The notes below the pieces were generated by a model. It was not told where the DNA came from. It ran no database searches and worked only from the letters and a program-made list of their open reading frames with translations. Source: a virus (Duplodnaviria; Heunggongvirae; Uroviricota; Caudoviricetes). Taken from it: 64,000 nt of DNA. Positions 1-64,000 of the stretch are shown here, in pieces. The position numbers were made by a program, and so were the translations under genes. The DNA lies in the IMG/VR virus record IMGVR_UViG_3300028888_000044, positions 195,539-259,538 of that record; one strand, given 5' to 3'. Within the stretch, counting starts at the first letter, position 1. Each line of letters starts with the position of its first letter.

Positions 1-141
1 ATAATCATTATAGTCTTGTTCCAAATAATCACTATACATATCGTCATCACTCATTGGATTTTGGAAATTGTCATCTGCCATCCAAGCATCTTCGTCTTGA
101 TGGTAAAATTCTCTTAATGATTTCTTCTTTCTTAATTTCAT
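1..141 (-). CDS. hypothetical protein, partial (MKLRKKKSLREFYHQDED...), runs off window
   Basis: Read by eye; ATG overlaps the TGA of the 138-296 ORF. Confidence 0.5.
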   Translation of the reverse strand, partial: MKLRKKKSLREFYHQDEDAWMADDNFQNPMSDDDMYSDYLEQDYNDY

Positions 142-296
142 AACTTAAATGGGTTAATATAGTCTTTTATTTCGTAAAAATAATTATATGCGCCATACCA
201 ATAGTTGGTCTCATTTTCAATGTCACTTGGTTTGTATGTTTCATATATATGACGAAGAAGCAATTCCTCGTCTGTCAATTTCTTACTGTTAACCAT
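138..296 (-). CDS. small hypothetical protein (52 aa, MVNSKKLTDEELLLRHIYE...)
   Basis: Read by eye; TATTTAT motif on the - strand at 313-319 upstream. Confidence 0.55.
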   Translation of the reverse strand: MVNSKKLTDEELLLRHIYETYKPSDIENETNYWYGAYNYFYEIKDYINPFKL

Positions 297-367
297 AAAA
301 TAATATTTTAATATAAATATTTTGTTTTAATTAAAAAAATATATATATTATAGTAAAAATCATAATT

Positions 368-1402
368 ATGAACATTTTAGTAACTGGAGCAATGGGGCAA
401 TTGGGTACTTGCATAATGAAGTCAAGAGAAGCCAAAAAGGGAATATATTTTTATACAGACATTAACGGTAAACCAAAGGAGAACGGCATCGAAAAATTGG
501 ATATAACAAACAAAGACCAAGTTGATGCATTCATTGAAAACCATAATATAGACGTTGTAATAAACTGTGCCGCATATACAAATGTTGAAGGGGCAGAATC
601 ACACGAGGTGGCAGCGCATTTACTTAATGCAGAAGCCCCAAGAATTCTTGCTGAAGCAATCAAGAAGAGAAACGGATGGTTGATACAAATATCTACAGAC
701 TATGTGTTTGGTGAGGAACAATATGATACACCTTGTACAGAAGAAATGAAAGGAACACCCTTGGGGGTTTATGGCATTACCAAGAAGAGAGGTGAACAGT
801 TGATAATTGAAAGCGGTTGTAAATACTTGATTATAAGAACATCGTGGCTTTACTGTGAATATGGTCATAACTTCTGCAAGACAATACTTGACAAGTTGGC
901 TACTTCTGATGCACCTTTGAAGGTTGTAAATGACCAGAGAGGTACACCAACATATGCAAGGTCTTTGGCAAATGCAATTCTGAAGATAGTCAACAGATAC
1001 TTGCCAAACGAAGACAGCGAAAAATATGTCGGTATCTACAACTATTCAAACGAAGGAGAATGTACTTGGTATGAATTTGCTTGCGCTATAAGGGCAAAGA
1101 AAAGTGAGACAGAAAGCAATCTTGCTGAAATTCTTCCTTGCTCTTCAAGTGAATATCAAAGCAAGGTCAAGAGACCGTCATATTCAGTATTGAGCAAGAA
1201 AAAGATAAAGGACACGTTTGACTTGCATATTCAGAATTGGGTATTGGATTTGGACTTGTGCATTGACTTGATGGATGTACATTCTATTATGGAAACACTA
1301 CATACAATATTTACAAAGAAGGAACAAGAGGAATTTGATAAAAATTCAATTGGAAGCGGAAAGCAATCAAATAGGCTTGATGAACCAATATATTTGAAAT
1401 GA
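368..1402 (+). CDS. rfbD: dTDP-4-dehydrorhamnose reductase
   Basis: ILVTGAMGQLG Rossmann motif, NCAAYTNV, STDYVF, YxxxK (YGITK), DQRGTPT, RPSYSVL. Confidence 0.93.
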   Translation: MNILVTGAMGQLGTCIMKSREAKKGIYFYTDINGKPKENGIEKLDITNKDQVDAFIENHNIDVVINCAAYTNVEGAESHEVAAHLLNAEAPRILAEAIKKRNGWLIQISTDYVFGEEQYDTPCTEEMKGTPLGVYGITKKRGEQLIIESGCKYLIIRTSWLYCEYGHNFCKTILDKLATSDAPLKVVNDQRGTPTYARSLANAILKIVNRYLPNEDSEKYVGIYNYSNEGECTWYEFACAIRAKKSETESNLAEILPCSSSEYQSKVKRPSYSVLSKKKIKDTFDLHIQNWVLDLDLCIDLMDVHSIMETLHTIFTKKEQEEFDKNSIGSGKQSNRLDEPIYLK

Positions 1403-1403
1403 T

Positions 1404-2405
1404 ATGACTTATTTTCTACAAACATTACAAGGTATATTGTCTTCTTTTTTAGGTGAACCCAAAAGAGATATTAACGAAAGCGGACAGTTGCAGTTCGGAT
1501 GTCCAAAGTGTGCTGAAAATTTCGGCAACAGTGAACTTGACAAATACAATCTTGAGGTAAACGTAAGAAACGGAAAATTCAATTGCTGGAAATGTAGTTC
1601 AGTACACGATGAAATGCATGGGTCTGTATACAAGCTGATTAGAATGTACGGAAACGAGACGATTCTAAAGCAGTATAAGGACGCAATACGAGACTTCAAG
1701 AAAAGTAAACTATATGAACTTAATTTTGTCACTGATGATTTTGCTGATGAAAATCAGTTTGAAGAAGAAGGTGTAAGGCTTCCAAGAACGTATCACAAGC
1801 TGACTGAAACAGATACAAAACCAATTGAATACTTAAAAAGCAGAGGTATTGATTGGGACATTATCGAAGAATATGACATAGGAGTAACCGCATACGAAGA
1901 CAAGGATAAGATTTGTTCGAACAGAATCATTTTACCGTCAAGAAGTATATTAGGTACTATTGATTATTGGACTGGTAGGGATTATACAAAGAAAAGCAAA
2001 CAGAAGTACTATAACCCAAAGGTTGAACGTAAGGATATAATATTCAATGAGTACAAACTTCAAATGGATGCTGATATTACACTCGTTGAAGGACCTTTCG
2101 ACCATATTGTTGTACCAAATTCAGTTCCTTTGTTAGGTAAACAACTTAAAACAGATTTTGCCATTTATAACAAACTTATGTCTTATGCAAACGCAAATGT
2201 AAACATATTCCTTGACGGTGATGCATTTGAGGATGCCAAGAAGATATATGCATTATTGAATCAAGGAAGGCTACAAGGAAAGGTAAGATATATTCCAGTT
2301 AATGAGGAATTTGACCCATCAGAAATATATAGAGTATATGGCAAAAAAGGAATTATAACTTGTTTGAAAAATGCAACAACTATAAGCAATGTATATTTGA
2401 CATAA
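1404..2405 (+). CDS. phage DNA primase (Zn finger + Toprim)
   Basis: CPKC...CWKC zinc ligands, YLKSRGI, KYYNP, LVEGPFD, LDGDA (DxD). Confidence 0.85.
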   Translation: MTYFLQTLQGILSSFLGEPKRDINESGQLQFGCPKCAENFGNSELDKYNLEVNVRNGKFNCWKCSSVHDEMHGSVYKLIRMYGNETILKQYKDAIRDFKKSKLYELNFVTDDFADENQFEEEGVRLPRTYHKLTETDTKPIEYLKSRGIDWDIIEEYDIGVTAYEDKDKICSNRIILPSRSILGTIDYWTGRDYTKKSKQKYYNPKVERKDIIFNEYKLQMDADITLVEGPFDHIVVPNSVPLLGKQLKTDFAIYNKLMSYANANVNIFLDGDAFEDAKKIYALLNQGRLQGKVRYIPVNEEFDPSEIYRVYGKKGIITCLKNATTISNVYLT

Positions 2406-2445
2406 AAAAAAAGAACACTATCCAATTAGTGTTCTTTTTTTTTTA
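2404..2445. terminator. bidirectional intrinsic terminator
   Basis: A-run-GAACACTA-loop-TAGTGTTC-T-run between convergent genes. Confidence 0.85.
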
Positions 2446-3195
2446 TAAGTTGATTTCCCTATGGTCGCATCTATCCCAATATTCAATGTCAAAGCTTACC
2501 TTGTTATCTTCAACGACAATATTGGTTGTCTTCATATCAAGTTCACCGTGCCTTTGCTTGTTAAGAAAACCATAACAAGCTATATATGCGTCAGATGCAT
2601 CGAAATTTTCCTTTTTAAGTTCACCTTGCTTGTTGTAAATCCAAGGTATTTCTGGAAAAATTTCAGCAACATTCTGTTGAAGTACACTTTTCTTGTCTGT
2701 ATCCCAAGGATATTCACCAAATAGCACAAGATTACCCTTTTTTATACTACTTATTACCTTTTCCTTTGCATATTTGCTTCCGTTCTTTCCAAAACGTCTG
2801 ATAGCCATCAAGCTTGGGAATGAATATTTTCTAGCCTCATAGCTTGAAATATAGTCTGGTACAATTCCTAAAACCTTGTACACAGATTCAGAAATCATTC
2901 CATTGAATCGCAACAATGTGCTTACGGTAATTGAATTTGTTGAACTTATAAGTGGTTCTTCGATAACAACTTGACTAATATTTACATCTTTCAGTTTCAA
3001 TAAAAAATCATTTGTAAATATTTCATCTTTCAAGAACAATGATTTTATACTTTTTTCCTTTTTTGGTATTTTGGGAACAATATGAGTTAACTCTATTATC
3101 TTACCATATTCTGAACCGTCATCCATAAGGAGGCAGCATCCTATGCACTGTGTAGAAACGTCTAAGCCTAGTATAATATTATTACTATTTTCCAT
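2443..3195 (-). CDS. RuvC-like Holliday junction resolvase
   Basis: GLDVST, VVIEEP, DASDA acidic motifs of the RNase H/RuvC fold. Confidence 0.7.
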   Translation of the reverse strand: MENSNNIILGLDVSTQCIGCCLLMDDGSEYGKIIELTHIVPKIPKKEKSIKSLFLKDEIFTNDFLLKLKDVNISQVVIEEPLISSTNSITVSTLLRFNGMISESVYKVLGIVPDYISSYEARKYSFPSLMAIRRFGKNGSKYAKEKVISSIKKGNLVLFGEYPWDTDKKSVLQQNVAEIFPEIPWIYNKQGELKKENFDASDAYIACYGFLNKQRHGELDMKTTNIVVEDNKVSFDIEYWDRCDHREINL

Positions 3196-3313
3196 ATTTT
3201 TATTATATTATAATATTTTATATAATAAAATATAATATTATTAAAATAAAAAGTAAATATTTTTTTTTATTTAAAAAAAATAAATTATATAATTATTAAA
3301 AAATGTTAATTTA

Positions 3314-3607
3314 ATGAATTTTTCAATAAATGACAAATTGTACAATAACATATTGGAATATTGCAAACTGAATCACATAGAGGACATTGAATCTGAAATT
3401 AACAGGTTAATTGAGATAGGCTTCAATGTAGATAAATATGGGAACAAACCTTTTGTTAAGTTCCAATCAGAGAATACTATGAAAGATGAGGCAAAAAACA
3501 ATATCGAGGAAACCAAATCAGAAACAATTGATGAAAGTTCTATACAGAGTGAGGAAGAGAAACAGCCAAAGAATAGGAAAAGAACAGTTCGTATCATTAA
3601 AAATTAA
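3314..3607 (+). CDS. hypothetical protein
   Basis: ORF directly upstream of the SbcC-like gene. Confidence 0.65.
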   Translation: MNFSINDKLYNNILEYCKLNHIEDIESEINRLIEIGFNVDKYGNKPFVKFQSENTMKDEAKNNIEETKSETIDESSIQSEEEKQPKNRKRTVRIIKN

Positions 3608-3616
3608 ATTCAAGGG

Positions 3617-5986
3617 ATGACAGATATAGGTAAAAAAGCAAAAGTTCAAATCACATGGAAAGTAAGTCCATATGAATATACTCAAGATGCGGTTCTTGAT
3701 ATAATAGGTAAATTCAGTAAGAAATATGGAATACCTAAAGATTCGATAAGGGTTACTCCAATATTCACCATATTGGATGGTGTTGACACAATTGAATGTG
3801 CAAGTGGTATTATTGAAAATATTCAAAATCCTGAATTTCAGCAAGGTTTATTCAAGGAATACATATCTAACAATAATATTGAAGGTATTAACTTCAACGA
3901 CATACAATCAATTGACAATGATATAAATTATATGGTTGGTGTTGATAACAATACGAAGATGCAGAGATATGAAATCAAGTGGATAAAGTGGAGCAATTTC
4001 TTGTCTTATGGTAAAGACAACTATTTTGATTTCAGAAACTTGAATGGTCTTGTGTTGTTAAATGGAGACCCTTCAAATCAGAGTGGCAAAACAACATTCG
4101 CTATTGATTTGATACGTTTCTTGCTGTTCGGTAATACCAAAAAGGCTACAAAGCAAGAAAAGATTTTCAATATTTGGCTCAAAGAGGAAACAACAGTCAG
4201 TGTTGAAGGTTGTATTTGCATCAACGGTTGTGATTATATAATAAAGAGAACGTTGACAAGACCGCAGTACAAGAAGAGGACATCAAAAAGCAAGACAACA
4301 CAGAAGGTTGAATACTACAAGATTGTTGGTGGAACAGAAGAGGAACTTGAAGATTATGTTGATGAGCTTCAAGAGGAAAACACAGCAAAGACTAACAAGG
4401 TTATAAAGGATGCCATCGGAAATGAAAGTGACTTTGAATTGACAATATGTGCCACAAGCGAGAACATTGATGACTTGATTGAGAAGAAAGATACAGAAAG
4501 AGGAAGAATTCTTTCAAGATGGATTGGGCTTGTCCCTATTGAAAGGAAGGAAGAAATAGCAAAGGAGAAATTCAACAAGGACATAAATCCAAGTCTTCTT
4601 ATCAACAAGTTCAATGAAGAGGAATTGAAGTCAAGAATACAAGAATGTAACGAGAAGATTGGTGTATATTCAGCAGAAATAGAAAAACTGACATCTGAAA
4701 AGAATTCTCTTGATACGCTAATCAAAAAGACTTGTGAAACAAGGGATGCTCTTGTTGCGGCAAGAAAGGATATAAGCGATGCAGCAGAAAACATTGACAT
4801 TACTTCTCTTGAAAGGTCTATCGAGACCATAACCCAAAGAGGTACTTCGTTGAGAGCAAAGATTGCAGAAATAGGTAAACAGATTGAAGAAATTAACATA
4901 GGAACTTTTTCAGAGGATGAATATGAACGGCTTGTAAATGAGAAGCTTGAAAAATCAAGTAGTCTTTCTGTTTCAAGGAACGATTACAAGCATCTTTTGC
5001 AGAACAAGGAGGATTTAAAGAGGGGTGAGTATTGCCCTACTTGTGGAAGAAAACTTGACAATATAGACAATTCAGCCAGAATTGCTGAAATAGAAGAACG
5101 TATTGGCAATACAATGGCAATAGGCACTCAATTATCAAAGGAGGTTGCGGAACTTGATAAGAAGATTGATTCAATGAAACAGTCGAGAGAAAACTTCAAC
5201 TTGAAATCAAAGCTTAAGATTGACAAGTCTGCATATGAGGTACAGATTGAGCAGTTGAGGAACGAACTTAGAGACAAGTTGCAGTTGAGGAAGGAGTATA
5301 TCAGCAACAAGGAGGCAATAGAAACAAATATGCAGTTGCAGCTCAAGATTAGGAATATTGAAATCGAGCTTATAAACTATAGGAACACAAAGGAAAAGAA
5401 CACTATTTGCATTTCACAAATGGAAACTGATATAAAGAACCTTAAGAGTACAATTGAAGAAATAAACTCAATTATTGACAAGATGAAGGAGGAACGTCAA
5501 ATTGTAAAGAATTGGAAGCTGTATCTTGATATGATTGGCAAGAATGGTATTACAAAGATGGTTCTTCGTAGGGCTTTACCAATCATTAATGCCCAGTTGG
5601 TACATTTACTTTCAGATGTTTGTGACTTCGATGTAGATATAAGCATAACTGATAAAAACGAGGTTAATTTTAATATTCTTAAGGAGAATACGGTTTCTGA
5701 CATAAGCTGTGCAAGTGGTTTTGAAAAGACAGCAGCAGCGCTTGCATTAAGATTCGTATTGGCAAAGAACAGTGTCCTTCCAAAGCCAAATTACATTGTC
5801 CTTGATGAAGTGCTGTCAAGGGTTGCAAATGACAATCTTGACAACATAAGCTTGATTTTGGATAGGATAAAGGATGAATATTCATTCATCTTGATAGTTA
5901 CACATAATGAATATTTCAAGGAAAAGGCAAATTCCATCATAACTGTTACCAAGAAGGACAACATTTCTATGTTGAAGATTCAGTGA
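3617..5986 (+). CDS. SbcC/Rad50 (T4 gp46-like) ABC ATPase
   Basis: NFLSYG, Walker A NQSGKTT, coiled coil, CPTC zinc hook, signature ASGFEK, Walker B IVLDE, H-loop IVTH. Confidence 0.9.
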   Translation: MTDIGKKAKVQITWKVSPYEYTQDAVLDIIGKFSKKYGIPKDSIRVTPIFTILDGVDTIECASGIIENIQNPEFQQGLFKEYISNNNIEGINFNDIQSIDNDINYMVGVDNNTKMQRYEIKWIKWSNFLSYGKDNYFDFRNLNGLVLLNGDPSNQSGKTTFAIDLIRFLLFGNTKKATKQEKIFNIWLKEETTVSVEGCICINGCDYIIKRTLTRPQYKKRTSKSKTTQKVEYYKIVGGTEEELEDYVDELQEENTAKTNKVIKDAIGNESDFELTICATSENIDDLIEKKDTERGRILSRWIGLVPIERKEEIAKEKFNKDINPSLLINKFNEEELKSRIQECNEKIGVYSAEIEKLTSEKNSLDTLIKKTCETRDALVAARKDISDAAENIDITSLERSIETITQRGTSLRAKIAEIGKQIEEINIGTFSEDEYERLVNEKLEKSSSLSVSRNDYKHLLQNKEDLKRGEYCPTCGRKLDNIDNSARIAEIEERIGNTMAIGTQLSKEVAELDKKIDSMKQSRENFNLKSKLKIDKSAYEVQIEQLRNELRDKLQLRKEYISNKEAIETNMQLQLKIRNIEIELINYRNTKEKNTICISQMETDIKNLKSTIEEINSIIDKMKEERQIVKNWKLYLDMIGKNGITKMVLRRALPIINAQLVHLLSDVCDFDVDISITDKNEVNFNILKENTVSDISCASGFEKTAAALALRFVLAKNSVLPKPNYIVLDEVLSRVANDNLDNISLILDRIKDEYSFILIVTHNEYFKEKANSIITVTKKDNISMLKIQ

Positions 5987-6019
5987 TAATTAATAAGATT
6001 GTTTAACTTTTAAAATATA

Positions 6020-6727
6020 ATGGCAAATGGATATATTAATGATTTTACACCAACAGTAAAAACATATTATAAGGAGCTTACCAAATGCAAACCAATTTCA
6101 AAGGACGAGGAAAGTAATCTTATGGTTAGGGCAAAGAACAACGACCTTAATGCAAAGAACAAGATACTTTCTTCGAACCTTAGGTTTGTGTTTGATGTGG
6201 CAAAGAGATACAAGGGATATGGTGTTCCAATGGATGATTTGATTTCGGAAGGAAACCTTGGTCTGATACACGCTTTTGACAAGTTTGATGAGAAAAAGGG
6301 ATATAAATTCATTTCGTATGCTGTGTGGTGGATTAATTTTTACATCAAGAATTTCATAGAGAAGAGAAAGAACATTGAATTACACGAAGTTTCAAGTGAT
6401 GATTTATTACCTACGAATCCAAGTAATATTACCCCACAAGAACAAGAAGATACAGATGATAACACGTTTGGTATTGACATTACGAATGAGGAAGATATTG
6501 AAGAGACAGAGGCTGCTGATGAACAGAGGGAGATTGTTGAACGTCTTCTTGGAAAGCTTGATATTAGAGAGAGACAGATATTACAATACTGTTTTGGCAT
6601 AGGTAATAAGAAACCACTGACTTTGAAGGAATGCGGATGCTTGTTGGGAATATCTCAAGAGAGGGTGAGGCAAGTTAAAGAAAAATCATTGCTTAAATTG
6701 AAGTCAGAGGCATTGCTTTTGAGTTGA
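6020..6727 (+). CDS. sigma-70 family RNA polymerase sigma factor
   Basis: NLRFVFDVAKRY, DLISEGNLGL, KFISYAVWWI, region 4 TLKECG..ISQERVRQ. Confidence 0.92.
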   Translation: MANGYINDFTPTVKTYYKELTKCKPISKDEESNLMVRAKNNDLNAKNKILSSNLRFVFDVAKRYKGYGVPMDDLISEGNLGLIHAFDKFDEKKGYKFISYAVWWINFYIKNFIEKRKNIELHEVSSDDLLPTNPSNITPQEQEDTDDNTFGIDITNEEDIEETEAADEQREIVERLLGKLDIRERQILQYCFGIGNKKPLTLKECGCLLGISQERVRQVKEKSLLKLKSEALLLS

Positions 6728-6732
6728 TAATA

Positions 6733-6739
6733 TATTTAT
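6733..6739 (+). promoter_or_regulatory. putative late promoter motif TATTTAT (also 7917, 17841, 22541, 29583, 32985, 63048; - strand 313, 45349, 53802)
   Basis: Same heptamer about 15-35 nt upstream of the starts of putative virion/late genes; an AT-only motif, so weak in isolation. Confidence 0.5.
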
Positions 6740-6755
6740 TATTAAAATAGTTAAT

Positions 6756-7163
6756 ATGGCAAAGAAGAAAAATATAAACGTAGAAGAAGAATCTACAGTA
6801 AAACAAGTTAAAGGTTCTAAATCAAAGAAGAGTTCAACAAAACAAATTGAAGAGGCACAACAAATTGTAGAGACCGCAATTATCGACCCTCTTATTACAA
6901 TTGCAGATGTAGATGAAGCCGAATCTGTAACTGTAACAGAAACAACATTGGTTGCAGACGAAACACCACTCAAGATAATTGATGAATACGTTGAACCATT
7001 TGTTGAAGAACCTAAAAAGGAAGTTGAAATCCACAAGGAGGTTGTTAAGACTGAACCTAAAAAAGTTAAAGTTGCTGTAAAAAATAAACCTAAAAATAGA
7101 AAGATAAACAGTGTGTTTGGTGATTTTACATATAATTGGAATGGTCAAAGCATAGAGTATTAA
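6756..7163 (+). CDS. hypothetical Lys/Glu-rich protein
   Basis: ORF track; low complexity. Confidence 0.7.
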   Translation: MAKKKNINVEEESTVKQVKGSKSKKSSTKQIEEAQQIVETAIIDPLITIADVDEAESVTVTETTLVADETPLKIIDEYVEPFVEEPKKEVEIHKEVVKTEPKKVKVAVKNKPKNRKINSVFGDFTYNWNGQSIEY

Positions 7164-7166
7164 ATT

Positions 7167-7727
7167 ATGAAGAAGGATTATACAAGAAAGATGCTTGAGA
7201 CAATAAGGGAAAGTGTCTCTAGTGTACAGAAAGAAAGAAAGAAACCAGATGTACCTATCCTTGAAGAGGATAAGGAAATGTCAATGGTTGAAGCAGCAGA
7301 CTACCTTATGAGCAGACAAGAGAAGGGGTTTCTGTTGGAAGAGGAAGACAACGATAGCTCAAAGGAAGAATTCGTGATAACAAATAAGACACCGCAGTTC
7401 GGTGATGTGTTTACATCTCAAGAGGACACACTAAAGAAGACAATCGGTGAAGGAATAGAGCTAGGTGAAAAGGCATTAGTGTTCTATCCAAAGGACAAGG
7501 ACTTGGTTTTGAGCGGCAAGATAAATTCAATGAGCATTGCATTCCAATTCAGATATGCTGACCCATCTGGTGATGGTGTATACATATGGGCAAATGGTTT
7601 GCAATTGACAGAATCAAATTCAAGGACAATAGGTAAGATACGTGATGCGTTCACAAATTGGAAACAAGGGTTGGTGCAGAACGGTGATTTGATGGATAAA
7701 TTATATAAAGTAGCGACTAAAAAATAA
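7167..7727 (+). CDS. hypothetical protein (IRES/ILEE/LLEE motifs, possible head protein)
   Basis: ORF track. Confidence 0.7.
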   Translation: MKKDYTRKMLETIRESVSSVQKERKKPDVPILEEDKEMSMVEAADYLMSRQEKGFLLEEEDNDSSKEEFVITNKTPQFGDVFTSQEDTLKKTIGEGIELGEKALVFYPKDKDLVLSGKINSMSIAFQFRYADPSGDGVYIWANGLQLTESNSRTIGKIRDAFTNWKQGLVQNGDLMDKLYKVATKK

Positions 7728-7732
7728 CTAAT

Positions 7733-7888
7733 ATGGGTATTCAAAGATTTACCAACAAGAAGAAGACTGTTTCATTACCTAACAGTAGGCTTAATACATT
7801 AATGCGAAAGAATGCACTTATTGAAAAAATGGAAGCAAGAATCCAACAAGACAAACACAACAAAAATAAGTCTTGCATATGGAAGTAA
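7733..7888 (+). CDS. small basic hypothetical protein (51 aa, MGIQRFTNKKK...)
   Basis: Read by eye; 5 nt after the previous stop. Confidence 0.5.
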   Translation: MGIQRFTNKKKTVSLPNSRLNTLMRKNALIEKMEARIQQDKHNKNKSCIWK

Positions 7889-7953
7889 AATTATAACCTA
7901 AAACAAGTTTCAATTATATTTATTTTATATAATTGAAACTTATTTTTTTGTAT

Positions 7954-10900
7954 ATGAAATACAACAATATTATATCAGAGAGCTTGCGTGACTATGTTAG
8001 ACAGTCATTGATAACTGAAGAAGATTCACGCATCAAAGGTACTAAGAATGCAATAAAGAGGTGCGTTGCAACAATTATCAAGGAAGACATTAACAGTGAA
8101 AATGTACAGAATTTATCATCTGAAATATGGAATTATTATGTGGTAAAACCAATTGCAGGAGAAAATCGTCAGCTTGACGAATATATTGCAATTAGAAATA
8201 ATTCTACTATATTGGTTAAAAGCGTGGTTAAGTACGATAACTGGGATGACGAGTTTTATGTGCTAAAGTACAAAAGATTACGTGATAACTTTGAAAGATT
8301 GATACAATCTCAAAGGATTGATAATAAGTCAAGTATAATTGATAATGAAAAAGGTAATATTCATCATTGGGCAACAAATAGGCAAGTTGAAGATTTGAAA
8401 GCTAGTGAAAATACAAATAACGGAAGATATAAATACACAGCTTACAAAATTGATGATTATGACACACCAATTGAAGGATTGGGAATGACTATTATTGAAC
8501 TTGGAATGTATACTGGTGGTCAAGGCTCAGTACCATTGTGCTATACTCAATCTGAAGATACGTATAACCAATATACAGATGATAATAAATATGCAATATA
8601 TGCTTTGTTGCGAGATGGATGGCAAGATGAACCATGTGAGATTGGTGAAAACTATCCATTGGACAGTTATGGGCTTTCAATGATATTTGTAATTGTAGAT
8701 GATAAAAACAAGGTGGTATACAATAATGTAAGATGGAATCACGGTCCTCAACATTACAGTAGAGATGTTGACCATATATTGTCATTTACTGAATTGAATG
8801 ATATTGTTGGTAGTTCCTTGATGCATAAGATTGGAGTTCAAAATGAAATGGACAAGTCTTTTTCATTGACTAAAGACGTTGAATCAAGATTACAACAAGG
8901 TGAATCTCCTTCTCAAATATTTGATTCATTTAATGAATATGATTTAAGATATAATCGATTGGCTCGTGTTAAGTATAAAGGTATGTATAATTACCTAACA
9001 AGCAACTATGACATTTTCAGCGATATTTGGTTTGATAGCGCTTATAGTTTTAGAGAAGGTGTAGCAATGGTTGAAATCAATAGGCTCCGTAATTACTTGA
9101 AAGAAGATGGTACGTTTGTCTATAACAAACCAATAGACGAATGGTTAGACTATGCATTTCCTTTTAGTGATGGGTTGGCTTGTGTTGAAGTTAACTTTAA
9201 ATATAACTTTATGCGAAAAGATGGCTCCATGTTGTTGGATAAATGGTATGATAATGCTGTGCCATTTGATGATGGGTATGGAACAGTATGCGATGATAAA
9301 AAATGGAATGTAATTGATACTAAAGGAAATTTCATGTGGGAAGAATTCAAGTTTGTAGATTGTAGAATATTATTCCCACCTAATGAATTCGGCTGTTATA
9401 ATGTGTCTACTACTAATGGTTGGAACTATCTTAATAAGAATTTACAACCAATGTCAAAAGAATATTTTGATAATTGTTTATACATGGAGAAACTAAAAAA
9501 TGATTTTGTTATTATTAGAACTACTATCAAACCATTTAAATATATTGGAACTGATGGAATTTTGCATGATGAGCCACAAGATTTAACCCCAATAATATCG
9601 AACAACAATCCATCAATGCTTACTGAAGACCGCAAGCAACAGATTAGGTCAATCAGAAACAAGATACGTGATGTTATAATAAGAAAGACTAGCGTTTTGA
9701 AAAATTTTGACCAATCAAAAATAGAGCAATTGGTTGATGATGTATGGAACAAGTATGTTGAACACCCTAATAATGGAGAAAAACGTCAGAATGACGAAAT
9801 TACAATCATAAATCAGAACATTCAAAGATTTGTTCCATTTGTAATTTCAACAAGAGATGGCAATGTTGAAATTGTTAAGACAAGAAAATTGAGTAATTGT
9901 TGGGAAAACTTCATACAAGCGCAAAAGCAGAATAAAGGTGTTGATTTGCTTGGTGATGACAATATTGTTTATTGGAATGCAAAGAACGAATATGATGAAG
10001 CATTGAAGTCAGTAAGAAATACAGAATATGAAGGAAGTTATAATTATACTGCATATAAGATTGATGACTACGATACCCCAATTGAAGGTTTGGGAATGAC
10101 ACTTCAAGAGCTTGGACTGTATACTGGCGGACAAGGTGCTGTTCCTTTGTGCTATACACAAAGTGATGATACATATTATGATTATACAATGGATGGCAAC
10201 TACAATATGTATGCGTTACTACGTGATGGATGGAAGGGTGAAAAATGTGAAATTGGGAAAGACTATCCATTGGACAGTTATGGACTCTCAATGATATTTG
10301 TCATTGTGAACAATAATGGATATATTAAGAACAGTAACGTAAGGTGGAATCACGGACCAGAACATTATACAAGAAGTGTTGACCATATTTTATCATATAA
10401 TGAATTGGCTAAGCTTGTTGGTAGCAACATAATGAAACAAATTGGGTCTAACTATGATGTTGATAATATTTCACTACGTTTAACATTTAATGTTGAACAA
10501 GCACAAGCAGAAGGAGCATCCATTTATGATATAGTTGAAGATACTTTTGAATGGTTCGAAGGATTCCAGATGATTAAATATAATGATAAGTACAATTTCA
10601 TAGATGAATCAGAGGAATTGTTATGTGATGATTGGTTTGATGGCGGTGGAGATTTTAAAAATGGTTATGCTCGTGTATGCAAAGAAGACAAATGGAATTT
10701 AATAGACCGAAATGGAAACTTTGTGTGGCCTTATGAAGACCCTAATGAGTGGTTTGATTTAGTATGGGAGTTTGAATACGGTTTTGCAAAAGTAACCAAA
10801 AACGGAATGGAGAATGTGATGCGGACTGATGGTACGTTAGTATGGAATACTTTAAATACTGATGATTGGTTTAATTTTGTTTATCCATTTAGAGATAAAG

Positions 10901-13900
10901 TTACAATGGTTATAAAAGATGTGAATGGACGTAGAAAATATAACTTCTTAAAGAGAGATGGTACTTTGATTAGTCCAGAAATATGGTTTGATGAAGCTTC
11001 AGATTTTGGTTGTCTTAAATGGACAACTGTATATATCGGTTCCAAATTGTATAAGTTGACAATTGACGGTGAATTGATAAAATACAAAGATGAAGATGAA
11101 GAGCCATCAATAACATTTGATGAAAATGGCAACGTTATTGAAGAAAACAAAAATCTTCTCACAGAAGACCAGAAGAGAACTATTAGAAACAAGATAGCAA
11201 GAGGTATCGTAGCAATTACAAACCTTGATATTAATAGCCAAGAAGTACAAACATTGGTTGATGAAGTTTGGAATACATATGTCAAGCATCCAATTGAAGG
11301 TGAAAAACGCCAGAATGATGAGATTACTGTAATCAATCAGCTTGTGGGCAGATTGATTCCTTATGTTATTCGAATGCGTCAAGATGGTTCATTTTATGTT
11401 AATAACAATAAACGTATTCACGACAGTTGGGAGAATTTGATACAAACCCAAAGGCAAAATAGGGAAACAAGACAATGGCAAGACAATCAGAGCTTGACTT
11501 ATTGGGGTATTAATAAAAAGTACAATGATGCTGTACAAGCAGCACAATATCAAAACAACAACAACAAATATCATTATAGCGTTTTTAAGGTTGATGGTTA
11601 CGGTATTCCAATCAAAGGCTTGGGAATGACAGTTAAAAGCCTTGGTAACTATACTGGCGGTGAAGGTGCAGTACCATTGTGCTATACACAAAGTGACGGT
11701 ACATATAATAACTATACTAGCACCAATAGGGATACTATGTATGCATTATTGAGAGATGGATGGCAAGCCGAACAATGTAAAATCGGTAAAGGTTATCCAT
11801 TGGATAGCTACGGCCTTTCTATGATATTCGTCATAATAAACCATAATGGAAAGATAACAACTAGCAATGTAAGGTGGAATCACGGACCTAAGAGATATTC
11901 AAGAAGTGTTGATAATATATTCACTTATAAGGAATTGACAGATATTGTTGGTAGCGATGTAATGAACCAAATTAGAGCACAAGTTGAAGTTGATAAATCT
12001 ATTCAAATGACATATGAGGTAGAGAAACAATTGAATGATGGTGAAGAGCTTGAAGATATATTTGATGAGTTGGAAATACAAGATGATAAAGATGTAATTA
12101 TTGTCAGATTCAATTGGTATTATAACTTACTTGTTATTAACAAGGAAAATATGTACTTACTGTCAGATGAATGGTTTGACCATATTAGTAGAGTTAATGA
12201 TGACGTTTTTTGTGTAAAAAAAGGTACACAATATAATATAATGAAAACAGATGGCTCATATTTGTTTGACGAATGGTTGGAGGATGCTTTTGTTAATAAA
12301 ATTAAAGGTCAGAATTGTGTTACAATTTGCAAAGACCACGTTTACAATATATTATTACAAGATGGGACATATCTTTTTGATGAAGGATACTCTTTTGTAG
12401 GTATATTTAAAAATGGTTGTGTAAGGGTTGAAAAGTTGTACAATGGTACACCATTGTGTAATTTAGCAGATGAAAACGGAAAGCTTATATGGGACAAACC
12501 AGTTGAATTATGGTTTAGTTGTGTTTCTAATAAGTATCCAGGATTATATCCAGTACGTATTGTAAATAAACATAATTTATTAAGAAGTGATGGTACATTG
12601 CTTTTGAATACAACAGATGTAAATGAATGGTTTACTACTTTGTATTATCATTATGCTTACGAGTTATACTTTGTGAGAAAAAATAGAAAGTGGAATCTCA
12701 TTACTAAAGACGGTAAAATATTATGGGACAAACCAGAAAATTTATGGTTTGATAAAATAGAACCAGAAGGAAGTTCGTGGGGTTTTGCTGTCAAAAAGGG
12801 TACTAAATGGAATTACATGCGGTATGACGGTACATTAATATGGAATCATGAGAATCCGAGAAAATGGTTCGATTCGGTAGCAGTGTCAGATGACGAGTGC
12901 GATGCTATTGTATGTAAAAAAGGTGTAAAATATATACTGTATAGACATGGTGAACTTTATGAAAGAGATGATTACGGTGATTATGTAGAAGTAATTGATT
13001 TTGCAAATAATGGTAAACCAATATATGCTGATGAGTCTACATTAATCAAAGAATCTCTCAAAGAATATATAAAGGAAAACTATCAAATGCTTGTTGAAGG
13101 CAGTACAATCAAGACTATCAGAAACAAGATTGCTAGAAGCATTAGTGCTGCAATTGGAGCTGATATGAATGATGAACAAGTTCAACGTTTGACAGACGAT
13201 GTTTGGAACACATATGTTGTTGCACACAATAGGCAGAATAGGGAATATACAGCAATCAACAAGAACATTGAAAGACTTATACCATATGTGCTTAAGAAGA
13301 ATTCAGACCATACGTATGAAATAAGGAAGACAAGCAGAATCAAGAACGGTTTTGAGGCATTGATTCAAGCCCAACGCGAAAATATGGAAGCGCAGATACT
13401 TGACAAGCATAACAATAGTCTATTCTCTTGGTATGCTGACAAGTCATACAATGATGCAGTTGAAAATGCCAAGAAAGAAGTATATGAAGCAGACCATATT
13501 TATAGTGCCTATAAGATTGAAGACTACGATATTCCAATCGAAGGTTTAGGAATGACAGTTAAAGAACTTGGTCAGCATACTGGTGGTGAAAATACTGCAC
13601 CATTGTGTTATACACAAAAGGAAGATACATATAACCAATTTACGCATGGTAATGCATACACGATGTATGCTTTGCTTCGAGAAGGATGGCAAGATGAGCC
13701 TTGCGAAGAGACAGAAGGGTATCCATATGACAGTTATGGGTTGTCAATGATATTCGTTATAATTGATACAGAAGACGAAATTAAATTCAGCAATGTTAGG
13801 TGGAATCACGGAGACCATTCATATCCAAGAGTTGACGAAATGTTCACATATCAATCTCTTACAAAGGTAGTTGGTAGTAAAATAATGAATTACATATGCG

Positions 13901-16900
13901 CTAATCATAAATTTGCAGTAGATTATTCTTTAACTTTAACCAAAGAGTTTGAAGAAGACAAGTCAAATAATAATTTGAATGGTAGAAAATATGAGATTGA
14001 CACTGATGAATATGACGGTTATAGGATTATAAGACGTAGAGTATATGGGAGTGCTGTCATGTGTTATAATTATGTTGATTCAAACTTGGGCTTGTTGACA
14101 CATAGATGGTTTTATTCTGCGTACAGATTTGACAATGGTTGCGCTGTAGTAAGAAGCCTTAGTAATCAAAAGTATAACATATTAAGGACTGACGGTACAT
14201 TTGTATGGGACAAACCAGAAGATGAATGGTTTACATATGCTTTCATATATTATGGAAGAACAGATTATATTATGGTTAGAGATGAAAATGGGAATTATAA
14301 TCTTCTAACACAAGATGGTCATTTGTTCCTTGACAAGTGGGTTCAAGCCATTGAACCTTTTGATTCGAATGGTGTTGCTAGAATACGTATTGATAACAAG
14401 CTTAACTATATACGAACAGACAAAACATTTGTTTGGGATAAACCTCATAACGAATGGTTTGATGGCTTGGATAGAGACAAATTCCAGAATGGTATAGCAA
14501 AGGTATTCATTGATGGTAATCCTTTCTATTTGGATTTGAATGGTAATCTGTCTAAAACACCACATCAAAACACAGCCCTAATGGAGTCAATAAAGAAGAA
14601 TTTCTTGTTGCTCACAGAAGACCAGAAAAAGACAATTCGTAACAAGATAGCAAGAGGTATCGCAGCTATTACACAAATGGACGTTGCAAGTCAAAAGGTT
14701 CAGTCACTGACTGATGAAGTATGGAATGCTTATGTTGTTCATCCAGTTGAAGGTGAGAAACGTCAGAATGACGAGATTACTGTTATAAATCAACTTATAG
14801 ACAGATTGATTCCATATGTCTTGAAGCAAAATGATTCTGAAAATTACTTTATAAGCAACAATCCAAGAATACATAAAAGTTGGGAGAACTTGATACAAAC
14901 TCAACGTCAGAATAGAAAAACACAAGTATGGCAAGACAACGAAAACCTATTGTATTGGAATACAAAACAAGCTTATGGCTCGTTAAAGTCAGACCCTTAC
15001 TTTAGTGGGCAATATCATTATACTGTTTACAAGGTAGAAGACTACAATACACCAATTGAAGGCTTGGGAATGACTGTTACAAAACTTGGCAAGTATACTG
15101 GTGGACAAGGTGCTGTACCTTTGTGCTATACACAATCTCAAGGTACATATAACATTTACACAAACAGCAACAAATTCAATATGTATGCATTGTTGCGCGA
15201 TGGATGGCAAGATGAACCTTGTGAAATTGGAGAGGGTTATCCATTAGACAGTTACGGATTATCAATGATATTTGTAATTGTGTCCCCTAATGGAGGTATT
15301 GAATACAGTAACGTTAGGTGGAATCACGGACCTAAACAATACACAAGACGAGTTGATAATATTTTCACAATCAAACAATTAGCACAAATTGTAGGAAGTT
15401 ACGTTGTAAACCAAATTGGAATTAATAACAATATTAATTCTACACAACTCACATATGAAGTTGAAGATAAGTTAGCACGAGGTATCGATTGGTTACAAAT
15501 ATTCCAAACATGTCATAGAAATTGGAACAATGTATATGAAGTGAGTTATAAAGGACAACAAAATATCATTGACAGTGAAGGTATATTGCTTAGTGATATT
15601 TGGTTTGATAGAGTTCAAGCAATGGATGATTATTTCATTGTTAAAAAAGAAAACCTATACAATCTGTTACGCTTAGATGGTACTTTCATTTGGAATAAAC
15701 CATTAGATGAATGGTTTACAAATGAGCCACTAGAATTTAGAGAAGGTTACACTAGGATTAAAGTTAATGGAAGGGCTAATCTGCTAGGTAAAGATGGACA
15801 ATTGCTATTACCTTATGAAGACATTAGTCAGTGGCCTTCACGCATTGGTATGATGAAGAATAGTTTGGCTGTGGTAGGATGTGATAATGGCAAACGTAAT
15901 TTTATCAATAGAGAAGGAAAATACATTTGGAATAAACCGATAGAACAATGGTTTGATTGGACTGACAGAGTTGACCATTTTACAGATTATATATATGTCG
16001 AAAGGGAATTTGACGAGGATGAATTTGGTAACTTACTTAGACTCGATGGTACGTTGGTTTGGGATAAAGAAGACCCACACGAATGGTTTGATTCGGTTTA
16101 CTATGATGATGTTTATTTTATGGAAAAGGGTTTTGTTAAAGTACAAAAAAACAACAAAGAATTAATGTTAAGCCTTACTAATGGTACATTGCATACTATT
16201 GAAGAGTATAAAAAGATACAGCAACAACTTAATGAGAATACCAATCTGCTAACAGAAGACCAAGAACGTACAATTCGCAATAAGATTGCGCGTGGTGTCG
16301 CAACCATTACACAAAAGGATGTTGCAAGCCAAGATGTTCAATCGATGACTGACGAAATATGGAATGTTTATGTTAAACATCCAATTGAAGGCGAGAAGCG
16401 ACAGAATGACGAGGTTTGGGCAATCAATACAGTGATTAGTCGTTTGATACCATATGTAGTCAAACAAAATGAGGAAGGTAATTTCTTTGTAAACAAGAAC
16501 TCAAGGATTAAGGATGCCTTTGAGAATTTGATACAAGCGCAAAGGAGAGAGCAGCAGTCAAAGAAACAGTTGTGGAATAACGATGAAAGTTTGACCTATT
16601 GGAACGTAAATAGGAAGTATAATGATGCAATTGATGTAGTAAATCAAAAACAAACTGTAGGTAAATACAATTATTCCATTTATAAGGTTAATGGTTATGA
16701 TACTCCAATTGAAGGATTGGGAATGACTGTTAAACAACTTGGCAAGTATACTGGTGGCCAAGGTGCTGTACCACTGTGTTATACTCAATCTGAAGATACA
16801 TATAACCAATATACATACGGCAACAAATACAATATGTATGCTTTATTGCGTGATGGATGGCAAGATGAACCTTGTGAGATTGGAGAAGGTTATCCATTGG

Positions 16901-17802
16901 ACAGTTACGGATTGTCAATGATATTTGTAATTGTAGATAATAAAAACAATGTGGTATACAATAATGTAAGATGGAACCACGGTCCAAAAGGTTATCCAAG
17001 ACGAGTTGATAATATTTTCTCTTATCAAGAATTGTGCGAAATTGTTGGTAGTAATGTAATTAGACAAATAGGAATTGTTAGTGATGAAATAGACAAGTCA
17101 TTGAGGCTAACTCAGTATGTCGAACAAAAATTACAAGAAAAAGTCCCATTATTTGATATATGTAGTGATTGTAGGAAAGTGTTTGGTACTGATTATTACA
17201 AATTTAAGTTAGATGGACTAGAAAATATAATTGATAAACAAGGTAATTTGTTGTCTGATTATTGGTTTGAAAATATTGATTATTGGGGTAATGGATTCTT
17301 TAGAGTTGCCAATAACCATAAGTATAATTTTATACTGCCAAATGGTAGTTTTGTCATTGATAATAAAGATACTTCTCAATGGTTTGAATATGTTGGTACT
17401 TTTTATTATAGCAATAGTGCGGTTACAGTAAAATTAAATGATAAATATAACTACATACGATATGATGGCGCATATGTATGGGACAAGCCTTGGGAAGAAT
17501 GGTTTGATGATGCAACTAGTTTTGATGATAAGGATGGAGTTGTAGACGCTTTTGTATATAAAAAGTCTGAAATTGATGATACACTGAAAGCTAATATAAT
17601 ATTGGTTGATGGAACATTAATGTTTAACGAATGGGTTAGTGAAGACGATTTTCACGAAGATGAAAATGGTAACGAAGTTTGCCAAGTAACTAAAAACGGC
17701 AAATACAATTTGTTGGACATAAGTGGATATTTAAAATATAGAAATTTTATGGATTTTGATGATTTCAAGAAGGTTTATCCGAAAGCTGTTTTACAACAGT
17801 AA
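7954..17802 (+). CDS. giant six-module repeat protein: conserved C...DxYG...RWNH core plus WG beta-repeats
   Basis: Six copies of PIEGLGMT..PLCYTQ..DSYGLSMIFV..RWNHG, each followed by WG-type repeats (WFD.A..F..G.A.V....NY...DG); ATG at 7954 preferred to TTG at 7933. Confidence 0.9.
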   Translation: MKYNNIISESLRDYVRQSLITEEDSRIKGTKNAIKRCVATIIKEDINSENVQNLSSEIWNYYVVKPIAGENRQLDEYIAIRNNSTILVKSVVKYDNWDDEFYVLKYKRLRDNFERLIQSQRIDNKSSIIDNEKGNIHHWATNRQVEDLKASENTNNGRYKYTAYKIDDYDTPIEGLGMTIIELGMYTGGQGSVPLCYTQSEDTYNQYTDDNKYAIYALLRDGWQDEPCEIGENYPLDSYGLSMIFVIVDDKNKVVYNNVRWNHGPQHYSRDVDHILSFTELNDIVGSSLMHKIGVQNEMDKSFSLTKDVESRLQQGESPSQIFDSFNEYDLRYNRLARVKYKGMYNYLTSNYDIFSDIWFDSAYSFREGVAMVEINRLRNYLKEDGTFVYNKPIDEWLDYAFPFSDGLACVEVNFKYNFMRKDGSMLLDKWYDNAVPFDDGYGTVCDDKKWNVIDTKGNFMWEEFKFVDCRILFPPNEFGCYNVSTTNGWNYLNKNLQPMSKEYFDNCLYMEKLKNDFVIIRTTIKPFKYIGTDGILHDEPQDLTPIISNNNPSMLTEDRKQQIRSIRNKIRDVIIRKTSVLKNFDQSKIEQLVDDVWNKYVEHPNNGEKRQNDEITIINQNIQRFVPFVISTRDGNVEIVKTRKLSNCWENFIQAQKQNKGVDLLGDDNIVYWNAKNEYDEALKSVRNTEYEGSYNYTAYKIDDYDTPIEGLGMTLQELGLYTGGQGAVPLCYTQSDDTYYDYTMDGNYNMYALLRDGWKGEKCEIGKDYPLDSYGLSMIFVIVNNNGYIKNSNVRWNHGPEHYTRSVDHILSYNELAKLVGSNIMKQIGSNYDVDNISLRLTFNVEQAQAEGASIYDIVEDTFEWFEGFQMIKYNDKYNFIDESEELLCDDWFDGGGDFKNGYARVCKEDKWNLIDRNGNFVWPYEDPNEWFDLVWEFEYGFAKVTKNGMENVMRTDGTLVWNTLNTDDWFNFVYPFRDKVTMVIKDVNGRRKYNFLKRDGTLISPEIWFDEASDFGCLKWTTVYIGSKLYKLTIDGELIKYKDEDEEPSITFDENGNVIEENKNLLTEDQKRTIRNKIARGIVAITNLDINSQEVQTLVDEVWNTYVKHPIEGEKRQNDEITVINQLVGRLIPYVIRMRQDGSFYVNNNKRIHDSWENLIQTQRQNRETRQWQDNQSLTYWGINKKYNDAVQAAQYQNNNNKYHYSVFKVDGYGIPIKGLGMTVKSLGNYTGGEGAVPLCYTQSDGTYNNYTSTNRDTMYALLRDGWQAEQCKIGKGYPLDSYGLSMIFVIINHNGKITTSNVRWNHGPKRYSRSVDNIFTYKELTDIVGSDVMNQIRAQVEVDKSIQMTYEVEKQLNDGEELEDIFDELEIQDDKDVIIVRFNWYYNLLVINKENMYLLSDEWFDHISRVNDDVFCVKKGTQYNIMKTDGSYLFDEWLEDAFVNKIKGQNCVTICKDHVYNILLQDGTYLFDEGYSFVGIFKNGCVRVEKLYNGTPLCNLADENGKLIWDKPVELWFSCVSNKYPGLYPVRIVNKHNLLRSDGTLLLNTTDVNEWFTTLYYHYAYELYFVRKNRKWNLITKDGKILWDKPENLWFDKIEPEGSSWGFAVKKGTKWNYMRYDGTLIWNHENPRKWFDSVAVSDDECDAIVCKKGVKYILYRHGELYERDDYGDYVEVIDFANNGKPIYADESTLIKESLKEYIKENYQMLVEGSTIKTIRNKIARSISAAIGADMNDEQVQRLTDDVWNTYVVAHNRQNREYTAINKNIERLIPYVLKKNSDHTYEIRKTSRIKNGFEALIQAQRENMEAQILDKHNNSLFSWYADKSYNDAVENAKKEVYEADHIYSAYKIEDYDIPIEGLGMTVKELGQHTGGENTAPLCYTQKEDTYNQFTHGNAYTMYALLREGWQDEPCEETEGYPYDSYGLSMIFVIIDTEDEIKFSNVRWNHGDHSYPRVDEMFTYQSLTKVVGSKIMNYICANHKFAVDYSLTLTKEFEEDKSNNNLNGRKYEIDTDEYDGYRIIRRRVYGSAVMCYNYVDSNLGLLTHRWFYSAYRFDNGCAVVRSLSNQKYNILRTDGTFVWDKPEDEWFTYAFIYYGRTDYIMVRDENGNYNLLTQDGHLFLDKWVQAIEPFDSNGVARIRIDNKLNYIRTDKTFVWDKPHNEWFDGLDRDKFQNGIAKVFIDGNPFYLDLNGNLSKTPHQNTALMESIKKNFLLLTEDQKKTIRNKIARGIAAITQMDVASQKVQSLTDEVWNAYVVHPVEGEKRQNDEITVINQLIDRLIPYVLKQNDSENYFISNNPRIHKSWENLIQTQRQNRKTQVWQDNENLLYWNTKQAYGSLKSDPYFSGQYHYTVYKVEDYNTPIEGLGMTVTKLGKYTGGQGAVPLCYTQSQGTYNIYTNSNKFNMYALLRDGWQDEPCEIGEGYPLDSYGLSMIFVIVSPNGGIEYSNVRWNHGPKQYTRRVDNIFTIKQLAQIVGSYVVNQIGINNNINSTQLTYEVEDKLARGIDWLQIFQTCHRNWNNVYEVSYKGQQNIIDSEGILLSDIWFDRVQAMDDYFIVKKENLYNLLRLDGTFIWNKPLDEWFTNEPLEFREGYTRIKVNGRANLLGKDGQLLLPYEDISQWPSRIGMMKNSLAVVGCDNGKRNFINREGKYIWNKPIEQWFDWTDRVDHFTDYIYVEREFDEDEFGNLLRLDGTLVWDKEDPHEWFDSVYYDDVYFMEKGFVKVQKNNKELMLSLTNGTLHTIEEYKKIQQQLNENTNLLTEDQERTIRNKIARGVATITQKDVASQDVQSMTDEIWNVYVKHPIEGEKRQNDEVWAINTVISRLIPYVVKQNEEGNFFVNKNSRIKDAFENLIQAQRREQQSKKQLWNNDESLTYWNVNRKYNDAIDVVNQKQTVGKYNYSIYKVNGYDTPIEGLGMTVKQLGKYTGGQGAVPLCYTQSEDTYNQYTYGNKYNMYALLRDGWQDEPCEIGEGYPLDSYGLSMIFVIVDNKNNVVYNNVRWNHGPKGYPRRVDNIFSYQELCEIVGSNVIRQIGIVSDEIDKSLRLTQYVEQKLQEKVPLFDICSDCRKVFGTDYYKFKLDGLENIIDKQGNLLSDYWFENIDYWGNGFFRVANNHKYNFILPNGSFVIDNKDTSQWFEYVGTFYYSNSAVTVKLNDKYNYIRYDGAYVWDKPWEEWFDDATSFDDKDGVVDAFVYKKSEIDDTLKANIILVDGTLMFNEWVSEDDFHEDENGNEVCQVTKNGKYNLLDISGYLKYRNFMDFDDFKKVYPKAVLQQ
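8443..16983 (+). repeat. six ~300-bp dispersed direct repeats within the giant gene (cores near 8443, 10054, 11584, 13510, 15028, 16681)
   Basis: Near-identical DNA such as ccaattgaagg.ttgggaatgac and tggacagtta.gg.ct.tcaatgatatt; spacing about 1.5-1.9 kb. Confidence 0.9.
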
Positions 17803-17828
17803 AATGTAGCATTAATACAATTAAAATG

Positions 17829-17868
17829 AAAAATCAGTTATATTTATATGTATAACTGATTTTTTTTA
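17829..17868 (+). terminator. intrinsic terminator hairpin overlapping a TATTTAT motif
   Basis: AAAAATCAGTTATA...TATAACTGATTTTTTT. Confidence 0.75.
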
Positions 17869-17881
17869 TATTATTTTTATT

Positions 17882-18055
17882 ATGATAAATGAGAATAGAA
17901 TCAGACAGATTGTGTCTGAAGAAATAATGAAAGAAGAGATAAACAAGTCCGATGAAAAGAGGATTAAGGAGATTGTCGGTGATTGCATCAATGAATTGTT
18001 CAAGCAGTTATGGCAAAAGAATTCTTTCTGGAAGAGTACTATTATGAATGCATAA
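17882..18055 (+). CDS. small protein (57 aa, MINENRIRQIVSEEIMKEE...)
   Basis: Read by eye; carries the IVSEEI motif shared with other late genes. Confidence 0.65.
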   Translation: MINENRIRQIVSEEIMKEEINKSDEKRIKEIVGDCINELFKQLWQKNSFWKSTIMNA

Positions 18056-18079
18056 TAATAACTAAAAAAATGTATAAAA

Positions 18080-18436
18080 ATGAAAATTCTAATTAAAGGC
18101 GAACAGATTCAAGCTTTATTCGAGAATCGTAAGGAGATAACATATTTTTCATTTTTTACGCATTTGAAGAATTTCCTAGTTAGCTTGTTGTCTGACCCAA
18201 TCAATGCAAAGGCAAGCCAAGAATTAAGGGATTACTTGAATCTTAATGACAAGGAAATAATTGAGAAATTAATTGACTTTGATTTGCTAAGACGAGACAC
18301 AAAGATAAAAGAAACTCCAAAGGATGTTACAGCAAATGGAAAATCGAAGGTCTCTTTTTCATTGACATATTCAGTACCAAAGAAGGAGTTCAAGAATAAC
18401 GTAAAAAGGTTTTACGACAAATATGTAAATGTGTAA
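18080..18436 (+). CDS. hypothetical protein
   Basis: ORF track. Confidence 0.7.
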   Translation: MKILIKGEQIQALFENRKEITYFSFFTHLKNFLVSLLSDPINAKASQELRDYLNLNDKEIIEKLIDFDLLRRDTKIKETPKDVTANGKSKVSFSLTYSVPKKEFKNNVKRFYDKYVNV

Positions 18437-18444
18437 ATAGTATT

Positions 18445-20952
18445 ATGCGAATATATAACAAGGCATCAATCATCCTCAAGGAAAACAAGTCAGAGGAAAA
18501 GAGACGTATTGATGCGCACAACAAGACAATCAATGTTGTAAACAAATATTTCCATAATTTCAGTCCGTATCTTGATTCTATGACGGATGGTAATATTAAA
18601 ATGTCAGATTCAATCGTACAACAGATTGAAACTGATTTTTTTCATGGACTTACGTCAAAACCAGTCATAAGGATTGAACCGTTGATTGCACAAATTGCAT
18701 TGGAGTTTGGCTATGGGCAGAAAGATGCCGTACCTCAAACAAAGATGCTTATCAATTTGCGTAACATAGTACAAATTATACATACCAAGACACGCAATAT
18801 TGACAACCCATTGGATGTCCAGAAGTTGAATGCAACAACGTATGACGATTTTTACAATCTATGTTCCAAAGAATTGGAGGAACTGTATAAATTGGATGCT
18901 CAAGCAAAAAATTATAACAACAATTCAACAAATACTAACAATGGAGGATTAGAAGCTCAAATATATCAAAATACACAATATAGGATATTATCTAATGTTA
19001 CATACGACCAAGCCAATGAAATAGGAAATGAAAGTTGTCCAACAAGTAGGCTTTGTTATACACAATCATCGTCAACTTGGAAAAGTAGTAACTATTCTGA
19101 CTCTGGACGTAACAAGTGCTATGTTCTTTTGAAGGATGGGTGGGAAAATATACCAGCCGTTCATCCAAATGGTGGTTCAAGCCCATATGATGAATACGGA
19201 CTTAGTATGATATTTCTGTTTGTGTCACCACAGCCAAAGAATGATTTGGTGGCTTGCAATACGAGATGGAATCACAGAGCAACATACGAAAGTCCACATT
19301 ATACAGATATGGCACTTACAAAAGACGAAATAGCCAAGTTGCTTCACATTAATTCTTTTGAAGACGTGTTTGTCGGTTACAAAAAAGAAGAAATTGAGAC
19401 CAACAATCAATTTGATTTTTATCGCTTGAATCAAGCTATACAGAATGGTGATTATTCCTCATTAAATACACAAGAGATTAGTGACAAGTTATGGATTGTA
19501 ACATATGCAAATTATTATAATGTGATAAATTTGGTCACTAAAAAATTGGTATCAAACAGATGGTTTAACCATATAGCGTATCAATCATTTAATTATCTTT
19601 CTGTTGAAATTGATTATGAAGGGGAAAACTATTTGAACATTATGAATACTAATGGAGAGATTATTTCAAAAACGTGGTTTGATAGGTTAGATATTAATAA
19701 CGAAGAACATTATGTAGTATGCCGTAATACACAAATTCCATATACAGTGGTTTATGAAGACTCTCCAGAATTGAAAGTGTTAATTGAAGTGAATGAAGAT
19801 GCTCGTGACATAAATTTTGAAACGGAACCCCCTACAGCAGTAATTAAAGGATATGTTACATCATTAGGGCAAAATCCAAAGAAGCTAGTAAAACTTCTAA
19901 GTAGATATGATAATTTATGTAAAGCTGGTAAATTTATTGCAATAACTATAGAAGATGATGTAGAATATTATACTAATAAAGGAGAACTGATAACATCATA
20001 CTCTCAAGAATCATTAAATGAGGCTGACGATGTAGTGTCTCAAAACGGTGAATATTTAATTACACAAGATAATGAACTTGTAAGATACGATGGTAAAGTA
20101 ATTCCCACACCAAATGATGGTGAATGGTTTATATATGGCAGTTTCATAATATTCTCACATAATGTCAGCCCAAAATGTGATATTTATAATGAAGACTCGA
20201 AATGCTTGTTTAAGAACGTATACATATCTCCGTCATATACAAATGCCGACAAGAGTTATTTTGCAATGTGCGTTTATGATAGTGATTATACAAATTATGA
20301 TAAAAAAGTCAATCTTATTTTTAAAAACGGAGAGCTTCTTTTTGACCAATGGTTTGATGGAAGAATGGTTGATAATTACTGTATAGATGACTATGAATCA
20401 AGATATTATTTAATGTCTTTTGAATCTAGATTCAATGGTAAAGAACGTTGTTATTTCATAATAGATAGGTTAACAAATGATGTTGCGTTGAGTTTTATAT
20501 TTCAACACGTAAGATTTAATGTTTATAAAGACGTATTGAGTGTGAAATATAGTGCAGATGAAGGTGAGTTATATTCATTGAGCAACAGAAAATTAATAAT
20601 GAAGTGTGACCCAGCAGTTGAAGTAACTAATACTCACTACACAAACAACGTATATATGACATTTTGGACTTTAAGAGATACTATTTGTATAATGAATTGT
20701 AATACTTGTGAAATACTTATTGAAAGCAACGAATTGATTGATGCAATTTTTTATGGCGATGTTGCCGTATTTGTTTATGAAAACAACACATGCTGCTTTT
20801 ATGACTTAATACAAAATAAGCAAATATCAAGAATGTATACACATGTGCGCAAATGTTCAATGTCAACACCTAAGGTATTTACTTGCCTAGATGAAAACGA
20901 AAATACTTGGTTCTTTGATGTTGCATCAAAGAAAGAGATAGAATTAACATAA
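18445..20952 (+). CDS. single-module paralog of the giant repeat protein
   Basis: RLCYTQS..LLKDGW..PYDEYGLSMIF..NTRWNH core; degenerate WF-containing beta-repeats C-terminally. Confidence 0.85.
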   Translation: MRIYNKASIILKENKSEEKRRIDAHNKTINVVNKYFHNFSPYLDSMTDGNIKMSDSIVQQIETDFFHGLTSKPVIRIEPLIAQIALEFGYGQKDAVPQTKMLINLRNIVQIIHTKTRNIDNPLDVQKLNATTYDDFYNLCSKELEELYKLDAQAKNYNNNSTNTNNGGLEAQIYQNTQYRILSNVTYDQANEIGNESCPTSRLCYTQSSSTWKSSNYSDSGRNKCYVLLKDGWENIPAVHPNGGSSPYDEYGLSMIFLFVSPQPKNDLVACNTRWNHRATYESPHYTDMALTKDEIAKLLHINSFEDVFVGYKKEEIETNNQFDFYRLNQAIQNGDYSSLNTQEISDKLWIVTYANYYNVINLVTKKLVSNRWFNHIAYQSFNYLSVEIDYEGENYLNIMNTNGEIISKTWFDRLDINNEEHYVVCRNTQIPYTVVYEDSPELKVLIEVNEDARDINFETEPPTAVIKGYVTSLGQNPKKLVKLLSRYDNLCKAGKFIAITIEDDVEYYTNKGELITSYSQESLNEADDVVSQNGEYLITQDNELVRYDGKVIPTPNDGEWFIYGSFIIFSHNVSPKCDIYNEDSKCLFKNVYISPSYTNADKSYFAMCVYDSDYTNYDKKVNLIFKNGELLFDQWFDGRMVDNYCIDDYESRYYLMSFESRFNGKERCYFIIDRLTNDVALSFIFQHVRFNVYKDVLSVKYSADEGELYSLSNRKLIMKCDPAVEVTNTHYTNNVYMTFWTLRDTICIMNCNTCEILIESNELIDAIFYGDVAVFVYENNTCCFYDLIQNKQISRMYTHVRKCSMSTPKVFTCLDENENTWFFDVASKKEIELT

Positions 20953-20972
20953 CAAACAAAGACATATAAACA

Positions 20973-21218
20973 ATGGAAAACAAGATTAACAGAATAATCA
21001 GAGAGGAAATCGACAAGCTGATTAGCGAAATGGATGGCGGTGGTGTCGGTGGTGGCGCTGAAGGAATGGGAAGCGGTGTAAGTTCCGTAGGTGGAGCTAC
21101 CTCAACAATGAGCACTATGCAAGGAGGTGGAAGCAATCCAGACTCTGGTCAATTCATTCAACCTATGACAAAAGTACAAAGGAGAAACATATATAAACCA
21201 AAGACACAACAACCTTAA
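20973..21218 (+). CDS. small Gly-rich protein with N-terminal IIREEI motif
   Basis: ORF track. Confidence 0.7.
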   Translation: MENKINRIIREEIDKLISEMDGGGVGGGAEGMGSGVSSVGGATSTMSTMQGGGSNPDSGQFIQPMTKVQRRNIYKPKTQQP

Positions 21219-21222
21219 TATT

Positions 21223-21420
21223 ATGAACAACAGTCCATATTTGATAGTTGATGATGCAAGCGTCATCAAGGAGATATACAAGATTGACGAGCAAGTTAAG
21301 GAGGAATTGGGCAAGCCAAACTACGACAAGGAAAAGGTTATGAAGCTTAGGTTTGAGCAGTTGCTGAAGGGGATTTATCTTACTCAAGACCCAAATGCTT
21401 GGAGAGTCAATATGTATTAA
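21223..21420 (+). CDS. hypothetical protein
   Basis: ORF track. Confidence 0.65.
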   Translation: MNNSPYLIVDDASVIKEIYKIDEQVKEELGKPNYDKEKVMKLRFEQLLKGIYLTQDPNAWRVNMY

Positions 21421-21439
21421 CATATTTTAATACTTTTTA

Positions 21440-21471
21440 TTTGCCAATATCAAGGAATATGCATATCTTTG
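21440..21471 (+). promoter_or_regulatory. Bacteroidota primary-sigma promoter (-33 TTTG, -7 TATCTTTG)
   Basis: Consensus TTTG-N20-TAnnTTTG upstream of 21495. Confidence 0.75.
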
Positions 21472-21494
21472 TACTATAAGAATTAGATAAAGTT

Positions 21495-22475
21495 ATGTTA
21501 TACGACAAGGAATTGGCAAAGAGATTTATCAGTGACTACAATTTTCCTATACCACTGATTAATGAGATGTATTTTTTCTATCATCTTGTGTTATACGAAA
21601 AAGATTACGGCACATTGACAAAATATAGGGAGCTTGTCTCTTTGATTGAGTCAAAGTACAACGGTGAGTGCAAGAAGTTTCTTGATGAGTATTACAACAT
21701 TAGGGAAAATATCATCCAAACAGTAAGCAACTGCGAGGCATTTCAGAGGTTCAATAAAATGAATATGCTTTGCTATTCAATCAAGAATAAGCCAAACATT
21801 ACAAAGAAAAACATCTTCAATCAGTCAAATGTTGGAAAGTTCTTCATTTCGGTCGATATGAAGAAGGCAAACTTTCAAGCATTGAAGAGTGTTGACAAGG
21901 AGATTGTTCTTGGTGCAGACACATATGAGGATTTCATAGGTAAGTTCACAGACTTGGATTATATCAAGGAATCAAAGTACACAAGGCAAGTTATTTTCGG
22001 CAAGTTGAATCCTAGTAGGCACATTACTGTTGAAATGTATTTGATTACTAAATTGTACGAAGAACTTTCTTCAATCAAATACTTAAACGGAAAATGTGTG
22101 TCATTATCAAATGACGAGATTATCTTTGAGATTGAGCCATTTGATGAAGACTATATGTTTAATGCTGCTCGTGAACATATTGTAAGCATTGCAAAAGACC
22201 TTGGTCTTGATGTCCGTGTAGAAATGTTCTATCTAAAGGCTTACAATCTCGTATTCAAGGAAAGCAGAAGCGTTAGGTCAACCTTTTTCATCAAGGACTA
22301 TGTTGCTACAGAAGGCAAGTTCAAACTCATTGCAGCCCCACAACCATATCACAGCATTATGTACAAATTGTACAAGGGGATTGATTTGATAGAATACGAC
22401 TACCACTTCAACTATGAGGGGATGAATGCAATGATTTGCGAGGAATTCGATATAGAGGAAGTGAGAAAGGATTGA
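21495..22475 (+). CDS. hypothetical protein with polymerase-palm-like motifs
   Basis: FISVDMKKANF, SKYTRQVIFG, SNDEIIF. Confidence 0.6.
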   Translation: MLYDKELAKRFISDYNFPIPLINEMYFFYHLVLYEKDYGTLTKYRELVSLIESKYNGECKKFLDEYYNIRENIIQTVSNCEAFQRFNKMNMLCYSIKNKPNITKKNIFNQSNVGKFFISVDMKKANFQALKSVDKEIVLGADTYEDFIGKFTDLDYIKESKYTRQVIFGKLNPSRHITVEMYLITKLYEELSSIKYLNGKCVSLSNDEIIFEIEPFDEDYMFNAAREHIVSIAKDLGLDVRVEMFYLKAYNLVFKESRSVRSTFFIKDYVATEGKFKLIAAPQPYHSIMYKLYKGIDLIEYDYHFNYEGMNAMICEEFDIEEVRKD

Positions 22476-22497
22476 AACAATTACTGAAAAAAAACAT

Positions 22498-22529
22498 AAA
22501 ATGCAGTCAGAAATGGCTGCATTTTTTTT
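22498..22529 (+). terminator. intrinsic terminator
   Basis: AAAATGCAGTC-loop-GGCTGCATTTTTTTT. Confidence 0.8.
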
Positions 22530-22573
22530 ATTGTCTATTATATTTATAAATGAATAATATTCAATATATTTTT

Positions 22574-22918
22574 ATGGAAAGCAATAAGAATAGGACTAAA
22601 AGCACAGAAGCTGTAGGTAGTAGTGATTACAAGGGATATAATTCAATTAAAGTAGGACGTTATGATGATATGTCCGATGAGATTGAACAAACAGCATCTG
22701 AAATGGGAGGTGTTTTTGACAACGATGCAAAGACGTATGGAGGTCAAAGATACAAGTTTCGTACAAAGGATGCAAGAGATAGATTCAATAGGGCAATTGA
22801 AAAGAAGGTTAAGGACGATAATAATAAACAGAAAAACAAAAAGAAAATTGCAGAATCTATCATTAGAGACATTGTTTTGGAAGGTGTTAAAAAGACATTG
22901 ATGCCTCTGTTGAATTAA
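22574..22918 (+). CDS. hypothetical protein (C-terminal IAESIIRDIVLEG motif)
   Basis: ORF track; ATG 22574 fits the TATTTAT spacing. Confidence 0.65.
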   Translation: MESNKNRTKSTEAVGSSDYKGYNSIKVGRYDDMSDEIEQTASEMGGVFDNDAKTYGGQRYKFRTKDARDRFNRAIEKKVKDDNNKQKNKKKIAESIIRDIVLEGVKKTLMPLLN

Positions 22919-22941
22919 AAATTATAAAAAAACAAAATATT

Positions 22942-23763
22942 ATGAAAATTTATAAGGTAGGCGATTTAAGAAGAATGGTAAAGGAAAGTGCCAAGAGCGA
23001 ATTTGAACCAAAATTTGGCAATAATGTACCAGAAGATAACAAGAAAAACAACGAAAAGGCTTACAAGGATATGCAAAAGGCAACAGCCGACTATGACGGT
23101 GGCTTGACAAAGGAAAAGGGTTTCAAATTACCAGAGAATGATGACAATAGGGGGATGGAAAGCCTTTTTGTAAACAATGCCAACGATGCATATACATCAC
23201 GAGTCAAATCACAGTTGAAGGGGTTCACTTCAAAGGACAACGAGGACATTCACAAGAACGAAAAGCTTGGAAATGCCGAATACGGCTCTGACGATATTGT
23301 CAACCAGTTCAAAAAGAAAGGTGGCAAGTATGCTGACAACAGAAAGAAGGCTGTAAAGATTGGATTAAGCGGTAGAGAATTGAATGATTCTGACATTGAA
23401 AAGAATTATCAGAACCTTTATAATGAAAATCACAAGCTCAAGAAATTGACATTTAAGAACACTGTTTTCCTAACAGAAAACCATATGCTGACAAAAGTTC
23501 CAGATAGTTATATGGTAGAAGGTAACAGATTCGTAATGCGTGATAAGAATGCGAATGAATATCTTGTTGAATGGCACAGTGATAAACCAGAGGTAAAGAG
23601 ACATTTTACAAAGGAGAATATTCGAGAGGAATTTGAAAGAATGATGCATTTATCGAATTACGACAGTGGCAAGTACAACAAGACTTCTACACCACAAGAA
23701 AGACTGAATGAAACAAAAGAGGTTGATGTAATGCTTAATAAGGTAAGAAAATTAATGAAATAA
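22942..23763 (+). CDS. hypothetical protein (VKES/LYNE/LTE/IREE/LNE motifs, putative head protein)
   Basis: ORF track. Confidence 0.75.
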   Translation: MKIYKVGDLRRMVKESAKSEFEPKFGNNVPEDNKKNNEKAYKDMQKATADYDGGLTKEKGFKLPENDDNRGMESLFVNNANDAYTSRVKSQLKGFTSKDNEDIHKNEKLGNAEYGSDDIVNQFKKKGGKYADNRKKAVKIGLSGRELNDSDIEKNYQNLYNENHKLKKLTFKNTVFLTENHMLTKVPDSYMVEGNRFVMRDKNANEYLVEWHSDKPEVKRHFTKENIREEFERMMHLSNYDSGKYNKTSTPQERLNETKEVDVMLNKVRKLMK

Positions 23764-23782
23764 AAAATAGATAGATAACGAA

Positions 23783-24520
23783 ATGGAAAAGGTTTTAAAA
23801 CTTCTTGATGAAATCGTTCTGTTGGTAAAAATACATGGTATAAATGCTGTTTATTGGCTAGTTGTTTTGTTTTATGTAATTGGAATATTGTATCCAAAAT
23901 ATTCATTGGAAATGCTTAGCGCAAGCAACGTAATAGTATTGGGTATTATATGGCTTGGCGCACAACTCATCAATGGGGTAGGTTCCAAAGTGGAACATAG
24001 TATACAGAATAGCAAGAGATTAAATTCTAGTGTCGAAATTAGGCAGAATTTAAGACAATTACTTGAAGAAACACACGCAGATAGGGCTTATATAATGGAA
24101 TACCACAACGGCAAGGAGAATCCTACGTTACTTCCATTTATATATCTTGATATGACATTCGAGGAAACTGCAAACAAGAGTATGAACTTCATACATAAGG
24201 AATATCAGAATATGAATGTTTCATTATTCAGCTTACCAATGTACATTGCAGAACATTATGTATTTACTGGTCCAGTAGATGATTTGGTTGAAATTGACCA
24301 GAAGGTTGGTAGAAGATACCAAGACCACGGAACAAAGTACTGCTCAATCATTCTTCTCAAGAGTGAAGGTATAATGATTGGAATTATGGGTATTTCATAT
24401 CGTGAGACACCTAATATGAGCAATGAAGAAATACAAGCAAAGATGGCAATCTATGCACAAGATATATCAAATTATCTTGATTTGGCGAAATGTGATTTTA
24501 AGAAACAACAATATGATTAG
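23783..24520 (+). CDS. holin-like membrane protein with C-terminal GAF-like domain
   Basis: N-terminal hydrophobic helices; ADRAYIMEYHNG...IGIMGISY GAF-like pattern, an architecture resembling T4 holin T. Confidence 0.55.
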   Translation: MEKVLKLLDEIVLLVKIHGINAVYWLVVLFYVIGILYPKYSLEMLSASNVIVLGIIWLGAQLINGVGSKVEHSIQNSKRLNSSVEIRQNLRQLLEETHADRAYIMEYHNGKENPTLLPFIYLDMTFEETANKSMNFIHKEYQNMNVSLFSLPMYIAEHYVFTGPVDDLVEIDQKVGRRYQDHGTKYCSIILLKSEGIMIGIMGISYRETPNMSNEEIQAKMAIYAQDISNYLDLAKCDFKKQQYD

Positions 24521-24522
24521 TT

Positions 24523-25158
24523 ATGAAAATAGGTAAAATGCACATAATAATGTTGCTTATGGCATTGGCAATATTTGTACTTGGTGCATTGTTGTACAAT
24601 GAACATAATGCAAGTAATAGGGCATATGCTGAAGGTTACAAGAATGGAACATATGTAATTGAAAAGGCTGACGAGACAATCAACAGCCTTAAAAATGAAA
24701 ACAAGGAACTATATGATTCCATAAAGTCATATAAGGACAAGGTTACGTTTGTTACACAGTTCAAATACAAGAAGATATATATCACAGATACGGTATATGT
24801 CAGCAAACCGCAGCCAAATGATACTGTAAAGACATTTGTTTATCAGAACAAGAAAGAGAATGACTCATTGAACTATAAACTGTCTATAGGCAGTATAGCA
24901 GAGCCAAATTGGTACAAGTTGGATATGACTGTAGGTGACAAGTTCACAATCATAAACAAGAAGGATGGCGATACAAACCAGACAATTATAGACAGTGGAA
25001 ACAATGGTCTTATCGAGGAAGTCACTGTTATAAACAAGAAGCAGAACAGTTTTTGGAAGAGATTCGGATATGGTCCAAACTTCGGTTTTGGTTATGGATT
25101 GGTTAAAAAGGAATTCGACTTTTATGTAGGATTTGGAGTAACTTATGATTTAAAATAA
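24523..25158 (+). CDS. membrane-anchored coiled-coil protein with C-terminal beta-strands (spanin candidate)
   Basis: N-terminal TM, coiled coil, DTVY motif, C-terminus GYGPNFGFGYG...FYVGFGVTYDLK. Confidence 0.5.
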   Translation: MKIGKMHIIMLLMALAIFVLGALLYNEHNASNRAYAEGYKNGTYVIEKADETINSLKNENKELYDSIKSYKDKVTFVTQFKYKKIYITDTVYVSKPQPNDTVKTFVYQNKKENDSLNYKLSIGSIAEPNWYKLDMTVGDKFTIINKKDGDTNQTIIDSGNNGLIEEVTVINKKQNSFWKRFGYGPNFGFGYGLVKKEFDFYVGFGVTYDLK

Positions 25159-25233
25159 TTGAAAAAATATATAGCAATTTTATTGATTGTTATATATTTT
25201 TTTTATATATTTTAATATATTAAAACTGATATT

Positions 25234-25428
25234 ATGATGACGTTTAATTTTAATGCAATTTGGATTTTCATATTCGTGTACGCTATCCTTGTAGTCATCA
25301 AGAACGTATACGGTGTTATAAAGATTTCTGTACTGAAGCAAGGAAAGGTTGACACAACAACATTCAACCAAGTGTCATTAGGGCTTGCTATTTCATATAT
25401 AATAACTTTTTTAATTATTTGCATTTAA
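25234..25428 (+). CDS. small two-TM membrane protein
   Basis: Two hydrophobic segments. Confidence 0.6.
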   Translation: MMTFNFNAIWIFIFVYAILVVIKNVYGVIKISVLKQGKVDTTTFNQVSLGLAISYIITFLIICI

Positions 25429-25429
25429 G

Positions 25430-25876
25430 ATGGGATTGAAAGAAAAGATAAATGAGATTTCGGACTATTTCAGAGGTATTGAATATTTCAATGATGCTTT
25501 GATTGTCAAGGCTGCATTTCCTCCACAACTAAATGTAATAGGAAACGAGGAAAAGGGTATCAAGGTTGCACAGTCTGATGATGGCTTGTGGTACTATTTC
25601 GGTGACAAGAACAATATTGAAATTGAAGACATATTTGATTGGATTAAGACAACGGTATATGTATATGAAGAGGCAAAGAAGAAGGCTGCGCTATATAAGG
25701 CAAAGTGCGACGAGCTTAAACAGATATTTGGAAATACATCTTATGACAAGTTAGAGACATTGCAATTTGTATTTGATGAAAAGAAGCCTTCCTCAAAGAG
25801 AGGCGGCAGACGAAAGAAAAAGTCTGAAGAGAGCACACAAAACGAAAATAATGAAACAGACAAAGAAGAACAATAA
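25430..25876 (+). CDS. hypothetical protein
   Basis: ORF track. Confidence 0.7.
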   Translation: MGLKEKINEISDYFRGIEYFNDALIVKAAFPPQLNVIGNEEKGIKVAQSDDGLWYYFGDKNNIEIEDIFDWIKTTVYVYEEAKKKAALYKAKCDELKQIFGNTSYDKLETLQFVFDEKKPSSKRGGRRKKKSEESTQNENNETDKEEQ

Positions 25877-26238
25877 TGGACATTTTGATTTATTCATTGA
25901 TATTTTATGGGCTTAGCTATTGCATTGTATATGCAGCTGGTCCTTTCAATATATTTACAAAATACAGAGAAATAGCAGAAAGTAAGTTTCCTTCAAATTT
26001 GGGTGATTCAGTCAAATGTATGTTCTGTACACCATTTCAGTTGGGGTTGCTGTTCAGCTTGATAAACTATTTCTTGCTTGACAATGCATTTCCAGCACCA
26101 TCATTGTATTGCGACCCAACTGAATCATATTGGTATATATCAGTAATTTTTGATGGCGCATTTACAGCATCTGTAGTCTATCTTATAGATACTGTTCAAT
26201 GCTGGTTTGAAGGTGAAAATGAGGGAGAAGATGAGTAA
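25876..26238 (+). CDS. DUF1360-like membrane protein
   Basis: Hydrophobic helices with CMFC motif; TAATG overlap. Confidence 0.5.
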   Translation: MDILIYSLIFYGLSYCIVYAAGPFNIFTKYREIAESKFPSNLGDSVKCMFCTPFQLGLLFSLINYFLLDNAFPAPSLYCDPTESYWYISVIFDGAFTASVVYLIDTVQCWFEGENEGEDE

Positions 26239-26461
26239 TATAGAGCTACAAAGAGAACATAATGAATTACAGAATGAGCGTAAACTGTATGGGCTTATGC
26301 TTAAGAAAAACCAAGAACATATTGCAGAGATGCTCAAAGGTGAGATGGGTAGTGATATGAAGGATGTTATGTCTGGTAAGAAAAAGGTCACTGAACCATT
26401 ATTATCAAGATTGAAGTATAAAATAACTTATTATGTCGAAAAAATTCTAAAAACGATATGA
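26231..26461 (+). CDS. hypothetical protein
   Basis: ORF track, ATG at 26231. Confidence 0.65.
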   Translation: MSNIELQREHNELQNERKLYGLMLKKNQEHIAEMLKGEMGSDMKDVMSGKKKVTEPLLSRLKYKITYYVEKILKTI

Positions 26462-26688
26462 TTACTAGTTTTGATATAATCAAATTAGGAACAAAAATAA
26501 GCCAAGAACTGAAGTCTTTACGTATAGACAAAGAATGTGTAATGTCAATAAGTATAGGTAATGATAATCTACATAAATTGGATGAGGATTTCTATTATAG
26601 AAATTTTCCAGATGGTAAAGACTATGTTCCTACTGATGGTGAATTGGATATAAAGTTCGACAATTTGAAAATAACAATTAAAGAATGA
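26458..26688 (+). CDS. hypothetical protein
   Basis: ATGA overlap. Confidence 0.65.
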   Translation: MITSFDIIKLGTKISQELKSLRIDKECVMSISIGNDNLHKLDEDFYYRNFPDGKDYVPTDGELDIKFDNLKITIKE

Positions 26689-27368
26689 CTGGGCAGACTA
26701 GTTATCAATTGATTCTACTGAAGGGTAATGATTGTATAAAGACAATAAGCAGTCATTTCAGCTATGCAAGGGCAAAATACAAATATGACAAGATGCTTGA
26801 AGATAACAAAGCTGTCTTGTTTCCAATACAATACCTAAATGTTGAAAAGATTGTTGAAGTGAAGTATTATATTGCATTGCTTGAGAGAAGAAACGAAAAA
26901 GGTAATGAATCCACAAAACTGAAGAATGAATACGGTCAATATGTTGACCACATCATAATTGACAATGATAATTGGCTAATGATAGAAAAGGAGGAATACA
27001 ACTTTGAAGAGACTTTTTGGGTATATGGATATAATCCTCATTTCTTCAGAAAGACATTCTCGTTCATTTTTAAGGAGCTTATATTGAAATATGCTAATAA
27101 TAAGTATGAATTCCTCAACATACATTTCTACAAGAACAAGGTTATCATTGAATCATTCAGCCATACAGATATGATTATATGCAAGAATGGAAGTGATGCT
27201 ATTAGGCTATATTGTCTGTTGGATGAATATTGCAAGAATTTCAAGATAAAACAAATAATGTTAAGTGGAAATGATGCTAGGAACAGAATTTCATCAACAA
27301 GAACAATTGACAAGATAGAGGCTCTGACACATTGGAGTAGAAAGAAGATACAAAGGAATACAACATAA
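26685..27368 (+). CDS. hypothetical protein
   Basis: ATGA overlap; hairpin terminator follows at about 27368-27402. Confidence 0.7.
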   Translation: MTGQTSYQLILLKGNDCIKTISSHFSYARAKYKYDKMLEDNKAVLFPIQYLNVEKIVEVKYYIALLERRNEKGNESTKLKNEYGQYVDHIIIDNDNWLMIEKEEYNFEETFWVYGYNPHFFRKTFSFIFKELILKYANNKYEFLNIHFYKNKVIIESFSHTDMIICKNGSDAIRLYCLLDEYCKNFKIKQIMLSGNDARNRISSTRTIDKIEALTHWSRKKIQRNTT

Positions 27369-27483
27369 AAATGCCAAATACATTGATGTATTTGGTATTT
27401 TTTATATCATATTAAATTAAAAAAAGTTAAAATTTATTTTTAATTATTTAATATATTTTATATAATAACAAAAAATATTGATT

Positions 27484-27948
27484 ATGGCTAAAATTTTTGA
27501 AACAGCAGAAAATATTGTGGATATGGTTGAAGAAATATTCACCAACGCTGGTTTATCCAATTATGGTTTGGGATTAAAGGTACTATCATTGACAAAAGCA
27601 AGGGATGTAGTAAAGATTTCACGAGCAAGTGCAACAACAAATTATCTTACCAAGAACAAGGTTGACTTGACATTGTTTATTTATGAGGAAGCATTTGAAA
27701 AACTTCCAGAAGCTTCACAGCGAATGCTGATAGATATGGTATTATCAAACGTTTCATATGACATTGAGAAAGATAAGCTTAATGTTGAAACAAACCCATA
27801 TATGCAGATATTCCAAATGACAAAAAAGTATGGTGAAGAATTCTTGCATACACTTGAGTCTTCTTATTTCATTATAAGACAAATAGAAGAAGAGAAGAAG
27901 GAGCAAAAGGAAATGGAAAAACAGAATAAGAAAAATAAAAATATTTAA
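27484..27948 (+). CDS. hypothetical protein, weak resemblance to phage metallopeptidase family without the HE motif
   Basis: FEKLPEASQRMLIDMVLSN aligns by eye with W..L...Q..ALxDHELxH. Confidence 0.45.
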   Translation: MAKIFETAENIVDMVEEIFTNAGLSNYGLGLKVLSLTKARDVVKISRASATTNYLTKNKVDLTLFIYEEAFEKLPEASQRMLIDMVLSNVSYDIEKDKLNVETNPYMQIFQMTKKYGEEFLHTLESSYFIIRQIEEEKKEQKEMEKQNKKNKNI

Positions 27949-27951
27949 TTT

Positions 27952-28656
27952 ATGGGAAATTTAAATCAAAAATGGTTTAATCTTTGCTTTGTAATTGACA
28001 AGAGCGGAAGTATGTATACCTCAAGAGAAGACGTTATTGGCGGTTTTATCAAGACAATGGATGAGCAGAAAAAGAAGCAAGACTTTAAGGTAACGGTGTC
28101 TCTTTATACGTTTAATGAAGAAGTTACAGAGGAATATCTTGGAATTGACATCAAGGATGTTAAAGATTTGGAATATAATCCAGATGGACTTACTGCAATG
28201 AATGACGGTATAGCTACAGCAATCGACAATGTTGGAAAGTGGCTTTACGATTTAGACCAAAAGGGAGAAGAACTTCCAGGTAAAACATTGTTTGTTGTTA
28301 TGACAGATGGAATGGAAAATGCTTCAAAGAATTTTACAATCAATCAAGTAAGGGACAAAATCAAGGAGCAGACAGAAAAGTATTCTTGGGAATTCATTTA
28401 TCTTGGTACAGATATTACAACTACAAAGGCAGCAGACCAACTTGGATTTAAGCATAAGGCTTTCGGTGATAGAGGAACGTTCCTTGAGAATTATAACATT
28501 GTAAATAATGCGACTGAAGCTTATTATTGCAGTGCGATGTGTGATTGCTCATTGGAAGAGAGTACTGCCGCATTGAATACAAGTCTTGCAATGGATTCAA
28601 CTAATAGGACGAAGAACTACGAGAAGAAGTTGGGACGTAAGTTGTCCAATGATTAA
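27952..28656 (+). CDS. vWA domain protein
   Basis: MIDAS DKSGSM, TAMNDG, VMTDGMEN. Confidence 0.85.
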   Translation: MGNLNQKWFNLCFVIDKSGSMYTSREDVIGGFIKTMDEQKKKQDFKVTVSLYTFNEEVTEEYLGIDIKDVKDLEYNPDGLTAMNDGIATAIDNVGKWLYDLDQKGEELPGKTLFVVMTDGMENASKNFTINQVRDKIKEQTEKYSWEFIYLGTDITTTKAADQLGFKHKAFGDRGTFLENYNIVNNATEAYYCSAMCDCSLEESTAALNTSLAMDSTNRTKNYEKKLGRKLSND

Positions 28657-29440
28657 AAAATATGATGGAATGGAATATGATGAAGTAATCAAAAGCATCA
28701 GTTATAACCAGCACGAAATATTATACAATATAATCAACTTACACAACAATGGGCAACCGTTCGATTGCGACCCAACGTATTCAAAAGGAAACTTTTATGG
28801 TACTTTTACTGTAACAAAGTCAGACGGTAGGGAAATGGTTATAGAGGTTCCGCAACCAATACATAAATTTGATGTATATCCGCAAGTGGATGGCGTAGTA
28901 CAGATTGAACCTCTTGGACAGCTTCCATTGGAAGACAATTCAATATCAAGCATTTGTATTGATTTACCGTTTCTACTTGGATGCGGAGAGTCTGTAAAGA
29001 ACATGGACGAGAACAAGAAGAGGAATAATCTTATGCATAGAAGATTTGCATATTATTATCCTCTTTCTGCTCTATTGGAAAGCTATAAGCATTGGATAAC
29101 AGAGGCTTATAGAGTCTTGAATGAAGGTGGAATATGTGTATTCAAATGTCAGAATGTTATTACTGCAAGCAAGTTTTTGGGGACACCCTACTACAGCAAA
29201 CTGATTGCTGACAGTGTTGGTTTTGATATGCTTGACGAATTTGTCTTGTTGGCAAAGAACCGATTGATTAGTGGTAAGGTTAAAAAACAGCAACACGCAA
29301 GGTCGTTTCATAGCTTCTTTCTTGTATTCAAGAAATCGCATAAGAGGAAAGTCCCTTATTTTGATTTTATGAATGTAGAAGAAGCAAATTCTTTATTGGT
29401 TGGTTTATTAAAGAATAACATAAAAAAAAGAAAAAAATGA
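28649..29440 (+). CDS. DNA amino-methyltransferase-like protein
   Basis: DPTYSKGNFY, DLPF (DPPF-like), EAYRVLNEGG. Confidence 0.7.
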   Translation: MIKKYDGMEYDEVIKSISYNQHEILYNIINLHNNGQPFDCDPTYSKGNFYGTFTVTKSDGREMVIEVPQPIHKFDVYPQVDGVVQIEPLGQLPLEDNSISSICIDLPFLLGCGESVKNMDENKKRNNLMHRRFAYYYPLSALLESYKHWITEAYRVLNEGGICVFKCQNVITASKFLGTPYYSKLIADSVGFDMLDEFVLLAKNRLISGKVKKQQHARSFHSFFLVFKKSHKRKVPYFDFMNVEEANSLLVGLLKNNIKKRKK

Positions 29441-29607
29441 GTAGTATTTCTCTTTTAAAACAAATTGAAGATTTTGACAAGAATTGTTGCGTAAAAAGTT
29501 TATGGAATGCAATAAAATATTAGAATATCCAGCTGATTAAAATATTTTTTTAATCGTATAAAGTTTTATTCTTTCATAAAAGTATTTATATGTAAAATAC
29601 AATAAAT

Positions 29608-30666
29608 ATGATTAGTGAAAAATTAAAACAAGAGGCACTTGATTTCTTGAAAGGCGTTATTGCAGAAACCGATAGCGAAGGAAAAGCAATTGGTTATAAT
29701 AGCGGTTATACAAAAGGTTATAGTATTGGCTTGGCAGAAGGACAAGTAAACGGATTCAACAGTGGATACACCAAGGGTTATTCTAATGGTATTTCTGAAG
29801 GTAAATCAAGCGGATACACGAATGGATATAACAGTGGTTACACTGTAGGTATTGCTGAAGGCAAGACTGTTGGTTACAACAGTGGAAAGACTGAAGGATA
29901 TAATGTAGGATATAACAGTGGTTACACAAAGGGATATGATGTTGGTTATAAAGAAGGTCAAGCTCAAGCAGACCCAACAGAACCAGACGTTCCAGAACCA
30001 GAACCAATTACTCCACCAGTAGAAGAATACAATAGTGAAAAGGCAATTGCTAACTTGAAGGCTTTGAAGGTAGGTTCTTATGTATTTGCCATTATGGACA
30101 AGTTTGGCAATGCTTATGCTACTGTTGATGATTGGAAGAATGCTGGTAGCAAAGAAGTGTTGGGTATAGCCTATTGCAGCTCATCAAGACAAATGTGTAT
30201 GGGCATAAAGAAGCTAGCATCAAGTGTGTTTGGAGGCTATGGAATTAATTTCAACTCAAAGGTTTACACAACAACAAAGCAATGGCACAACACATCTACT
30301 TCTGAAGTTGCAGCGTTTGATGATTATACTGGTGTATCAAATACTGAAGGCATCATTGAAGGATGCAATGATAGCTTGGCAGCGAAGTGTCGCGATGTTG
30401 TATTCGCAAACGGAAAGAATGGATATATGCCAGCTTGTGCTGAATTGAGAACATTTTGCAAGTTTTTCTCACAAGTAGACAAATTGTTGGAAGGTGTTGG
30501 CGGTGACAAATTAAAGACCATCAGTGGTGCTCAAGCATTACATTCTTCGACTTGCAAGAATAAATCATATGTATGGACAGTAAGATATTACAAAGACGGT
30601 GACGCTCAACCACAAGCAAATTTAAAGACAAACAAGTTATCAACTAGAGTCTTTGTTGAACTATAA
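29608..30666 (+). CDS. GYxxG-repeat protein with Pro linker and DUF1566-like C-terminal domain
   Basis: Long GxxxG run (GYNSGYTKG), PEPEP linker, GYMPACAEL. Confidence 0.7.
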   Translation: MISEKLKQEALDFLKGVIAETDSEGKAIGYNSGYTKGYSIGLAEGQVNGFNSGYTKGYSNGISEGKSSGYTNGYNSGYTVGIAEGKTVGYNSGKTEGYNVGYNSGYTKGYDVGYKEGQAQADPTEPDVPEPEPITPPVEEYNSEKAIANLKALKVGSYVFAIMDKFGNAYATVDDWKNAGSKEVLGIAYCSSSRQMCMGIKKLASSVFGGYGINFNSKVYTTTKQWHNTSTSEVAAFDDYTGVSNTEGIIEGCNDSLAAKCRDVVFANGKNGYMPACAELRTFCKFFSQVDKLLEGVGGDKLKTISGAQALHSSTCKNKSYVWTVRYYKDGDAQPQANLKTNKLSTRVFVEL

Positions 30667-30693
30667 TTAATCAATCTAAAAACTTACTTTAAT

Positions 30694-30894
30694 ATGAACG
30701 ATAAAGAACTTAAAATTTTAACACTTTTAGATGATGCATATAGAGAAGGTTTTGCAAAAGGCAGTGAAGATTCACCCATACCTCAAGACGAATCGTTTAT
30801 ATCAATAGACTTAAAATCAATGTCAGACTTGATTTCAAAAAAAACTTATATTCCAAATCAAATATATATTGTAGAAGATGAACATAATAGTTAG
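30694..30894 (+). CDS. hypothetical protein
   Basis: ORF track. Confidence 0.6.
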   Translation: MNDKELKILTLLDDAYREGFAKGSEDSPIPQDESFISIDLKSMSDLISKKTYIPNQIYIVEDEHNS

Positions 30895-31969
30895 AAACGG
30901 TAAGGTGCATCCTTTTATATCTGTAGTTAACGGCAAGCAAGTCTCCTACAATTTGGAAAATGACATTGTTCGTTTATATATGAAGAATGTAAGTTATCAT
31001 GATGGATATGGTAAGAGTGACCAACCATCGTTAATAAGACCATATTGTAGATTTGTAAATGAAAGTATTAGTTCAAGTTGGACGGAAATAACAAGACCAG
31101 TTTTATTGTTTGGAGATGGTGATACTGTTAAACTGACAAACGATAATAAAACTTTGTCATATCAACTTCAAAATGGCTGTGCGAAGATATACAACCTCAT
31201 ACCAAGATGCACATATACTTGGAAAATGTACAAGAGTGGTAAGGAGATTGACAAAGGAAGCTTTACTACTGAAGGCACAGTAAGAATGATAAAGCTAGGC
31301 GATTCTGTTAACTGTAGGGATATAGGTGGGTATCCTTGCGAAGGAGGTTACGTTGCATATAACAAGCTTATCAGAGGGATACAAATTGATAATGCCGACT
31401 ATGTATCTGTAGAAGCGCAAACTTTGAGGGATATGGGTATTACTGGTGAAGTTGACTTGAGGCTCAAGAATGGCAGATATACACCAAAAAACATTGGTTT
31501 AACATATTATGGAAGTGTATATGGGGCTTCAAAGGTTATTAAATCAGATAAATATGGTATTCTAGGTTATGCCCCATTGTTAACTAATACAAGAAACTTG
31601 AATAATTGTTTATTAGCAATTATAACTGAATTAGAAAAAGGTGGCGGTGTGTTTTTCCATTGTACATCTGGAGCAGATAGAACTGGAACATTTTCAGCTA
31701 TTTTGTTGGGATTGCTTGGTGTGTCTGAAGAAAACATAATAAAGGATTGGGAAATGACAAGTTTTTGTTGTTGGTACAATTTCAAGAGGATTGATACAGA
31801 AGATTTGAATGATTTCCCATTTGGAGAGATGAGAACATTCTTTAAGAAGCTTGATGCTTATAATGGAAATACTCTACAAGAAAAAATAATCTATTGGCTT
31901 ACAAATAAAGCAAGTGTAAAACAAGAAACAATTGATAAATTGAAGAATTTACTTATTGTTAAATCATAA
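30878..31969 (+). CDS. protein tyrosine phosphatase (IphP/Y_phosphatase3-like)
   Basis: NCRDIGGY, VDLR, FHCTSGADRTG (CX5R). Confidence 0.88.
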   Translation: MNIIVRNGKVHPFISVVNGKQVSYNLENDIVRLYMKNVSYHDGYGKSDQPSLIRPYCRFVNESISSSWTEITRPVLLFGDGDTVKLTNDNKTLSYQLQNGCAKIYNLIPRCTYTWKMYKSGKEIDKGSFTTEGTVRMIKLGDSVNCRDIGGYPCEGGYVAYNKLIRGIQIDNADYVSVEAQTLRDMGITGEVDLRLKNGRYTPKNIGLTYYGSVYGASKVIKSDKYGILGYAPLLTNTRNLNNCLLAIITELEKGGGVFFHCTSGADRTGTFSAILLGLLGVSEENIIKDWEMTSFCCWYNFKRIDTEDLNDFPFGEMRTFFKKLDAYNGNTLQEKIIYWLTNKASVKQETIDKLKNLLIVKS

Positions 31970-31985
31970 AAATAGTTTTTGATAT

Positions 31986-32660
31986 ATGGTAAATATTACT
32001 AAGGATTTTAGAAATTTTGCAAATAGTTGTGGCGTGCCAACGAGCGTATGTGATGATTTCACTAAGTATATAAACAACTCTTTAACACCAGTAGTACTTG
32101 AGGAAAGAAAGCTTCAAGCAACTGCTGTGGACGTGTTTTCACGTCTATTGTATGACAGACAAATATTCTTTGGCTCTAATTTTACACCAGAGGCTTGCAA
32201 CGTGGTAATTGCCGAATTAATGTATTTGGCTTCACTTAACAGCAGTGACATTAGCATTATGATTAACAGCCAAGGTGGTAGCGTAATTGATGGATTGGCC
32301 ATCATTGACACAATAAATTGGATTAAATCAAAGCATCATTGCGATGTTGCGACAATCTGCATTGGTATGGCAGCATCTATGGGTGCTGTGCTTCTTACGA
32401 GCGGAGCTAAGGACAAGAGATATATTCTGCCTCACAGTAGAGTTATGATTCATCAAGTTTCAAGCTTTACAAGCGGAAGCTTGAAGGATATGGAAATTGA
32501 AATCAGCGAGTCACAAAGATGCAGAGATGACATATACAAGATTTTGACAGAAACAACTGGTAAATCAATGGATGAAATAGTTGCAGCTTGTGACAGAAAC
32601 AATTGGATGCACGGACAAGAGGTTATTGATTTTGGTCTTGCTGACCACATTTTAACATAA
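31986..32660 (+). CDS. clpP: ATP-dependent Clp protease proteolytic subunit
   Basis: DVFSRLL, INSQGGSV, GMAASMG (catalytic Ser), MIHQ, DRNNWM. Confidence 0.93.
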   Translation: MVNITKDFRNFANSCGVPTSVCDDFTKYINNSLTPVVLEERKLQATAVDVFSRLLYDRQIFFGSNFTPEACNVVIAELMYLASLNSSDISIMINSQGGSVIDGLAIIDTINWIKSKHHCDVATICIGMAASMGAVLLTSGAKDKRYILPHSRVMIHQVSSFTSGSLKDMEIEISESQRCRDDIYKILTETTGKSMDEIVAACDRNNWMHGQEVIDFGLADHILT

Positions 32661-32841
32661 TTTGATTTGTCTTTTTTTATGTTCAAAAATATTTAATATA
32701 TATGATGCATTTTTCACCTATACAATATTGAATCGGAACAATCCTACATTTTTATATAATTTACTTTGGGATAATCAAACATATGGGTTTGCAAAGATGC
32801 ATCATATTTTATTATAACTGATTAAAAAAAGATATAAAAAT

Positions 32842-32958
32842 ATGGCATGCGCGTGTAAACAAGGTAAAACAGCATCATTGTCAAGGGCAATCGTCAAGAG
32901 ACCAACTAAAATCTCAAGTAACGGCAACAGACGAGTTGTAAGGAGAATATTGAAGTGA
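32842..32958 (+). CDS. small basic Cys-start peptide (MACACKQGK..., 38 aa)
   Basis: Read by eye; A-rich leader. Confidence 0.55.
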   Translation: MACACKQGKTASLSRAIVKRPTKISSNGNRRVVRRILK

Positions 32959-33018
32959 TAGTTAAACTTTTGAAAATTAGATGATATTTATTTACAATTA
33001 AAAAAATATTGTAAATAA

Positions 33019-33342
33019 ATGAACAGAGATTTATACGAGGAACTCAAGAATATAGAATTCAAACCAATTACATTTGGGCTTTATAATAGGATTGATGATG
33101 ATATGATACCGTCATATCTTGGGAAGAAGAATCACGAGATATATGGTATCGATGATTTCGTCTATTATTCAATACCATTGGATAAAAAGGAAAAGTTCTT
33201 GTTGTCAATACACAACAAGGACATCATCAACAGTATCAAGACTTTGAAGTCCAAGATAGAAGGTAAGGATTGCTTGGTTGATGTTGATTACAAGGAAAGT
33301 AGAATTAATGTTATTAAATTAATTAACGAAGAATTATTTTAA
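33019..33342 (+). CDS. hypothetical protein
   Basis: ORF track; hairpin plus T-run after the stop. Confidence 0.65.
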   Translation: MNRDLYEELKNIEFKPITFGLYNRIDDDMIPSYLGKKNHEIYGIDDFVYYSIPLDKKEKFLLSIHNKDIINSIKTLKSKIEGKDCLVDVDYKESRINVIKLINEELF

Positions 33343-33422
33343 CGGGATTTTTATATAAAAATCTCGTTTTTTTTTATTTTTTAACTATTTTTTGTATATA
33401 TTAACAATAAACATATGATTGT

Positions 33423-34286
33423 ATGGAATTCGAGACAAGTAGATATGACATAGATATTCAGAACGAACCAATAGAGGCAAGAGAAGCTAGAAAACTTATA
33501 TTAGAGACATTCAAGGATTTGTCCTTTATAGAAGAAGGACACAAGTATTATTTAAACGGTGAAGAGCTAATATCAGTAACTACACTAATAAAGAGATTTG
33601 TTGAGGAAACAGACTTCAATGAAGTAGCTGAAAAGAAGGCAATCAGAGACGGTTGCAGCGCTCAAGAGCTGTTGGATAAATGGCAGTTTATCAACTTGAA
33701 GGCAACAACAACTGGTACTCTTGTGCACGAATTCGGTGAAAGCTATGGTTGGATGATAAATGGTCATCCAGAACTTATAACAGAGTCTTGCAGAATGAAA
33801 TACGTTAAAAATAAGAATTGGATGATTCCAACAAGAAAGAAAGAAGAGGCAATAATATGTTTTATGAATGATTTGCCAAAGTCATATCACTTGGTTCTGA
33901 ACGAAGCTAGAGTATATAGCGGTTTGAACAGTGATGAAGCAAAGAATCCAAAACAAAAATATTGCGGAACTTTCGATATGCTTTACTATTATGATGGAGA
34001 TGGTGATAAAAATAAGGCTGGATTTGTAATATTCGATTACAAGACAAATTCAAAGATTGAAAGCGAGTATAATAGGACTAACGGTAAGCACTTGTTGGAA
34101 CCTTTTATTAATATGGTTGAAGAAGCAAAGTCAGAATATACTCTTCAGTTGTCAGCATACCAAATACCATTGGAAGATATTGGTCTGAAGGTGATAGGAA
34201 GAAGGTTGATATGGTTGAAGGATGATGGTACATATGAAAAGATACCTTTGATTGATGTATCTTCAACTTTAAGAAATGTTTTATGA
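33423..34286 (+). CDS. PD-(D/E)xK (RecB/Cas4-like) exonuclease
   Basis: SVTT, GTLVH, GTFD, IFDYKT, LQLSAY. Confidence 0.85.
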   Translation: MEFETSRYDIDIQNEPIEAREARKLILETFKDLSFIEEGHKYYLNGEELISVTTLIKRFVEETDFNEVAEKKAIRDGCSAQELLDKWQFINLKATTTGTLVHEFGESYGWMINGHPELITESCRMKYVKNKNWMIPTRKKEEAIICFMNDLPKSYHLVLNEARVYSGLNSDEAKNPKQKYCGTFDMLYYYDGDGDKNKAGFVIFDYKTNSKIESEYNRTNGKHLLEPFINMVEEAKSEYTLQLSAYQIPLEDIGLKVIGRRLIWLKDDGTYEKIPLIDVSSTLRNVL

Positions 34287-34304
34287 TTTTTTAACATATT
34301 TTTC

Positions 34305-34335
34305 TTTGTTATTTAAAATTTATATAATATCTTTG
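34305..34335 (+). promoter_or_regulatory. Bacteroidota-type promoter
   Basis: TTTG-N19-TATCTTTG. Confidence 0.75.
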
Positions 34336-34340
34336 CAGCA

Positions 34341-34553
34341 ATGATTGATATAGATAAAATCGAAATAGGCGATATTATTATTGCAAAGGATGATGGTAGA
34401 CCATATAAAATAATTGAGTTCTACCCAAATTATAGATATAATATTAGCGATGACAATGTGTATTTAATACATTATGTTACAATTTTTTGTGAGTGTGATA
34501 ACATTGAAAGGACGATTAATGTAGATGTTAGAACAGAAATAATCACACGTTAA
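34341..34553 (+). CDS. hypothetical protein
   Basis: ORF track; very short leader after the promoter. Confidence 0.55.
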   Translation: MIDIDKIEIGDIIIAKDDGRPYKIIEFYPNYRYNISDDNVYLIHYVTIFCECDNIERTINVDVRTEIITR

Positions 34554-34565
34554 TACAATAAAAAT

Positions 34566-35396
34566 ATGACAACAAATGCTATTATTGGTACAATATTCGG
34601 TGACATTGTAGGTAGTGTATTCGAGGTTAACAACACCAAAAACTATAACTTTAAGATGTGTGGTTGGGATACTCATTATACTGATGACACTGTACTTACA
34701 ATTGCAACAGCAGACTGGCTTGCTCACGGAGGTTCAGTTGAATCATATTATGACACATACGGACACAAGTATCCTTGTGGATATGGAAAGGGGTTCCGCA
34801 CATGGCTTAATGCAATAGGTTCTGCAAAAAATAAATGCCACAGTGAAGGCAATGGCTCTGCAATGAGGGTTTCACCAATTGGTTGCTATGCGCAGACAAT
34901 TGAAGATGTATTAGGTCTTGCTGAAACTTCAGCTTTGTGCACACATAATACACAAGATGGCATCGAAGGTGCTAAATTTGTAGCTGCTGCAATCTTCTGG
35001 ATTAGAAAGGGTTGTAGTAAGGAACAAGTTAAGGAAAATCTTGCAGCAATTACATCATACAATATCGACTTGAAATATGATGAAATAAAGGATGATTACG
35101 GTTGGAAATACGGAGCAACTTGCAAGGGGACAGTACCGTATGCATTTATCGCATTCTACGAGTCAAACAGCTTTGAGGACGCAATCAGACGCGCAGTTTC
35201 ACTTGGAGGTGATTCGGATACAATTGCTGCCATTTGTGGTGGTATGGCTGCTGCATATTATGGCATTCCACAGAAGTATGTTGATTTTGTATGTGAGAAG
35301 CTTCCTAAAGAGTTTCTTGATGTAATCAACCAATTCGATGGCAAAGCGTTGTCATACTTAAAGAAAGATAAAGAAAATATAAATGAGGAATTTTAA
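34566..35396 (+). CDS. ADP-ribosylglycohydrolase (DraG family)
   Basis: GDIVGS, YTDDT, GNGSAMR, TH, GGDSDT. Confidence 0.92.
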   Translation: MTTNAIIGTIFGDIVGSVFEVNNTKNYNFKMCGWDTHYTDDTVLTIATADWLAHGGSVESYYDTYGHKYPCGYGKGFRTWLNAIGSAKNKCHSEGNGSAMRVSPIGCYAQTIEDVLGLAETSALCTHNTQDGIEGAKFVAAAIFWIRKGCSKEQVKENLAAITSYNIDLKYDEIKDDYGWKYGATCKGTVPYAFIAFYESNSFEDAIRRAVSLGGDSDTIAAICGGMAAAYYGIPQKYVDFVCEKLPKEFLDVINQFDGKALSYLKKDKENINEEF

Positions 35397-35907
35397 GGAC
35401 GAGATTATTGACTGTTTTCCTCGTGATGTGGATGGACACATTCAAATACCACTCAATATAGATATTGACGGTACTGTTATCAAGCACGGATATGACGTGG
35501 ATGAAGATAGCTTCATAATTAACGGTAATGCGCCAGAAATATTGAAAAGATGGGTTGACGAATATAATTGTGCAATAAACATCTACACCACAAGGCAAGG
35601 AGCAAAAGAGGATGAGGCTATTAGACTGTTCTTGAAGTTGGGCATACCTTTTGAAAGTGTAGGGGGTAACGAACAACAGATTAGATGGACTTCTAGTGCT
35701 AAACAGTACGGTTTTGTAATAGATGATATGAGTGCCGTAAAGGTTGACTATGACGAAAACGGTAGGGCATTTGTTGATTGGGACGAAATTGTAAACGTGT
35801 TTGAGCCTCGTCTTAAATACATGAAGAGATTAATTGACGAAATCGAAAACGATAAATTTAAAGTAGCATCTAATGAAAGTGTACGTAATGTCTCAATATC
35901 TGTTTAA
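35383..35907 (+). CDS. HAD-superfamily phosphatase
   Basis: DIDGT motif I, YTTR, IDD motif IV. Confidence 0.7.
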   Translation: MRNFKDEIIDCFPRDVDGHIQIPLNIDIDGTVIKHGYDVDEDSFIINGNAPEILKRWVDEYNCAINIYTTRQGAKEDEAIRLFLKLGIPFESVGGNEQQIRWTSSAKQYGFVIDDMSAVKVDYDENGRAFVDWDEIVNVFEPRLKYMKRLIDEIENDKFKVASNESVRNVSISV

Positions 35908-36331
35908 TGAATTTTGCATTGAAAACAAATTTTGTGACAACAACATAGAAGACAATCAAAATATAGCATTCATTTCTATTATTGGAACTAAAGGTAATGA
36001 CGATTCTTCGCATTTCTTTAAGAATAACCATTTGAATGTGTTGAATTTGGAATTCGATGATGTATTACAAGATGGTGTTCTTTTTGAACGTAAATATAAG
36101 GCAATTTCATCAGACCAAGCAGACCAAATAGTCGCTTTTATCGAAGCCAACAAGGATAAGGATTTCTATGTACATTGTTTAGCTGGAATTTCTAGGAGTG
36201 GTGCTATTGGTACGTTCATTTCAGAATACTGTGGACACGATTTAGTGGCAAGCGGTCTACATCCTAACGTTGAGGTTTTATCAAAGCTTAGAAGAGCTTC
36301 TATTTTTAAGGAATGGTTTAATTTGATTTGA
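35873..36331 (+). CDS. dual-specificity/PTP-like phosphatase
   Basis: FDD loop, VHCLAGISRS. Confidence 0.85.
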   Translation: MKVYVMSQYLFNEFCIENKFCDNNIEDNQNIAFISIIGTKGNDDSSHFFKNNHLNVLNLEFDDVLQDGVLFERKYKAISSDQADQIVAFIEANKDKDFYVHCLAGISRSGAIGTFISEYCGHDLVASGLHPNVEVLSKLRRASIFKEWFNLI

Positions 36332-36340
36332 TTTGATAAA

Positions 36341-36736
36341 ATGGAATTGAAATTGTCTTCATTTAATAATATATCAGAGCTGTTAGCACATTCTGATTTC
36401 GTACCATCCAGATATATTGGTGATAAAATTGTATTTTGTGTGTTCAGAAAGACGCCAGCATTGAGTAAGAATGGCAAACCTATGCTCAAAAAGAAGTGGG
36501 ATAATATATGCCTTGCATCTTGTATAGTTGACCCAAACAGTGGGCATTGTGATGAAATACATTATCATCATAAGGCGTTGGTTAATGGCTCGAAAACACC
36601 AGTATATCGCACTTTGGCTAAAATTGTTTCTGAAGATTGGATTGTGGATGACAATACCAAACAATTGGTTGTTGGTAGAGCTTTCAACAAGGAGACAAAA
36701 CGTTACGAACGATTTGAACAAGAATACGTTAGATAG
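36341..36736 (+). CDS. hypothetical protein
   Basis: ORF track. Confidence 0.65.
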   Translation: MELKLSSFNNISELLAHSDFVPSRYIGDKIVFCVFRKTPALSKNGKPMLKKKWDNICLASCIVDPNSGHCDEIHYHHKALVNGSKTPVYRTLAKIVSEDWIVDDNTKQLVVGRAFNKETKRYERFEQEYVR

Positions 36737-36737
36737 T

Positions 36738-37055
36738 ATGGGAATTATATCAGAACAGATTAGGACTGCAAGAAAGACGCACGTATGCGACTTTTGCGGT
36801 GACACTATATTCAAGGATATGAAGTATTGTGATATGGCATATACTGCAAAAGGTCAAATTCGCAATTACAAGTATCACGAAGAGTGTGCTGTACTTGTGA
36901 AAGATATTCATAAAGAGAAAGATGAATTTGTAGATAATATCAGTGTCGCAAAAACAGCTAAAGACGTTATGACAAGTTGCGGAATCCAAACTTCCAATTT
37001 GGCAAAATGGATTGCTATTCAATGGAATGAAATCAAACAAGCTACAAAGACTTAA
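36738..37055 (+). CDS. small putative Zn-binding protein
   Basis: RTARKTHVCDFC...HEEC; ATG 1 nt after the previous stop. Confidence 0.65.
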   Translation: MGIISEQIRTARKTHVCDFCGDTIFKDMKYCDMAYTAKGQIRNYKYHEECAVLVKDIHKEKDEFVDNISVAKTAKDVMTSCGIQTSNLAKWIAIQWNEIKQATKT

Positions 37056-37085
37056 AATAAATAAAGATGGAAAAACATAAAATTA

Positions 37086-37298
37086 ATGGAGAAGAAATAC
37101 ATTTTCAAGAAACCATATGTAACTGAATGGGGTACACTACCAGTAGGTTCTGATATTGTACTTTTTCGTGGTTTCGTTTATTTCAATGGTGGTATGGTAA
37201 CACCAGCTTATGCAGATATTTTGCGTAACATTGTAACTGACCCAAAGCTCAAGACCGAGTATTTGGACGAGCAAGTAATCGAGAAAAATGAGTTTTGA
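37086..37298 (+). CDS. hypothetical protein
   Basis: ORF track. Confidence 0.65.
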   Translation: MEKKYIFKKPYVTEWGTLPVGSDIVLFRGFVYFNGGMVTPAYADILRNIVTDPKLKTEYLDEQVIEKNEF

Positions 37299-37554
37299 TA
37301 GGTCACAACTTGCAGAAATGGGTTATGAAGATGTACTTCTTTTAGACCCAATCGGTCTTGATAAGGCAATCGTAGGCATAAGCAGTGATGGTAGGGCGGT
37401 ATATGATTATGACAAGCTTGTAGAGGCTTTTTGCGAAGTCGATAATATGACAGAAGAAGAGGCTGTTGAATGGATTGATTATAACGTGTTGAGGTCTTTA
37501 CCATATTATCCCAACTCACCTGTAATTATGAACAACTTAAATGAAATAATGTAA
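37288..37554 (+). CDS. phage hypothetical protein
   Basis: DKAIVG..AVYDY...MTEEEAVEWIDYN. Confidence 0.7.
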   Translation: MSFDRSQLAEMGYEDVLLLDPIGLDKAIVGISSDGRAVYDYDKLVEAFCEVDNMTEEEAVEWIDYNVLRSLPYYPNSPVIMNNLNEIM

Positions 37555-38213
37555 TGTGTAATAATGAAAAGAAAGTCTTTATAACATCAGACTTACATAT
37601 AGGCCACAAGAACATCCTTAAACATCAGCCAAATAGGATTGAATTTATGGGGCTTAAGGACTACGATGACATTGAAGGACACGACAACTATATTTTCAAT
37701 CTGTTCGAAACAACAGTCAAAAAGAATGATGAAGTATTCATCTTGGGCGATTTGGCTCTGTTGCCTATTGAGGAAGCAAGAAAGGCTATACTCAAATTGA
37801 AGCGAAAGGGGGCTAATATTCATCTTGTGGTTGGGAATCACGACAAGACAAATACAAGGTTGGGTACACTGTTTAGTTCGATGACTCCTTTGAAGGAGTA
37901 TAAGTTCAAGAAGACACAATTTCCTTTTTTGGATGGCACTTTTAGGTGTGTGATGTGTCATTATCCGTTAGTTACTTGGGCTGATAAAACTCACGGAAGC
38001 GTTTGCTTGCACGGACATACACACAACAATTCTCCTTGGGAAAATACTGGTTGTGATTTGAGACTGAACGTTGGTATTGATACTGATTTTGCCCAAGGTA
38101 AGTTAATAACGTTGGAGCAAGTTTATGATTGGTATAATAAAAAATTAGATGGGTTGACACCAGAAGAATATATTCAGAAATGTACTGATGAAAATCCAAC
38201 ATTTGTTAGGTAA
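37554..38213 (+). CDS. calcineurin-like metallophosphoesterase
   Basis: SDLH, GD, GNHD, CHYP, HGHTH. Confidence 0.9.
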   Translation: MCNNEKKVFITSDLHIGHKNILKHQPNRIEFMGLKDYDDIEGHDNYIFNLFETTVKKNDEVFILGDLALLPIEEARKAILKLKRKGANIHLVVGNHDKTNTRLGTLFSSMTPLKEYKFKKTQFPFLDGTFRCVMCHYPLVTWADKTHGSVCLHGHTHNNSPWENTGCDLRLNVGIDTDFAQGKLITLEQVYDWYNKKLDGLTPEEYIQKCTDENPTFVR

Positions 38214-38243
38214 AAAATAATAAAATATAAAAATTAAAATGTT

Positions 38244-38648
38244 ATGAGTAAAACACGCACTTATTCGTTATGGGGTGTTGCAACCGACAAGTACGGTGCA
38301 AAGCACTATGTGACTGTTGTCGGACAGAGAGCACAAGAAAAGGTGACTTTGCAAGTTGCTGAAAAGACACAAGTCACAGATGAAAATGGAAAGACACGAA
38401 ATGCTACGGTATTAGTTGATTATCCAAAGACTTTAAGAACGTTCAAAATGGCTAAGGCTATTTGCGACCCAAGAGATACGTTCGATGAAAAGTATGGCAT
38501 CAAGTTGGCAGAGAGCAGAATTGCACATGACGATGTAATTGGTACACAGACATCCTTTGATGCAACAATGCTTAATGATGACCAATGTGAGATGCTTGTT
38601 CTTACAGAGGTTAGGCATATCTGCAAACATATTGATATGTACATTTAA
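38244..38648 (+). CDS. hypothetical protein
   Basis: ORF track; C.P.D.FD..YG..LA pattern. Confidence 0.7.
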   Translation: MSKTRTYSLWGVATDKYGAKHYVTVVGQRAQEKVTLQVAEKTQVTDENGKTRNATVLVDYPKTLRTFKMAKAICDPRDTFDEKYGIKLAESRIAHDDVIGTQTSFDATMLNDDQCEMLVLTEVRHICKHIDMYI

Positions 38649-38730
38649 CCTTTTTTAACAAAAATTATTTATTAATTGCCTTTTTTTATTTATATAATTG
38701 CATTGAAATTAATTTTAAAAGTTGACTAAT

Positions 38731-39441
38731 ATGGAACTGTTACATCAGACTTACACTAAAATTAACACCTTATACAAGCGTGTACTTGAGGGAGCTAACA
38801 AGGGAAAGATTATCATCGGTGAGTATTCAGATGCTGTTGTGGAGTATCTCAAGGATTGCAAGTGGTTGTGGTACGAGAAGATTGATGGTACTAACTTTGC
38901 TTGCTATTGGGATGGTCACAAGAAGGAATATCACGGAAAGACGGTGAATGCACAAATCAAGCAAGATTGGATTGATGCATTGGACAAAATCTTCACTACA
39001 GAAAAGTTGGCTTCAGTATTCCCAATCAAGTATGACGCAGATGGAAACGAGATTCCTTTCTTGGTTCGCATCTATGGTGAACTTCACGGAAAGGGTATTC
39101 AAGGTGGTATGGGAAAGGCGTATGCCGATGCAGCAAGCACAGACTACATCTTCCGTGTATTTGACATTAATATCGGAGAATGGTGGCTTGAAATGGAATC
39201 TGTAAAGGATTGCGCAGATGCCCTTGGATTGGAAATGTGTCCATTCGTTGGAGAAATGACTGTGGGTGAGGCTGAAGCTATGGTTATCAAGGGTTTCAAG
39301 TCTTATGTGGCTGATTGTCAAGCAGAAGGTCTTGTAGGTAGGCCAAAGTTTGGTCTACGTATGAGGAACGGTGGACGAATTATGGTCAAGATTAAGACTT
39401 GTGACTATCGTCAACTTGGTATTCTTGGTATTACAGAATAA
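38731..39441 (+). CDS. ATP-dependent RNA ligase (Rnl2-like nucleotidyltransferase domain)
   Basis: Motif I EKIDGTN, YGE, VFDI, EGLV, VKIK. Confidence 0.82.
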   Translation: MELLHQTYTKINTLYKRVLEGANKGKIIIGEYSDAVVEYLKDCKWLWYEKIDGTNFACYWDGHKKEYHGKTVNAQIKQDWIDALDKIFTTEKLASVFPIKYDADGNEIPFLVRIYGELHGKGIQGGMGKAYADAASTDYIFRVFDINIGEWWLEMESVKDCADALGLEMCPFVGEMTVGEAEAMVIKGFKSYVADCQAEGLVGRPKFGLRMRNGGRIMVKIKTCDYRQLGILGITE

Positions 39442-39481
39442 TAATAAAAACAAATAGTATTAATTAAACAAGTAAAATTAA

Positions 39482-41368
39482 ATGAGAAAAGCAATTGGTA
39501 TTGACTTGGGTACGTCTACTTCGTGTGTGGCAACTGTAGAGGGTGGTAAACCAACTGTAATTGCTAATTCAGAGGGTAGGAACACCACACCTTCAGTGGT
39601 GTTTATCGAAAATGACGAGGTTAAGGTAGGTGATGCAGCCAACCGTCAGAGGGTTGCAAAGCCATCTAACACTGTTGTCTGGGTTAAGCGTCTTATGGGC
39701 GTGGATTATGCACAAGCAGAGAGTGTTATCCCTCACATTTCGTATAAGGTTATCAACAAGGGTGGTAAGCCACGAATCAACATCAGTGGCAAGCAGTTTA
39801 GCCCAGAGGAGATTTCTGCACGTATTCTTACAAAGATGAAGAAGAGTGCTGAAGATTACCTTGGACACGAAGTTACTGATGCCGTGATTACTGTACCAGC
39901 GTGGTTTGACAACAACGCTCGTGAGGCAACACAGCTTGCTGGTAGTCTTGCAGGACTTAACGTACTTCGAGTAATCAATGAACCTACTTCTGCAATCTTG
40001 GCAGCTTCCTTGAACAACAAGGAGGATAAGAATGTACTTGTAGCTGACATCGGTGGTGGTACTACTGACTTCAGTGTATGCCAAGTATCAGACGGTATGG
40101 TAGAGGTGCTTGCTTCGCGTGGTGACGTTTTCTTGGGTGGTGCTGACTTTGACAACGCAATCCTCAAGTGGATGGTTGAAGAGTTCAAGAACGACTCCGA
40201 GAACGGTGGGGTTGACTTGTCAACCGATGCGCAAGCAATGCAGCGAATGCTTGATGAAGCGGAAAAGGCAAAGATTTCGTTCTCAAACGGAAATGCCTAT
40301 GACTTCAACATTCCTTACATTACAGCCGTAAATGGCACACCAAAGCACTTTGTAAAGACTCTTACAAAAGCCAAGTTTGAGCAGCTTACTGCCCATTTGG
40401 TCGAAAAGATTGTAGGCAAGGCTAAGGAGGCTATGGAGGCTGCAAAATCTCCAAAGATTGACTGTATTCTTCTTGTCGGTGGACAGAGTAGGTCTACAGC
40501 AATCAGAGAAGCCCTTTCGAAGGAGTTTGGTGTTAAGTTGGAGCACAGTGTTAATCCAGACGAGGCTGTTGCGCTTGGTGCTTCTATCCTTGCAGACACC
40601 TTGGTTAATGGCGATTCTTCTGTAGGTGGAAACATTCTTCTTGTTGACAAGACATCGTTGCGTTTCGGTATCGAAACTTATGGTGGTGTTATGACAACTC
40701 TTATCGAGGAAGATACCACTATGCCTTGCAAGAAGGTTGAGAACTTCTCGACTACAGTAGACAATCAGACTGCCGTAGAGATTTCGGTATTGCAAGGTAA
40801 TCGCCCACTTGCCAAGGACAACAAGCAGATTGGTATGTTCCGTCTTGAGGGTATTCTTCCAGCACCTCGTGGAGTGCCGCGTATTGAGGTTACGTTCGAT
40901 ATTGACACGAACGGTGTTCTTACCGTCAGTGCAAAGGACACTGCAACCAACAAGGAGCAGCACATTACGATTCAGTCCAAGTCTTCAATGACTAAGGAAG
41001 AAATCGAGAAGGCTCGTAGGGATGCCGAAATGTTTGCCGAGGCTGACAAGCAAGCAAAACAGAATGCTGATACCATCAATGAAGCAGAAAATGCACTTTT
41101 CAATTCAGAAAAGTCCCTTAAGGACAACAAGGACAATCTGACAAGTGAGGAAAATGCAGAGGTGGAGAGCATTCACAAGGACTTGAAGGAGTCTATTGAC
41201 AAGAAAGACTATAGTGCCATTAAGTCGAATTCGGAACGTCTGTCTTCGAAGTGGAGAGACATCAGTGAGCGTATCTACAACGCTAACAAGTCTTCAGAGA
41301 CCACTACAAACAATGGTGAAACCAAGGCAACTGACGATGCCGAGGATGTCACATTTGAAGAGGTCTAA
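39482..41368 (+). CDS. dnaK: Hsp70 chaperone
   Basis: GIDLGT, TTPS, AVITVPA, INEPT, DIGGGT, NPDEAVA, APRGVP. Confidence 0.97.
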
Positions 41369-41458
41369 ATCTTTCTTGGAAAACAAAAGAATAATCAAGG
41401 ATAAAAATCTTTGATTATTCTTCTGTATTTATACTTTAAATAATTTTAACAAAAAAAA

Positions 41459-41490
41459 ATTGTTTTTTATATTATTTATTTGTATCTTTG
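41459..41490 (+). promoter_or_regulatory. Bacteroidota-type promoter
   Basis: aTTG-N20-TATCTTTG. Confidence 0.65.
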
Positions 41491-41510
41491 CATAAAATTA
41501 ATAATTAATA

Positions 41511-42530
41511 ATGAAAAACAAGTCATATTACGACATTTTAGGGGTAAAAAAAACCGCCACACAAGAAGAAATACAGAACGCATACAGACAGCTTATAAAG
41601 AAGTGGCATCCAGATAAATTTGCAAATGCTACTGAAGATAAGAAAAAGGAAGCAGAAGAAATGTCTCGTCAGATAAACGAGGCTTATGAGACACTGAAAG
41701 ACCCACAAACTAGAAAGGAATATGATTCTCCACATTCACCCTTTGAAGGATTCGGTGACCCTAGTGGAGGTGGTGGCTTTGGCTTCAATCCATTCGAGGA
41801 ACTATTCAGAAAAATGAATGGTACGAATGTTGATGGAAAGAAACGTAGGGGAAGCCACGCAAAAATCACAATTACATTGGATGACATAAACGATTTGTTT
41901 AAACCTATCAAGAAGAAGATAAGGTATAACATCAAGGTAGGTGACTACAATAAATTCTGCCCAGTATGTCAAGGAAGCGGTATGGTATACAAAAGTATAG
42001 GTTCGATGACTATGGGTAACAACTGTAAGGCTTGTGATGGTACTGGTATTTTTATGAAGACCGAACAGCACGAGTGCGAGTTTACTATCAATGGCATCGA
42101 GAGCAACGCAGTCTTTGATGAAAACACCAATGAATTGATATTTGTCCACGTTGAACCTTACGAAGGAAATGTGGTTTCATCTAACAGAAACGAAAACGGC
42201 AACTTGGTTGTAACCGTCAAGGTTAAGTTACCAGAAGGTTTCGCAATGGAGTCTTCTCTTGATGTGGCACAAGTGGTTGAAGTCCCATTACTTACAGCAG
42301 TATTAGGTGGTGAATTATCTATTCCTTTGGTAAATGGAAAGAATGCAATATTCAAGATTAAAGAAGGTACTGAAGACGGTAGCAAAATAAGGTTTGGCGG
42401 CAAGGGTCTTCCTTCAAGGGGTCACGTTGGCGATATGTACGCTTACATTAAGATACGAATGCCTAACAAGCTGACCGATGAAGAGAGAGCAATTCTTGAA
42501 CAGCTTAAAGACCACGAAAATTTCAAGTAA
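41511..42530 (+). CDS. dnaJ: DnaJ/Hsp40 co-chaperone
   Basis: J-domain with HPD, G/F region, two CxxCxGxG, C-terminal domain. Confidence 0.92.
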   Translation: MKNKSYYDILGVKKTATQEEIQNAYRQLIKKWHPDKFANATEDKKKEAEEMSRQINEAYETLKDPQTRKEYDSPHSPFEGFGDPSGGGGFGFNPFEELFRKMNGTNVDGKKRRGSHAKITITLDDINDLFKPIKKKIRYNIKVGDYNKFCPVCQGSGMVYKSIGSMTMGNNCKACDGTGIFMKTEQHECEFTINGIESNAVFDENTNELIFVHVEPYEGNVVSSNRNENGNLVVTVKVKLPEGFAMESSLDVAQVVEVPLLTAVLGGELSIPLVNGKNAIFKIKEGTEDGSKIRFGGKGLPSRGHVGDMYAYIKIRMPNKLTDEERAILEQLKDHENFK

Positions 42531-42532
42531 CA

Positions 42533-43126
42533 GTGGTAAATATAATAAGTGAAGAGGACTTAATAGAACACGTAAACGAATATGATGTAATATTGGTAGG
42601 AGCAAACATATATGGGCATATGAATGGTGGTTTCCAATTCGATGTCAAGCGTAGGTATCCATACGTTCATCTGAAGAACATATCAGAACCATATGGAGAT
42701 ACTAGTAGGCTTGGTACGATAGTTGAGGCAAAAGAGGATGGCCAGCCAACATTTTGTCTGTGCTATATTATAGAACAGATGAATACACGACCAGACTTGG
42801 AAGAAACAACCATTTCATATGAGCATATTGAAAAATGTCTGAAACTTGTAAAGGCAATGTATAGTAACAAAAGGATTGCCTCACCAATACTTGGAACAAG
42901 CAAGTTTGACGGTCTTGGTGATAAAGAAATTGTGATAGGCATTTTCAAGTCAGTGTTTGAAGACGAGGATGTTACATTGTATGATTATGTACAAGAAAGC
43001 ATATACAGCAAATGGCGCAAGGCTTACTTGAAAGGAGCTGAAATAAAGAAAAATCAAGGGGTTGATGCGTGGCACGAATATTTAAGACAAAGCAAAAATA
43101 ATTTAACAAAACAAAACACAAAGTGA
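42533..43126 (+). CDS. macro domain-like protein
   Basis: GANIYGHMNGG, LGT, IASPILG..GLG pattern. Confidence 0.6.
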   Translation: MVNIISEEDLIEHVNEYDVILVGANIYGHMNGGFQFDVKRRYPYVHLKNISEPYGDTSRLGTIVEAKEDGQPTFCLCYIIEQMNTRPDLEETTISYEHIEKCLKLVKAMYSNKRIASPILGTSKFDGLGDKEIVIGIFKSVFEDEDVTLYDYVQESIYSKWRKAYLKGAEIKKNQGVDAWHEYLRQSKNNLTKQNTK

Positions 43127-43491
43127 AAGTAACACTACATTTGAGCGAAGAGCACTTGAAACTGATTCCATTTATCAGAATCAAGGATGAGAATGACGAG
43201 AATTTGGAGATTGACAAAGTTAGAATGCTGACAATGCAGTCAACACTTACTGAAGATGTATCGCTTATTTTGGGTTGGAGAGGAATGGCTATTCCACATA
43301 CGGAGAACGATGAAAACGGAAGAGCTTTTCCAGAAGAAATCGAAAAAAAGATGATGGACATCTATAACTATGTCAGAGAAAATCTTTACTACATAGAGAC
43401 ACTTATTCATCAATTTGTTGTTAACGGTGGTCTCACTGTAGGAACATATACTTGTGATTCAAATGAACTTGTTTGGGAAAAAGTGGATTAA
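43123..43491 (+). CDS. hypothetical protein
   Basis: GTGA overlap. Confidence 0.65.
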   Translation: MKVTLHLSEEHLKLIPFIRIKDENDENLEIDKVRMLTMQSTLTEDVSLILGWRGMAIPHTENDENGRAFPEEIEKKMMDIYNYVRENLYYIETLIHQFVVNGGLTVGTYTCDSNELVWEKVD

Positions 43492-43502
43492 TTTCAAATC
43501 GA

Positions 43503-44018
43503 ATGAAGCAGCAAAACCTCAATTATCTCGTTAATGACGAGATTAAGTATTCTGATGACAAGGAAGTCAGAATTGTCGGCAATGACATCAAGAGCGTTGT
43601 AGTAACAATGAAAGAGGCTGTCGAGCTATCCAACGAAAAGGAGCTTGACCTAATCGAAATCAACAAGACATCCAATCCTCCAGTATTGATGCTTGCGAGG
43701 TATGACAAGTTCTTGTATGATATGAAGAAGAATGTCAAGAAGAACAAGCAGCCAAACAATGTTGTCAAAGAGATTGACATTAGGGTCAATATTGCACCAA
43801 ACGATTTGGAAACCAAGGTGCGTCAGTCCAAGGAATTCATCAAGCAAGGAAACAAGGTAAAGCTTGTTCTTACAATGAGGGGACGAGAGCTTTCAAGACG
43901 CGAGTACAGCAAAGAAGTTGTAAACCGTTTCATTGAGAAGATGGAAGAAGTAGCTGTGGTTGAAGGCAATGTCAAGGATGAAGGAAACAGAACTTTGGTA
44001 GTATTTAAAAAGAAATAA
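43503..44018 (+). CDS. infC: translation initiation factor IF-3 (possible ATT start at 43491)
   Basis: NDEI..EVR, LDLIEI...PPV, VKEI...NI..NDLETK, G.KVKL, RGRE. Confidence 0.9.
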   Translation: MKQQNLNYLVNDEIKYSDDKEVRIVGNDIKSVVVTMKEAVELSNEKELDLIEINKTSNPPVLMLARYDKFLYDMKKNVKKNKQPNNVVKEIDIRVNIAPNDLETKVRQSKEFIKQGNKVKLVLTMRGRELSRREYSKEVVNRFIEKMEEVAVVEGNVKDEGNRTLVVFKKK

Positions 44019-44021
44019 TAA

Positions 44022-44918
44022 ATGACTTTGAATCTTAAAAATCAAAATGTAGGTTTCGTTGAAAGAACCGAAGTTGTTAAACAGTACTTTAAGAGTATCA
44101 GCAAGTACAAGATTCTGACACAAGAAGAGGAATTGGAACTGTTCAGAATCATCAAGGAAGGTTCTAATCAAGAGGAAATTAACGAAGCAAAGCACAAGCT
44201 GATTGTATGCAACCAATTGCTTGTTTGTTCGGTTGCAAGGAAACTTACTACAAGTGACCAATTCCTTGATTGCGTGAGCGAAGGTTCGTTGGCTTTGCTG
44301 ACTGCAATTGACAAGTTCGACCCAAACAAGGGTGTACGATTTTCAACCTATGCAACACCTTACATATATCGTGACATTTCACAATATTTGAGGGATATGG
44401 ACCCATCTATCAAGAAGACAAATGTATCAAAGACATACCATTATATCCCACAAGCGGTTAACAAGTTCATTCAGACAAATGAAAGGGAGCCAACCGATGA
44501 GGAACTGATGGAGATTCTAAACACTGAATACAATCAGAATATCAAAGACCCTCAAGACGTTAGGGAAATGACAATGTTTTCAATAGATGAAGACTTCAAC
44601 AATGACAGCGAAGATGAAATAACACCAGCAATGTATGCATTTAATGATTACAGTGCTGTAGGCAATGATTACGAATCTGAAGCAGAAAAAGAATACAACA
44701 AGGAATTCTTGTCAACACTTCTTACCGTTCTCACTCCACGTGAACAGACAATCATCAAGAAGTCGTTCGGTATTGGTGAAAGCAGAGAGTACGAGGCTCA
44801 AGAAATAGCCGATGAAATTGGTCTTACTCCAGAAAGAGTTCGACAATTGAAGAACAGCGCAATGAAACGTCTGCAAGAGGAATTCAAGAATAGGATGAAG
44901 AAAGCACCTTTGGTGTGA
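44022..44918 (+). CDS. sigma-70 family (RpoD/RpoS-like) sigma factor
   Basis: LTQEEE, KFDPNKGVRFSTYA, REPTDEE, EIADEIGLTPERVRQ. Confidence 0.92.
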   Translation: MTLNLKNQNVGFVERTEVVKQYFKSISKYKILTQEEELELFRIIKEGSNQEEINEAKHKLIVCNQLLVCSVARKLTTSDQFLDCVSEGSLALLTAIDKFDPNKGVRFSTYATPYIYRDISQYLRDMDPSIKKTNVSKTYHYIPQAVNKFIQTNEREPTDEELMEILNTEYNQNIKDPQDVREMTMFSIDEDFNNDSEDEITPAMYAFNDYSAVGNDYESEAEKEYNKEFLSTLLTVLTPREQTIIKKSFGIGESREYEAQEIADEIGLTPERVRQLKNSAMKRLQEEFKNRMKKAPLV

Positions 44919-44924
44919 TATACA

Positions 44925-44960
44925 AAAAAAAACAGTATTAGAAATAATACTGTTTTTTTA
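44925..44960. terminator. bidirectional terminator
   Basis: AAAAAACAGTATTA-GAAA-TAATACTGTTTTTT. Confidence 0.85.
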
Positions 44961-45332
44961 TGCTTTTTTCATATGCTGTGCTATATCACCAGCCTCATCT
45001 TGCTTCAAATGGTAGTGTCCACCTCCAGGTGCTTCTTCTCCATTTATTTCTTTACGCAATTGGCTTGCATAAGAATTTACCTTATTAACTTGTGCACTAT
45101 TATCAGTTTTTGTACTAGCACCTATTAATTTAGCAGCCATACTTCTTATATCAAGGAATCCTTCATCATTCATCTTTTTAAGATATGCTGCAAATTGGTC
45201 TGTTCCTTTGGTATCAGCATCATCTTCATTTGATTTATACCTTGATTTATTATTATCTTTTTCATTCAATTTTACTGAATGAGTATATCTACGAATCTCT
45301 TCAGATATGATTTTATCAATTTTTTTCATCAT
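44958..45332 (-). CDS. hypothetical protein with IISEEI...LNE leader
   Basis: ATG at 45332/45329; TATTTAT on the - strand at 45349-45355. Confidence 0.7.
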   Translation of the reverse strand: MMKKIDKIISEEIRRYTHSVKLNEKDNNKSRYKSNEDDADTKGTDQFAAYLKKMNDEGFLDIRSMAAKLIGASTKTDNSAQVNKVNSYASQLRKEINGEEAPGGGHYHLKQDEAGDIAQHMKKA

Positions 45333-45356
45333 ATTAACATATTTTAATATAAATAG

Positions 45357-45388
45357 TTTGGATATTACAAAAATTGTGTATATATTTG
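45357..45388 (+). promoter_or_regulatory. Bacteroidota-type promoter
   Basis: TTTG-N20-TATATTTG. Confidence 0.75.
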
Positions 45389-45417
45389 CAGTATAAAACG
45401 TGATAAAAATATAGACT

Positions 45418-47052
45418 ATGGGAACAACAAATAAATATCTTCGCGCAGTAAAGACTCGTGATACACGCACAGAGAATGGTGCTTTGAGCAACTCTACTAC
45501 TGGTTCTGAACTCGTTGACCAATTTGGTCTAGCGGGTAACTACAGAGGTCGTTCCTTTGAAGAGGTTTCAAAGGATATGTGTGCTATTTGGGATGAGAAT
45601 CCACTTATGGCACTTAGGTTTCCATTCTATCTGCGTATGATTACTAGAAAGGTGGAAATCAACAAGAATTTCGTTAGCGACAAGGTTCAGATGGGTCAAG
45701 GCGCTCGTGACGAGGCTTTCAAACGTCTTCTTTGGATTGCAAGGGAGCATAAGAATGACTTCTACGAGAATATTTGGTTGTTGCCATGTATTGGTCGTTG
45801 GAAGGACATTTGGGACTTGATGTACTATGACCGCAAGTTGGGACTTCACGCTATTGACAATGGTGTTATGTATACTCTTTTGTCGCAAGCATTGGGAATG
45901 GAAGAGCATTCACAGCTTGTCAAGAAGTATATGCCACGTATCCGTAGCAATCAGAAGTGTACCACCGAGTATGCCGAGATTAGCAACGGTTTGGCAAAGG
46001 GCTTTGCGTTGTTCTTGGGTTGCAAGAACTACAGAGCTTACAACAAGTTGAAGGCATCTATTGATGGATGGCAGCAGCAGATGTGTGCTAGGAGGTATGA
46101 CGAGATTAATTTCTCTACTATTCCAGGTAAGGCATTGGCAAACCTTGTAACTTCCAAGTTCCTCAAGAATCACAATCTTGTTGGAAAGTATATGGAGTGG
46201 CTTGACAAACAGCCAGTTGCAAAGTTCAATGGATATGTATTTGAACTTTTGAAAAAGTGGTTAGATAACTGTTACCGTAAAGATTCGGATGTTATCCGCA
46301 AGACCATAAACAAGCAGTTTAAGCAGCTTGTGAAGACTGCAAAGGAAGATTCGACCATTAAGGAGAATGTTCTTGTTGCATTGGACACTAGTGGTTCTAT
46401 GACTGCACCAGTAATCGATGGTGTGAGCGCACTTATGATGGCTGAATCGTTGGGTGTGTACTTTGCATCATTGAACGAAGGCGCTTTCCATAACGAAGTG
46501 ATGATGTTTAACAACACATCTACACCACTTACGTTGCACGGTGAATTCTGTGATATGGTTCATCAATTGCCACTTAATGCAATGGGTGGAACCAACTTTA
46601 TGTCAATCTGCCACGCGATGGTTAAGATTAGGGAAGAGCATCCAGAAATTCCATTGACTGATTATCCAACAACAATCCTCGTTGTCAGCGATATGCAGTT
46701 CAACCCAGCACCAAGGGAATACGATTGTCGACTTAGGAGGTACGTGCAAAGAGAGTATACGAACTATGAAGAGTTCAAGGCTAGACTTTACGATGCCTTC
46801 CCAAAGGAATTTGTGGACAGCATAAAATTCGTTTGGTGGCATTGTACGTCAAGATGCGTGGACTTCCCATCTACTGTTGAGGATGGTGGTTGTTACCAAT
46901 TCTCTGGTTTTGACGGTGCTATCATCAATATGCTTCTTGGAATGGAAGAGAAGGTTGATGAAAATGGTGTCAAGCAGAAGCCAACAGCCGAAGAGCTTGT
47001 TAAGCAATCTCTTAGTCAAGAGGTATTGGAGTTGGTTGTAGCTGCGGCTTAA
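45418..47052 (+). CDS. DUF2828-family Ro60/TROVE-like + vWA protein
   Basis: TENGA..STTG, R....GQG.R, GRWKD, KYMPR, MIDAS LDTSGSM, GGTNF, VSDMQF. Confidence 0.8.
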   Translation: MGTTNKYLRAVKTRDTRTENGALSNSTTGSELVDQFGLAGNYRGRSFEEVSKDMCAIWDENPLMALRFPFYLRMITRKVEINKNFVSDKVQMGQGARDEAFKRLLWIAREHKNDFYENIWLLPCIGRWKDIWDLMYYDRKLGLHAIDNGVMYTLLSQALGMEEHSQLVKKYMPRIRSNQKCTTEYAEISNGLAKGFALFLGCKNYRAYNKLKASIDGWQQQMCARRYDEINFSTIPGKALANLVTSKFLKNHNLVGKYMEWLDKQPVAKFNGYVFELLKKWLDNCYRKDSDVIRKTINKQFKQLVKTAKEDSTIKENVLVALDTSGSMTAPVIDGVSALMMAESLGVYFASLNEGAFHNEVMMFNNTSTPLTLHGEFCDMVHQLPLNAMGGTNFMSICHAMVKIREEHPEIPLTDYPTTILVVSDMQFNPAPREYDCRLRRYVQREYTNYEEFKARLYDAFPKEFVDSIKFVWWHCTSRCVDFPSTVEDGGCYQFSGFDGAIINMLLGMEEKVDENGVKQKPTAEELVKQSLSQEVLELVVAAA

Positions 47053-47056
47053 CAAC

Positions 47057-47100
47057 ATTAATGGCACGGATACAAATCAAAATGTATTTGTGCCATTAAT
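47057..47100 (+). terminator. long hairpin/terminator
   Basis: ATTAATGGCACGGATACA...TGTATTTGTGCCATTAAT followed by T-run. Confidence 0.75.
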
Positions 47101-47322
47101 TTTAACAAAATTTATGATAAATGAGTTTTGTTTTAGTAAAAATGTGTATATCTTTATAAAAAAAGATAACAATGTTCTTTAAAAAGAAAAAACATAAGAA
47201 TAAAAACCAAAAAAATAAGTGGAAGCCAAAAGATTCTAAACGTTGGTTGTATGACAAGGTAATGCAAAGTTTTACAATTAATAATAAAGATGAAGTTGTG
47301 CTTCTAAATACAGTGTACGTTG

Positions 47323-48360
47323 ATGCAAGATGATTTTGATAGAATAGTTAGTGAAGTTACTGATAGATGTAACGATATATATGATTATCACCAATATGAG
47401 AAGCAAGCTACCAAAGAAGGTACAATAGCCAAACATTACAATAGAATTGGCACAAACAGTTTCAGTTTTGTAGATGATGTTGTTGATTCAATCCCATCGG
47501 GCTTCTACAGGCCAATTTATGACAACTTTAATAACAAGTACTTCATTGAGAGAAAGAATGTTGAAAAACCAAGGATTTATCATTTACCAGTTAAAATATT
47601 TGACGAGATTCTGAATGATATTCACACATTTTGGAACAGTAAGGAGGTTTACAAGAACTTTGGTGAGGTCTATAAGTTGAACTTCTTATTGTATTCTGTT
47701 CCAGGCAATGGTAAGACTTGCTTAATCAACATTATCGCAGAAGAGCTAATGACCACTCACGATGGTATCGTTATAACAATCAATTCATTATCTGAATTGG
47801 TTGCATATCCAAAAGTCATTGAATCAATCAGACGTATTGAACCAGATAGAAAAGTTCTAACGGTAATTGAGGATTTTGATGGACTTGTTGGAACAGACAA
47901 GAGCGCTGAAACCCTTCTTTTACAGATACTTGACGGTAATGACTCTGTATCAGACGTTATTACAATTGCTACCACAAATTATATTGAGCAATTAAAACCA
48001 TCATTTACTGCAAGACCATCTAGGTTTAGAGTATATGAATACAAGCGTCCAATGACTAATGTTAGACGATTCTACATATATAATAAGCTGAAGGATTTTG
48101 GTTTGGATGTAGATAAAGAGGAACATAAGATTCTAATCGACAGACTTACTGAAAAAAGCGATGGTTATACCTTTGATTTGTTGAAGGAACTTGTGACGAT
48201 GATATTCGTTCTAGGATATACAGAGGATGATGCTGTTCAAAAGATGAATGAAGTAAAGGAAAGCAATGGTAAATTGAACAATACAGAGGATACACCTAAA
48301 AAGATTGGTTTCGTTGGCGGTGATACATCTGATGCTGAAATTCCCAAATTAAATTTTTAA
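47323..48360 (+). CDS. AAA+ ATPase
   Basis: PGNGKT, VIEDFD, LLQILDG, ATTN, RPSRF. Confidence 0.88.
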   Translation: MQDDFDRIVSEVTDRCNDIYDYHQYEKQATKEGTIAKHYNRIGTNSFSFVDDVVDSIPSGFYRPIYDNFNNKYFIERKNVEKPRIYHLPVKIFDEILNDIHTFWNSKEVYKNFGEVYKLNFLLYSVPGNGKTCLINIIAEELMTTHDGIVITINSLSELVAYPKVIESIRRIEPDRKVLTVIEDFDGLVGTDKSAETLLLQILDGNDSVSDVITIATTNYIEQLKPSFTARPSRFRVYEYKRPMTNVRRFYIYNKLKDFGLDVDKEEHKILIDRLTEKSDGYTFDLLKELVTMIFVLGYTEDDAVQKMNEVKESNGKLNNTEDTPKKIGFVGGDTSDAEIPKLNF

Positions 48361-48476
48361 AATTATGCTAACGTTTGGCGATGCTTTTATATTAGGTGTT
48401 ATTTGCGGATTCCTTTTTTGCCTAGTATATTTCAATTTTTTTAACGATAATAACTTTAAATAAAAACAAAAAAATT

Positions 48477-48647
48477 ATGTATTTGATTTTTGCTATTGTA
48501 TGCGCATTTGTGTGCTATCAGATTGCCAAGAAGAACTTGGAATGGAATGAGTGGATTGGCGCAGCCGTTGGATTCTTTGGAGGCATTATCGGTGTTTTAA
48601 TCTACGTTGGTGCTGTTGTTTACAAGGACTATATTAAGAAGCAGTAA
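48477..48647 (+). CDS. small membrane protein (56 aa, MYLIFAIVCAF...)
   Basis: Read by eye; two hydrophobic segments. Confidence 0.65.
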   Translation: MYLIFAIVCAFVCYQIAKKNLEWNEWIGAAVGFFGGIIGVLIYVGAVVYKDYIKKQ

Positions 48648-48649
48648 CA

Positions 48650-49950
48650 ATGAATCTATTAGAAGAACTCAAGTGGAGGGGTCTTGTAGCTGAAGACTCT
48701 AGTGTGAGTGGTAATCTCAATCAGTTGTTGAACAAGGAAAAGACCACATTTTATGTTGGAACAGACCCAACTGGTCCTTCTCTCCATATCGGTCATTTGC
48801 TTGCTTTCATTGTGGCACGTCTCTTGCAGAACCACGGACACAAGCCAATTGTATTGGTTGGTGGTGCAACAGCTTCATTGGGAGACCCATCGTTCAAGGC
48901 AGAAGAACGCAAGCTTCTGTCTATGGAAACCATTTTCGAGAATGCCGACCGTATCAAGAAGCAGTTGTCACATCTGATTGACTTCAATTCAACAGAGGAC
49001 AATGCAGCCGTTATGGTAAACAACTACGATTGGATGAAGGATATGACATTCCTTGACTTTATCCGCGACATCGGCAAACTCTTGACAGTCAACTATATGA
49101 CTGCAAAGGAGTCTGTAAAGAGACGTTTGGAGAGACCAGATTGTGGTTTGTCATTTACCGAATTCAGCTATCAGTTGCTTCAAGGTTATGATTTTCTTGT
49201 CTTGAACAAGAAGTATAACTGTAAGCTTCAGATTGGCGGTAGCGACCAATTCGGCAATTCAATGACTGGTGTGGAACTTATCCGCAAGAGTGGTGGCAAT
49301 GCTGAAGAGTGCGGAGTAATGACGTGGCCTCTTGTTACACGAGCTGACGGTACTAAGTTTGGTAAATCTGAGGTGGTAAGAATATTTGGCTTGACCGAGA
49401 AATGACTTCACCATATGAGTTTTATCAGTTCTGGTTGAATCAGTCGGATGATGATGCTGAAAAGTTCATTAAGATGTTCACTCTTCTCGATGTTAAGAGG
49501 ATTGAATCGCTCATTATCGAGCATCACGAAGCACCACATTTGAGAATCTTGCAGAAGACACTTGCCTATGAAGTGACCAAGATGGTTCATTCAGTAGAAG
49601 ATGCTGAATTTGCTGTTAATGCTTCTAATGCATTGTTTGACAAGAACACTACAATTGACACCTTCAAGGGCTTCAATAGGGAAATGCTTCTTGATATTTT
49701 CAAGGGTGTTCCACAATACAACATTCGCAAGTCTGTTGTTGATTCCAAACCGACTTTCGTTGACTTTGCCAATGAAATTACATTTGCAAATAGCAAGGGT
49801 GAGGCGCGAAGGGAAATCAAGAACGGAGCCTACAGTATGAATCTTCGAAAGGTGGCGATTGATGATATGGTCTCTTCAGATGACTTGATTAATGACGAGT
49901 TCATTATTCTCAAGAAGGGAAAGCGTTATTCACTTGTAACAGTGCATTAA
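48650..49950 (+). pseudogene. tyrS: tyrosyl-tRNA synthetase split by a 1-nt deletion at 49372-49373 (or sequencing error)
   Basis: GTDPT..HIGH, QIGGSDQ, KFGKSE; the other frame continues GKNIWLDREMTSPYEFYQFW to the S4 domain. Confidence 0.85.
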
Positions 49951-49970
49951 CAAAATTTAACGTCATTTAT

Positions 49971-50001
49971 TTTGTAAGTGACGTTATTTTTTGTAACTTT
50001 G
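49971..50001 (+). promoter_or_regulatory. Bacteroidota-type promoter overlapping a terminator hairpin
   Basis: TTTG-N19-TAACTTTG. Confidence 0.75.
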
Positions 50002-50026
50002 CACCATTAAACAAAATAATAATTAT

Positions 50027-51358
50027 ATGTTAGTATTAAAAGGAAAATATTGTAAGGATTGTATAGTCTTTACTGACAACATTGAGGACGAGGCAATTAA
50101 GACAATTCAGTCCATCTTGGATTGCAAGGCTTTTGATGGTGCAAAGATACGAATTATGCCAGATGTACATCAAGGCAAGGGTATCGTCATTGGGTTCACT
50201 TCTCCAATTGGCGACTACATTTGTCCATCTCACGTAGGGGTGGATATTGGGTGTATGATTGACACGTACATCACTGATGCTGACGTGAACGAGGATGAAT
50301 TTGCTGTTATCGAACATCGAATCAGAAAGGAGATTCCTTTTGGCTTCGATATTTACGACCAAACGCAGATTGACTACAAGCACTTCTATCGTTTTATGAA
50401 CAACGGTCTGAATCGTCTGCGCTCATTGTGGCCAGAAATGATTGACTCTTGCGCATATTGTGACGAAGAGGGTATTACTGACATCTGCCAACGTATTGGT
50501 ATGGATGAGGGCAAGTTCTACAAGTCACTTGGTACGGTGGGCGGTGGGAACCATTTCATTGAAATTGGTGCAACACCAGAAGGTAAGTATGCCTTTACCA
50601 TCCACTGCGGTTCAAGAAACTTCGGTGCTAAGGTATGCCAATATTGGGAGAAAATGGCTATGAAAGGACTGTCCAAAAAGGAAATCAAGGAAATGACTTC
50701 TGAATTCAAGGAAACTTGGCGTGTGTGCGGTCAACCGATGAAAGACTTCAAAGAGGCGCTCAATGTTTATCTTGAAGGACAGAAATCCAAATGCATTAAT
50801 GGTTATTTGAGCGGTGAAAATATGGTTGGATACATTACCGACATGGCAATCGCCCAATTGTATTCGGAATATAACCACTATGTGATTTCCCAAAAGATTG
50901 CGAATATCTTGAACAAACTCAATAAGGCAAAGGTTGTTTCGAGGATTGCTTCTATTCACAACTACATTGACTATCAAGACCACATTATACGAAAAGGTTC
51001 CATTAGGTCTTATGATGGTGAATTGATGGTAATCCCATTCAATATGAGGGATGGTTTGGCAATCTGTATGGGCAAGTCAAATGCAGATTACAACTTTTCT
51101 GCGCCACACGGCTGCGGTAGGTTGATGTCACGTTCAAAGGCTGTATCAACGTTGTCTGTAAACGAATTCGTTGACCAAATGAAGGGTATCTACAGTACGT
51201 CTGTAGGCAAGAACACTATTGATGAGGCTCCTAATGCATACAAGAGCAAGGATGAGATTCTTGAGCTTATCAAGCCTACTTGTGATGTCTTGTATATCAT
51301 CAAACCAGTAATTAACCTTAAAGACAGTTCAAGTTATGCAGAAAGACTTCGAGATTAG
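50027..51358 (+). CDS. rtcB: RtcB RNA ligase (GTP-dependent, 3'-P/2',3'-cP to 5'-OH)
   Basis: MPDVH, GVDIGC, GGGNHFIE, HCGSR, HNY, RKG, SAPHGCGR, DEAP.AYK. Confidence 0.95.
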   Translation: MLVLKGKYCKDCIVFTDNIEDEAIKTIQSILDCKAFDGAKIRIMPDVHQGKGIVIGFTSPIGDYICPSHVGVDIGCMIDTYITDADVNEDEFAVIEHRIRKEIPFGFDIYDQTQIDYKHFYRFMNNGLNRLRSLWPEMIDSCAYCDEEGITDICQRIGMDEGKFYKSLGTVGGGNHFIEIGATPEGKYAFTIHCGSRNFGAKVCQYWEKMAMKGLSKKEIKEMTSEFKETWRVCGQPMKDFKEALNVYLEGQKSKCINGYLSGENMVGYITDMAIAQLYSEYNHYVISQKIANILNKLNKAKVVSRIASIHNYIDYQDHIIRKGSIRSYDGELMVIPFNMRDGLAICMGKSNADYNFSAPHGCGRLMSRSKAVSTLSVNEFVDQMKGIYSTSVGKNTIDEAPNAYKSKDEILELIKPTCDVLYIIKPVINLKDSSSYAERLRD

Positions 51359-51500
51359 CAAGGAACAGATTAAGACAATAGTCGAGCTGTTCATATCTTG
51401 GAATGGGGAAACAGACCCAATTGATATTAATAATTTGGATAGTGCTGTTGACTTCATTTCGGAATGTCTACAAAATGAAAATGGGGTGTCATGCAACTGA
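51336..51500 (+). CDS. small hypothetical protein (54 aa, MQKDFEISKE...)
   Basis: Read by eye; overlaps the end of rtcB. Confidence 0.45.
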   Translation: MQKDFEISKEQIKTIVELFISWNGETDPIDINNLDSAVDFISECLQNENGVSCN

Positions 51501-51512
51501 CATCCCATTCTT

Positions 51513-53777
51513 TTATAATACTCTGAATAATTCTTCTCGTATAATGGATTGAATTCTGTTCATTCTGTTTTCTGATAATTGCGGTCTATATTTATTTCCA
51601 TCCTTGTCAAAGTAATCACTATGATAATGATAAAAAATGTAATTGTTGTTTTCATCGTGTAACAGCTTACGTTTTGGTATACTATACAAGCAAGCTTTAG
51701 TAATATAAGGATTGTCATTAGTCATTGTTCCTTTATAAGTGTAGTAACTTGTAGAAAAATAGTTATTAGGAAACACTGTTTGGTATCTACCACCTTCATC
51801 AAGTTCAATAACAAGTATATTATAATCGCCACCATTAGTATTAATAAATAGAGTAGGCTTATCACTTAATTTTCCACAAATAGGCTGACCGTTAAGTGTA
51901 ATATTTTGTTTTGTTTCCAAATCATATACATAATACAAATCTTCACCTTTAAGCTTATATTTTATAACACCATTGTATCCATTTAAGTTACTAAAATATT
52001 GATGCCCATTAATATTGAAAATAGAATTATCAAATATGTTTTTATAAAAATAACCAAAATCTCTATTATATAACATCACATATTCATCATTTAAAGCATC
52101 TTCCAAACCACGTATTTCTGTATTTTCTGGTAGATTGCTATTAACATTTGAAAATGAATCTGTTACTGTGTTATAAAAATAATGTTCTCCAGCTGATGAA
52201 TCATATACAAGGTGAATTAATTTAGCGCTATCAGCGTTATACTCAATTCTTATATGTCGGTTATAATCAGTCATACTGTTTGGCATATTATATAGAGTTT
52301 TACCAATATACTCGAACCAAACAGCACCTCTTGGTGTTCTTACTGGTTTTAAAGTATCCAATTTAATCAACGCGCATTGACTACCGTTAACTACAACAAT
52401 ACCATATTTACTATCTTTGTTTAGATATTCCAAACTACTTGATATGTCCTTAAATTTAGTTACACCATCAATATTAAGGAATTGATGCCTTCTTTTGTCG
52501 AATATATATATTGGGTCACTATAACTATATAGAGTATAAAAATTATTATGGTCTTTTATATTATACCAAACACGTTTATTTATGAACAAATCTTCAAAGA
52601 AGATTTTTTTTCTATCCATAACAGTGGTCCATTCTTCTTCACCACATTTTAAACGTAAAAAATATGTTCCATTAATCTTGCTGTCATTTTTACTGTCTTC
52701 GTCAAAACAACTAAAACTAAGTCCGAAACCTTCCATACTATTATATCTATCATATACTTCCTTCACACTAGCGCCACCATTAAGAAGCATTTGGATATAT
52801 TTTATATGTCGTAAGGCATTTAATTTATTTTCATATGCTTTGGACCTATCGAAAGAATTTTGTTTTGGTTTATTGGTTTTCCATTGCTCATACGCTCTCT
52901 CCAATACAGAATAGTCGCAACCAATAATATTCAAGAATTCATTTGTTGTGTATGCGTGGTCTGCTTCAGTACCACTTGTACCATCAAGAGTAGAACCGTG
53001 ATTCCACCTAGAAGTAATATATATAGGTTGTGGAGATGAATTACTTTGCAGTACACATATCAATGAATTACCGTATTCGTCATGCGGTTTTTCCTTTGTA
53101 TAACCTTTTCCAACTTGTCTTTTTACTTTTTCATATCCTTGTCTTGCAAATACAACATAATGAATGTTAAGCCTTGATATGTATCCTTTATAGTGCTGCT
53201 CTCCATATGTTATGCACCAAGCTCCAGGCGAAGTTGCGTCTTTGTATTTTGTCGCATCTTCATATGAATAAAGTATTTCATATGTATACTTACCAGCTGT
53301 ATAGTCATCGCTTACAGATGGTTGCTCTACCCCCTTTTTAGGCTTTACATCAATACCCAAAGCCTTATTTATCTTTGAATTATATTTCCTTAACAGCTTA
53401 TCCAAAGGAATATTTCCGAAATCTTCAGTCAATTCCCATTGCGTACCAACGGAATCAATATAAGAATTACGCAATATTTCGATAAGTGTATCCAATCTGT
53501 TACATATTTCTGGAATAAACTTGTCTTTCACCCTTGGGTATAATATATTAATCATTTTGTTCGTGGTAAGATTACCGTTGAAGTAATATATCGCTACGCC
53601 TAGAAGGTAAAAGTTGCTATGCAGTGAAAGATTATGTATGTTAGCTTCGTTTACAAACTTTGTTAAAAGTATGTTCTTCAATTGGCTAATAGAAACATTT
53701 ATCCCACGCTTTTGCAAGAGAGGCATGAACCTTTCCAAAGCTTTATCTCTAACACCTTCAATCAATAAATTTTTCAT
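51513..53777 (-). CDS. divergent single-module paralog of the RWNH-core family
   Basis: WCITY...PHDEYGNSLI...TSRWNHG; N-terminal LLIEG, C-terminal IIREEL. Confidence 0.8.
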   Translation of the reverse strand: MKNLLIEGVRDKALERFMPLLQKRGINVSISQLKNILLTKFVNEANIHNLSLHSNFYLLGVAIYYFNGNLTTNKMINILYPRVKDKFIPEICNRLDTLIEILRNSYIDSVGTQWELTEDFGNIPLDKLLRKYNSKINKALGIDVKPKKGVEQPSVSDDYTAGKYTYEILYSYEDATKYKDATSPGAWCITYGEQHYKGYISRLNIHYVVFARQGYEKVKRQVGKGYTKEKPHDEYGNSLICVLQSNSSPQPIYITSRWNHGSTLDGTSGTEADHAYTTNEFLNIIGCDYSVLERAYEQWKTNKPKQNSFDRSKAYENKLNALRHIKYIQMLLNGGASVKEVYDRYNSMEGFGLSFSCFDEDSKNDSKINGTYFLRLKCGEEEWTTVMDRKKIFFEDLFINKRVWYNIKDHNNFYTLYSYSDPIYIFDKRRHQFLNIDGVTKFKDISSSLEYLNKDSKYGIVVVNGSQCALIKLDTLKPVRTPRGAVWFEYIGKTLYNMPNSMTDYNRHIRIEYNADSAKLIHLVYDSSAGEHYFYNTVTDSFSNVNSNLPENTEIRGLEDALNDEYVMLYNRDFGYFYKNIFDNSIFNINGHQYFSNLNGYNGVIKYKLKGEDLYYVYDLETKQNITLNGQPICGKLSDKPTLFINTNGGDYNILVIELDEGGRYQTVFPNNYFSTSYYTYKGTMTNDNPYITKACLYSIPKRKLLHDENNNYIFYHYHSDYFDKDGNKYRPQLSENRMNRIQSIIREELFRVL

Positions 53778-53938
53778 ATAAAAATTACATTATAATATAT
53801 TATAAATATTTACATCAAATGTAATGTAAGTAAAAAAAAGAATAAGTACAGTCATTTTTATAAAAAAAAAGATTGTGCTTATTTGTTTTTTAACTTTTTT
53901 TTATATATACTTGATTTAGTTAAACGATTTTATTATCT

Positions 53939-54190
53939 ATGACGGATAAGAACTTATTTGAAGCAATAATGACCTTGGATGATTTACCAAAAGATGATAG
54001 GCTGTTGACCACATTGGCAACAGTTATGAAATATGGCAAGGTTGAATTGAAAAGTGATGATAAGGGTCAAGTTTATTATCAGATGCATATAAATGAATTG
54101 CTTGAAAAAGACATACCTCAAGAGGATATATACAAGATTAGAGGAAATGGATGGAAAATTCAAGGCGATTTAATAGTGAAATATTTATAA
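53939..54190 (+). CDS. hypothetical protein
   Basis: ORF track. Confidence 0.65.
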   Translation: MTDKNLFEAIMTLDDLPKDDRLLTTLATVMKYGKVELKSDDKGQVYYQMHINELLEKDIPQEDIYKIRGNGWKIQGDLIVKYL

Positions 54191-54226
54191 GTTTTTAGAA
54201 AATAACTGTTTTTTATTTATATTTTT

Positions 54227-54739
54227 ATGGGATTAAATGTACATTTTGTAGGTAGATTAGGCAGAGATGCCGAGAAGCACGAAAGCAAAACACCAGGAGT
54301 GTTTTTTGCTACATACACAATCGCAGTAGACGATTTTAATGTTGAAACGAAACAGAATGAGACTGTATGGGTAAGGGTTGTCGATTGGTCTGATAGGACA
54401 TTGAATATGCTTCAATATCTTAAGAAGGGAACATTGCTATATGTTCAAGGTTCTTTGAAGACAAGTATGTATCAAGGCAAGAACGGAATTCAAATAAGCA
54501 ATGATGTAAGGGCTTATTTTTGGGATTTCGTAAGAAGTGGAAAGAGGGAGGATGACACAGCTTCAGCACAGCCGCAGCAGCAAGCACAAGCTGCACCGAC
54601 ACAAGCCATAACACAACCTCAAGTAGCCCCACAAGTTGCTCAACCAACAATTCCTACTACTGGAATGTTTATGCCACCAAAGGCGGTTGATACAGCAACA
54701 GTTGCAGCAAATTCGAGTGTTGACGATTTACCATTCTAA
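54227..54739 (+). CDS. ssb: single-stranded DNA-binding protein
   Basis: VGRLGRDAE, YLKKGT..YVQGSL, Q/P-rich linker, DDLPF tail. Confidence 0.93.
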   Translation: MGLNVHFVGRLGRDAEKHESKTPGVFFATYTIAVDDFNVETKQNETVWVRVVDWSDRTLNMLQYLKKGTLLYVQGSLKTSMYQGKNGIQISNDVRAYFWDFVRSGKREDDTASAQPQQQAQAAPTQAITQPQVAPQVAQPTIPTTGMFMPPKAVDTATVAANSSVDDLPF

Positions 54740-55350
54740 TGACAATGGTTAGTTTTTCAGCTAAAGATTTGTGTACAAGGTCTTGTATGCAAATCAAGAT
54801 GTTCAATGAACATCCAGAGAAACGTCCAATTCCTAATCTAAACATTAGGATGGGCGAGGATTTTCAGCGTAAAGTTGCGAATCAGACATCTGACGTTATT
54901 GGTGAGGAAATGCGTGGTACGTTTATTAAGAATGATATTTGCATAAATTTCAGTAATGATATTGTAACCAAAAATTCAATCATTGAAGTTAAGTCTGTTA
55001 ATGGAAGTGTAGAGGATTGGTATTTCAACTCATCAGTTGTACAATGTGCAATTTACAGTGCATTGCTTCAAAAGTCAGATGGGTGTCTTGTGACATCTAT
55101 GTTCTTTACTGAATTGGGTAATCCTATGATTAGAACAAGGGTTAATCCACGAATCGGATATTACTTGAGATTCGGTGATGAAATGTATAGAATCAATGTT
55201 CTTAACGCAGATAAAATAGTTGATTTTATTGTAGATAAGGCAAAACATTGCTTATCTTGGGATTCAGCCAAGGAATTTGATAATATGTATAAACGTAAGG
55301 AATACCAGATATTAAGCAAATATTTTAATGTTGAAAAAGTTTGGCATTGA
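54739..55350 (+). CDS. putative PD-(D/E)xK nuclease
   Basis: ND...IEVK...QCAIY pattern. Confidence 0.5.
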   Translation: MTMVSFSAKDLCTRSCMQIKMFNEHPEKRPIPNLNIRMGEDFQRKVANQTSDVIGEEMRGTFIKNDICINFSNDIVTKNSIIEVKSVNGSVEDWYFNSSVVQCAIYSALLQKSDGCLVTSMFFTELGNPMIRTRVNPRIGYYLRFGDEMYRINVLNADKIVDFIVDKAKHCLSWDSAKEFDNMYKRKEYQILSKYFNVEKVWH

Positions 55351-55380
55351 CATACAATTTGTCTAAATGAAAGAGCATAA

Positions 55381-55494
55381 TATTCTTGCGGAGGTGAAGG
55401 GCTGCAAGAATAGCATATATTAGAAATATATCGGATTGCAGTCATAGTACCCACACTTCACAATATGGTAAATAGACTGTAAGCCGCTTTTTTT
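55381..55494 (+). promoter_or_regulatory. structured leader/attenuator (two hairpins with complementary loops, T-run)
   Basis: TATTCTTGC/GCAAGAATA; CGGATTGCAGTC/GACTGTAAGCCG; loops GTGAAG and CTTCAC. Confidence 0.5.
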
Positions 55495-55511
55495 ATGAAG
55501 ATTATTTTTTT

Positions 55512-57449
55512 ATGATAGTTAAAAGAGAACCAAAAGGTGACACCAAAGAGGCAGTAAAACTTTCGAAGTTTTTCTCAAACAAGGATAACACGGTTTATCC
55601 GATTCAATCTGACCTACAGCGAAGATACTGCTGGCCGTCAACGCATATTGACAAGTTTTTCAAGGACTATATTGTTGACCTTTATGCAAAGAACGAAGAA
55701 GCAGACGAAAACGGTGAAGACGGTTTTTTTGCTAGAATTGGTGATGCAATTTTGACAAGAGTTGAAGACAACTATGGTTTTGACCATAAATGTAAAAAAC
55801 AAGAGGTCATAGACATGTCGCAAAGAATCACAACGATAATGGCGTTTATCGTTGTAATGCTTTTTCTTCATATGAAGAACAAAGGGATAGAATTGGAGGA
55901 AGAAAGAAGGGAAATTTACGACAAATACCTTAAAACAAAAAACGGTCTTTCTTACAAAGTAATTTCAACTTTTAAGGATAGCGATTTCTCTGAAGTTATA
56001 GAAGACTGTATAAAAAATGCATTCAAAACGAATGACAAATCAATCAAAGCGCTTACAAAGTGTTTCAATGAAAGCAACATTAAGAAAAACGAAGTTAGAT
56101 ATAAGCCATTTAGGTCTATTTGTGCTTATGTTTATTTGTTGATTGATTCTACGATTGGGGTTGATAGCGATACCATTATAGAGAGACTTGATTTGTTTCT
56201 GGAAAAAACATACATCCAAGTTGAAGAGTGCGAGAAGGAAGACAGGGTGGAGAAATTCAGAGAAGTAAACACTTATAGAGTCGGCATTGCTAATAAAGAT
56301 ATTTACAAAACCCTACTTTGCGCAAAAGGTGACAGAATTGATTCAAAATTTCAAGATTTTGAAGATAAGATTAAGGCAATAAATGAGCCAAAAAGGATTA
56401 ACATCTTGAAAACACCAATCACCGTAACCGAATACATAATGAAAATAGCTCTTATTGTGATGGATGACACAAGGGAAACTTGTAAGTTCACTTTTTCTTT
56501 GGAAGATGAGAAAAACGGTCTTGTCTATCATATTAACAACGGTTTGCTTAATACTGAGGACAAGATATTGAAATATCTTGATATATGTATAGATGTTTGT
56601 GATTTCTTGTCAGAATCTATGGAATACAAGCAAGAAGGTTTTAACGAAGATTGGTATTTGCTTACTGAAAACCACACAAGACAGTTTATATGGCTATACA
56701 ATATTTTGCCAGCTTACGGAATATCCCTTCTTAAGGATGATGAAAAAAAGTCGTTTGCTTTTGAAATGCTTTTGAAGTCGTTTACGGTGTATTCCATAAA
56801 ATATTCGACAAACAGAAGCGTTCAATACATACAAACCTACATGTATTTGTTTGCAAAAGAGATTTTGGAAAAGGGAGATGATAGTTATTGTTTGGAAGAC
56901 TTCAAATCTGGTATTGAACACATTTACAATGAAACATTTGGGGATTTCATAAGTAGAGAACTTACGAGAACAATAAAAAGGCTTGATTATTCTCAAGCTT
57001 CTTGTAAGTCTGGTATTTACGCCATTCTTTCTTGCATTGAATATCTTGCTCAAAAACAGTGTGGGAAAAAAAGGGATAATTTATATCGACTAACGAAGAA
57101 AAACGAGATTGAAATAGACCACATACTTCCACAAAACAAGGAAAATGAGAACAACGAAACCTTTATTGATTCAATTGGAAACTTAACATTCTTGGAAAAG
57201 GTTCTTAATGCCTCCAAGCAAGATGATGAGACTTCTACATCTGATAGATATGGGGATTCATCATTTATCTCTACGAAGCTTATGGTTGACGGAAATAGGT
57301 ATGAAGGACTCACTGCGCAGCAAATAGATTCTGTTCGTGAAAATGTTATCCCATTTTCTGCTGATAGAGAATCGATAAACAATTTTGAGGATAGAATTCA
57401 GCACAGAAGCAATGAAATTGCTCGTAGAATTAAAGAGTTCTTGAACTAA
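55512..57449 (+). CDS. DUF262-DUF1524 (GmrSD-like) nuclease
   Basis: QRRYCW, IDMSQRITT (DGQQR variant), FREVN, EIDHILPQ, GNLTFL..N. Confidence 0.75.
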   Translation: MIVKREPKGDTKEAVKLSKFFSNKDNTVYPIQSDLQRRYCWPSTHIDKFFKDYIVDLYAKNEEADENGEDGFFARIGDAILTRVEDNYGFDHKCKKQEVIDMSQRITTIMAFIVVMLFLHMKNKGIELEEERREIYDKYLKTKNGLSYKVISTFKDSDFSEVIEDCIKNAFKTNDKSIKALTKCFNESNIKKNEVRYKPFRSICAYVYLLIDSTIGVDSDTIIERLDLFLEKTYIQVEECEKEDRVEKFREVNTYRVGIANKDIYKTLLCAKGDRIDSKFQDFEDKIKAINEPKRINILKTPITVTEYIMKIALIVMDDTRETCKFTFSLEDEKNGLVYHINNGLLNTEDKILKYLDICIDVCDFLSESMEYKQEGFNEDWYLLTENHTRQFIWLYNILPAYGISLLKDDEKKSFAFEMLLKSFTVYSIKYSTNRSVQYIQTYMYLFAKEILEKGDDSYCLEDFKSGIEHIYNETFGDFISRELTRTIKRLDYSQASCKSGIYAILSCIEYLAQKQCGKKRDNLYRLTKKNEIEIDHILPQNKENENNETFIDSIGNLTFLEKVLNASKQDDETSTSDRYGDSSFISTKLMVDGNRYEGLTAQQIDSVRENVIPFSADRESINNFEDRIQHRSNEIARRIKEFLN

Positions 57450-57454
57450 AAATA

Positions 57455-58597
57455 ATGAAGAATAAGACCAAAGAAAAATTGAAACCTTTAATAAAATATC
57501 CTGGTGGAAAATACAAAGAGTATGAAAAGATAAAACAGTTTTTTCCTAAAGAAATTAACAACTATTACGAGCCGTTTTTTGGTGGAGGTGGCGTGTTTTT
57601 TAGGCTTAAAAACGAAAACAAAATTCAAGGTAAAAGTGCCATAAACGATTTCTCGAAAAGTCTTATTGACTTCTACAAATCTGTTTCTAGCGACACATTT
57701 GGCGTGGAATTAAGTAAAATATCAAATGCTTGGGATTTCATTAGGAATCTTGGGGAAGATATTCATGACAAATTTCATGAAAGATTTGGAGAATTATTGT
57801 CAACAAAGGAGCTTACACCATTTGTGACAGAAGAAATGTCGAGATATATTGTTAATCGTTTATCTGAAAATGAATGGTATACTCATGGGTTTTCCCTTTC
57901 CAATAAAATAGAGAAATCGCTAAACGATAAACTAAGAAGATTCCAAAAAATTAACATAACAGATGATGTAGTAACCGTAATACACAAGTGTATAACAACA
58001 AGCGTTTGCCAAGCGTTTTATTTCATCGTTAGGGATATGTACAATGATTGGAACAATCATGGGCATGAAAACGAGTACACAATGGATGAAAGAAGTGCCC
58101 AATGGGTGTTTATTCGTGAATTTTGTTTTGGCTCTATGTTTAGATTTGGTCCTGACGGAGATTTCAACATTCCATATGGAGGATATAGTTACAATTCAAA
58201 ATGTTTCACATGTAAAATAGAAAATATTACATCAGAAGATGTAAAAAAGACATTTTCTGAACTTGACATAAAATGTGGGGATTTTGAAGATGCTATGGAT
58301 ATATGGGTATATTCAGAAAACGATTTTATGTTTCTTGACCCACCTTATGATTCAACATTTACTGATTATGATGACAATTCATTCGGTAAAAAAGAACATA
58401 TCAGACTCGCAAATTGTCTTAAGAATTGTAAATGCAAATGGCTTATCACAATAGGTAAAACAGATTTCATATACGAACTTTATAAGGATTATAACATTGT
58501 TGAATACGACAAAACATATATGTATCAAGCAAGAGGAGAATATGATAATAAGCATACTACTCACCTTGTTATAACAAACTATCCGTTAGAGGCGTAA
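57455..58597 (+). CDS. D12-class (Dam-like) DNA adenine methyltransferase
   Basis: KYPGGK, EPFFGGG, FNIPYG, LDPPY, ITNY. Confidence 0.9.
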   Translation: MKNKTKEKLKPLIKYPGGKYKEYEKIKQFFPKEINNYYEPFFGGGGVFFRLKNENKIQGKSAINDFSKSLIDFYKSVSSDTFGVELSKISNAWDFIRNLGEDIHDKFHERFGELLSTKELTPFVTEEMSRYIVNRLSENEWYTHGFSLSNKIEKSLNDKLRRFQKINITDDVVTVIHKCITTSVCQAFYFIVRDMYNDWNNHGHENEYTMDERSAQWVFIREFCFGSMFRFGPDGDFNIPYGGYSYNSKCFTCKIENITSEDVKKTFSELDIKCGDFEDAMDIWVYSENDFMFLDPPYDSTFTDYDDNSFGKKEHIRLANCLKNCKCKWLITIGKTDFIYELYKDYNIVEYDKTYMYQARGEYDNKHTTHLVITNYPLEA

Positions 58598-58641
58598 AAA
58601 TGTAAAATTTTATTAAGATTAACAAATTTTAACGAGATATT

Positions 58642-58673
58642 GTTGCATATCTCGTTTTTTTATTATAACTTTG
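58642..58673 (+). promoter_or_regulatory. Bacteroidota-type promoter overlapping a terminator hairpin
   Basis: gTTG-N20-TAACTTTG; hairpin AACGAGATAT/ATATCTCGTT. Confidence 0.65.
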
Positions 58674-58702
58674 CATTGAATAAATGTAAAAACTCACAAA
58701 TT

Positions 58703-59977
58703 ATGGATACATTTGAAAGCATTAAGGCAGAAGGTAGATTACTGTATTTAGCAGTTGGTGGAAGTACTTCGCAAGGAACCGCTATCGAAGGTGTGTCAGA
58801 TAAGGACTATTTCGGAGTATATATTGCGAGGGAAAAAGATTTGCTTGGTCTTCAGAGATTTTTTGTAGACGAGGTAAGTGATTCAAGGCACGACATCGCG
58901 TGGTACGAGATTGGTAAGTTTATGGAAATGGTAATCAAATCCAATCCAACTGTTCTGTCGATGCTTTTCGTTGATGATGAATTCATTGAATATGAACATC
59001 CGTTGTTCACCGAAATCAAGTCACACAGACAAGAATTCGTTACAAAGGATTGCTTCGGTGCGTTCATTGGATATGCCGTTGAGCAAATCAAGAAGGCTAG
59101 GGGTTTGAACAAGAAGATTGTTGAACAGCCCATTACAAAGCACTTGGAACCCATCGATTTTTGTTATACCTTTTTCAACCAAGGTAGTACACAGATTGTT
59201 AGATGGCTTAATCATAGGAATATGAAGCAAGAATATTGTGGTCTTGTAAAGATTCCTCATATGAGGGATGCATATGGCGTATACTATGATTTTGGTGCAC
59301 ATGTAGCCAACAATCCTAATTGGAGAAATGATTGCTACTTTATTGCTTTTGTAAAGGACTATTTGGGTACTGAAAGTGACGAAGAGGCAATTGGTTTCTT
59401 GTCAAATGCAAAGGTATTGCATTATCGTGGTATTGTCGGAAATGAGGATATTCATATCGAGAACTTTGTCGGTAAGCCTAAGATTTTTGATGTTAGGTTA
59501 TCTTCTATTGATGACAAGGACGAGAAACCAATCTGTTATATGGAATATAATCAGAGTGGCTATACTGACCATTGCAAGAAGTACAAGGAATATCAAGAGT
59601 GGGTAGTCAATAGAAACCCAGTACGTTTCAAGGAAAACAAGGAGAAGGAGTTTGACCGCAAGAACATTGCCCATTGCATTCGCTTGCTTCATATGGGAAT
59701 TGAGATTGCTACAAGTGGAGAGGTTCACGTTAACAGAACCAATATTGACAGAGATTTTATCCTTAACGTTCGTTTGGGCAATACACAGTATGATACAATC
59801 ATTAAGTACGTTGAGGATAAGATGATTGAAATGCAGTCTGTTATGGAAAAGTCTCCGTTGACTGAACATGTTGACCAACAGTTGGTGAATCATCTACTCA
59901 TTGAATTGCGCAATAAGTTTTATCATCAAACATTTGGTGCGTTTACTTGTGGCGTAGGAAAGTTTAATAGTTTTTAA
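58703..59977 (+). CDS. Pol-beta-superfamily nucleotidyltransferase (RlaP/YcgL-like)
   Basis: GGSTSQG...SDKD, NPT, GYA..Q, K...H..RL. Confidence 0.8.
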   Translation: MDTFESIKAEGRLLYLAVGGSTSQGTAIEGVSDKDYFGVYIAREKDLLGLQRFFVDEVSDSRHDIAWYEIGKFMEMVIKSNPTVLSMLFVDDEFIEYEHPLFTEIKSHRQEFVTKDCFGAFIGYAVEQIKKARGLNKKIVEQPITKHLEPIDFCYTFFNQGSTQIVRWLNHRNMKQEYCGLVKIPHMRDAYGVYYDFGAHVANNPNWRNDCYFIAFVKDYLGTESDEEAIGFLSNAKVLHYRGIVGNEDIHIENFVGKPKIFDVRLSSIDDKDEKPICYMEYNQSGYTDHCKKYKEYQEWVVNRNPVRFKENKEKEFDRKNIAHCIRLLHMGIEIATSGEVHVNRTNIDRDFILNVRLGNTQYDTIIKYVEDKMIEMQSVMEKSPLTEHVDQQLVNHLLIELRNKFYHQTFGAFTCGVGKFNSF

Positions 59978-60051
59978 CATTTTAAATTTCTGTATTTGAT
60001 TTGAGAATTATATAATCACGGTATTATTTAACATTTTACTATTGAAATTTT

Positions 60052-61269
60052 ATGACACAAAGGAAAACCACAACAAAAGTTATTGATGCAGAAGTATTGA
60101 ATGAGGATGGGATTAAGATGCCAAGACCAAACGTAAGGCGCAAGACTACACCATCCACTTCAAGTGGCTCTCGTTCTGTCAATGTTGTCAACAAGAATGG
60201 AGAAGTTGACATTTCGCTTCTTTCAAGCGAGGAAAGGAACAAGTATGTTAGCCGATTAAAGGATGTAACACCACAAGACCAATCAAGCATTATTCATATT
60301 GGTGCTGAAACACAACGAAGCATCGGTAGCACTGGTAAGGCTTTCTTGGAGAAGACAAGGACTTCTCAGACTGGTCAGCTTAGCAACCTTATCGAGTCAA
60401 TGGTAAACGAACTAATTGACAAGGTTGGTATTGATGACTTGAATGTTGATGACAACCGTCTGTTGACAATGCTACAGAAGATTCCTATTATCGGAACTCT
60501 CATCAAGACACCAATCCAAAAGGTGAAGCAGAGGTATGAGACACTTCAAGATTCCTTTAACAGCATTACAAATGGTGTATATGGAATCATCAAGCGTTGT
60601 ATTGCCGACAACAACTACCTTAGTGAAATGAAGTCGGCTACCATTGAATATCTCAAAGACCTTGATGAAGAAATTGTAGCACTAACAATTAAGATTGAGG
60701 ATTCACAAGCAGAAAGGGATGCAATGGACCCAGAAATGGTTGACGATAATGAGATTGCAGATATGGATAATTTCATTACCAACCTTGAGTCCAAGCTTGT
60801 CGATTTGAAAGCTGCTCGTGTTGTCGCAAAGGAAAACGTCAAGTTGATGGGTAGCATTATTAACGGAAATGTCAAGTCGGCAACAAATTCGCAGAGCATC
60901 ATCAACATTACACTTCCAGCTCTTGAACAGCGTATGGCACTTGCAGTTGCGATTGATAATCAGCGAAGAGGTATCGAGGCTCAAGCAGTTATCCGCAAGA
61001 AGAATGGTGAACTTATTGAAGCCACTACCAAGCAAGCAACTGAAAATCTCATTGCCATTGAAGAGCTTGTTGGTCATTCTGCAATTGATGTTGAGGCTCT
61101 TCAGAGGTCTCAAGAGCAGTTCCAACGTTCGATTGAAAAAATCAATCAGATTCGTGCTCAAATGAAAGAGAATCGCACAAAGGAGCTTGAAATTTGTGAA
61201 CAGCTTGACCAGAAAATCAGTGAGTTGTATAGTGGTCAGTCAACTAACAGCAGTCTACTTACAATGTAA
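60052..61269 (+). CDS. TelA-like toxic anion resistance protein
   Basis: All-helical; IIHIGAETQ, KIPIIG, IINITLP, AIDVEAL pattern. Confidence 0.65.
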   Translation: MTQRKTTTKVIDAEVLNEDGIKMPRPNVRRKTTPSTSSGSRSVNVVNKNGEVDISLLSSEERNKYVSRLKDVTPQDQSSIIHIGAETQRSIGSTGKAFLEKTRTSQTGQLSNLIESMVNELIDKVGIDDLNVDDNRLLTMLQKIPIIGTLIKTPIQKVKQRYETLQDSFNSITNGVYGIIKRCIADNNYLSEMKSATIEYLKDLDEEIVALTIKIEDSQAERDAMDPEMVDDNEIADMDNFITNLESKLVDLKAARVVAKENVKLMGSIINGNVKSATNSQSIINITLPALEQRMALAVAIDNQRRGIEAQAVIRKKNGELIEATTKQATENLIAIEELVGHSAIDVEALQRSQEQFQRSIEKINQIRAQMKENRTKELEICEQLDQKISELYSGQSTNSSLLTM

Positions 61270-61330
61270 ATATCAAATTAGGCAGTAGTGGGGGAAAACC
61301 TTGCTACTGCTATTAAAACAAGTTAAAATA

Positions 61331-62410
61331 GTGGTACAATATCCTACAACAAATGTAAGTCTGTTCTTCAACGATAGATGTAAGGAAACCATTTATAAGA
61401 GGGAAGAAAAAGAAGATAATGGTGTAATCCGACCAAACGATTTGATTTATCTGCACGGTGATGATTGCGTCAAAAAGTCTCTTTATCAGATTGTAACTTA
61501 TGATGAAGAATCCAATGCGTTCGTGTTGAGGATTATTGATGCTCTTCCTTCTGTAGTTTATCCTCTTAACGAAACACTTTGCAAACGTATGGGGATTGAA
61601 TACGAGAAGAATCTTGTTATGCTACCAGCAAATATTGAATGGAAAAAGCATCGTGAAGAAATTGATTGCAGTACCGAAATAACCAATGATTTGGGTACAT
61701 ATCCATCTTACAAGGGTTATATCAAGCATGTGTTCCTCAAGCTTTCTGGTTGTGAATCAATTGATTCCACATATATCAAGATGCCAAATGGACACGAATA
61801 TTCAAAGTATGATATTATGAGACAATTGAAAGTAAGGTCTCTTACCCAACTTGGAATGTTCAATTCAAGAAACATTGGATGTATATTACCACATTCTATT
61901 GTCACATCTATATTAGGTAATTTCGAAGGATATAGTGGCAGTTTGTCACTTGAAGACATTAAGACAATTTGTGACAGAAATGGAGATATTTATATCTATT
62001 TGGATTTGTCAAGCTTAAACTTGACAAAACAAGATGTCGATGGCAAGAACATTGAAGAGCTGTTCCAAATCGAGTATCCAGATTATGTCGAGTCAAGACG
62101 AACACAACAAGCTCCACAGCCAAGTACAGAGACAAGAAGTGTTCCTACACCTCCAAGACAATCATCTTCTAAACCAACGTCTATTAGTTCAGCAGAAGGA
62201 TTAATCCGAAGCTATGACAATGTGTTCTTCGAGATTTTCAAGAATGGTAGATGGCTACCTATGAATGGAACGGTTGATATTAGTAAATTACATATTATAC
62301 CAGATAATGACGCAATGACGATGATTACACACGAAATAATCAATCGTGAAACACAACGTATTCTTGAAAGAAACAGGAGGTACATTATTTCTAGAGATGA
62401 TTATGACTAA
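61331..62410 (+). CDS. hypothetical protein
   Basis: ORF track; start uncertain (GTG 61331 vs TTG 61301). Confidence 0.65.
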   Translation: MVQYPTTNVSLFFNDRCKETIYKREEKEDNGVIRPNDLIYLHGDDCVKKSLYQIVTYDEESNAFVLRIIDALPSVVYPLNETLCKRMGIEYEKNLVMLPANIEWKKHREEIDCSTEITNDLGTYPSYKGYIKHVFLKLSGCESIDSTYIKMPNGHEYSKYDIMRQLKVRSLTQLGMFNSRNIGCILPHSIVTSILGNFEGYSGSLSLEDIKTICDRNGDIYIYLDLSSLNLTKQDVDGKNIEELFQIEYPDYVESRRTQQAPQPSTETRSVPTPPRQSSSKPTSISSAEGLIRSYDNVFFEIFKNGRWLPMNGTVDISKLHIIPDNDAMTMITHEIINRETQRILERNRRYIISRDDYD

Positions 62411-62424
62411 ATAATATATATTGT

Positions 62425-62790
62425 ATGGAATATATCAAGAATGAAATGACAGTTGATGGTCTGAAAGTAATTGAGGACATTAACGAGGCAGTGAAAGTGC
62501 TTGAAAAAGGAGAGACTATTGCCCATTGGGAATGGGGAGAAAGTATGATGCCTATTCTTCAAAGTGGACAATATGTGCGCCTTACTCCTTGCTACACCAC
62601 ACCAGATGTTGGTGACATTGTATTGGGTTACGTCAATTCTCATTGGACATGCCATTTGGCTCTTAAGGTAAACAAGGCAAGCGGATGGTGTCAGATTGGT
62701 ACAACCAATGGTGAAGAAATTGGATGGACAAAGGATATTCTTGCAATTGGCAAGCCAATGCCATACATTCAGAACCCAAATGTGTATTAA
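62425..62790 (+). CDS. peptidase S24/S26-like protein
   Basis: GESMMP, GDIVL, His in CHL. Confidence 0.55.
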   Translation: MEYIKNEMTVDGLKVIEDINEAVKVLEKGETIAHWEWGESMMPILQSGQYVRLTPCYTTPDVGDIVLGYVNSHWTCHLALKVNKASGWCQIGTTNGEEIGWTKDILAIGKPMPYIQNPNVY

Positions 62791-62973
62791 AAAGCACTGA
62801 ATTCAAAAAATTTTATCACACATCCTAAAAAAATGTGTGATAAAATTGAATTTTTTGATTTTTTAATATATTTATTTTACAAAAATATTTTGTTTTTATT
62901 TTTTTTTTGTATATAATAACATTACAAAATTTATATAGCGGAGTGGAGCAGTTGGTAGCTCGCTAGGCTCATA

Positions 62974-63724
62974 CGGTTTAAAAGCCGAATAACACATTTG
63001 AACTAAAATAAATACTCATAAGTTGGTTCGTTTTGTGATATTATTACTATTTATCTAATAAATGTGTAGTAATGATTACAAAAGAATTGATGGAGGAATG
63101 GATTTTAGAGAAGAATGAAAGCTATTCCACAATTGGTAAAAGACTTGGTATAAGTGATAATGCAGTTAAAAAACGAGCAAGAAAACTTGGTATCAAGTTG
63201 CCACAAAGAAGACAGATAAACGAGAAAGAGTCATTTTCTCATCCGAGAAAAAAATCAGCATCGTTTGTTTTTTCACTTACTGATGAAGCATTTAAAGATG
63301 CTATATTAAACTCAAGCACTTGGGTTGAAATCAGTAAAAAGTTAGGTTATAAATGCAAATGTATGTCACCCCAAACAAAATCACTTATTACTAATAGATG
63401 TTCAATGTTAGGTGTGGAACTACAACTAAAAGTAAAGGATAGTGTAAGTAGTTTATTAAAGGGTAAACTTTTTGCCGATAGAAAAAATTGGCAATCAGCA
63501 AGGACAGCAATTCAAAAAGACGCAAGAAAAGTGTTCTTTAGTAATATAGCCCAACCAAGTTGCATAATTTGTGGTTATTCAAAGCATGTAGAAGTAGCAC
63601 ACAAAAAAGCTGTTTCTGATTTTAGCGATGACACACCAGTTAGTGAAATAAATTCCATTGAAAATCTCATTGCATTATGCCCTAACCATCATTGGGAGTA
63701 TGACAATGGAATATTAAAAATATA
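62974..63724 (+). mobile_element. 751-nt tRNA anticodon-loop insertion/intron carrying an HNH endonuclease gene
   Basis: Lies between the two tRNA halves; ATA is present at both junctions. Confidence 0.85.
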
Positions 63725-63725
63725 A
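63072..63725 (+). CDS. HTH + HNH homing endonuclease
   Basis: HTH IGKRLGISDNAVKKRARKLG; CIICG..VEVAH...NLIALCPNHH. Confidence 0.88.
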   Translation: MITKELMEEWILEKNESYSTIGKRLGISDNAVKKRARKLGIKLPQRRQINEKESFSHPRKKSASFVFSLTDEAFKDAILNSSTWVEISKKLGYKCKCMSPQTKSLITNRCSMLGVELQLKVKDSVSSLLKGKLFADRKNWQSARTAIQKDARKVFFSNIAQPSCIICGYSKHVEVAHKKAVSDFSDDTPVSEINSIENLIALCPNHHWEYDNGILKI

Positions 63726-63767
63726 CCTAGAGGTCGGTGGTTCGAGTCCATCCTCCGCAACGTATTG

Positions 63768-63838
63768 AGGAAACATACAGCAAATTTTTTCGTTTATTCT
63801 AATTTAACTAGGGTGTTAAAACAAAAAAACTGTTTCCT
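63768..63838 (+). ncRNA. candidate small structured RNA downstream of the tRNA
   Basis: AGGAAACA/TGTTTCCT closing stem, TACAGCAAA internal loop, inner TTTAAC/GTTAAA stem, T-run after. Confidence 0.4.
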
Positions 63839-63861
63839 TTTTTTATATAAAAAATAGATAA

Positions 63862-64000
63862 ATGATTAACAAGTTTTTAACTCCATTGGAGTGTATGATT
63901 AAGCATATAGAGCAAGATGTACGTTTGTCTATGTTCTGCGAATCATTAAATAGGCAGCTCAATGATGCACCACCAAGTTTGCTTGAATTACCGCCTTCTT
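63862..64000 (+). CDS. hypothetical protein, partial (MINKFLTPLECMIKH...)
   Basis: Read by eye; open to the window end. Confidence 0.5.
   Translation, partial: MINKFLTPLECMIKHIEQDVRLSMFCESLNRQLNDAPPSLLELPPS

Follow-up and report, generated by a model that had tools for sequence, protein, structure and literature searches.

The giant reading frame and its six modules

The record is a single virus genome of 387,538 bases with 34% G+C and the standard code, and the window analysed here is the 64,000-nucleotide stretch at record positions 195539-259538. On the plus strand of the window lies a giant ORF (7954-17802), an uninterrupted reading frame encoding a protein of 3282 amino acids and 385 kDa; a 7-aa N-terminal extension is possible from an in-frame TTG at 7933. 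An alternative genetic code was considered and rejected, as table 11 gives an ORF coverage of 90.5% and 32 of the 432 ORFs end with TAG. The protein begins with a leader of 22 aa, NIISESLRDYVRQSLITE (7954..8019, plus strand), which closes with a first site, LITE (8008-8019, aa 19-22). By its likeness to T4 leaders, the NIISESLRDYVRQSLITE leader is predicted to be a capsid-targeting propeptide.

Six modules follow on the same strand. Module 1 (8020..9627; 536 aa, 62.8 kDa) carries its core at 8416-8832 and ends with the site MLTE (9616-9627). Module 2 (9628..11166; 513 aa, 60.1 kDa), with the core at 10027-10443, ends with LLTE (11155-11166), and module 3 (11167..13098; 644 aa, 75.6 kDa), with the core at 11557-11973, ends with a leader-like linker and the site MLVE (13087-13098). 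The terminal site is again LLTE in module 4 (13099..14619; 507 aa, 59.4 kDa; core 13483-13899, site 14608-14619) and in module 5 (14620..16257; 546 aa, 64.2 kDa; core 15001-15417, site 16246-16257). Module 6 (16258..17799; 514 aa, 60.2 kDa) consists of a helical domain (16258-16653), a core (16654-17070) with Cys2942, Asp2983, Arg3006, His3009 and Asp3019, and a WG-type tail. In each of them a helical part (~130 aa) leads into a core (~140 aa) and then a WG-type tail of 214-349 aa, in which repeats are spaced 34-42 aa apart. The first-pass annotation of this DNA had described six units that each start at a hydrophobic-x-Glu junction and join a strongly conserved core to divergent WG-type repeats, and the description holds: the modules measure 507-644 aa, their starts follow LITE, MLTE, LLTE, MLVE, LLTE and LLTE, and PLCYTQ, YGLSMIF and RWNHG are found once in each module (6 occurrences each in the giant ORF, no more). 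Pairwise identity among the six is 59-76% in the core, 22-62% in the helical part and 24-35% in the tail. Pfam WG_beta_rep (PF14903) matches the whole protein (E 1.6e-9, 38.1 bits against a cut-off of 25.6). The same annotation had given each module a different binding domain; the tails have indeed diverged, but all six are of one repeat type.

The giant ORF is no plain repeat collapse, because the modules are at most 83% identical in DNA, the longest exact repeat is ~53 bp and contigs bridge the joints. In the probable source run a single contig spans 7000-14844 with zero differences, and three overlapping contigs span the remainder. Other samples' runs bridge joints 1/2, 2/3, 3/4 and 5/6: joints 1/2 and 2/3 in run X4, with a replaced stretch immediately before 2/3, joint 3/4 in runs X4, X5, X6, X7 and X8, and joint 5/6 in X6 and X8. 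Joint 4/5 is bridged, by at least 31 letters, in the probable source run only; contigs of other runs end 27 letters beyond the site or start 10 before it. This joint, the singleton status of the complete six-module protein in the collection searched, and a two-module gene found at this place in a near-identical strain would suit an assembly chimera of shorter module genes. We regard such a chimera as extremely improbable, given the limited DNA identity of the modules, the four joints bridged in other samples, a three-module paralog present at full length in 4 assemblies, and the existence of relatives with 3-4 cores, four-module proteins among them. The RNA run X12 holds short contigs at low depth.

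The genome encodes a major head protein, a portal, a terminase and a head maturation protease, all of T4 type; the protease is of gp21 type (PF03420 above cut-off at 386439-387356 of the record, phrog_207 E 3.6e-36), and its gene at 386301-387443 has an insertion. Upstream of the giant ORF lies the motif ATATTTAT (7916..7923, plus strand), a candidate late promoter element. Genome-wide, ATATTTAT precedes 72 of the 432 ORFs (27 when counted in antisense), most often at a distance of 20-40 nt from the start. At that distance [AC]TATTTAT is found upstream of the giant ORF as well as the genes for scaffold, protease, portal and terminase; it is absent before primase, SbcC, DnaK and the leaderless paralogs. 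Nor does it stand immediately ahead of the head and sheath genes, whose transcription may begin at a more distant upstream point. ORFs that bear a leader are enriched for the upstream motif (17/47 against 51/319, P 0.002). From its sharing with head genes, [AC]TATTTAT is a candidate late promoter element, and the giant ORF would be transcribed late.

The stretch was found mostly in runs from gut metagenomes of sheep, cattle and goat or from gut samples without further specification (24 rows, 13 studies), one of which may be the source. The host is probably a Bacteroidales bacterium, because all five cellular loci with a core relative lie in Prevotella, Bacteroides or Bacteroidales assemblies and Shine-Dalgarno-like words are few (before 13 of the 432 ORFs, no more than the 17 of a control window). 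A tblastn search of annotated phages gave no match to a typical module and one weak tail match for module 6, so that it yielded neither a cultured relative nor a virion proteome.

Hydrophobic-x-Glu sites at the joints

T4-type prohead proteases generally cut after L/I-x-E. In the giant protein, 9 of the 10 hydrophobic-[LIM]-x-E 4-mers fall within 132 linker residues and a single one within 3150 body residues, and the density of [ILM]-x-E is 106 per 1000 residues in linkers versus 5.7 in module bodies. Inside the six modules [ILM]-x-E is depleted (18 seen versus 30.8 +/- 4.9 in shuffles, P 0.004); for the stricter 4-mer the corresponding figures, 1 seen versus 4.4 expected, are not significant (P 0.06). 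A second upstream site is present in four of the five linkers, where a further cut would excise the linker.

Module starts in relatives were located with a helical-domain profile that excludes the site, and were counted only if the profile match began in its first 6 positions. A narrower first pattern was found at 49 of 66 (background 7.1%) and at 39 of 59; Leu stood at the middle position in many of the misses, and the pattern was then widened to [ILM]-x-E. In the first set of relatives (85 de-replicated of 178 proteins, in which kin are not independent) the wider motif stands directly before the helical domain at 39/41 internal and 42/49 N-terminal starts, with a background of 7.8% of 2070 windows. 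A later-fetched set of 134 proteins gave 40/40 internal and 84/86 N-terminal starts (background 9.7% of 2882). Pooling both sets gives the motif ahead of 79 of 81 internal modules and 126 of 135 N-terminal ones, against a background of 8-10% and with kin again not independent. The logo at module starts reads [LI]-[LI]-[TNLS]-E followed by [NSDG]. In 12 sequences of relatives examined by eye, the motif usually marks the boundaries to ART-PolyVal, NUDIX and nucleotidyltransferase domains as well.

The motif recurs in the head genes of this genome. The capsid (major head) protein holds it 5 times in its first 61 aa, the last copy being LLSE, and the prohead protease has LISE near its C-terminus. 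The presumed scaffold, so named from position and composition and without a family match, carries 28 motifs per 1000 aa versus 14 proteome-wide. Across the genome, the first 30 residues of ORFs hold the motif three times more often than ORF middles do.

These sites have close counterparts in phage T4. In the accessible text of the papers cited here, the proteases of T4, phiKZ and SPN3US cut after Glu, and in T4 Alt cuts at ITE-6 and LTE-619 leave a 68.2-kDa protein (PMC5694885); both the Alt sites, ITE/LTE, and its mature mass match the joints and module sizes of the giant ORF. T4 IPI-III and Alt resemble the giant ORF in an N-terminal leader that ends in hydrophobic-x-Glu, and the T4 internal proteins and Alt provide a precedent for targeting and cleavage (PMC3012670, PMC5694885). 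T4, like this genome, has a T4-type protease, capsid and portal. The T4 protease removes end propeptides or shreds scaffold, whereas here it would free six folded paralogs of 59-76 kDa; no sequence kinship of the giant ORF to T4 IPs or Alt was found. Cleavage of a capsid-packaged polyprotein after hydrophobic-x-Glu is well supported by comparison, because the motif lies at the joints of relatives and in the scaffold and capsid propeptide, is depleted in modules and matches the Alt sites. From these sequence patterns, it is likely that the product of the giant ORF is packaged in the head and cut at its joints.

Alternatively, the joints could be leftover leaders of fused genes, in a protein that is packaged and works uncut, like a polyvalent protein. 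Linker 3/4 and the linkers of the three-module paralog are near-complete copies of the N-terminal leader, strains gain and lose modules at leader sequences, and many giant-phage head proteins remain uncut (PMC10052503, PMC5694885); in SPN3US ~80% of head proteins, 42 in number, are reported uncut, with propeptides at ends only (PMC10052503). The short linkers 1/2 and 2/3, however, have lost the leader helix and yet keep LTE, the site is kept in 79 of 81 internal joints, and the motif is avoided inside modules, which makes an uncut protein quite unlikely.

Polyvalent proteins are large phage proteins of several domains for which packaging and injection are predicted; their ART, GNAT and nucleotidyltransferase domains are released by embedded peptidases (zincin-like, assemblin-like); the analogy to polyproteins has already been drawn for them (PMC5512222). 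They share ART-PolyVal, NUDIX and Pol-beta-type nucleotidyltransferase domains with the relatives of the giant ORF. The giant ORF differs from them in that a single module type is repeated, several different domains being found only in the relatives, and in that it has a fixed external-protease site at every joint and no match to a peptidase family: none was above cut-off in Pfam, PHROGs or NCBIfam. The core itself could be an embedded peptidase. The accessible text of PMC5512222 does not name this core and has 0 occurrences of PcfJ; the supplementary domain lists of PMC5512222 and PMC7824862 may name the core. Head-packaged modifiers also occur in jumbo phages (PMC7824862, PMC9503650). Literature searches, with most subscription papers outside their coverage, returned no paper on phage polyproteins with a prohead protease or on phage WG repeats.

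The conserved core and its variable tails

The core profile gave 1,266 clusters (50% identity) and, at 90%, 854 longer proteins, and neither the core nor the helical domain has a model in Pfam, PHROG or NCBIfam. Among 249 de-replicated rows, which were partly retrieved with the conserved motif itself, conservation is 99.6% for C, 99.6% for D, 100% for S, 100% for R, 99.2% for N, 96.8% for H and 93.6% for a second D; Cys, Asp, Tyr, Gly, Ser, Arg, Trp and Asn are each at least 98% conserved. The residues C, D, R and H, which had been singled out as invariant, are thus all near-invariant, but Ser, Gly, Tyr, Asn and Trp are conserved equally well.

In the predicted structure (pLDDT 94.8) the core forms a sheet of four strands, the first two separated by two helices, in the arrangement beta1-alpha1-alpha2-beta2-beta3-beta4-alpha3; the Cys lies in the loop between the two helices and RWNH directly after strand 4. 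Mean-field coevolution at an effective depth of 150 recovers the sheet pairings of the core. The pairs W37-T100, V39-T100, C38-N104, S35-D106 and H105-D113 rank in the top 40 of ~7270 core pairs, are mostly within the top 60 in 8 subsamples, and are mostly stable without the clade of the window. Coevolution would thereby place the Cys beside RWNH, with the reservation that coupling between near-invariant positions is weak evidence. The pairs support a putative single pocket formed by Cys, Arg, Asn, His and Asp; together with the near-invariant residues, they make it plausible that each module has one catalytic core. On balance we favour a core that is catalytic through Cys with His-Asp, and we would choose a Cys-His-Asp thiol enzyme, for which acyl transfer, deamidation or peptide cleavage are all possible.

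The core may instead be no enzyme at all, serving in a packaged and cut protein as a ligand-binding domain (a nucleotide or acyl-CoA sponge) or as a head-docking domain while the tails do the work. Conservation of Arg, Trp, Asn, His, Tyr and Asp would suit a binding pocket equally, no catalytic family was matched, and some relatives retain the fold without Cys or His. Against such a core are the 99.6% conservation of the Cys, its coupling to the RWNH segment and its retention in distant leaderless paralogs, together with the finding that the other presumed cargo proteins of this genome have the leader, not the core, in common. We consider a non-enzymatic core unlikely.

A PDB sequence search with the core produced 0 matches with one alignment and 1 chance match (E 2) with another. 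Foldseek, suggested earlier as a check, returned no PDB match for the core model at E 0.001, and with a viral library the best matches were at 0.004 and 0.008. Against 48,161 chains there was none at Z 5, the best having Z 4.4, rmsd 4.3 and 90 aligned residues; values of Z <=4.4 are within the range reached by unrelated models. No papain-like fold was among the significant structural rows, the helical domain matched generic bundles only (Z <=4.8), and ESM Atlas gave no usable match with the module of the window. Of the top 50 structural rows, 36 are titled acetyl/acyltransferase or GNAT, and GNATs dominate a second list too (Z 3.8).

An ordinary acetyl-CoA-dependent GNAT acetyltransferase like phiKMV Rac would agree with these titles and with the order of strands and helices, which fits GNAT beta1-alpha3, and GNATs are known in polyvalent proteins and jumbo phages (PMC5512222, PMC7824862). 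But the GNAT motif A (R/Q-x-x-G-x-G/A) after beta4 is found in 0 of 249 core rows, the alignments reach only the first 100-120 GNAT residues with Z <=4.4, and family conservation stops after alpha3. Only the first half of the GNAT fold can be aligned, and the core has a conserved Cys and His. An ordinary GNAT is therefore highly improbable, while the core model resembles the first half of the GNAT fold without being a standard GNAT.

The core had also been called loosely PcfJ-like, and the likeness survives as a set of weak signals. PcfJ (PF14284) shares with the core the order beta-helix-[WH]C, a later Tyr and an R..N after the fourth strand, all in register; PcfJ-named viral models are among the weak Foldseek rows, and 7 of 30 Atlas feature matches are clusters with 25% PcfJ. 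However, PF14284 has no match above cut-off anywhere in the genome, matched 2 of 66 core family members at E 0.07, and the core against a profile of 6 PcfJ proteins gave E 0.42, or 0.095 through intermediates, neither being significant. The PLDxYGLS insert and the His of RWNH are missing from PcfJ. PcfJ kinship of the core is weak, and among the papers listed none treats PcfJ function.

The tail of the core varies among relatives, being made of WG repeats, BspA-type LRR or Fib_succ_major, and the core is also chained with ART-PolyVal, NUDIX and nucleotidyltransferase domains (architectures from 30 proteins selected from the loci and from 32 of the 51 longest new matches). NEL-LRR effectors combine a catalytic-cysteine domain with a swappable repeat recruiter. 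The core family is like them in its constant Cys core and variable recruiter tail (LRR there; LRR, WG or lectin-like here), as an analogy of architecture only, with no sequence or fold match. We give an even chance to the view that a host macromolecule is chosen by the tail. In bacteria, most WG, BspA-LRR and Fib_succ_major domains are found outside the cytoplasm, a habit that fits oddly with a cytoplasmic target.

The modules might accordingly be adhesins or envelope-acting proteins, on the outer capsid or as a tail decoration, or released in the periplasm, with tails binding surface glycans or proteins. The tail families are typical of bacterial surface proteins, and several paralogs sit among structural genes. 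But prohead protease sites imply a location inside the prohead, the fusion partners (ADP-ribosyltransferase, NUDIX and nucleotidyltransferase) need cytoplasmic substrates, and the giant protein has no membrane segment (maximum 19-residue hydropathy 1.09); we judge a surface role very unlikely. Injection is preferred: by analogy with T4 Alt and from the fusion partners of relatives, the cut pieces are probably ejected into the host.

Paralogs, strain differences and a proposed function

A genome-wide profile search found 17 cores in 9 ORFs, five of which are single-core. A three-module gene lies at 371984-379129 of the record, and another, at 187005-193180 of the record, is split by a frameshift, with 1 core in the first piece and 2 in the second. 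Two stand-alone one-module paralogs in the window had been noted as beginning with the same kind of site; both do carry the core and start with IILKE (18445-20952, plus strand, 835 aa) and LLIEG (51513-53777, minus strand, 754 aa), the latter with LLIE in its leader, a C-terminal IIREE tail and ATATTTAT upstream. The 5' end of a further one-core paralog is at 1..141 on the minus strand (whole gene 194216-195679 of the record, 487 aa). Two more distant paralogs in the genome are leaderless and keep the WC segment; one has, by eye, an ankyrin-like tail. A tree of the 17 cores has 9 of 14 inner branches unsupported and gives no order of duplications.

The number of modules in related phages, proposed earlier as a check, differs between strains. 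In a near-identical strain (L073; flanks 94-100%) a two-module gene starts like the 184729 gene and ends like module 6; either the 26 kb between the two parts moved or the contig is chimeric, the data being compatible with both. Another strain (L074, L075) carries a one-module gene where this record has an empty site, and the join of this insertion falls in a short repeat encoding the leader helix. Given the leader copies in linkers and the gain and loss between strains at these sequences, module chains likely form and break by recombination at leader-coding and module-start DNA. Such recombination would allow one gene with one leader to load a whole panel of specificities.

Taken as a whole, the giant ORF is best explained, with a probability we put slightly above even, as the precursor of late head cargo that is cut into six and ejected as Cys-dependent, target-selective enzymes. 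The leader would direct assembly of the giant protein into the prohead core, where a T4 gp21-type prohead protease would cut at the six sites to give six proteins of 59-76 kDa. These Alt-sized pieces would be ejected into the probable Bacteroidales host, where each core would act as a cysteine-dependent transferase or hydrolase on the target chosen by its tail, the six together forming a panel against variable host defences or machinery.

Compared with T4-type head cargo and polyvalent proteins, the giant ORF is distinctive in its full-size repeated modules, an unnamed widespread cysteine core, exchangeable tails and strain-level reshuffling. If the proposed cutting is true, it extends prohead proteolysis from end trimming to the freeing of several full-size folded proteins, and a tailed phage would have a polyprotein in the style of eukaryote viruses. 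With its likely active site, interchangeable tails and 17 copies in one genome, the large and unannotated core family is a candidate class of counter-defence enzymes for jumbo phages that infect gut Bacteroidales. Giant unknown phage ORFs could be parsed into working domains simply by means of the joint motif. In a broader and tentative reading, to which we give less than even weight, the capsid-protease site may be a universal joint for a polymorphic effector arsenal of gut jumbo phages; its commonest brick would be a new half-GNAT cysteine enzyme directed to host proteins through exchangeable WG, LRR or lectin-like tails, and ~18 bricks would be reshuffled as chains of 1-6 by recombination at leader-coding DNA, tuning for each strain the host defences that are disarmed on entry.

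Between strains, dN/dS in 3 gene pairs is 0.03-0.16 for cores and 0.48-0.90 for tails. Positive selection on tails was considered and rejected, as dN/dS is <1 in every pair. In these 3 pairs the cores are under purifying selection, and the tails much less so.

Module genes across strains and broken reading frames

In a near-identical strain (L073:1984-5562), the start of the gene at 184729 of the giant phage record (G000:C1) is fused to module 6 (window 16258-17799) of the six-module ORF, and the 26 kb absent between the fused parts hold genes for primase, RuvC, SbcC and a sigma factor in G000. This junction is either a rearrangement or a chimera. Another strain carries a one-module gene (L074:359-2386); the corresponding G000 site (G000:C1:89047-89130) is empty and still has a short remnant of the leader, the N-terminal stretch with the presumed prohead protease site. 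The three-module paralog at G000:C1:187005-193180 (L001) is broken by a frameshift near 188450, which is either an assembly error or real.

Distant, composite and bacterial core proteins

Two adjoining G000 proteins with a distant WC core (G000:C1:280433-282790 and 283068-285023), one bearing by eye an ankyrin-like tail, have neither a leader nor the upstream motif [AC]TATTTAT, and may be non-packaged counterparts. One two-module protein is widespread: in P0082, P0097 and ~60 near-identical proteins of 1035 aa each, an ILSE site links a core of the six-module type to a second, different WC-type core. A relative of 2607 aa (L057:3950-11770) has three cores and LRR tails; inspection by eye indicated an ADP-ribosyltransferase-like segment and a true motif-A GNAT segment, flanked by site motifs.

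Cores were also found within Bacteroidales contigs (L068-L071), at two of these loci amid housekeeping genes. The L069 protein retains a phage-type leader, and the His of RWNH is lost in L068 and L069. These cores were likely captured from phage.

Prohead protease gene and candidate head cargo

The prohead protease gene (G000:C1:386301-387443, equal to L007:1363-2505) contains an insertion of ~150 aa, a probable mini-intein, which runs from a Cys to an Asn and has a weak match to a PHROG that includes an intein. The 106 bases that open G000:C1 recur exactly at 387133, within the 3' part of this gene, which points to a probably circular record whose ends overlap untidily.

Small leader-bearing ORFs occur in the window (17882-18055, 20973-21218 and, on the minus strand, 44958-45332) and elsewhere in G000 (at 64857, 90500, 116292, 354211, 358667 and 384656). 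With leaders such as RIRQIVSEE, INRIIREE or MKKxIRLTExD...ILxE, they form a family whose members are likely small head cargo proteins.

Other genes of the window

Host-like and conflict-related genes lie within window 31986-62410. Family search identified IF-3; the others we take, from their sequences, to be ClpP-like, DnaK, DnaJ, a second sigma factor, RtcB-like, Ro/TROVE-vWA-like, TelA-like and DNA adenine methylase-like. Tyrosyl-tRNA synthetase is spread over two ORFs (window 48650-49950), pointing to a frameshift or an assembly error, since its cluster mates are 433 aa.

Follow-up and report, generated by a model that had tools for sequence, protein, structure and literature searches.

An HNH-encoding insert that splits the initiator tRNA gene of a ruminant-gut jumbo phage

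The split gene and its HNH reading frame

The DNA analysed here is a stretch of 64,000 nucleotides (the window) from a complete phage genome, G000, of 387,538 bp with a terminal repeat and 34% GC. The sequencing runs that contain the locus are recorded as sheep, bovine or unspecified gut samples, and the source is a jumbo phage of the ruminant gut. Within the window, an initiator-type tRNA-Met gene lies in two halves around an insert of 751 nt that encodes an HNH protein. The features discussed below, including two ligase genes that serve only as context of the insert, are given by window position.

38722 to 39441, plus strand: ATP-dependent ligase, PF09414 (profile match)
50027 to 51358, plus strand: RtcB RNA ligase (profile match)
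62937 to 62970, plus strand: 5' half of an initiator-type tRNA-Met, A1 to C34 (sequence, ARAGORN)
62971 to 63721, plus strand: insert of 751 nt, register C34/A35 (ARAGORN, homologue comparison)
62974 to 62987, plus strand: hairpin 1, starting 4 nt past C34; compensatory and G-U substitutions occur among relatives
62999 to 63034, plus strand: helix 2, formed by an inverted repeat around a ~20-nt loop, with a run of T after it
63032 to 63083, plus strand: long hairpin in which the start codon of the HNH gene is predicted to be buried
63072 to 63725, plus strand: reading frame of 217 aa, with a helix-turn-helix at the N terminus and a zinc-binding HNH nuclease domain at the C terminus
63663 to 63687, plus strand: stretch of the reading frame that keeps rare codons in split members (codon comparison)
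63722 to 63760, plus strand: 3' tRNA half, covering A35 to A73, with no encoded CCA (sequence, ARAGORN)

Run at its default threshold with introns allowed, ARAGORN reports a tRNA-Met(CAT) interrupted by an intron of 751 nt, and its detection of the tRNA joined in silico persists at 119% of that threshold. Initiator tRNAs are distinguished by a CAU anticodon, a 1:72 mismatch, a purine 11:pyrimidine 24 pair and G-C pairs in the anticodon stem. The sequence of the joined tRNA has the CAU anticodon, an A1-A72 mismatch, A11-U24 and two of the three anticodon-stem G-C pairs, and we take the 1:72 mismatch together with purine 11:pyrimidine 24 to mark it as initiator type. The arrangement described in the earlier note, two intact tRNA-Met halves around a 751-nt insert with an HNH reading frame, is borne out by sequence and ARAGORN, as is the overlap of the TAA of this frame with exon 2: the stop codon is U36-A37-A38 of the 3' half, and it lies in exon 2 in 22 of the 23 split members of the family described below.

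Misassembly, which the earlier note had named as grounds for discarding the split, is excluded because a DNA contig from run X1 covers the locus without differences, RNA contigs from other studies (X9 and X17) span the 5' junction, a relative ~93-96% identical (L219) spans the 3' junction, and 22 other loci have the same layout; the X1 contig does not count as independent support, since it is possibly the source of the record. An intact tRNA-fMet gene elsewhere in the genome, which would have pointed to a simple disruption, is absent from G000, since its two other CAT tRNAs lack the initiator hallmark set. The complete genomes G003 and G004 likewise yielded no intact gene of initiator type (with G000, 0/3 complete genomes); many relatives retain a backup initiator gene. 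A tblastn search of G000 for a second copy of the element returned only the unrelated HNH gene of a tRNA-Leu intron, and a model of the junction region gave one weak extra match over G000 (E=0.12). Among at least 124 stretches matching a joined-junction pattern there was no insert-free allele of the G000 phage, the closest among the matches listed being 9 mismatches away with unrelated flanks. The protein of the upstream neighbour gene is without a viral relative. Low-scoring ARAGORN split candidates (Gly, Lys and Gln), situated in coding or unrelated DNA, were dropped.

The HNH identity assigned earlier to the 217-aa protein is supported by a Pfam HNH_2 match better than the cut-off (E=1.6e-8), alongside a Pfam HTH match and PHROG HNH matches. 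Its structure model (pLDDT 87, pTM 0.51), confident for each domain, resembles helix-turn-helix proteins and DNA-cutting HNH enzymes with middling Z scores of 5-6, and a sequence search of the PDB gave a weak match to TagI only. The HNH gene is under purifying selection: dN/dS is 0.09-0.27 in 9/9 pairs, and the reading frame is unbroken in 21/23 split members. One member, L131, has a premature HNH stop, yet its tRNA halves are perfect. With an HNH nuclease domain and a DNA-binding domain, the reading frame likely fits a conserved free-standing homing endonuclease.

Several other genes for translation and tRNA were observed. Positions 38722-59977 of the window hold genes for RNA ligase, DnaK/DnaJ, IF3, a sigma factor, RtcB, an RlaP-type nucleotidyltransferase and a phosphoesterase, by predicted gene content a translation and RNA-repair gene cluster. 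Within it, tyrosyl-tRNA synthetase is present as two abutting reading frames (48650-49402 and 49402-49950), both matching PF00579. A 177-nt RNA at G000 269583-269759 (in L400) has tRNA-like or tmRNA-like ends and is read by ARAGORN as a tRNA-Leu with a 102-nt intron, and the minus strand at G000 342099-342283 has a tandem pair of similar tRNA-like genes whose anticodon loops are odd. Among the other loci, L148 (1514-1714) and L200 (~1305-1420) have tRNA-Lys-like genes with short anticodon-loop inserts that recall the tRNA introns of Lak phages; the L148 insert is a nested tRNA-like piece, the L200 insert a pair of small hairpins.

Relatives of the element and the position of the junction

Viral, metagenome and genome collections were searched for homologues, giving lists of 38, 80, 80 and 66 loci, the metagenome list being the best 80 of 532 and the second viral list the best 80 of 189; 202 loci, counting the window and the top 3 of the 66 genome loci, were examined, of which 106 were distinct. 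A script placed 30 of these 106 in a class with an intact Met-type loop directly downstream of the HNH gene, 18 in a split class, 15 in a class with the 3' half only and 43 in none of these. Inspection by eye moved L126, L131, L183, L184 and L187 from the 3'-half-only class to the split class, giving 23 split members with the window included, while L211, with indels and a stem mismatch, was set aside. The related loci with an interrupted tRNA that the earlier note had proposed looking for were thereby found: 22 other viral and metagenome loci carry the element at the site used in the window, and there are five partial matches among GenBank phages.

Other relatives meet the tRNA differently. 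By eye, 11 of the 104 rows in the tree have decayed halves; L204, L217 and L332 have a 5' tRNA remnant upstream and an intact copy downstream, and the decayed loci L160/L161, L186, L330 and L331 keep only the acceptor stem and T-arm. Judged by these layouts, insertion of the element is destructive in relatives, and tRNA-replacing relatives also exist. In a quick tree the split rows cluster, with 7 state changes against 20 after shuffling, 2 of them forced by well-supported branches; the split state may have a single origin, which the tree neither establishes nor rejects. No ORF-less member was found with narrow patterns in the viral collection (0/2 and 0/120 pattern matches); four of the 120 matches lie in a tRNA context, and all four are HNH members.

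Three further observations concern single loci. L282 (1378-1451) has an initiator-like tRNA beside an HNH gene with base 37 of the anticodon loop changed, possibly an immune variant. In L011 and L073, other nuclease-like reading frames (GIY-YIG-like and HNH-like by eye) adjoin intact initiator tRNA genes. In L219 (1-460) the first 198 bases are unmatched to G000, the HNH gene is shortened and the T-stem has one mismatch, reflecting decay or misassembly.

The exact position of the split is masked in G000 by ATA at both junctions (62971-62973 and 63722-63724). The four registers listed in the earlier note, 37/38 among them, are indeed equivalent in this genome, but the homologues exclude 37/38 if the product stays a Met tRNA. 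The three bases after C34 are ATA in 19/23 members, TTA in 3/23 and ACA in 1/23, and the 3' side starts with ATAA; invariance of the ATAA and of the 5' loop bases is partly built in, because the script selected on both. Only the register C34/A35 gives a CAU anticodon in 23/23 members, and we placed the junction there for this reason. The 37/38 register gives CUU in L125, L173 and L180 and CAC in L126, and a canonical 37/38 tRNA intron was excluded by these non-Met anticodons in 4/23 members.

The same four members bear on an improbable reading in which the tRNA stays unligated and is nevertheless functional in two pieces, its cloverleaf distracting anticodon nucleases of the host or framing RNA processing, and selection maintaining the halves for that role. 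Pairing of the stems and retention of the D and T arms would agree with such a role, as would the several decayed relatives reduced to an acceptor stem and T-arm, and split yet functional proteins are described for phage endonuclease insertions in the accessible part of the literature source (PMC2988022). Decoding by unligated halves is unlikely, however, because there is no anticodon loop without ligation and the 5' half alone reads CUU or CAC in 4/23 members.

Comparison of alleles points to movement of the insert. The common 11-mer of the anticodon arm is present in 16/20 joined split genes (three near-copies dropped) and in 3/26 intact genes beside an HNH gene, a contrast whose Fisher p of 3e-6 is overstated as the rows are related. 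This is the pattern expected if the enzyme targets the site and the adjoining intact genes are immune variants, and it would indirectly indicate a carrier allele without a target that other alleles have. The inserts of L198 and L201 are 98.4% identical and their upstream flanks 98%, and the two loci differ at pair 27:43, in the T-stem and over the entire downstream flank, the lone exon-1 difference exactly compensating the exon-2 change at 27:43. L170 and L171 also have inserts 98.4% identical, and differ at a D-stem pair and upstream. Because near-identical inserts sit between different tRNA alleles, the tRNA halves must often be exchanged; on another reading, the L198/L201 difference may be a compensatory change that arose in the split state. 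Such exon swaps would fit gene conversion driven by cleavage of an empty allele. Mobility of the insert, as proposed earlier, is very likely on the strength of the exon-swap pairs, the 11-mer contrast and the selection on the HNH gene.

Known intron classes and evidence at the RNA level

The conclusion of the earlier note that the insert is not a group I, group II or BHB intron extends to the whole family, the features of these classes being absent in 23/23 members. The terminal G of group I introns is missing, all four registers ending in T or A in 23/23 members. Group I core (P7) motifs, fitted to two control tRNA-Leu introns, are both present in 2/2 controls and occur together in 0/23 inserts, with a single motif in one insert, L184, and the non-coding part of the insert amounts to about 100 bases. 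No register begins with the group II GUGYG in 23/23 members, a loose domain V pattern matches only L129/L130, and the reading frame of the insert is HTH-HNH, not the reverse transcriptase of group II introns. The 4-bp central helix of the BHB motif reaches at most 2/4 pairs in the window and at most 3/4 in any member or register, and EndA (PF01974) was not found in the phage genome G000 at E<=1. A stop codon can arise by circularisation in archaeal introns; inspection by eye for such a stop found no constant place. Judged by eye, the 5' region matches neither a hammerhead nor a kink-turn nor an HDV-like motif, and an internal guide sequence at the end of the reading frame was rejected, the codons concerned being also common in non-split relatives.

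An Rfam scan of the insert gave no match, including RF00028, group II, HDV-like and hammerhead families. It also misses the evident group I intron of the same genome, and for that reason its silence is not usable as evidence against a further reading, which we consider very improbable: a group I intron, either degenerate or trans-spliced, or a small ribozyme that cleaves itself (HDV-like/theta or hammerhead) and is assisted by a ligase. The intron that Rfam misses, one of the two controls and located in L164 (G000 344678-345543, minus strand), is a 781-nt group I intron that splits a tRNA-Leu(UAA) at 34/35, the very position of the insert; it too starts with a short hairpin and carries an HNH gene (164 aa, unrelated to that of the insert), and it has the terminal G and the core motifs, while the usual U-G pair at its 5' splice site is not obvious. 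Theta ribozymes, moreover, adjoin gut-phage tRNAs according to the available portion of a recent report (10.1101/2023.06.13.544163). A hidden ribozyme is nonetheless difficult to reconcile with the missing terminal G, the 0/23 score for paired core motifs and the scarcity of non-coding bases, and the candidate HDV-type catalytic C is a U in the window and in L177 (2/13 rows in a comparison by eye).

The tRNA halves and the 5' end of the insert bear on a rival that we hold tentatively, at somewhat less than even confidence, namely that the insert is an intron of an undescribed kind. An endoribonuclease of phage or host would cut after C34 and before A35, guided by the anticodon stem and hairpin 1, and an RNA ligase would seal the halves, either host or phage RtcB or an ATP-dependent ligase with end healing; the HNH protein would give mobility only, and would be translated from unspliced or internally started RNA. 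In keeping with splicing, the anticodon stems are fully paired across the insert in 19/20 lineages with 11 different stems, against 17% of random chimeras, a count partly built in by the script, which required >=4/5 pairs for 18 of the 23 members, and by the setting aside of L211. The joined tRNAs also score as high as intact genes, the ARAGORN threshold survived having a median of 118.5 for joined genes (n=22, leaving out L183, which is cut off), 110 for intact genes beside an HNH gene (n=30) and 113 for intact genes from the pattern scan (n=111).

Hairpin 1 lies at a fixed distance from C34 and is 94% paired in 13 aligned members, one pair being A-U in 8 and G-C in 5 of the 13, with G-U at others; seven further members have a second architecture that keeps its position. 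A model of the junction region, run against 84 other sources, matched only split members, L211 and L174 clearly and L183 and L189 among five weak matches. These features of hairpin 1 favour an intron, as do the exact compensation at 27:43 in L198 and L201 despite 98% identity of their upstream flanks, the variability of the triplet following C34, the absence of a backup copy from 3/3 complete genomes and the unclassified tRNA introns of Lak phages, as far as the accessible text on these describes them (10.1101/356790). Against splicing stand the variation of bases at both junctions and the want of ORF-less members, and precise homing accounts for intact halves without it.

Further features of the insert may serve expression of the HNH gene or act at the nucleic-acid level. 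Helix 2, whose 3' arm is absent in L174, may be terminator-like or an operator, and TATTTAT at 63048-63054, inside the long hairpin, may be promoter-like. Near the end of the reading frame, rare codons are more frequent in split than in non-split members (CTC 13/19 vs 2/35; TGC 15/19 vs 8/35), an excess that may reflect constraint on the nucleic acid and may partly be shared descent. Long-range pairing between the insert ends was not seen in a consensus fold of 18 sequences.

The RNA data consist of assembled contigs from five RNA runs. Neither the spliced junction nor the insert circle that the earlier note had suggested looking for appears in the contigs of these five runs, a weak test as it draws on contigs only; four RNA runs at the locus have no joint of any kind (4/4), and in a wider RNA comparison none of the 15 joints shown, of 23, is at the insert site. 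The absent junction is not a refutation of splicing, because a 74-nt product is easily missed in contig data. Contigs cover the insert at window positions 62974-63686 in X4, without differences, 62945-63716 in X17, 62997-63688 in X19 and 62947-63534 in X9. Contigs in X9 and X17 and, for a related element, in X18 run from exon 1 into the insert without a break, and so either RNA unspliced at the 5' junction exists or there is DNA in the library. All RNA contigs stop short of exon 2, at 63716, 63688, 63686 and 63534, which hints weakly at cleavage of the 3' junction or at 3' decay. Contig depth, which is not valid as an expression measure, is 19-66 over the insert and 1-10 upstream (X4, X9 and X17). 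Elsewhere in the genome, a structured RNA of ~367 nt in L163 (4518-4884; G000 ~261017-261385) lies directly behind a tRNA-Arg(UCU), with a long terminal stem, group I-like motifs by eye and no Rfam family; a contig in X4 joins its end to its start, as in a circle, and a contig in X9 skips 379 nt there. For the insert, the lack of a junction or circle in five runs, though this other RNA circle is seen in X4, and the attachment of exon 1 in three runs weigh against an intron.

The two joining enzymes put forward in the earlier note, RtcB (50027) and the ATP-dependent ligase (38722, PF09414), were correctly identified, but phage RtcB does not hold up as a needed partner: it is found in 0/5 records of other carriers, two of which are complete. 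All 5/5 have a PF09414 match, 4 of them over the cut-off, and this argues for an intron, although these proteins may be DNA ligases. The genome-wide search for EndA yielded no candidate endonuclease, which counts against one. Altogether, we regard as plausible yet rather doubtful a widespread class of mobile introns in phage initiator tRNAs that would belong to neither the self-splicing nor the BHB kind, an enzyme excising them from mid-anticodon and a ligase sealing the halves in bacterial cells.

Homing as an explanation, and known counterparts

The reading we prefer, giving it about an even chance, is that the insert is an unspliced, selfish homing-endonuclease cassette and that the tRNA halves stay fresh through repeated precise homing. 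The cassette, which lies inside the initiator anticodon between C34 and A35, would probably never be spliced out; since the split gene would then give no working tRNA, the phage would rely on the initiator of its host. In co-infecting phage the HNH enzyme would cut intact initiator genes at the anticodon arm, and repair would copy the cassette in with very short co-conversion, so that each invasion would bring fresh, matching tRNA halves without selection on the split tRNA. Lying within its own target, the cassette would make its carrier immune, and the cloverleaf of the halves and the 5' hairpins could process, stabilise or regulate the nuclease RNA. Such a cassette needs unusually short tracts, because known homing usually co-converts the flanks, according to the part of the source at hand (PMC2988022).

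A homing cassette can do without an additional enzyme. It agrees with the relatives in which the tRNA is destroyed or replaced, with the tie of the family to initiator tRNA genes, with a nuclease kept active, with a reading frame that ends in exon 2, with the RNA data, with the lack of ORF-less members and with the absence of EndA from G000 and of RtcB from the other carriers, and on these grounds we see it as evenly poised between right and wrong. Against it speak the paired stems, joined scores no lower than those of intact genes, the covariation in hairpin 1 and the lack of a backup gene in 3/3 complete genomes, as well as the premature HNH stop beside perfect halves in L131 and, as a weak hint, the exon 2 left uncovered by RNA.

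Two intron systems invite comparison. The cyanobacterial tRNA-fMet group I intron with I-Ssp6803I is reportedly self-splicing, with a terminal G and a PD-(D/E)XK enzyme, and is said to lie after U33. As there, an initiator anticodon loop is broken by an endonuclease-bearing element of similar size; unlike that intron, the insert is without a core or terminal G, has an HNH gene and sits after C34. Archaeal BHB introns with homing endonucleases depend on EndA and RtcB; the insert resembles them in being filled by a reading frame without a ribozyme core and in lying in a genome that encodes RtcB, and differs in having no BHB motif, no EndA and a site at 34/35, with RtcB missing from the other carriers.

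Closer parallels come from free-standing phage homing endonucleases that split a gene, namely mobE in nrdA of Aeh1 and mobA in gene 60 of T4, as presented in the accessible text of the source (PMC2988022). Like these, the insert places an HNH gene, unaccompanied by a self-splicing intron, in a region critical for function, and has a start codon predicted to be buried in a hairpin with a promoter-like motif nearby. Unlike them, the insert has an RNA gene as its target, which it splits inside the anticodon, and it recurs at one site in 23 loci; moreover, two protein halves, as in the mobE case, can reassemble, whereas a tRNA needs a covalent loop. T4 SegB, an endonuclease of the tRNA cluster (PMC2330249; PMC2988022, both as far as available), is likewise an endonuclease gene tied to phage tRNA genes, and most HNH relatives of the insert adjoin an intact Met tRNA; SegB, however, is a GIY-YIG enzyme encoded between tRNA genes, whereas the split clade lies inside one. 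By analogy, the element works like the free-standing, gene-splitting phage endonucleases and belongs with tRNA-cluster endonucleases such as SegB.

Lak megaphages are described as having enigmatic, unclassified tRNA introns of unknown mechanism (10.1101/356790, available portion), and the insert is similarly an unclassified insert in a tRNA gene of a large gut phage; the Lak introns, unlike it, are in Tyr, Thr, Phe and Gly tRNAs and include a nested tRNA, and that portion of the text mentions neither a nuclease reading frame nor an initiator tRNA. The accessible parts of the Jug phage and zeta crAss papers and of PMC8421152 report group I introns or HNH genes and not the split-initiator layout. 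We found no published description of a phage initiator tRNA split by an HNH gene in a literature search that covered subscription journals thinly.

If the insert is indeed a homing cassette, a single homing-endonuclease lineage would treat its tRNA target in several ways, lying beside it, overlapping it, replacing it or sitting inside it, and intact-looking split tRNAs need not be introns. The question is now directly testable, with the junction fixed at C34/A35, a defined 5' hairpin, 23 natural variants and a group I tRNA intron as a control within the same genome. Should the insert prove instead to be an intron, tRNA splicing would have one more route, this one in bacteria, and the unexplained tRNA introns found in large gut phages could be approached through it.
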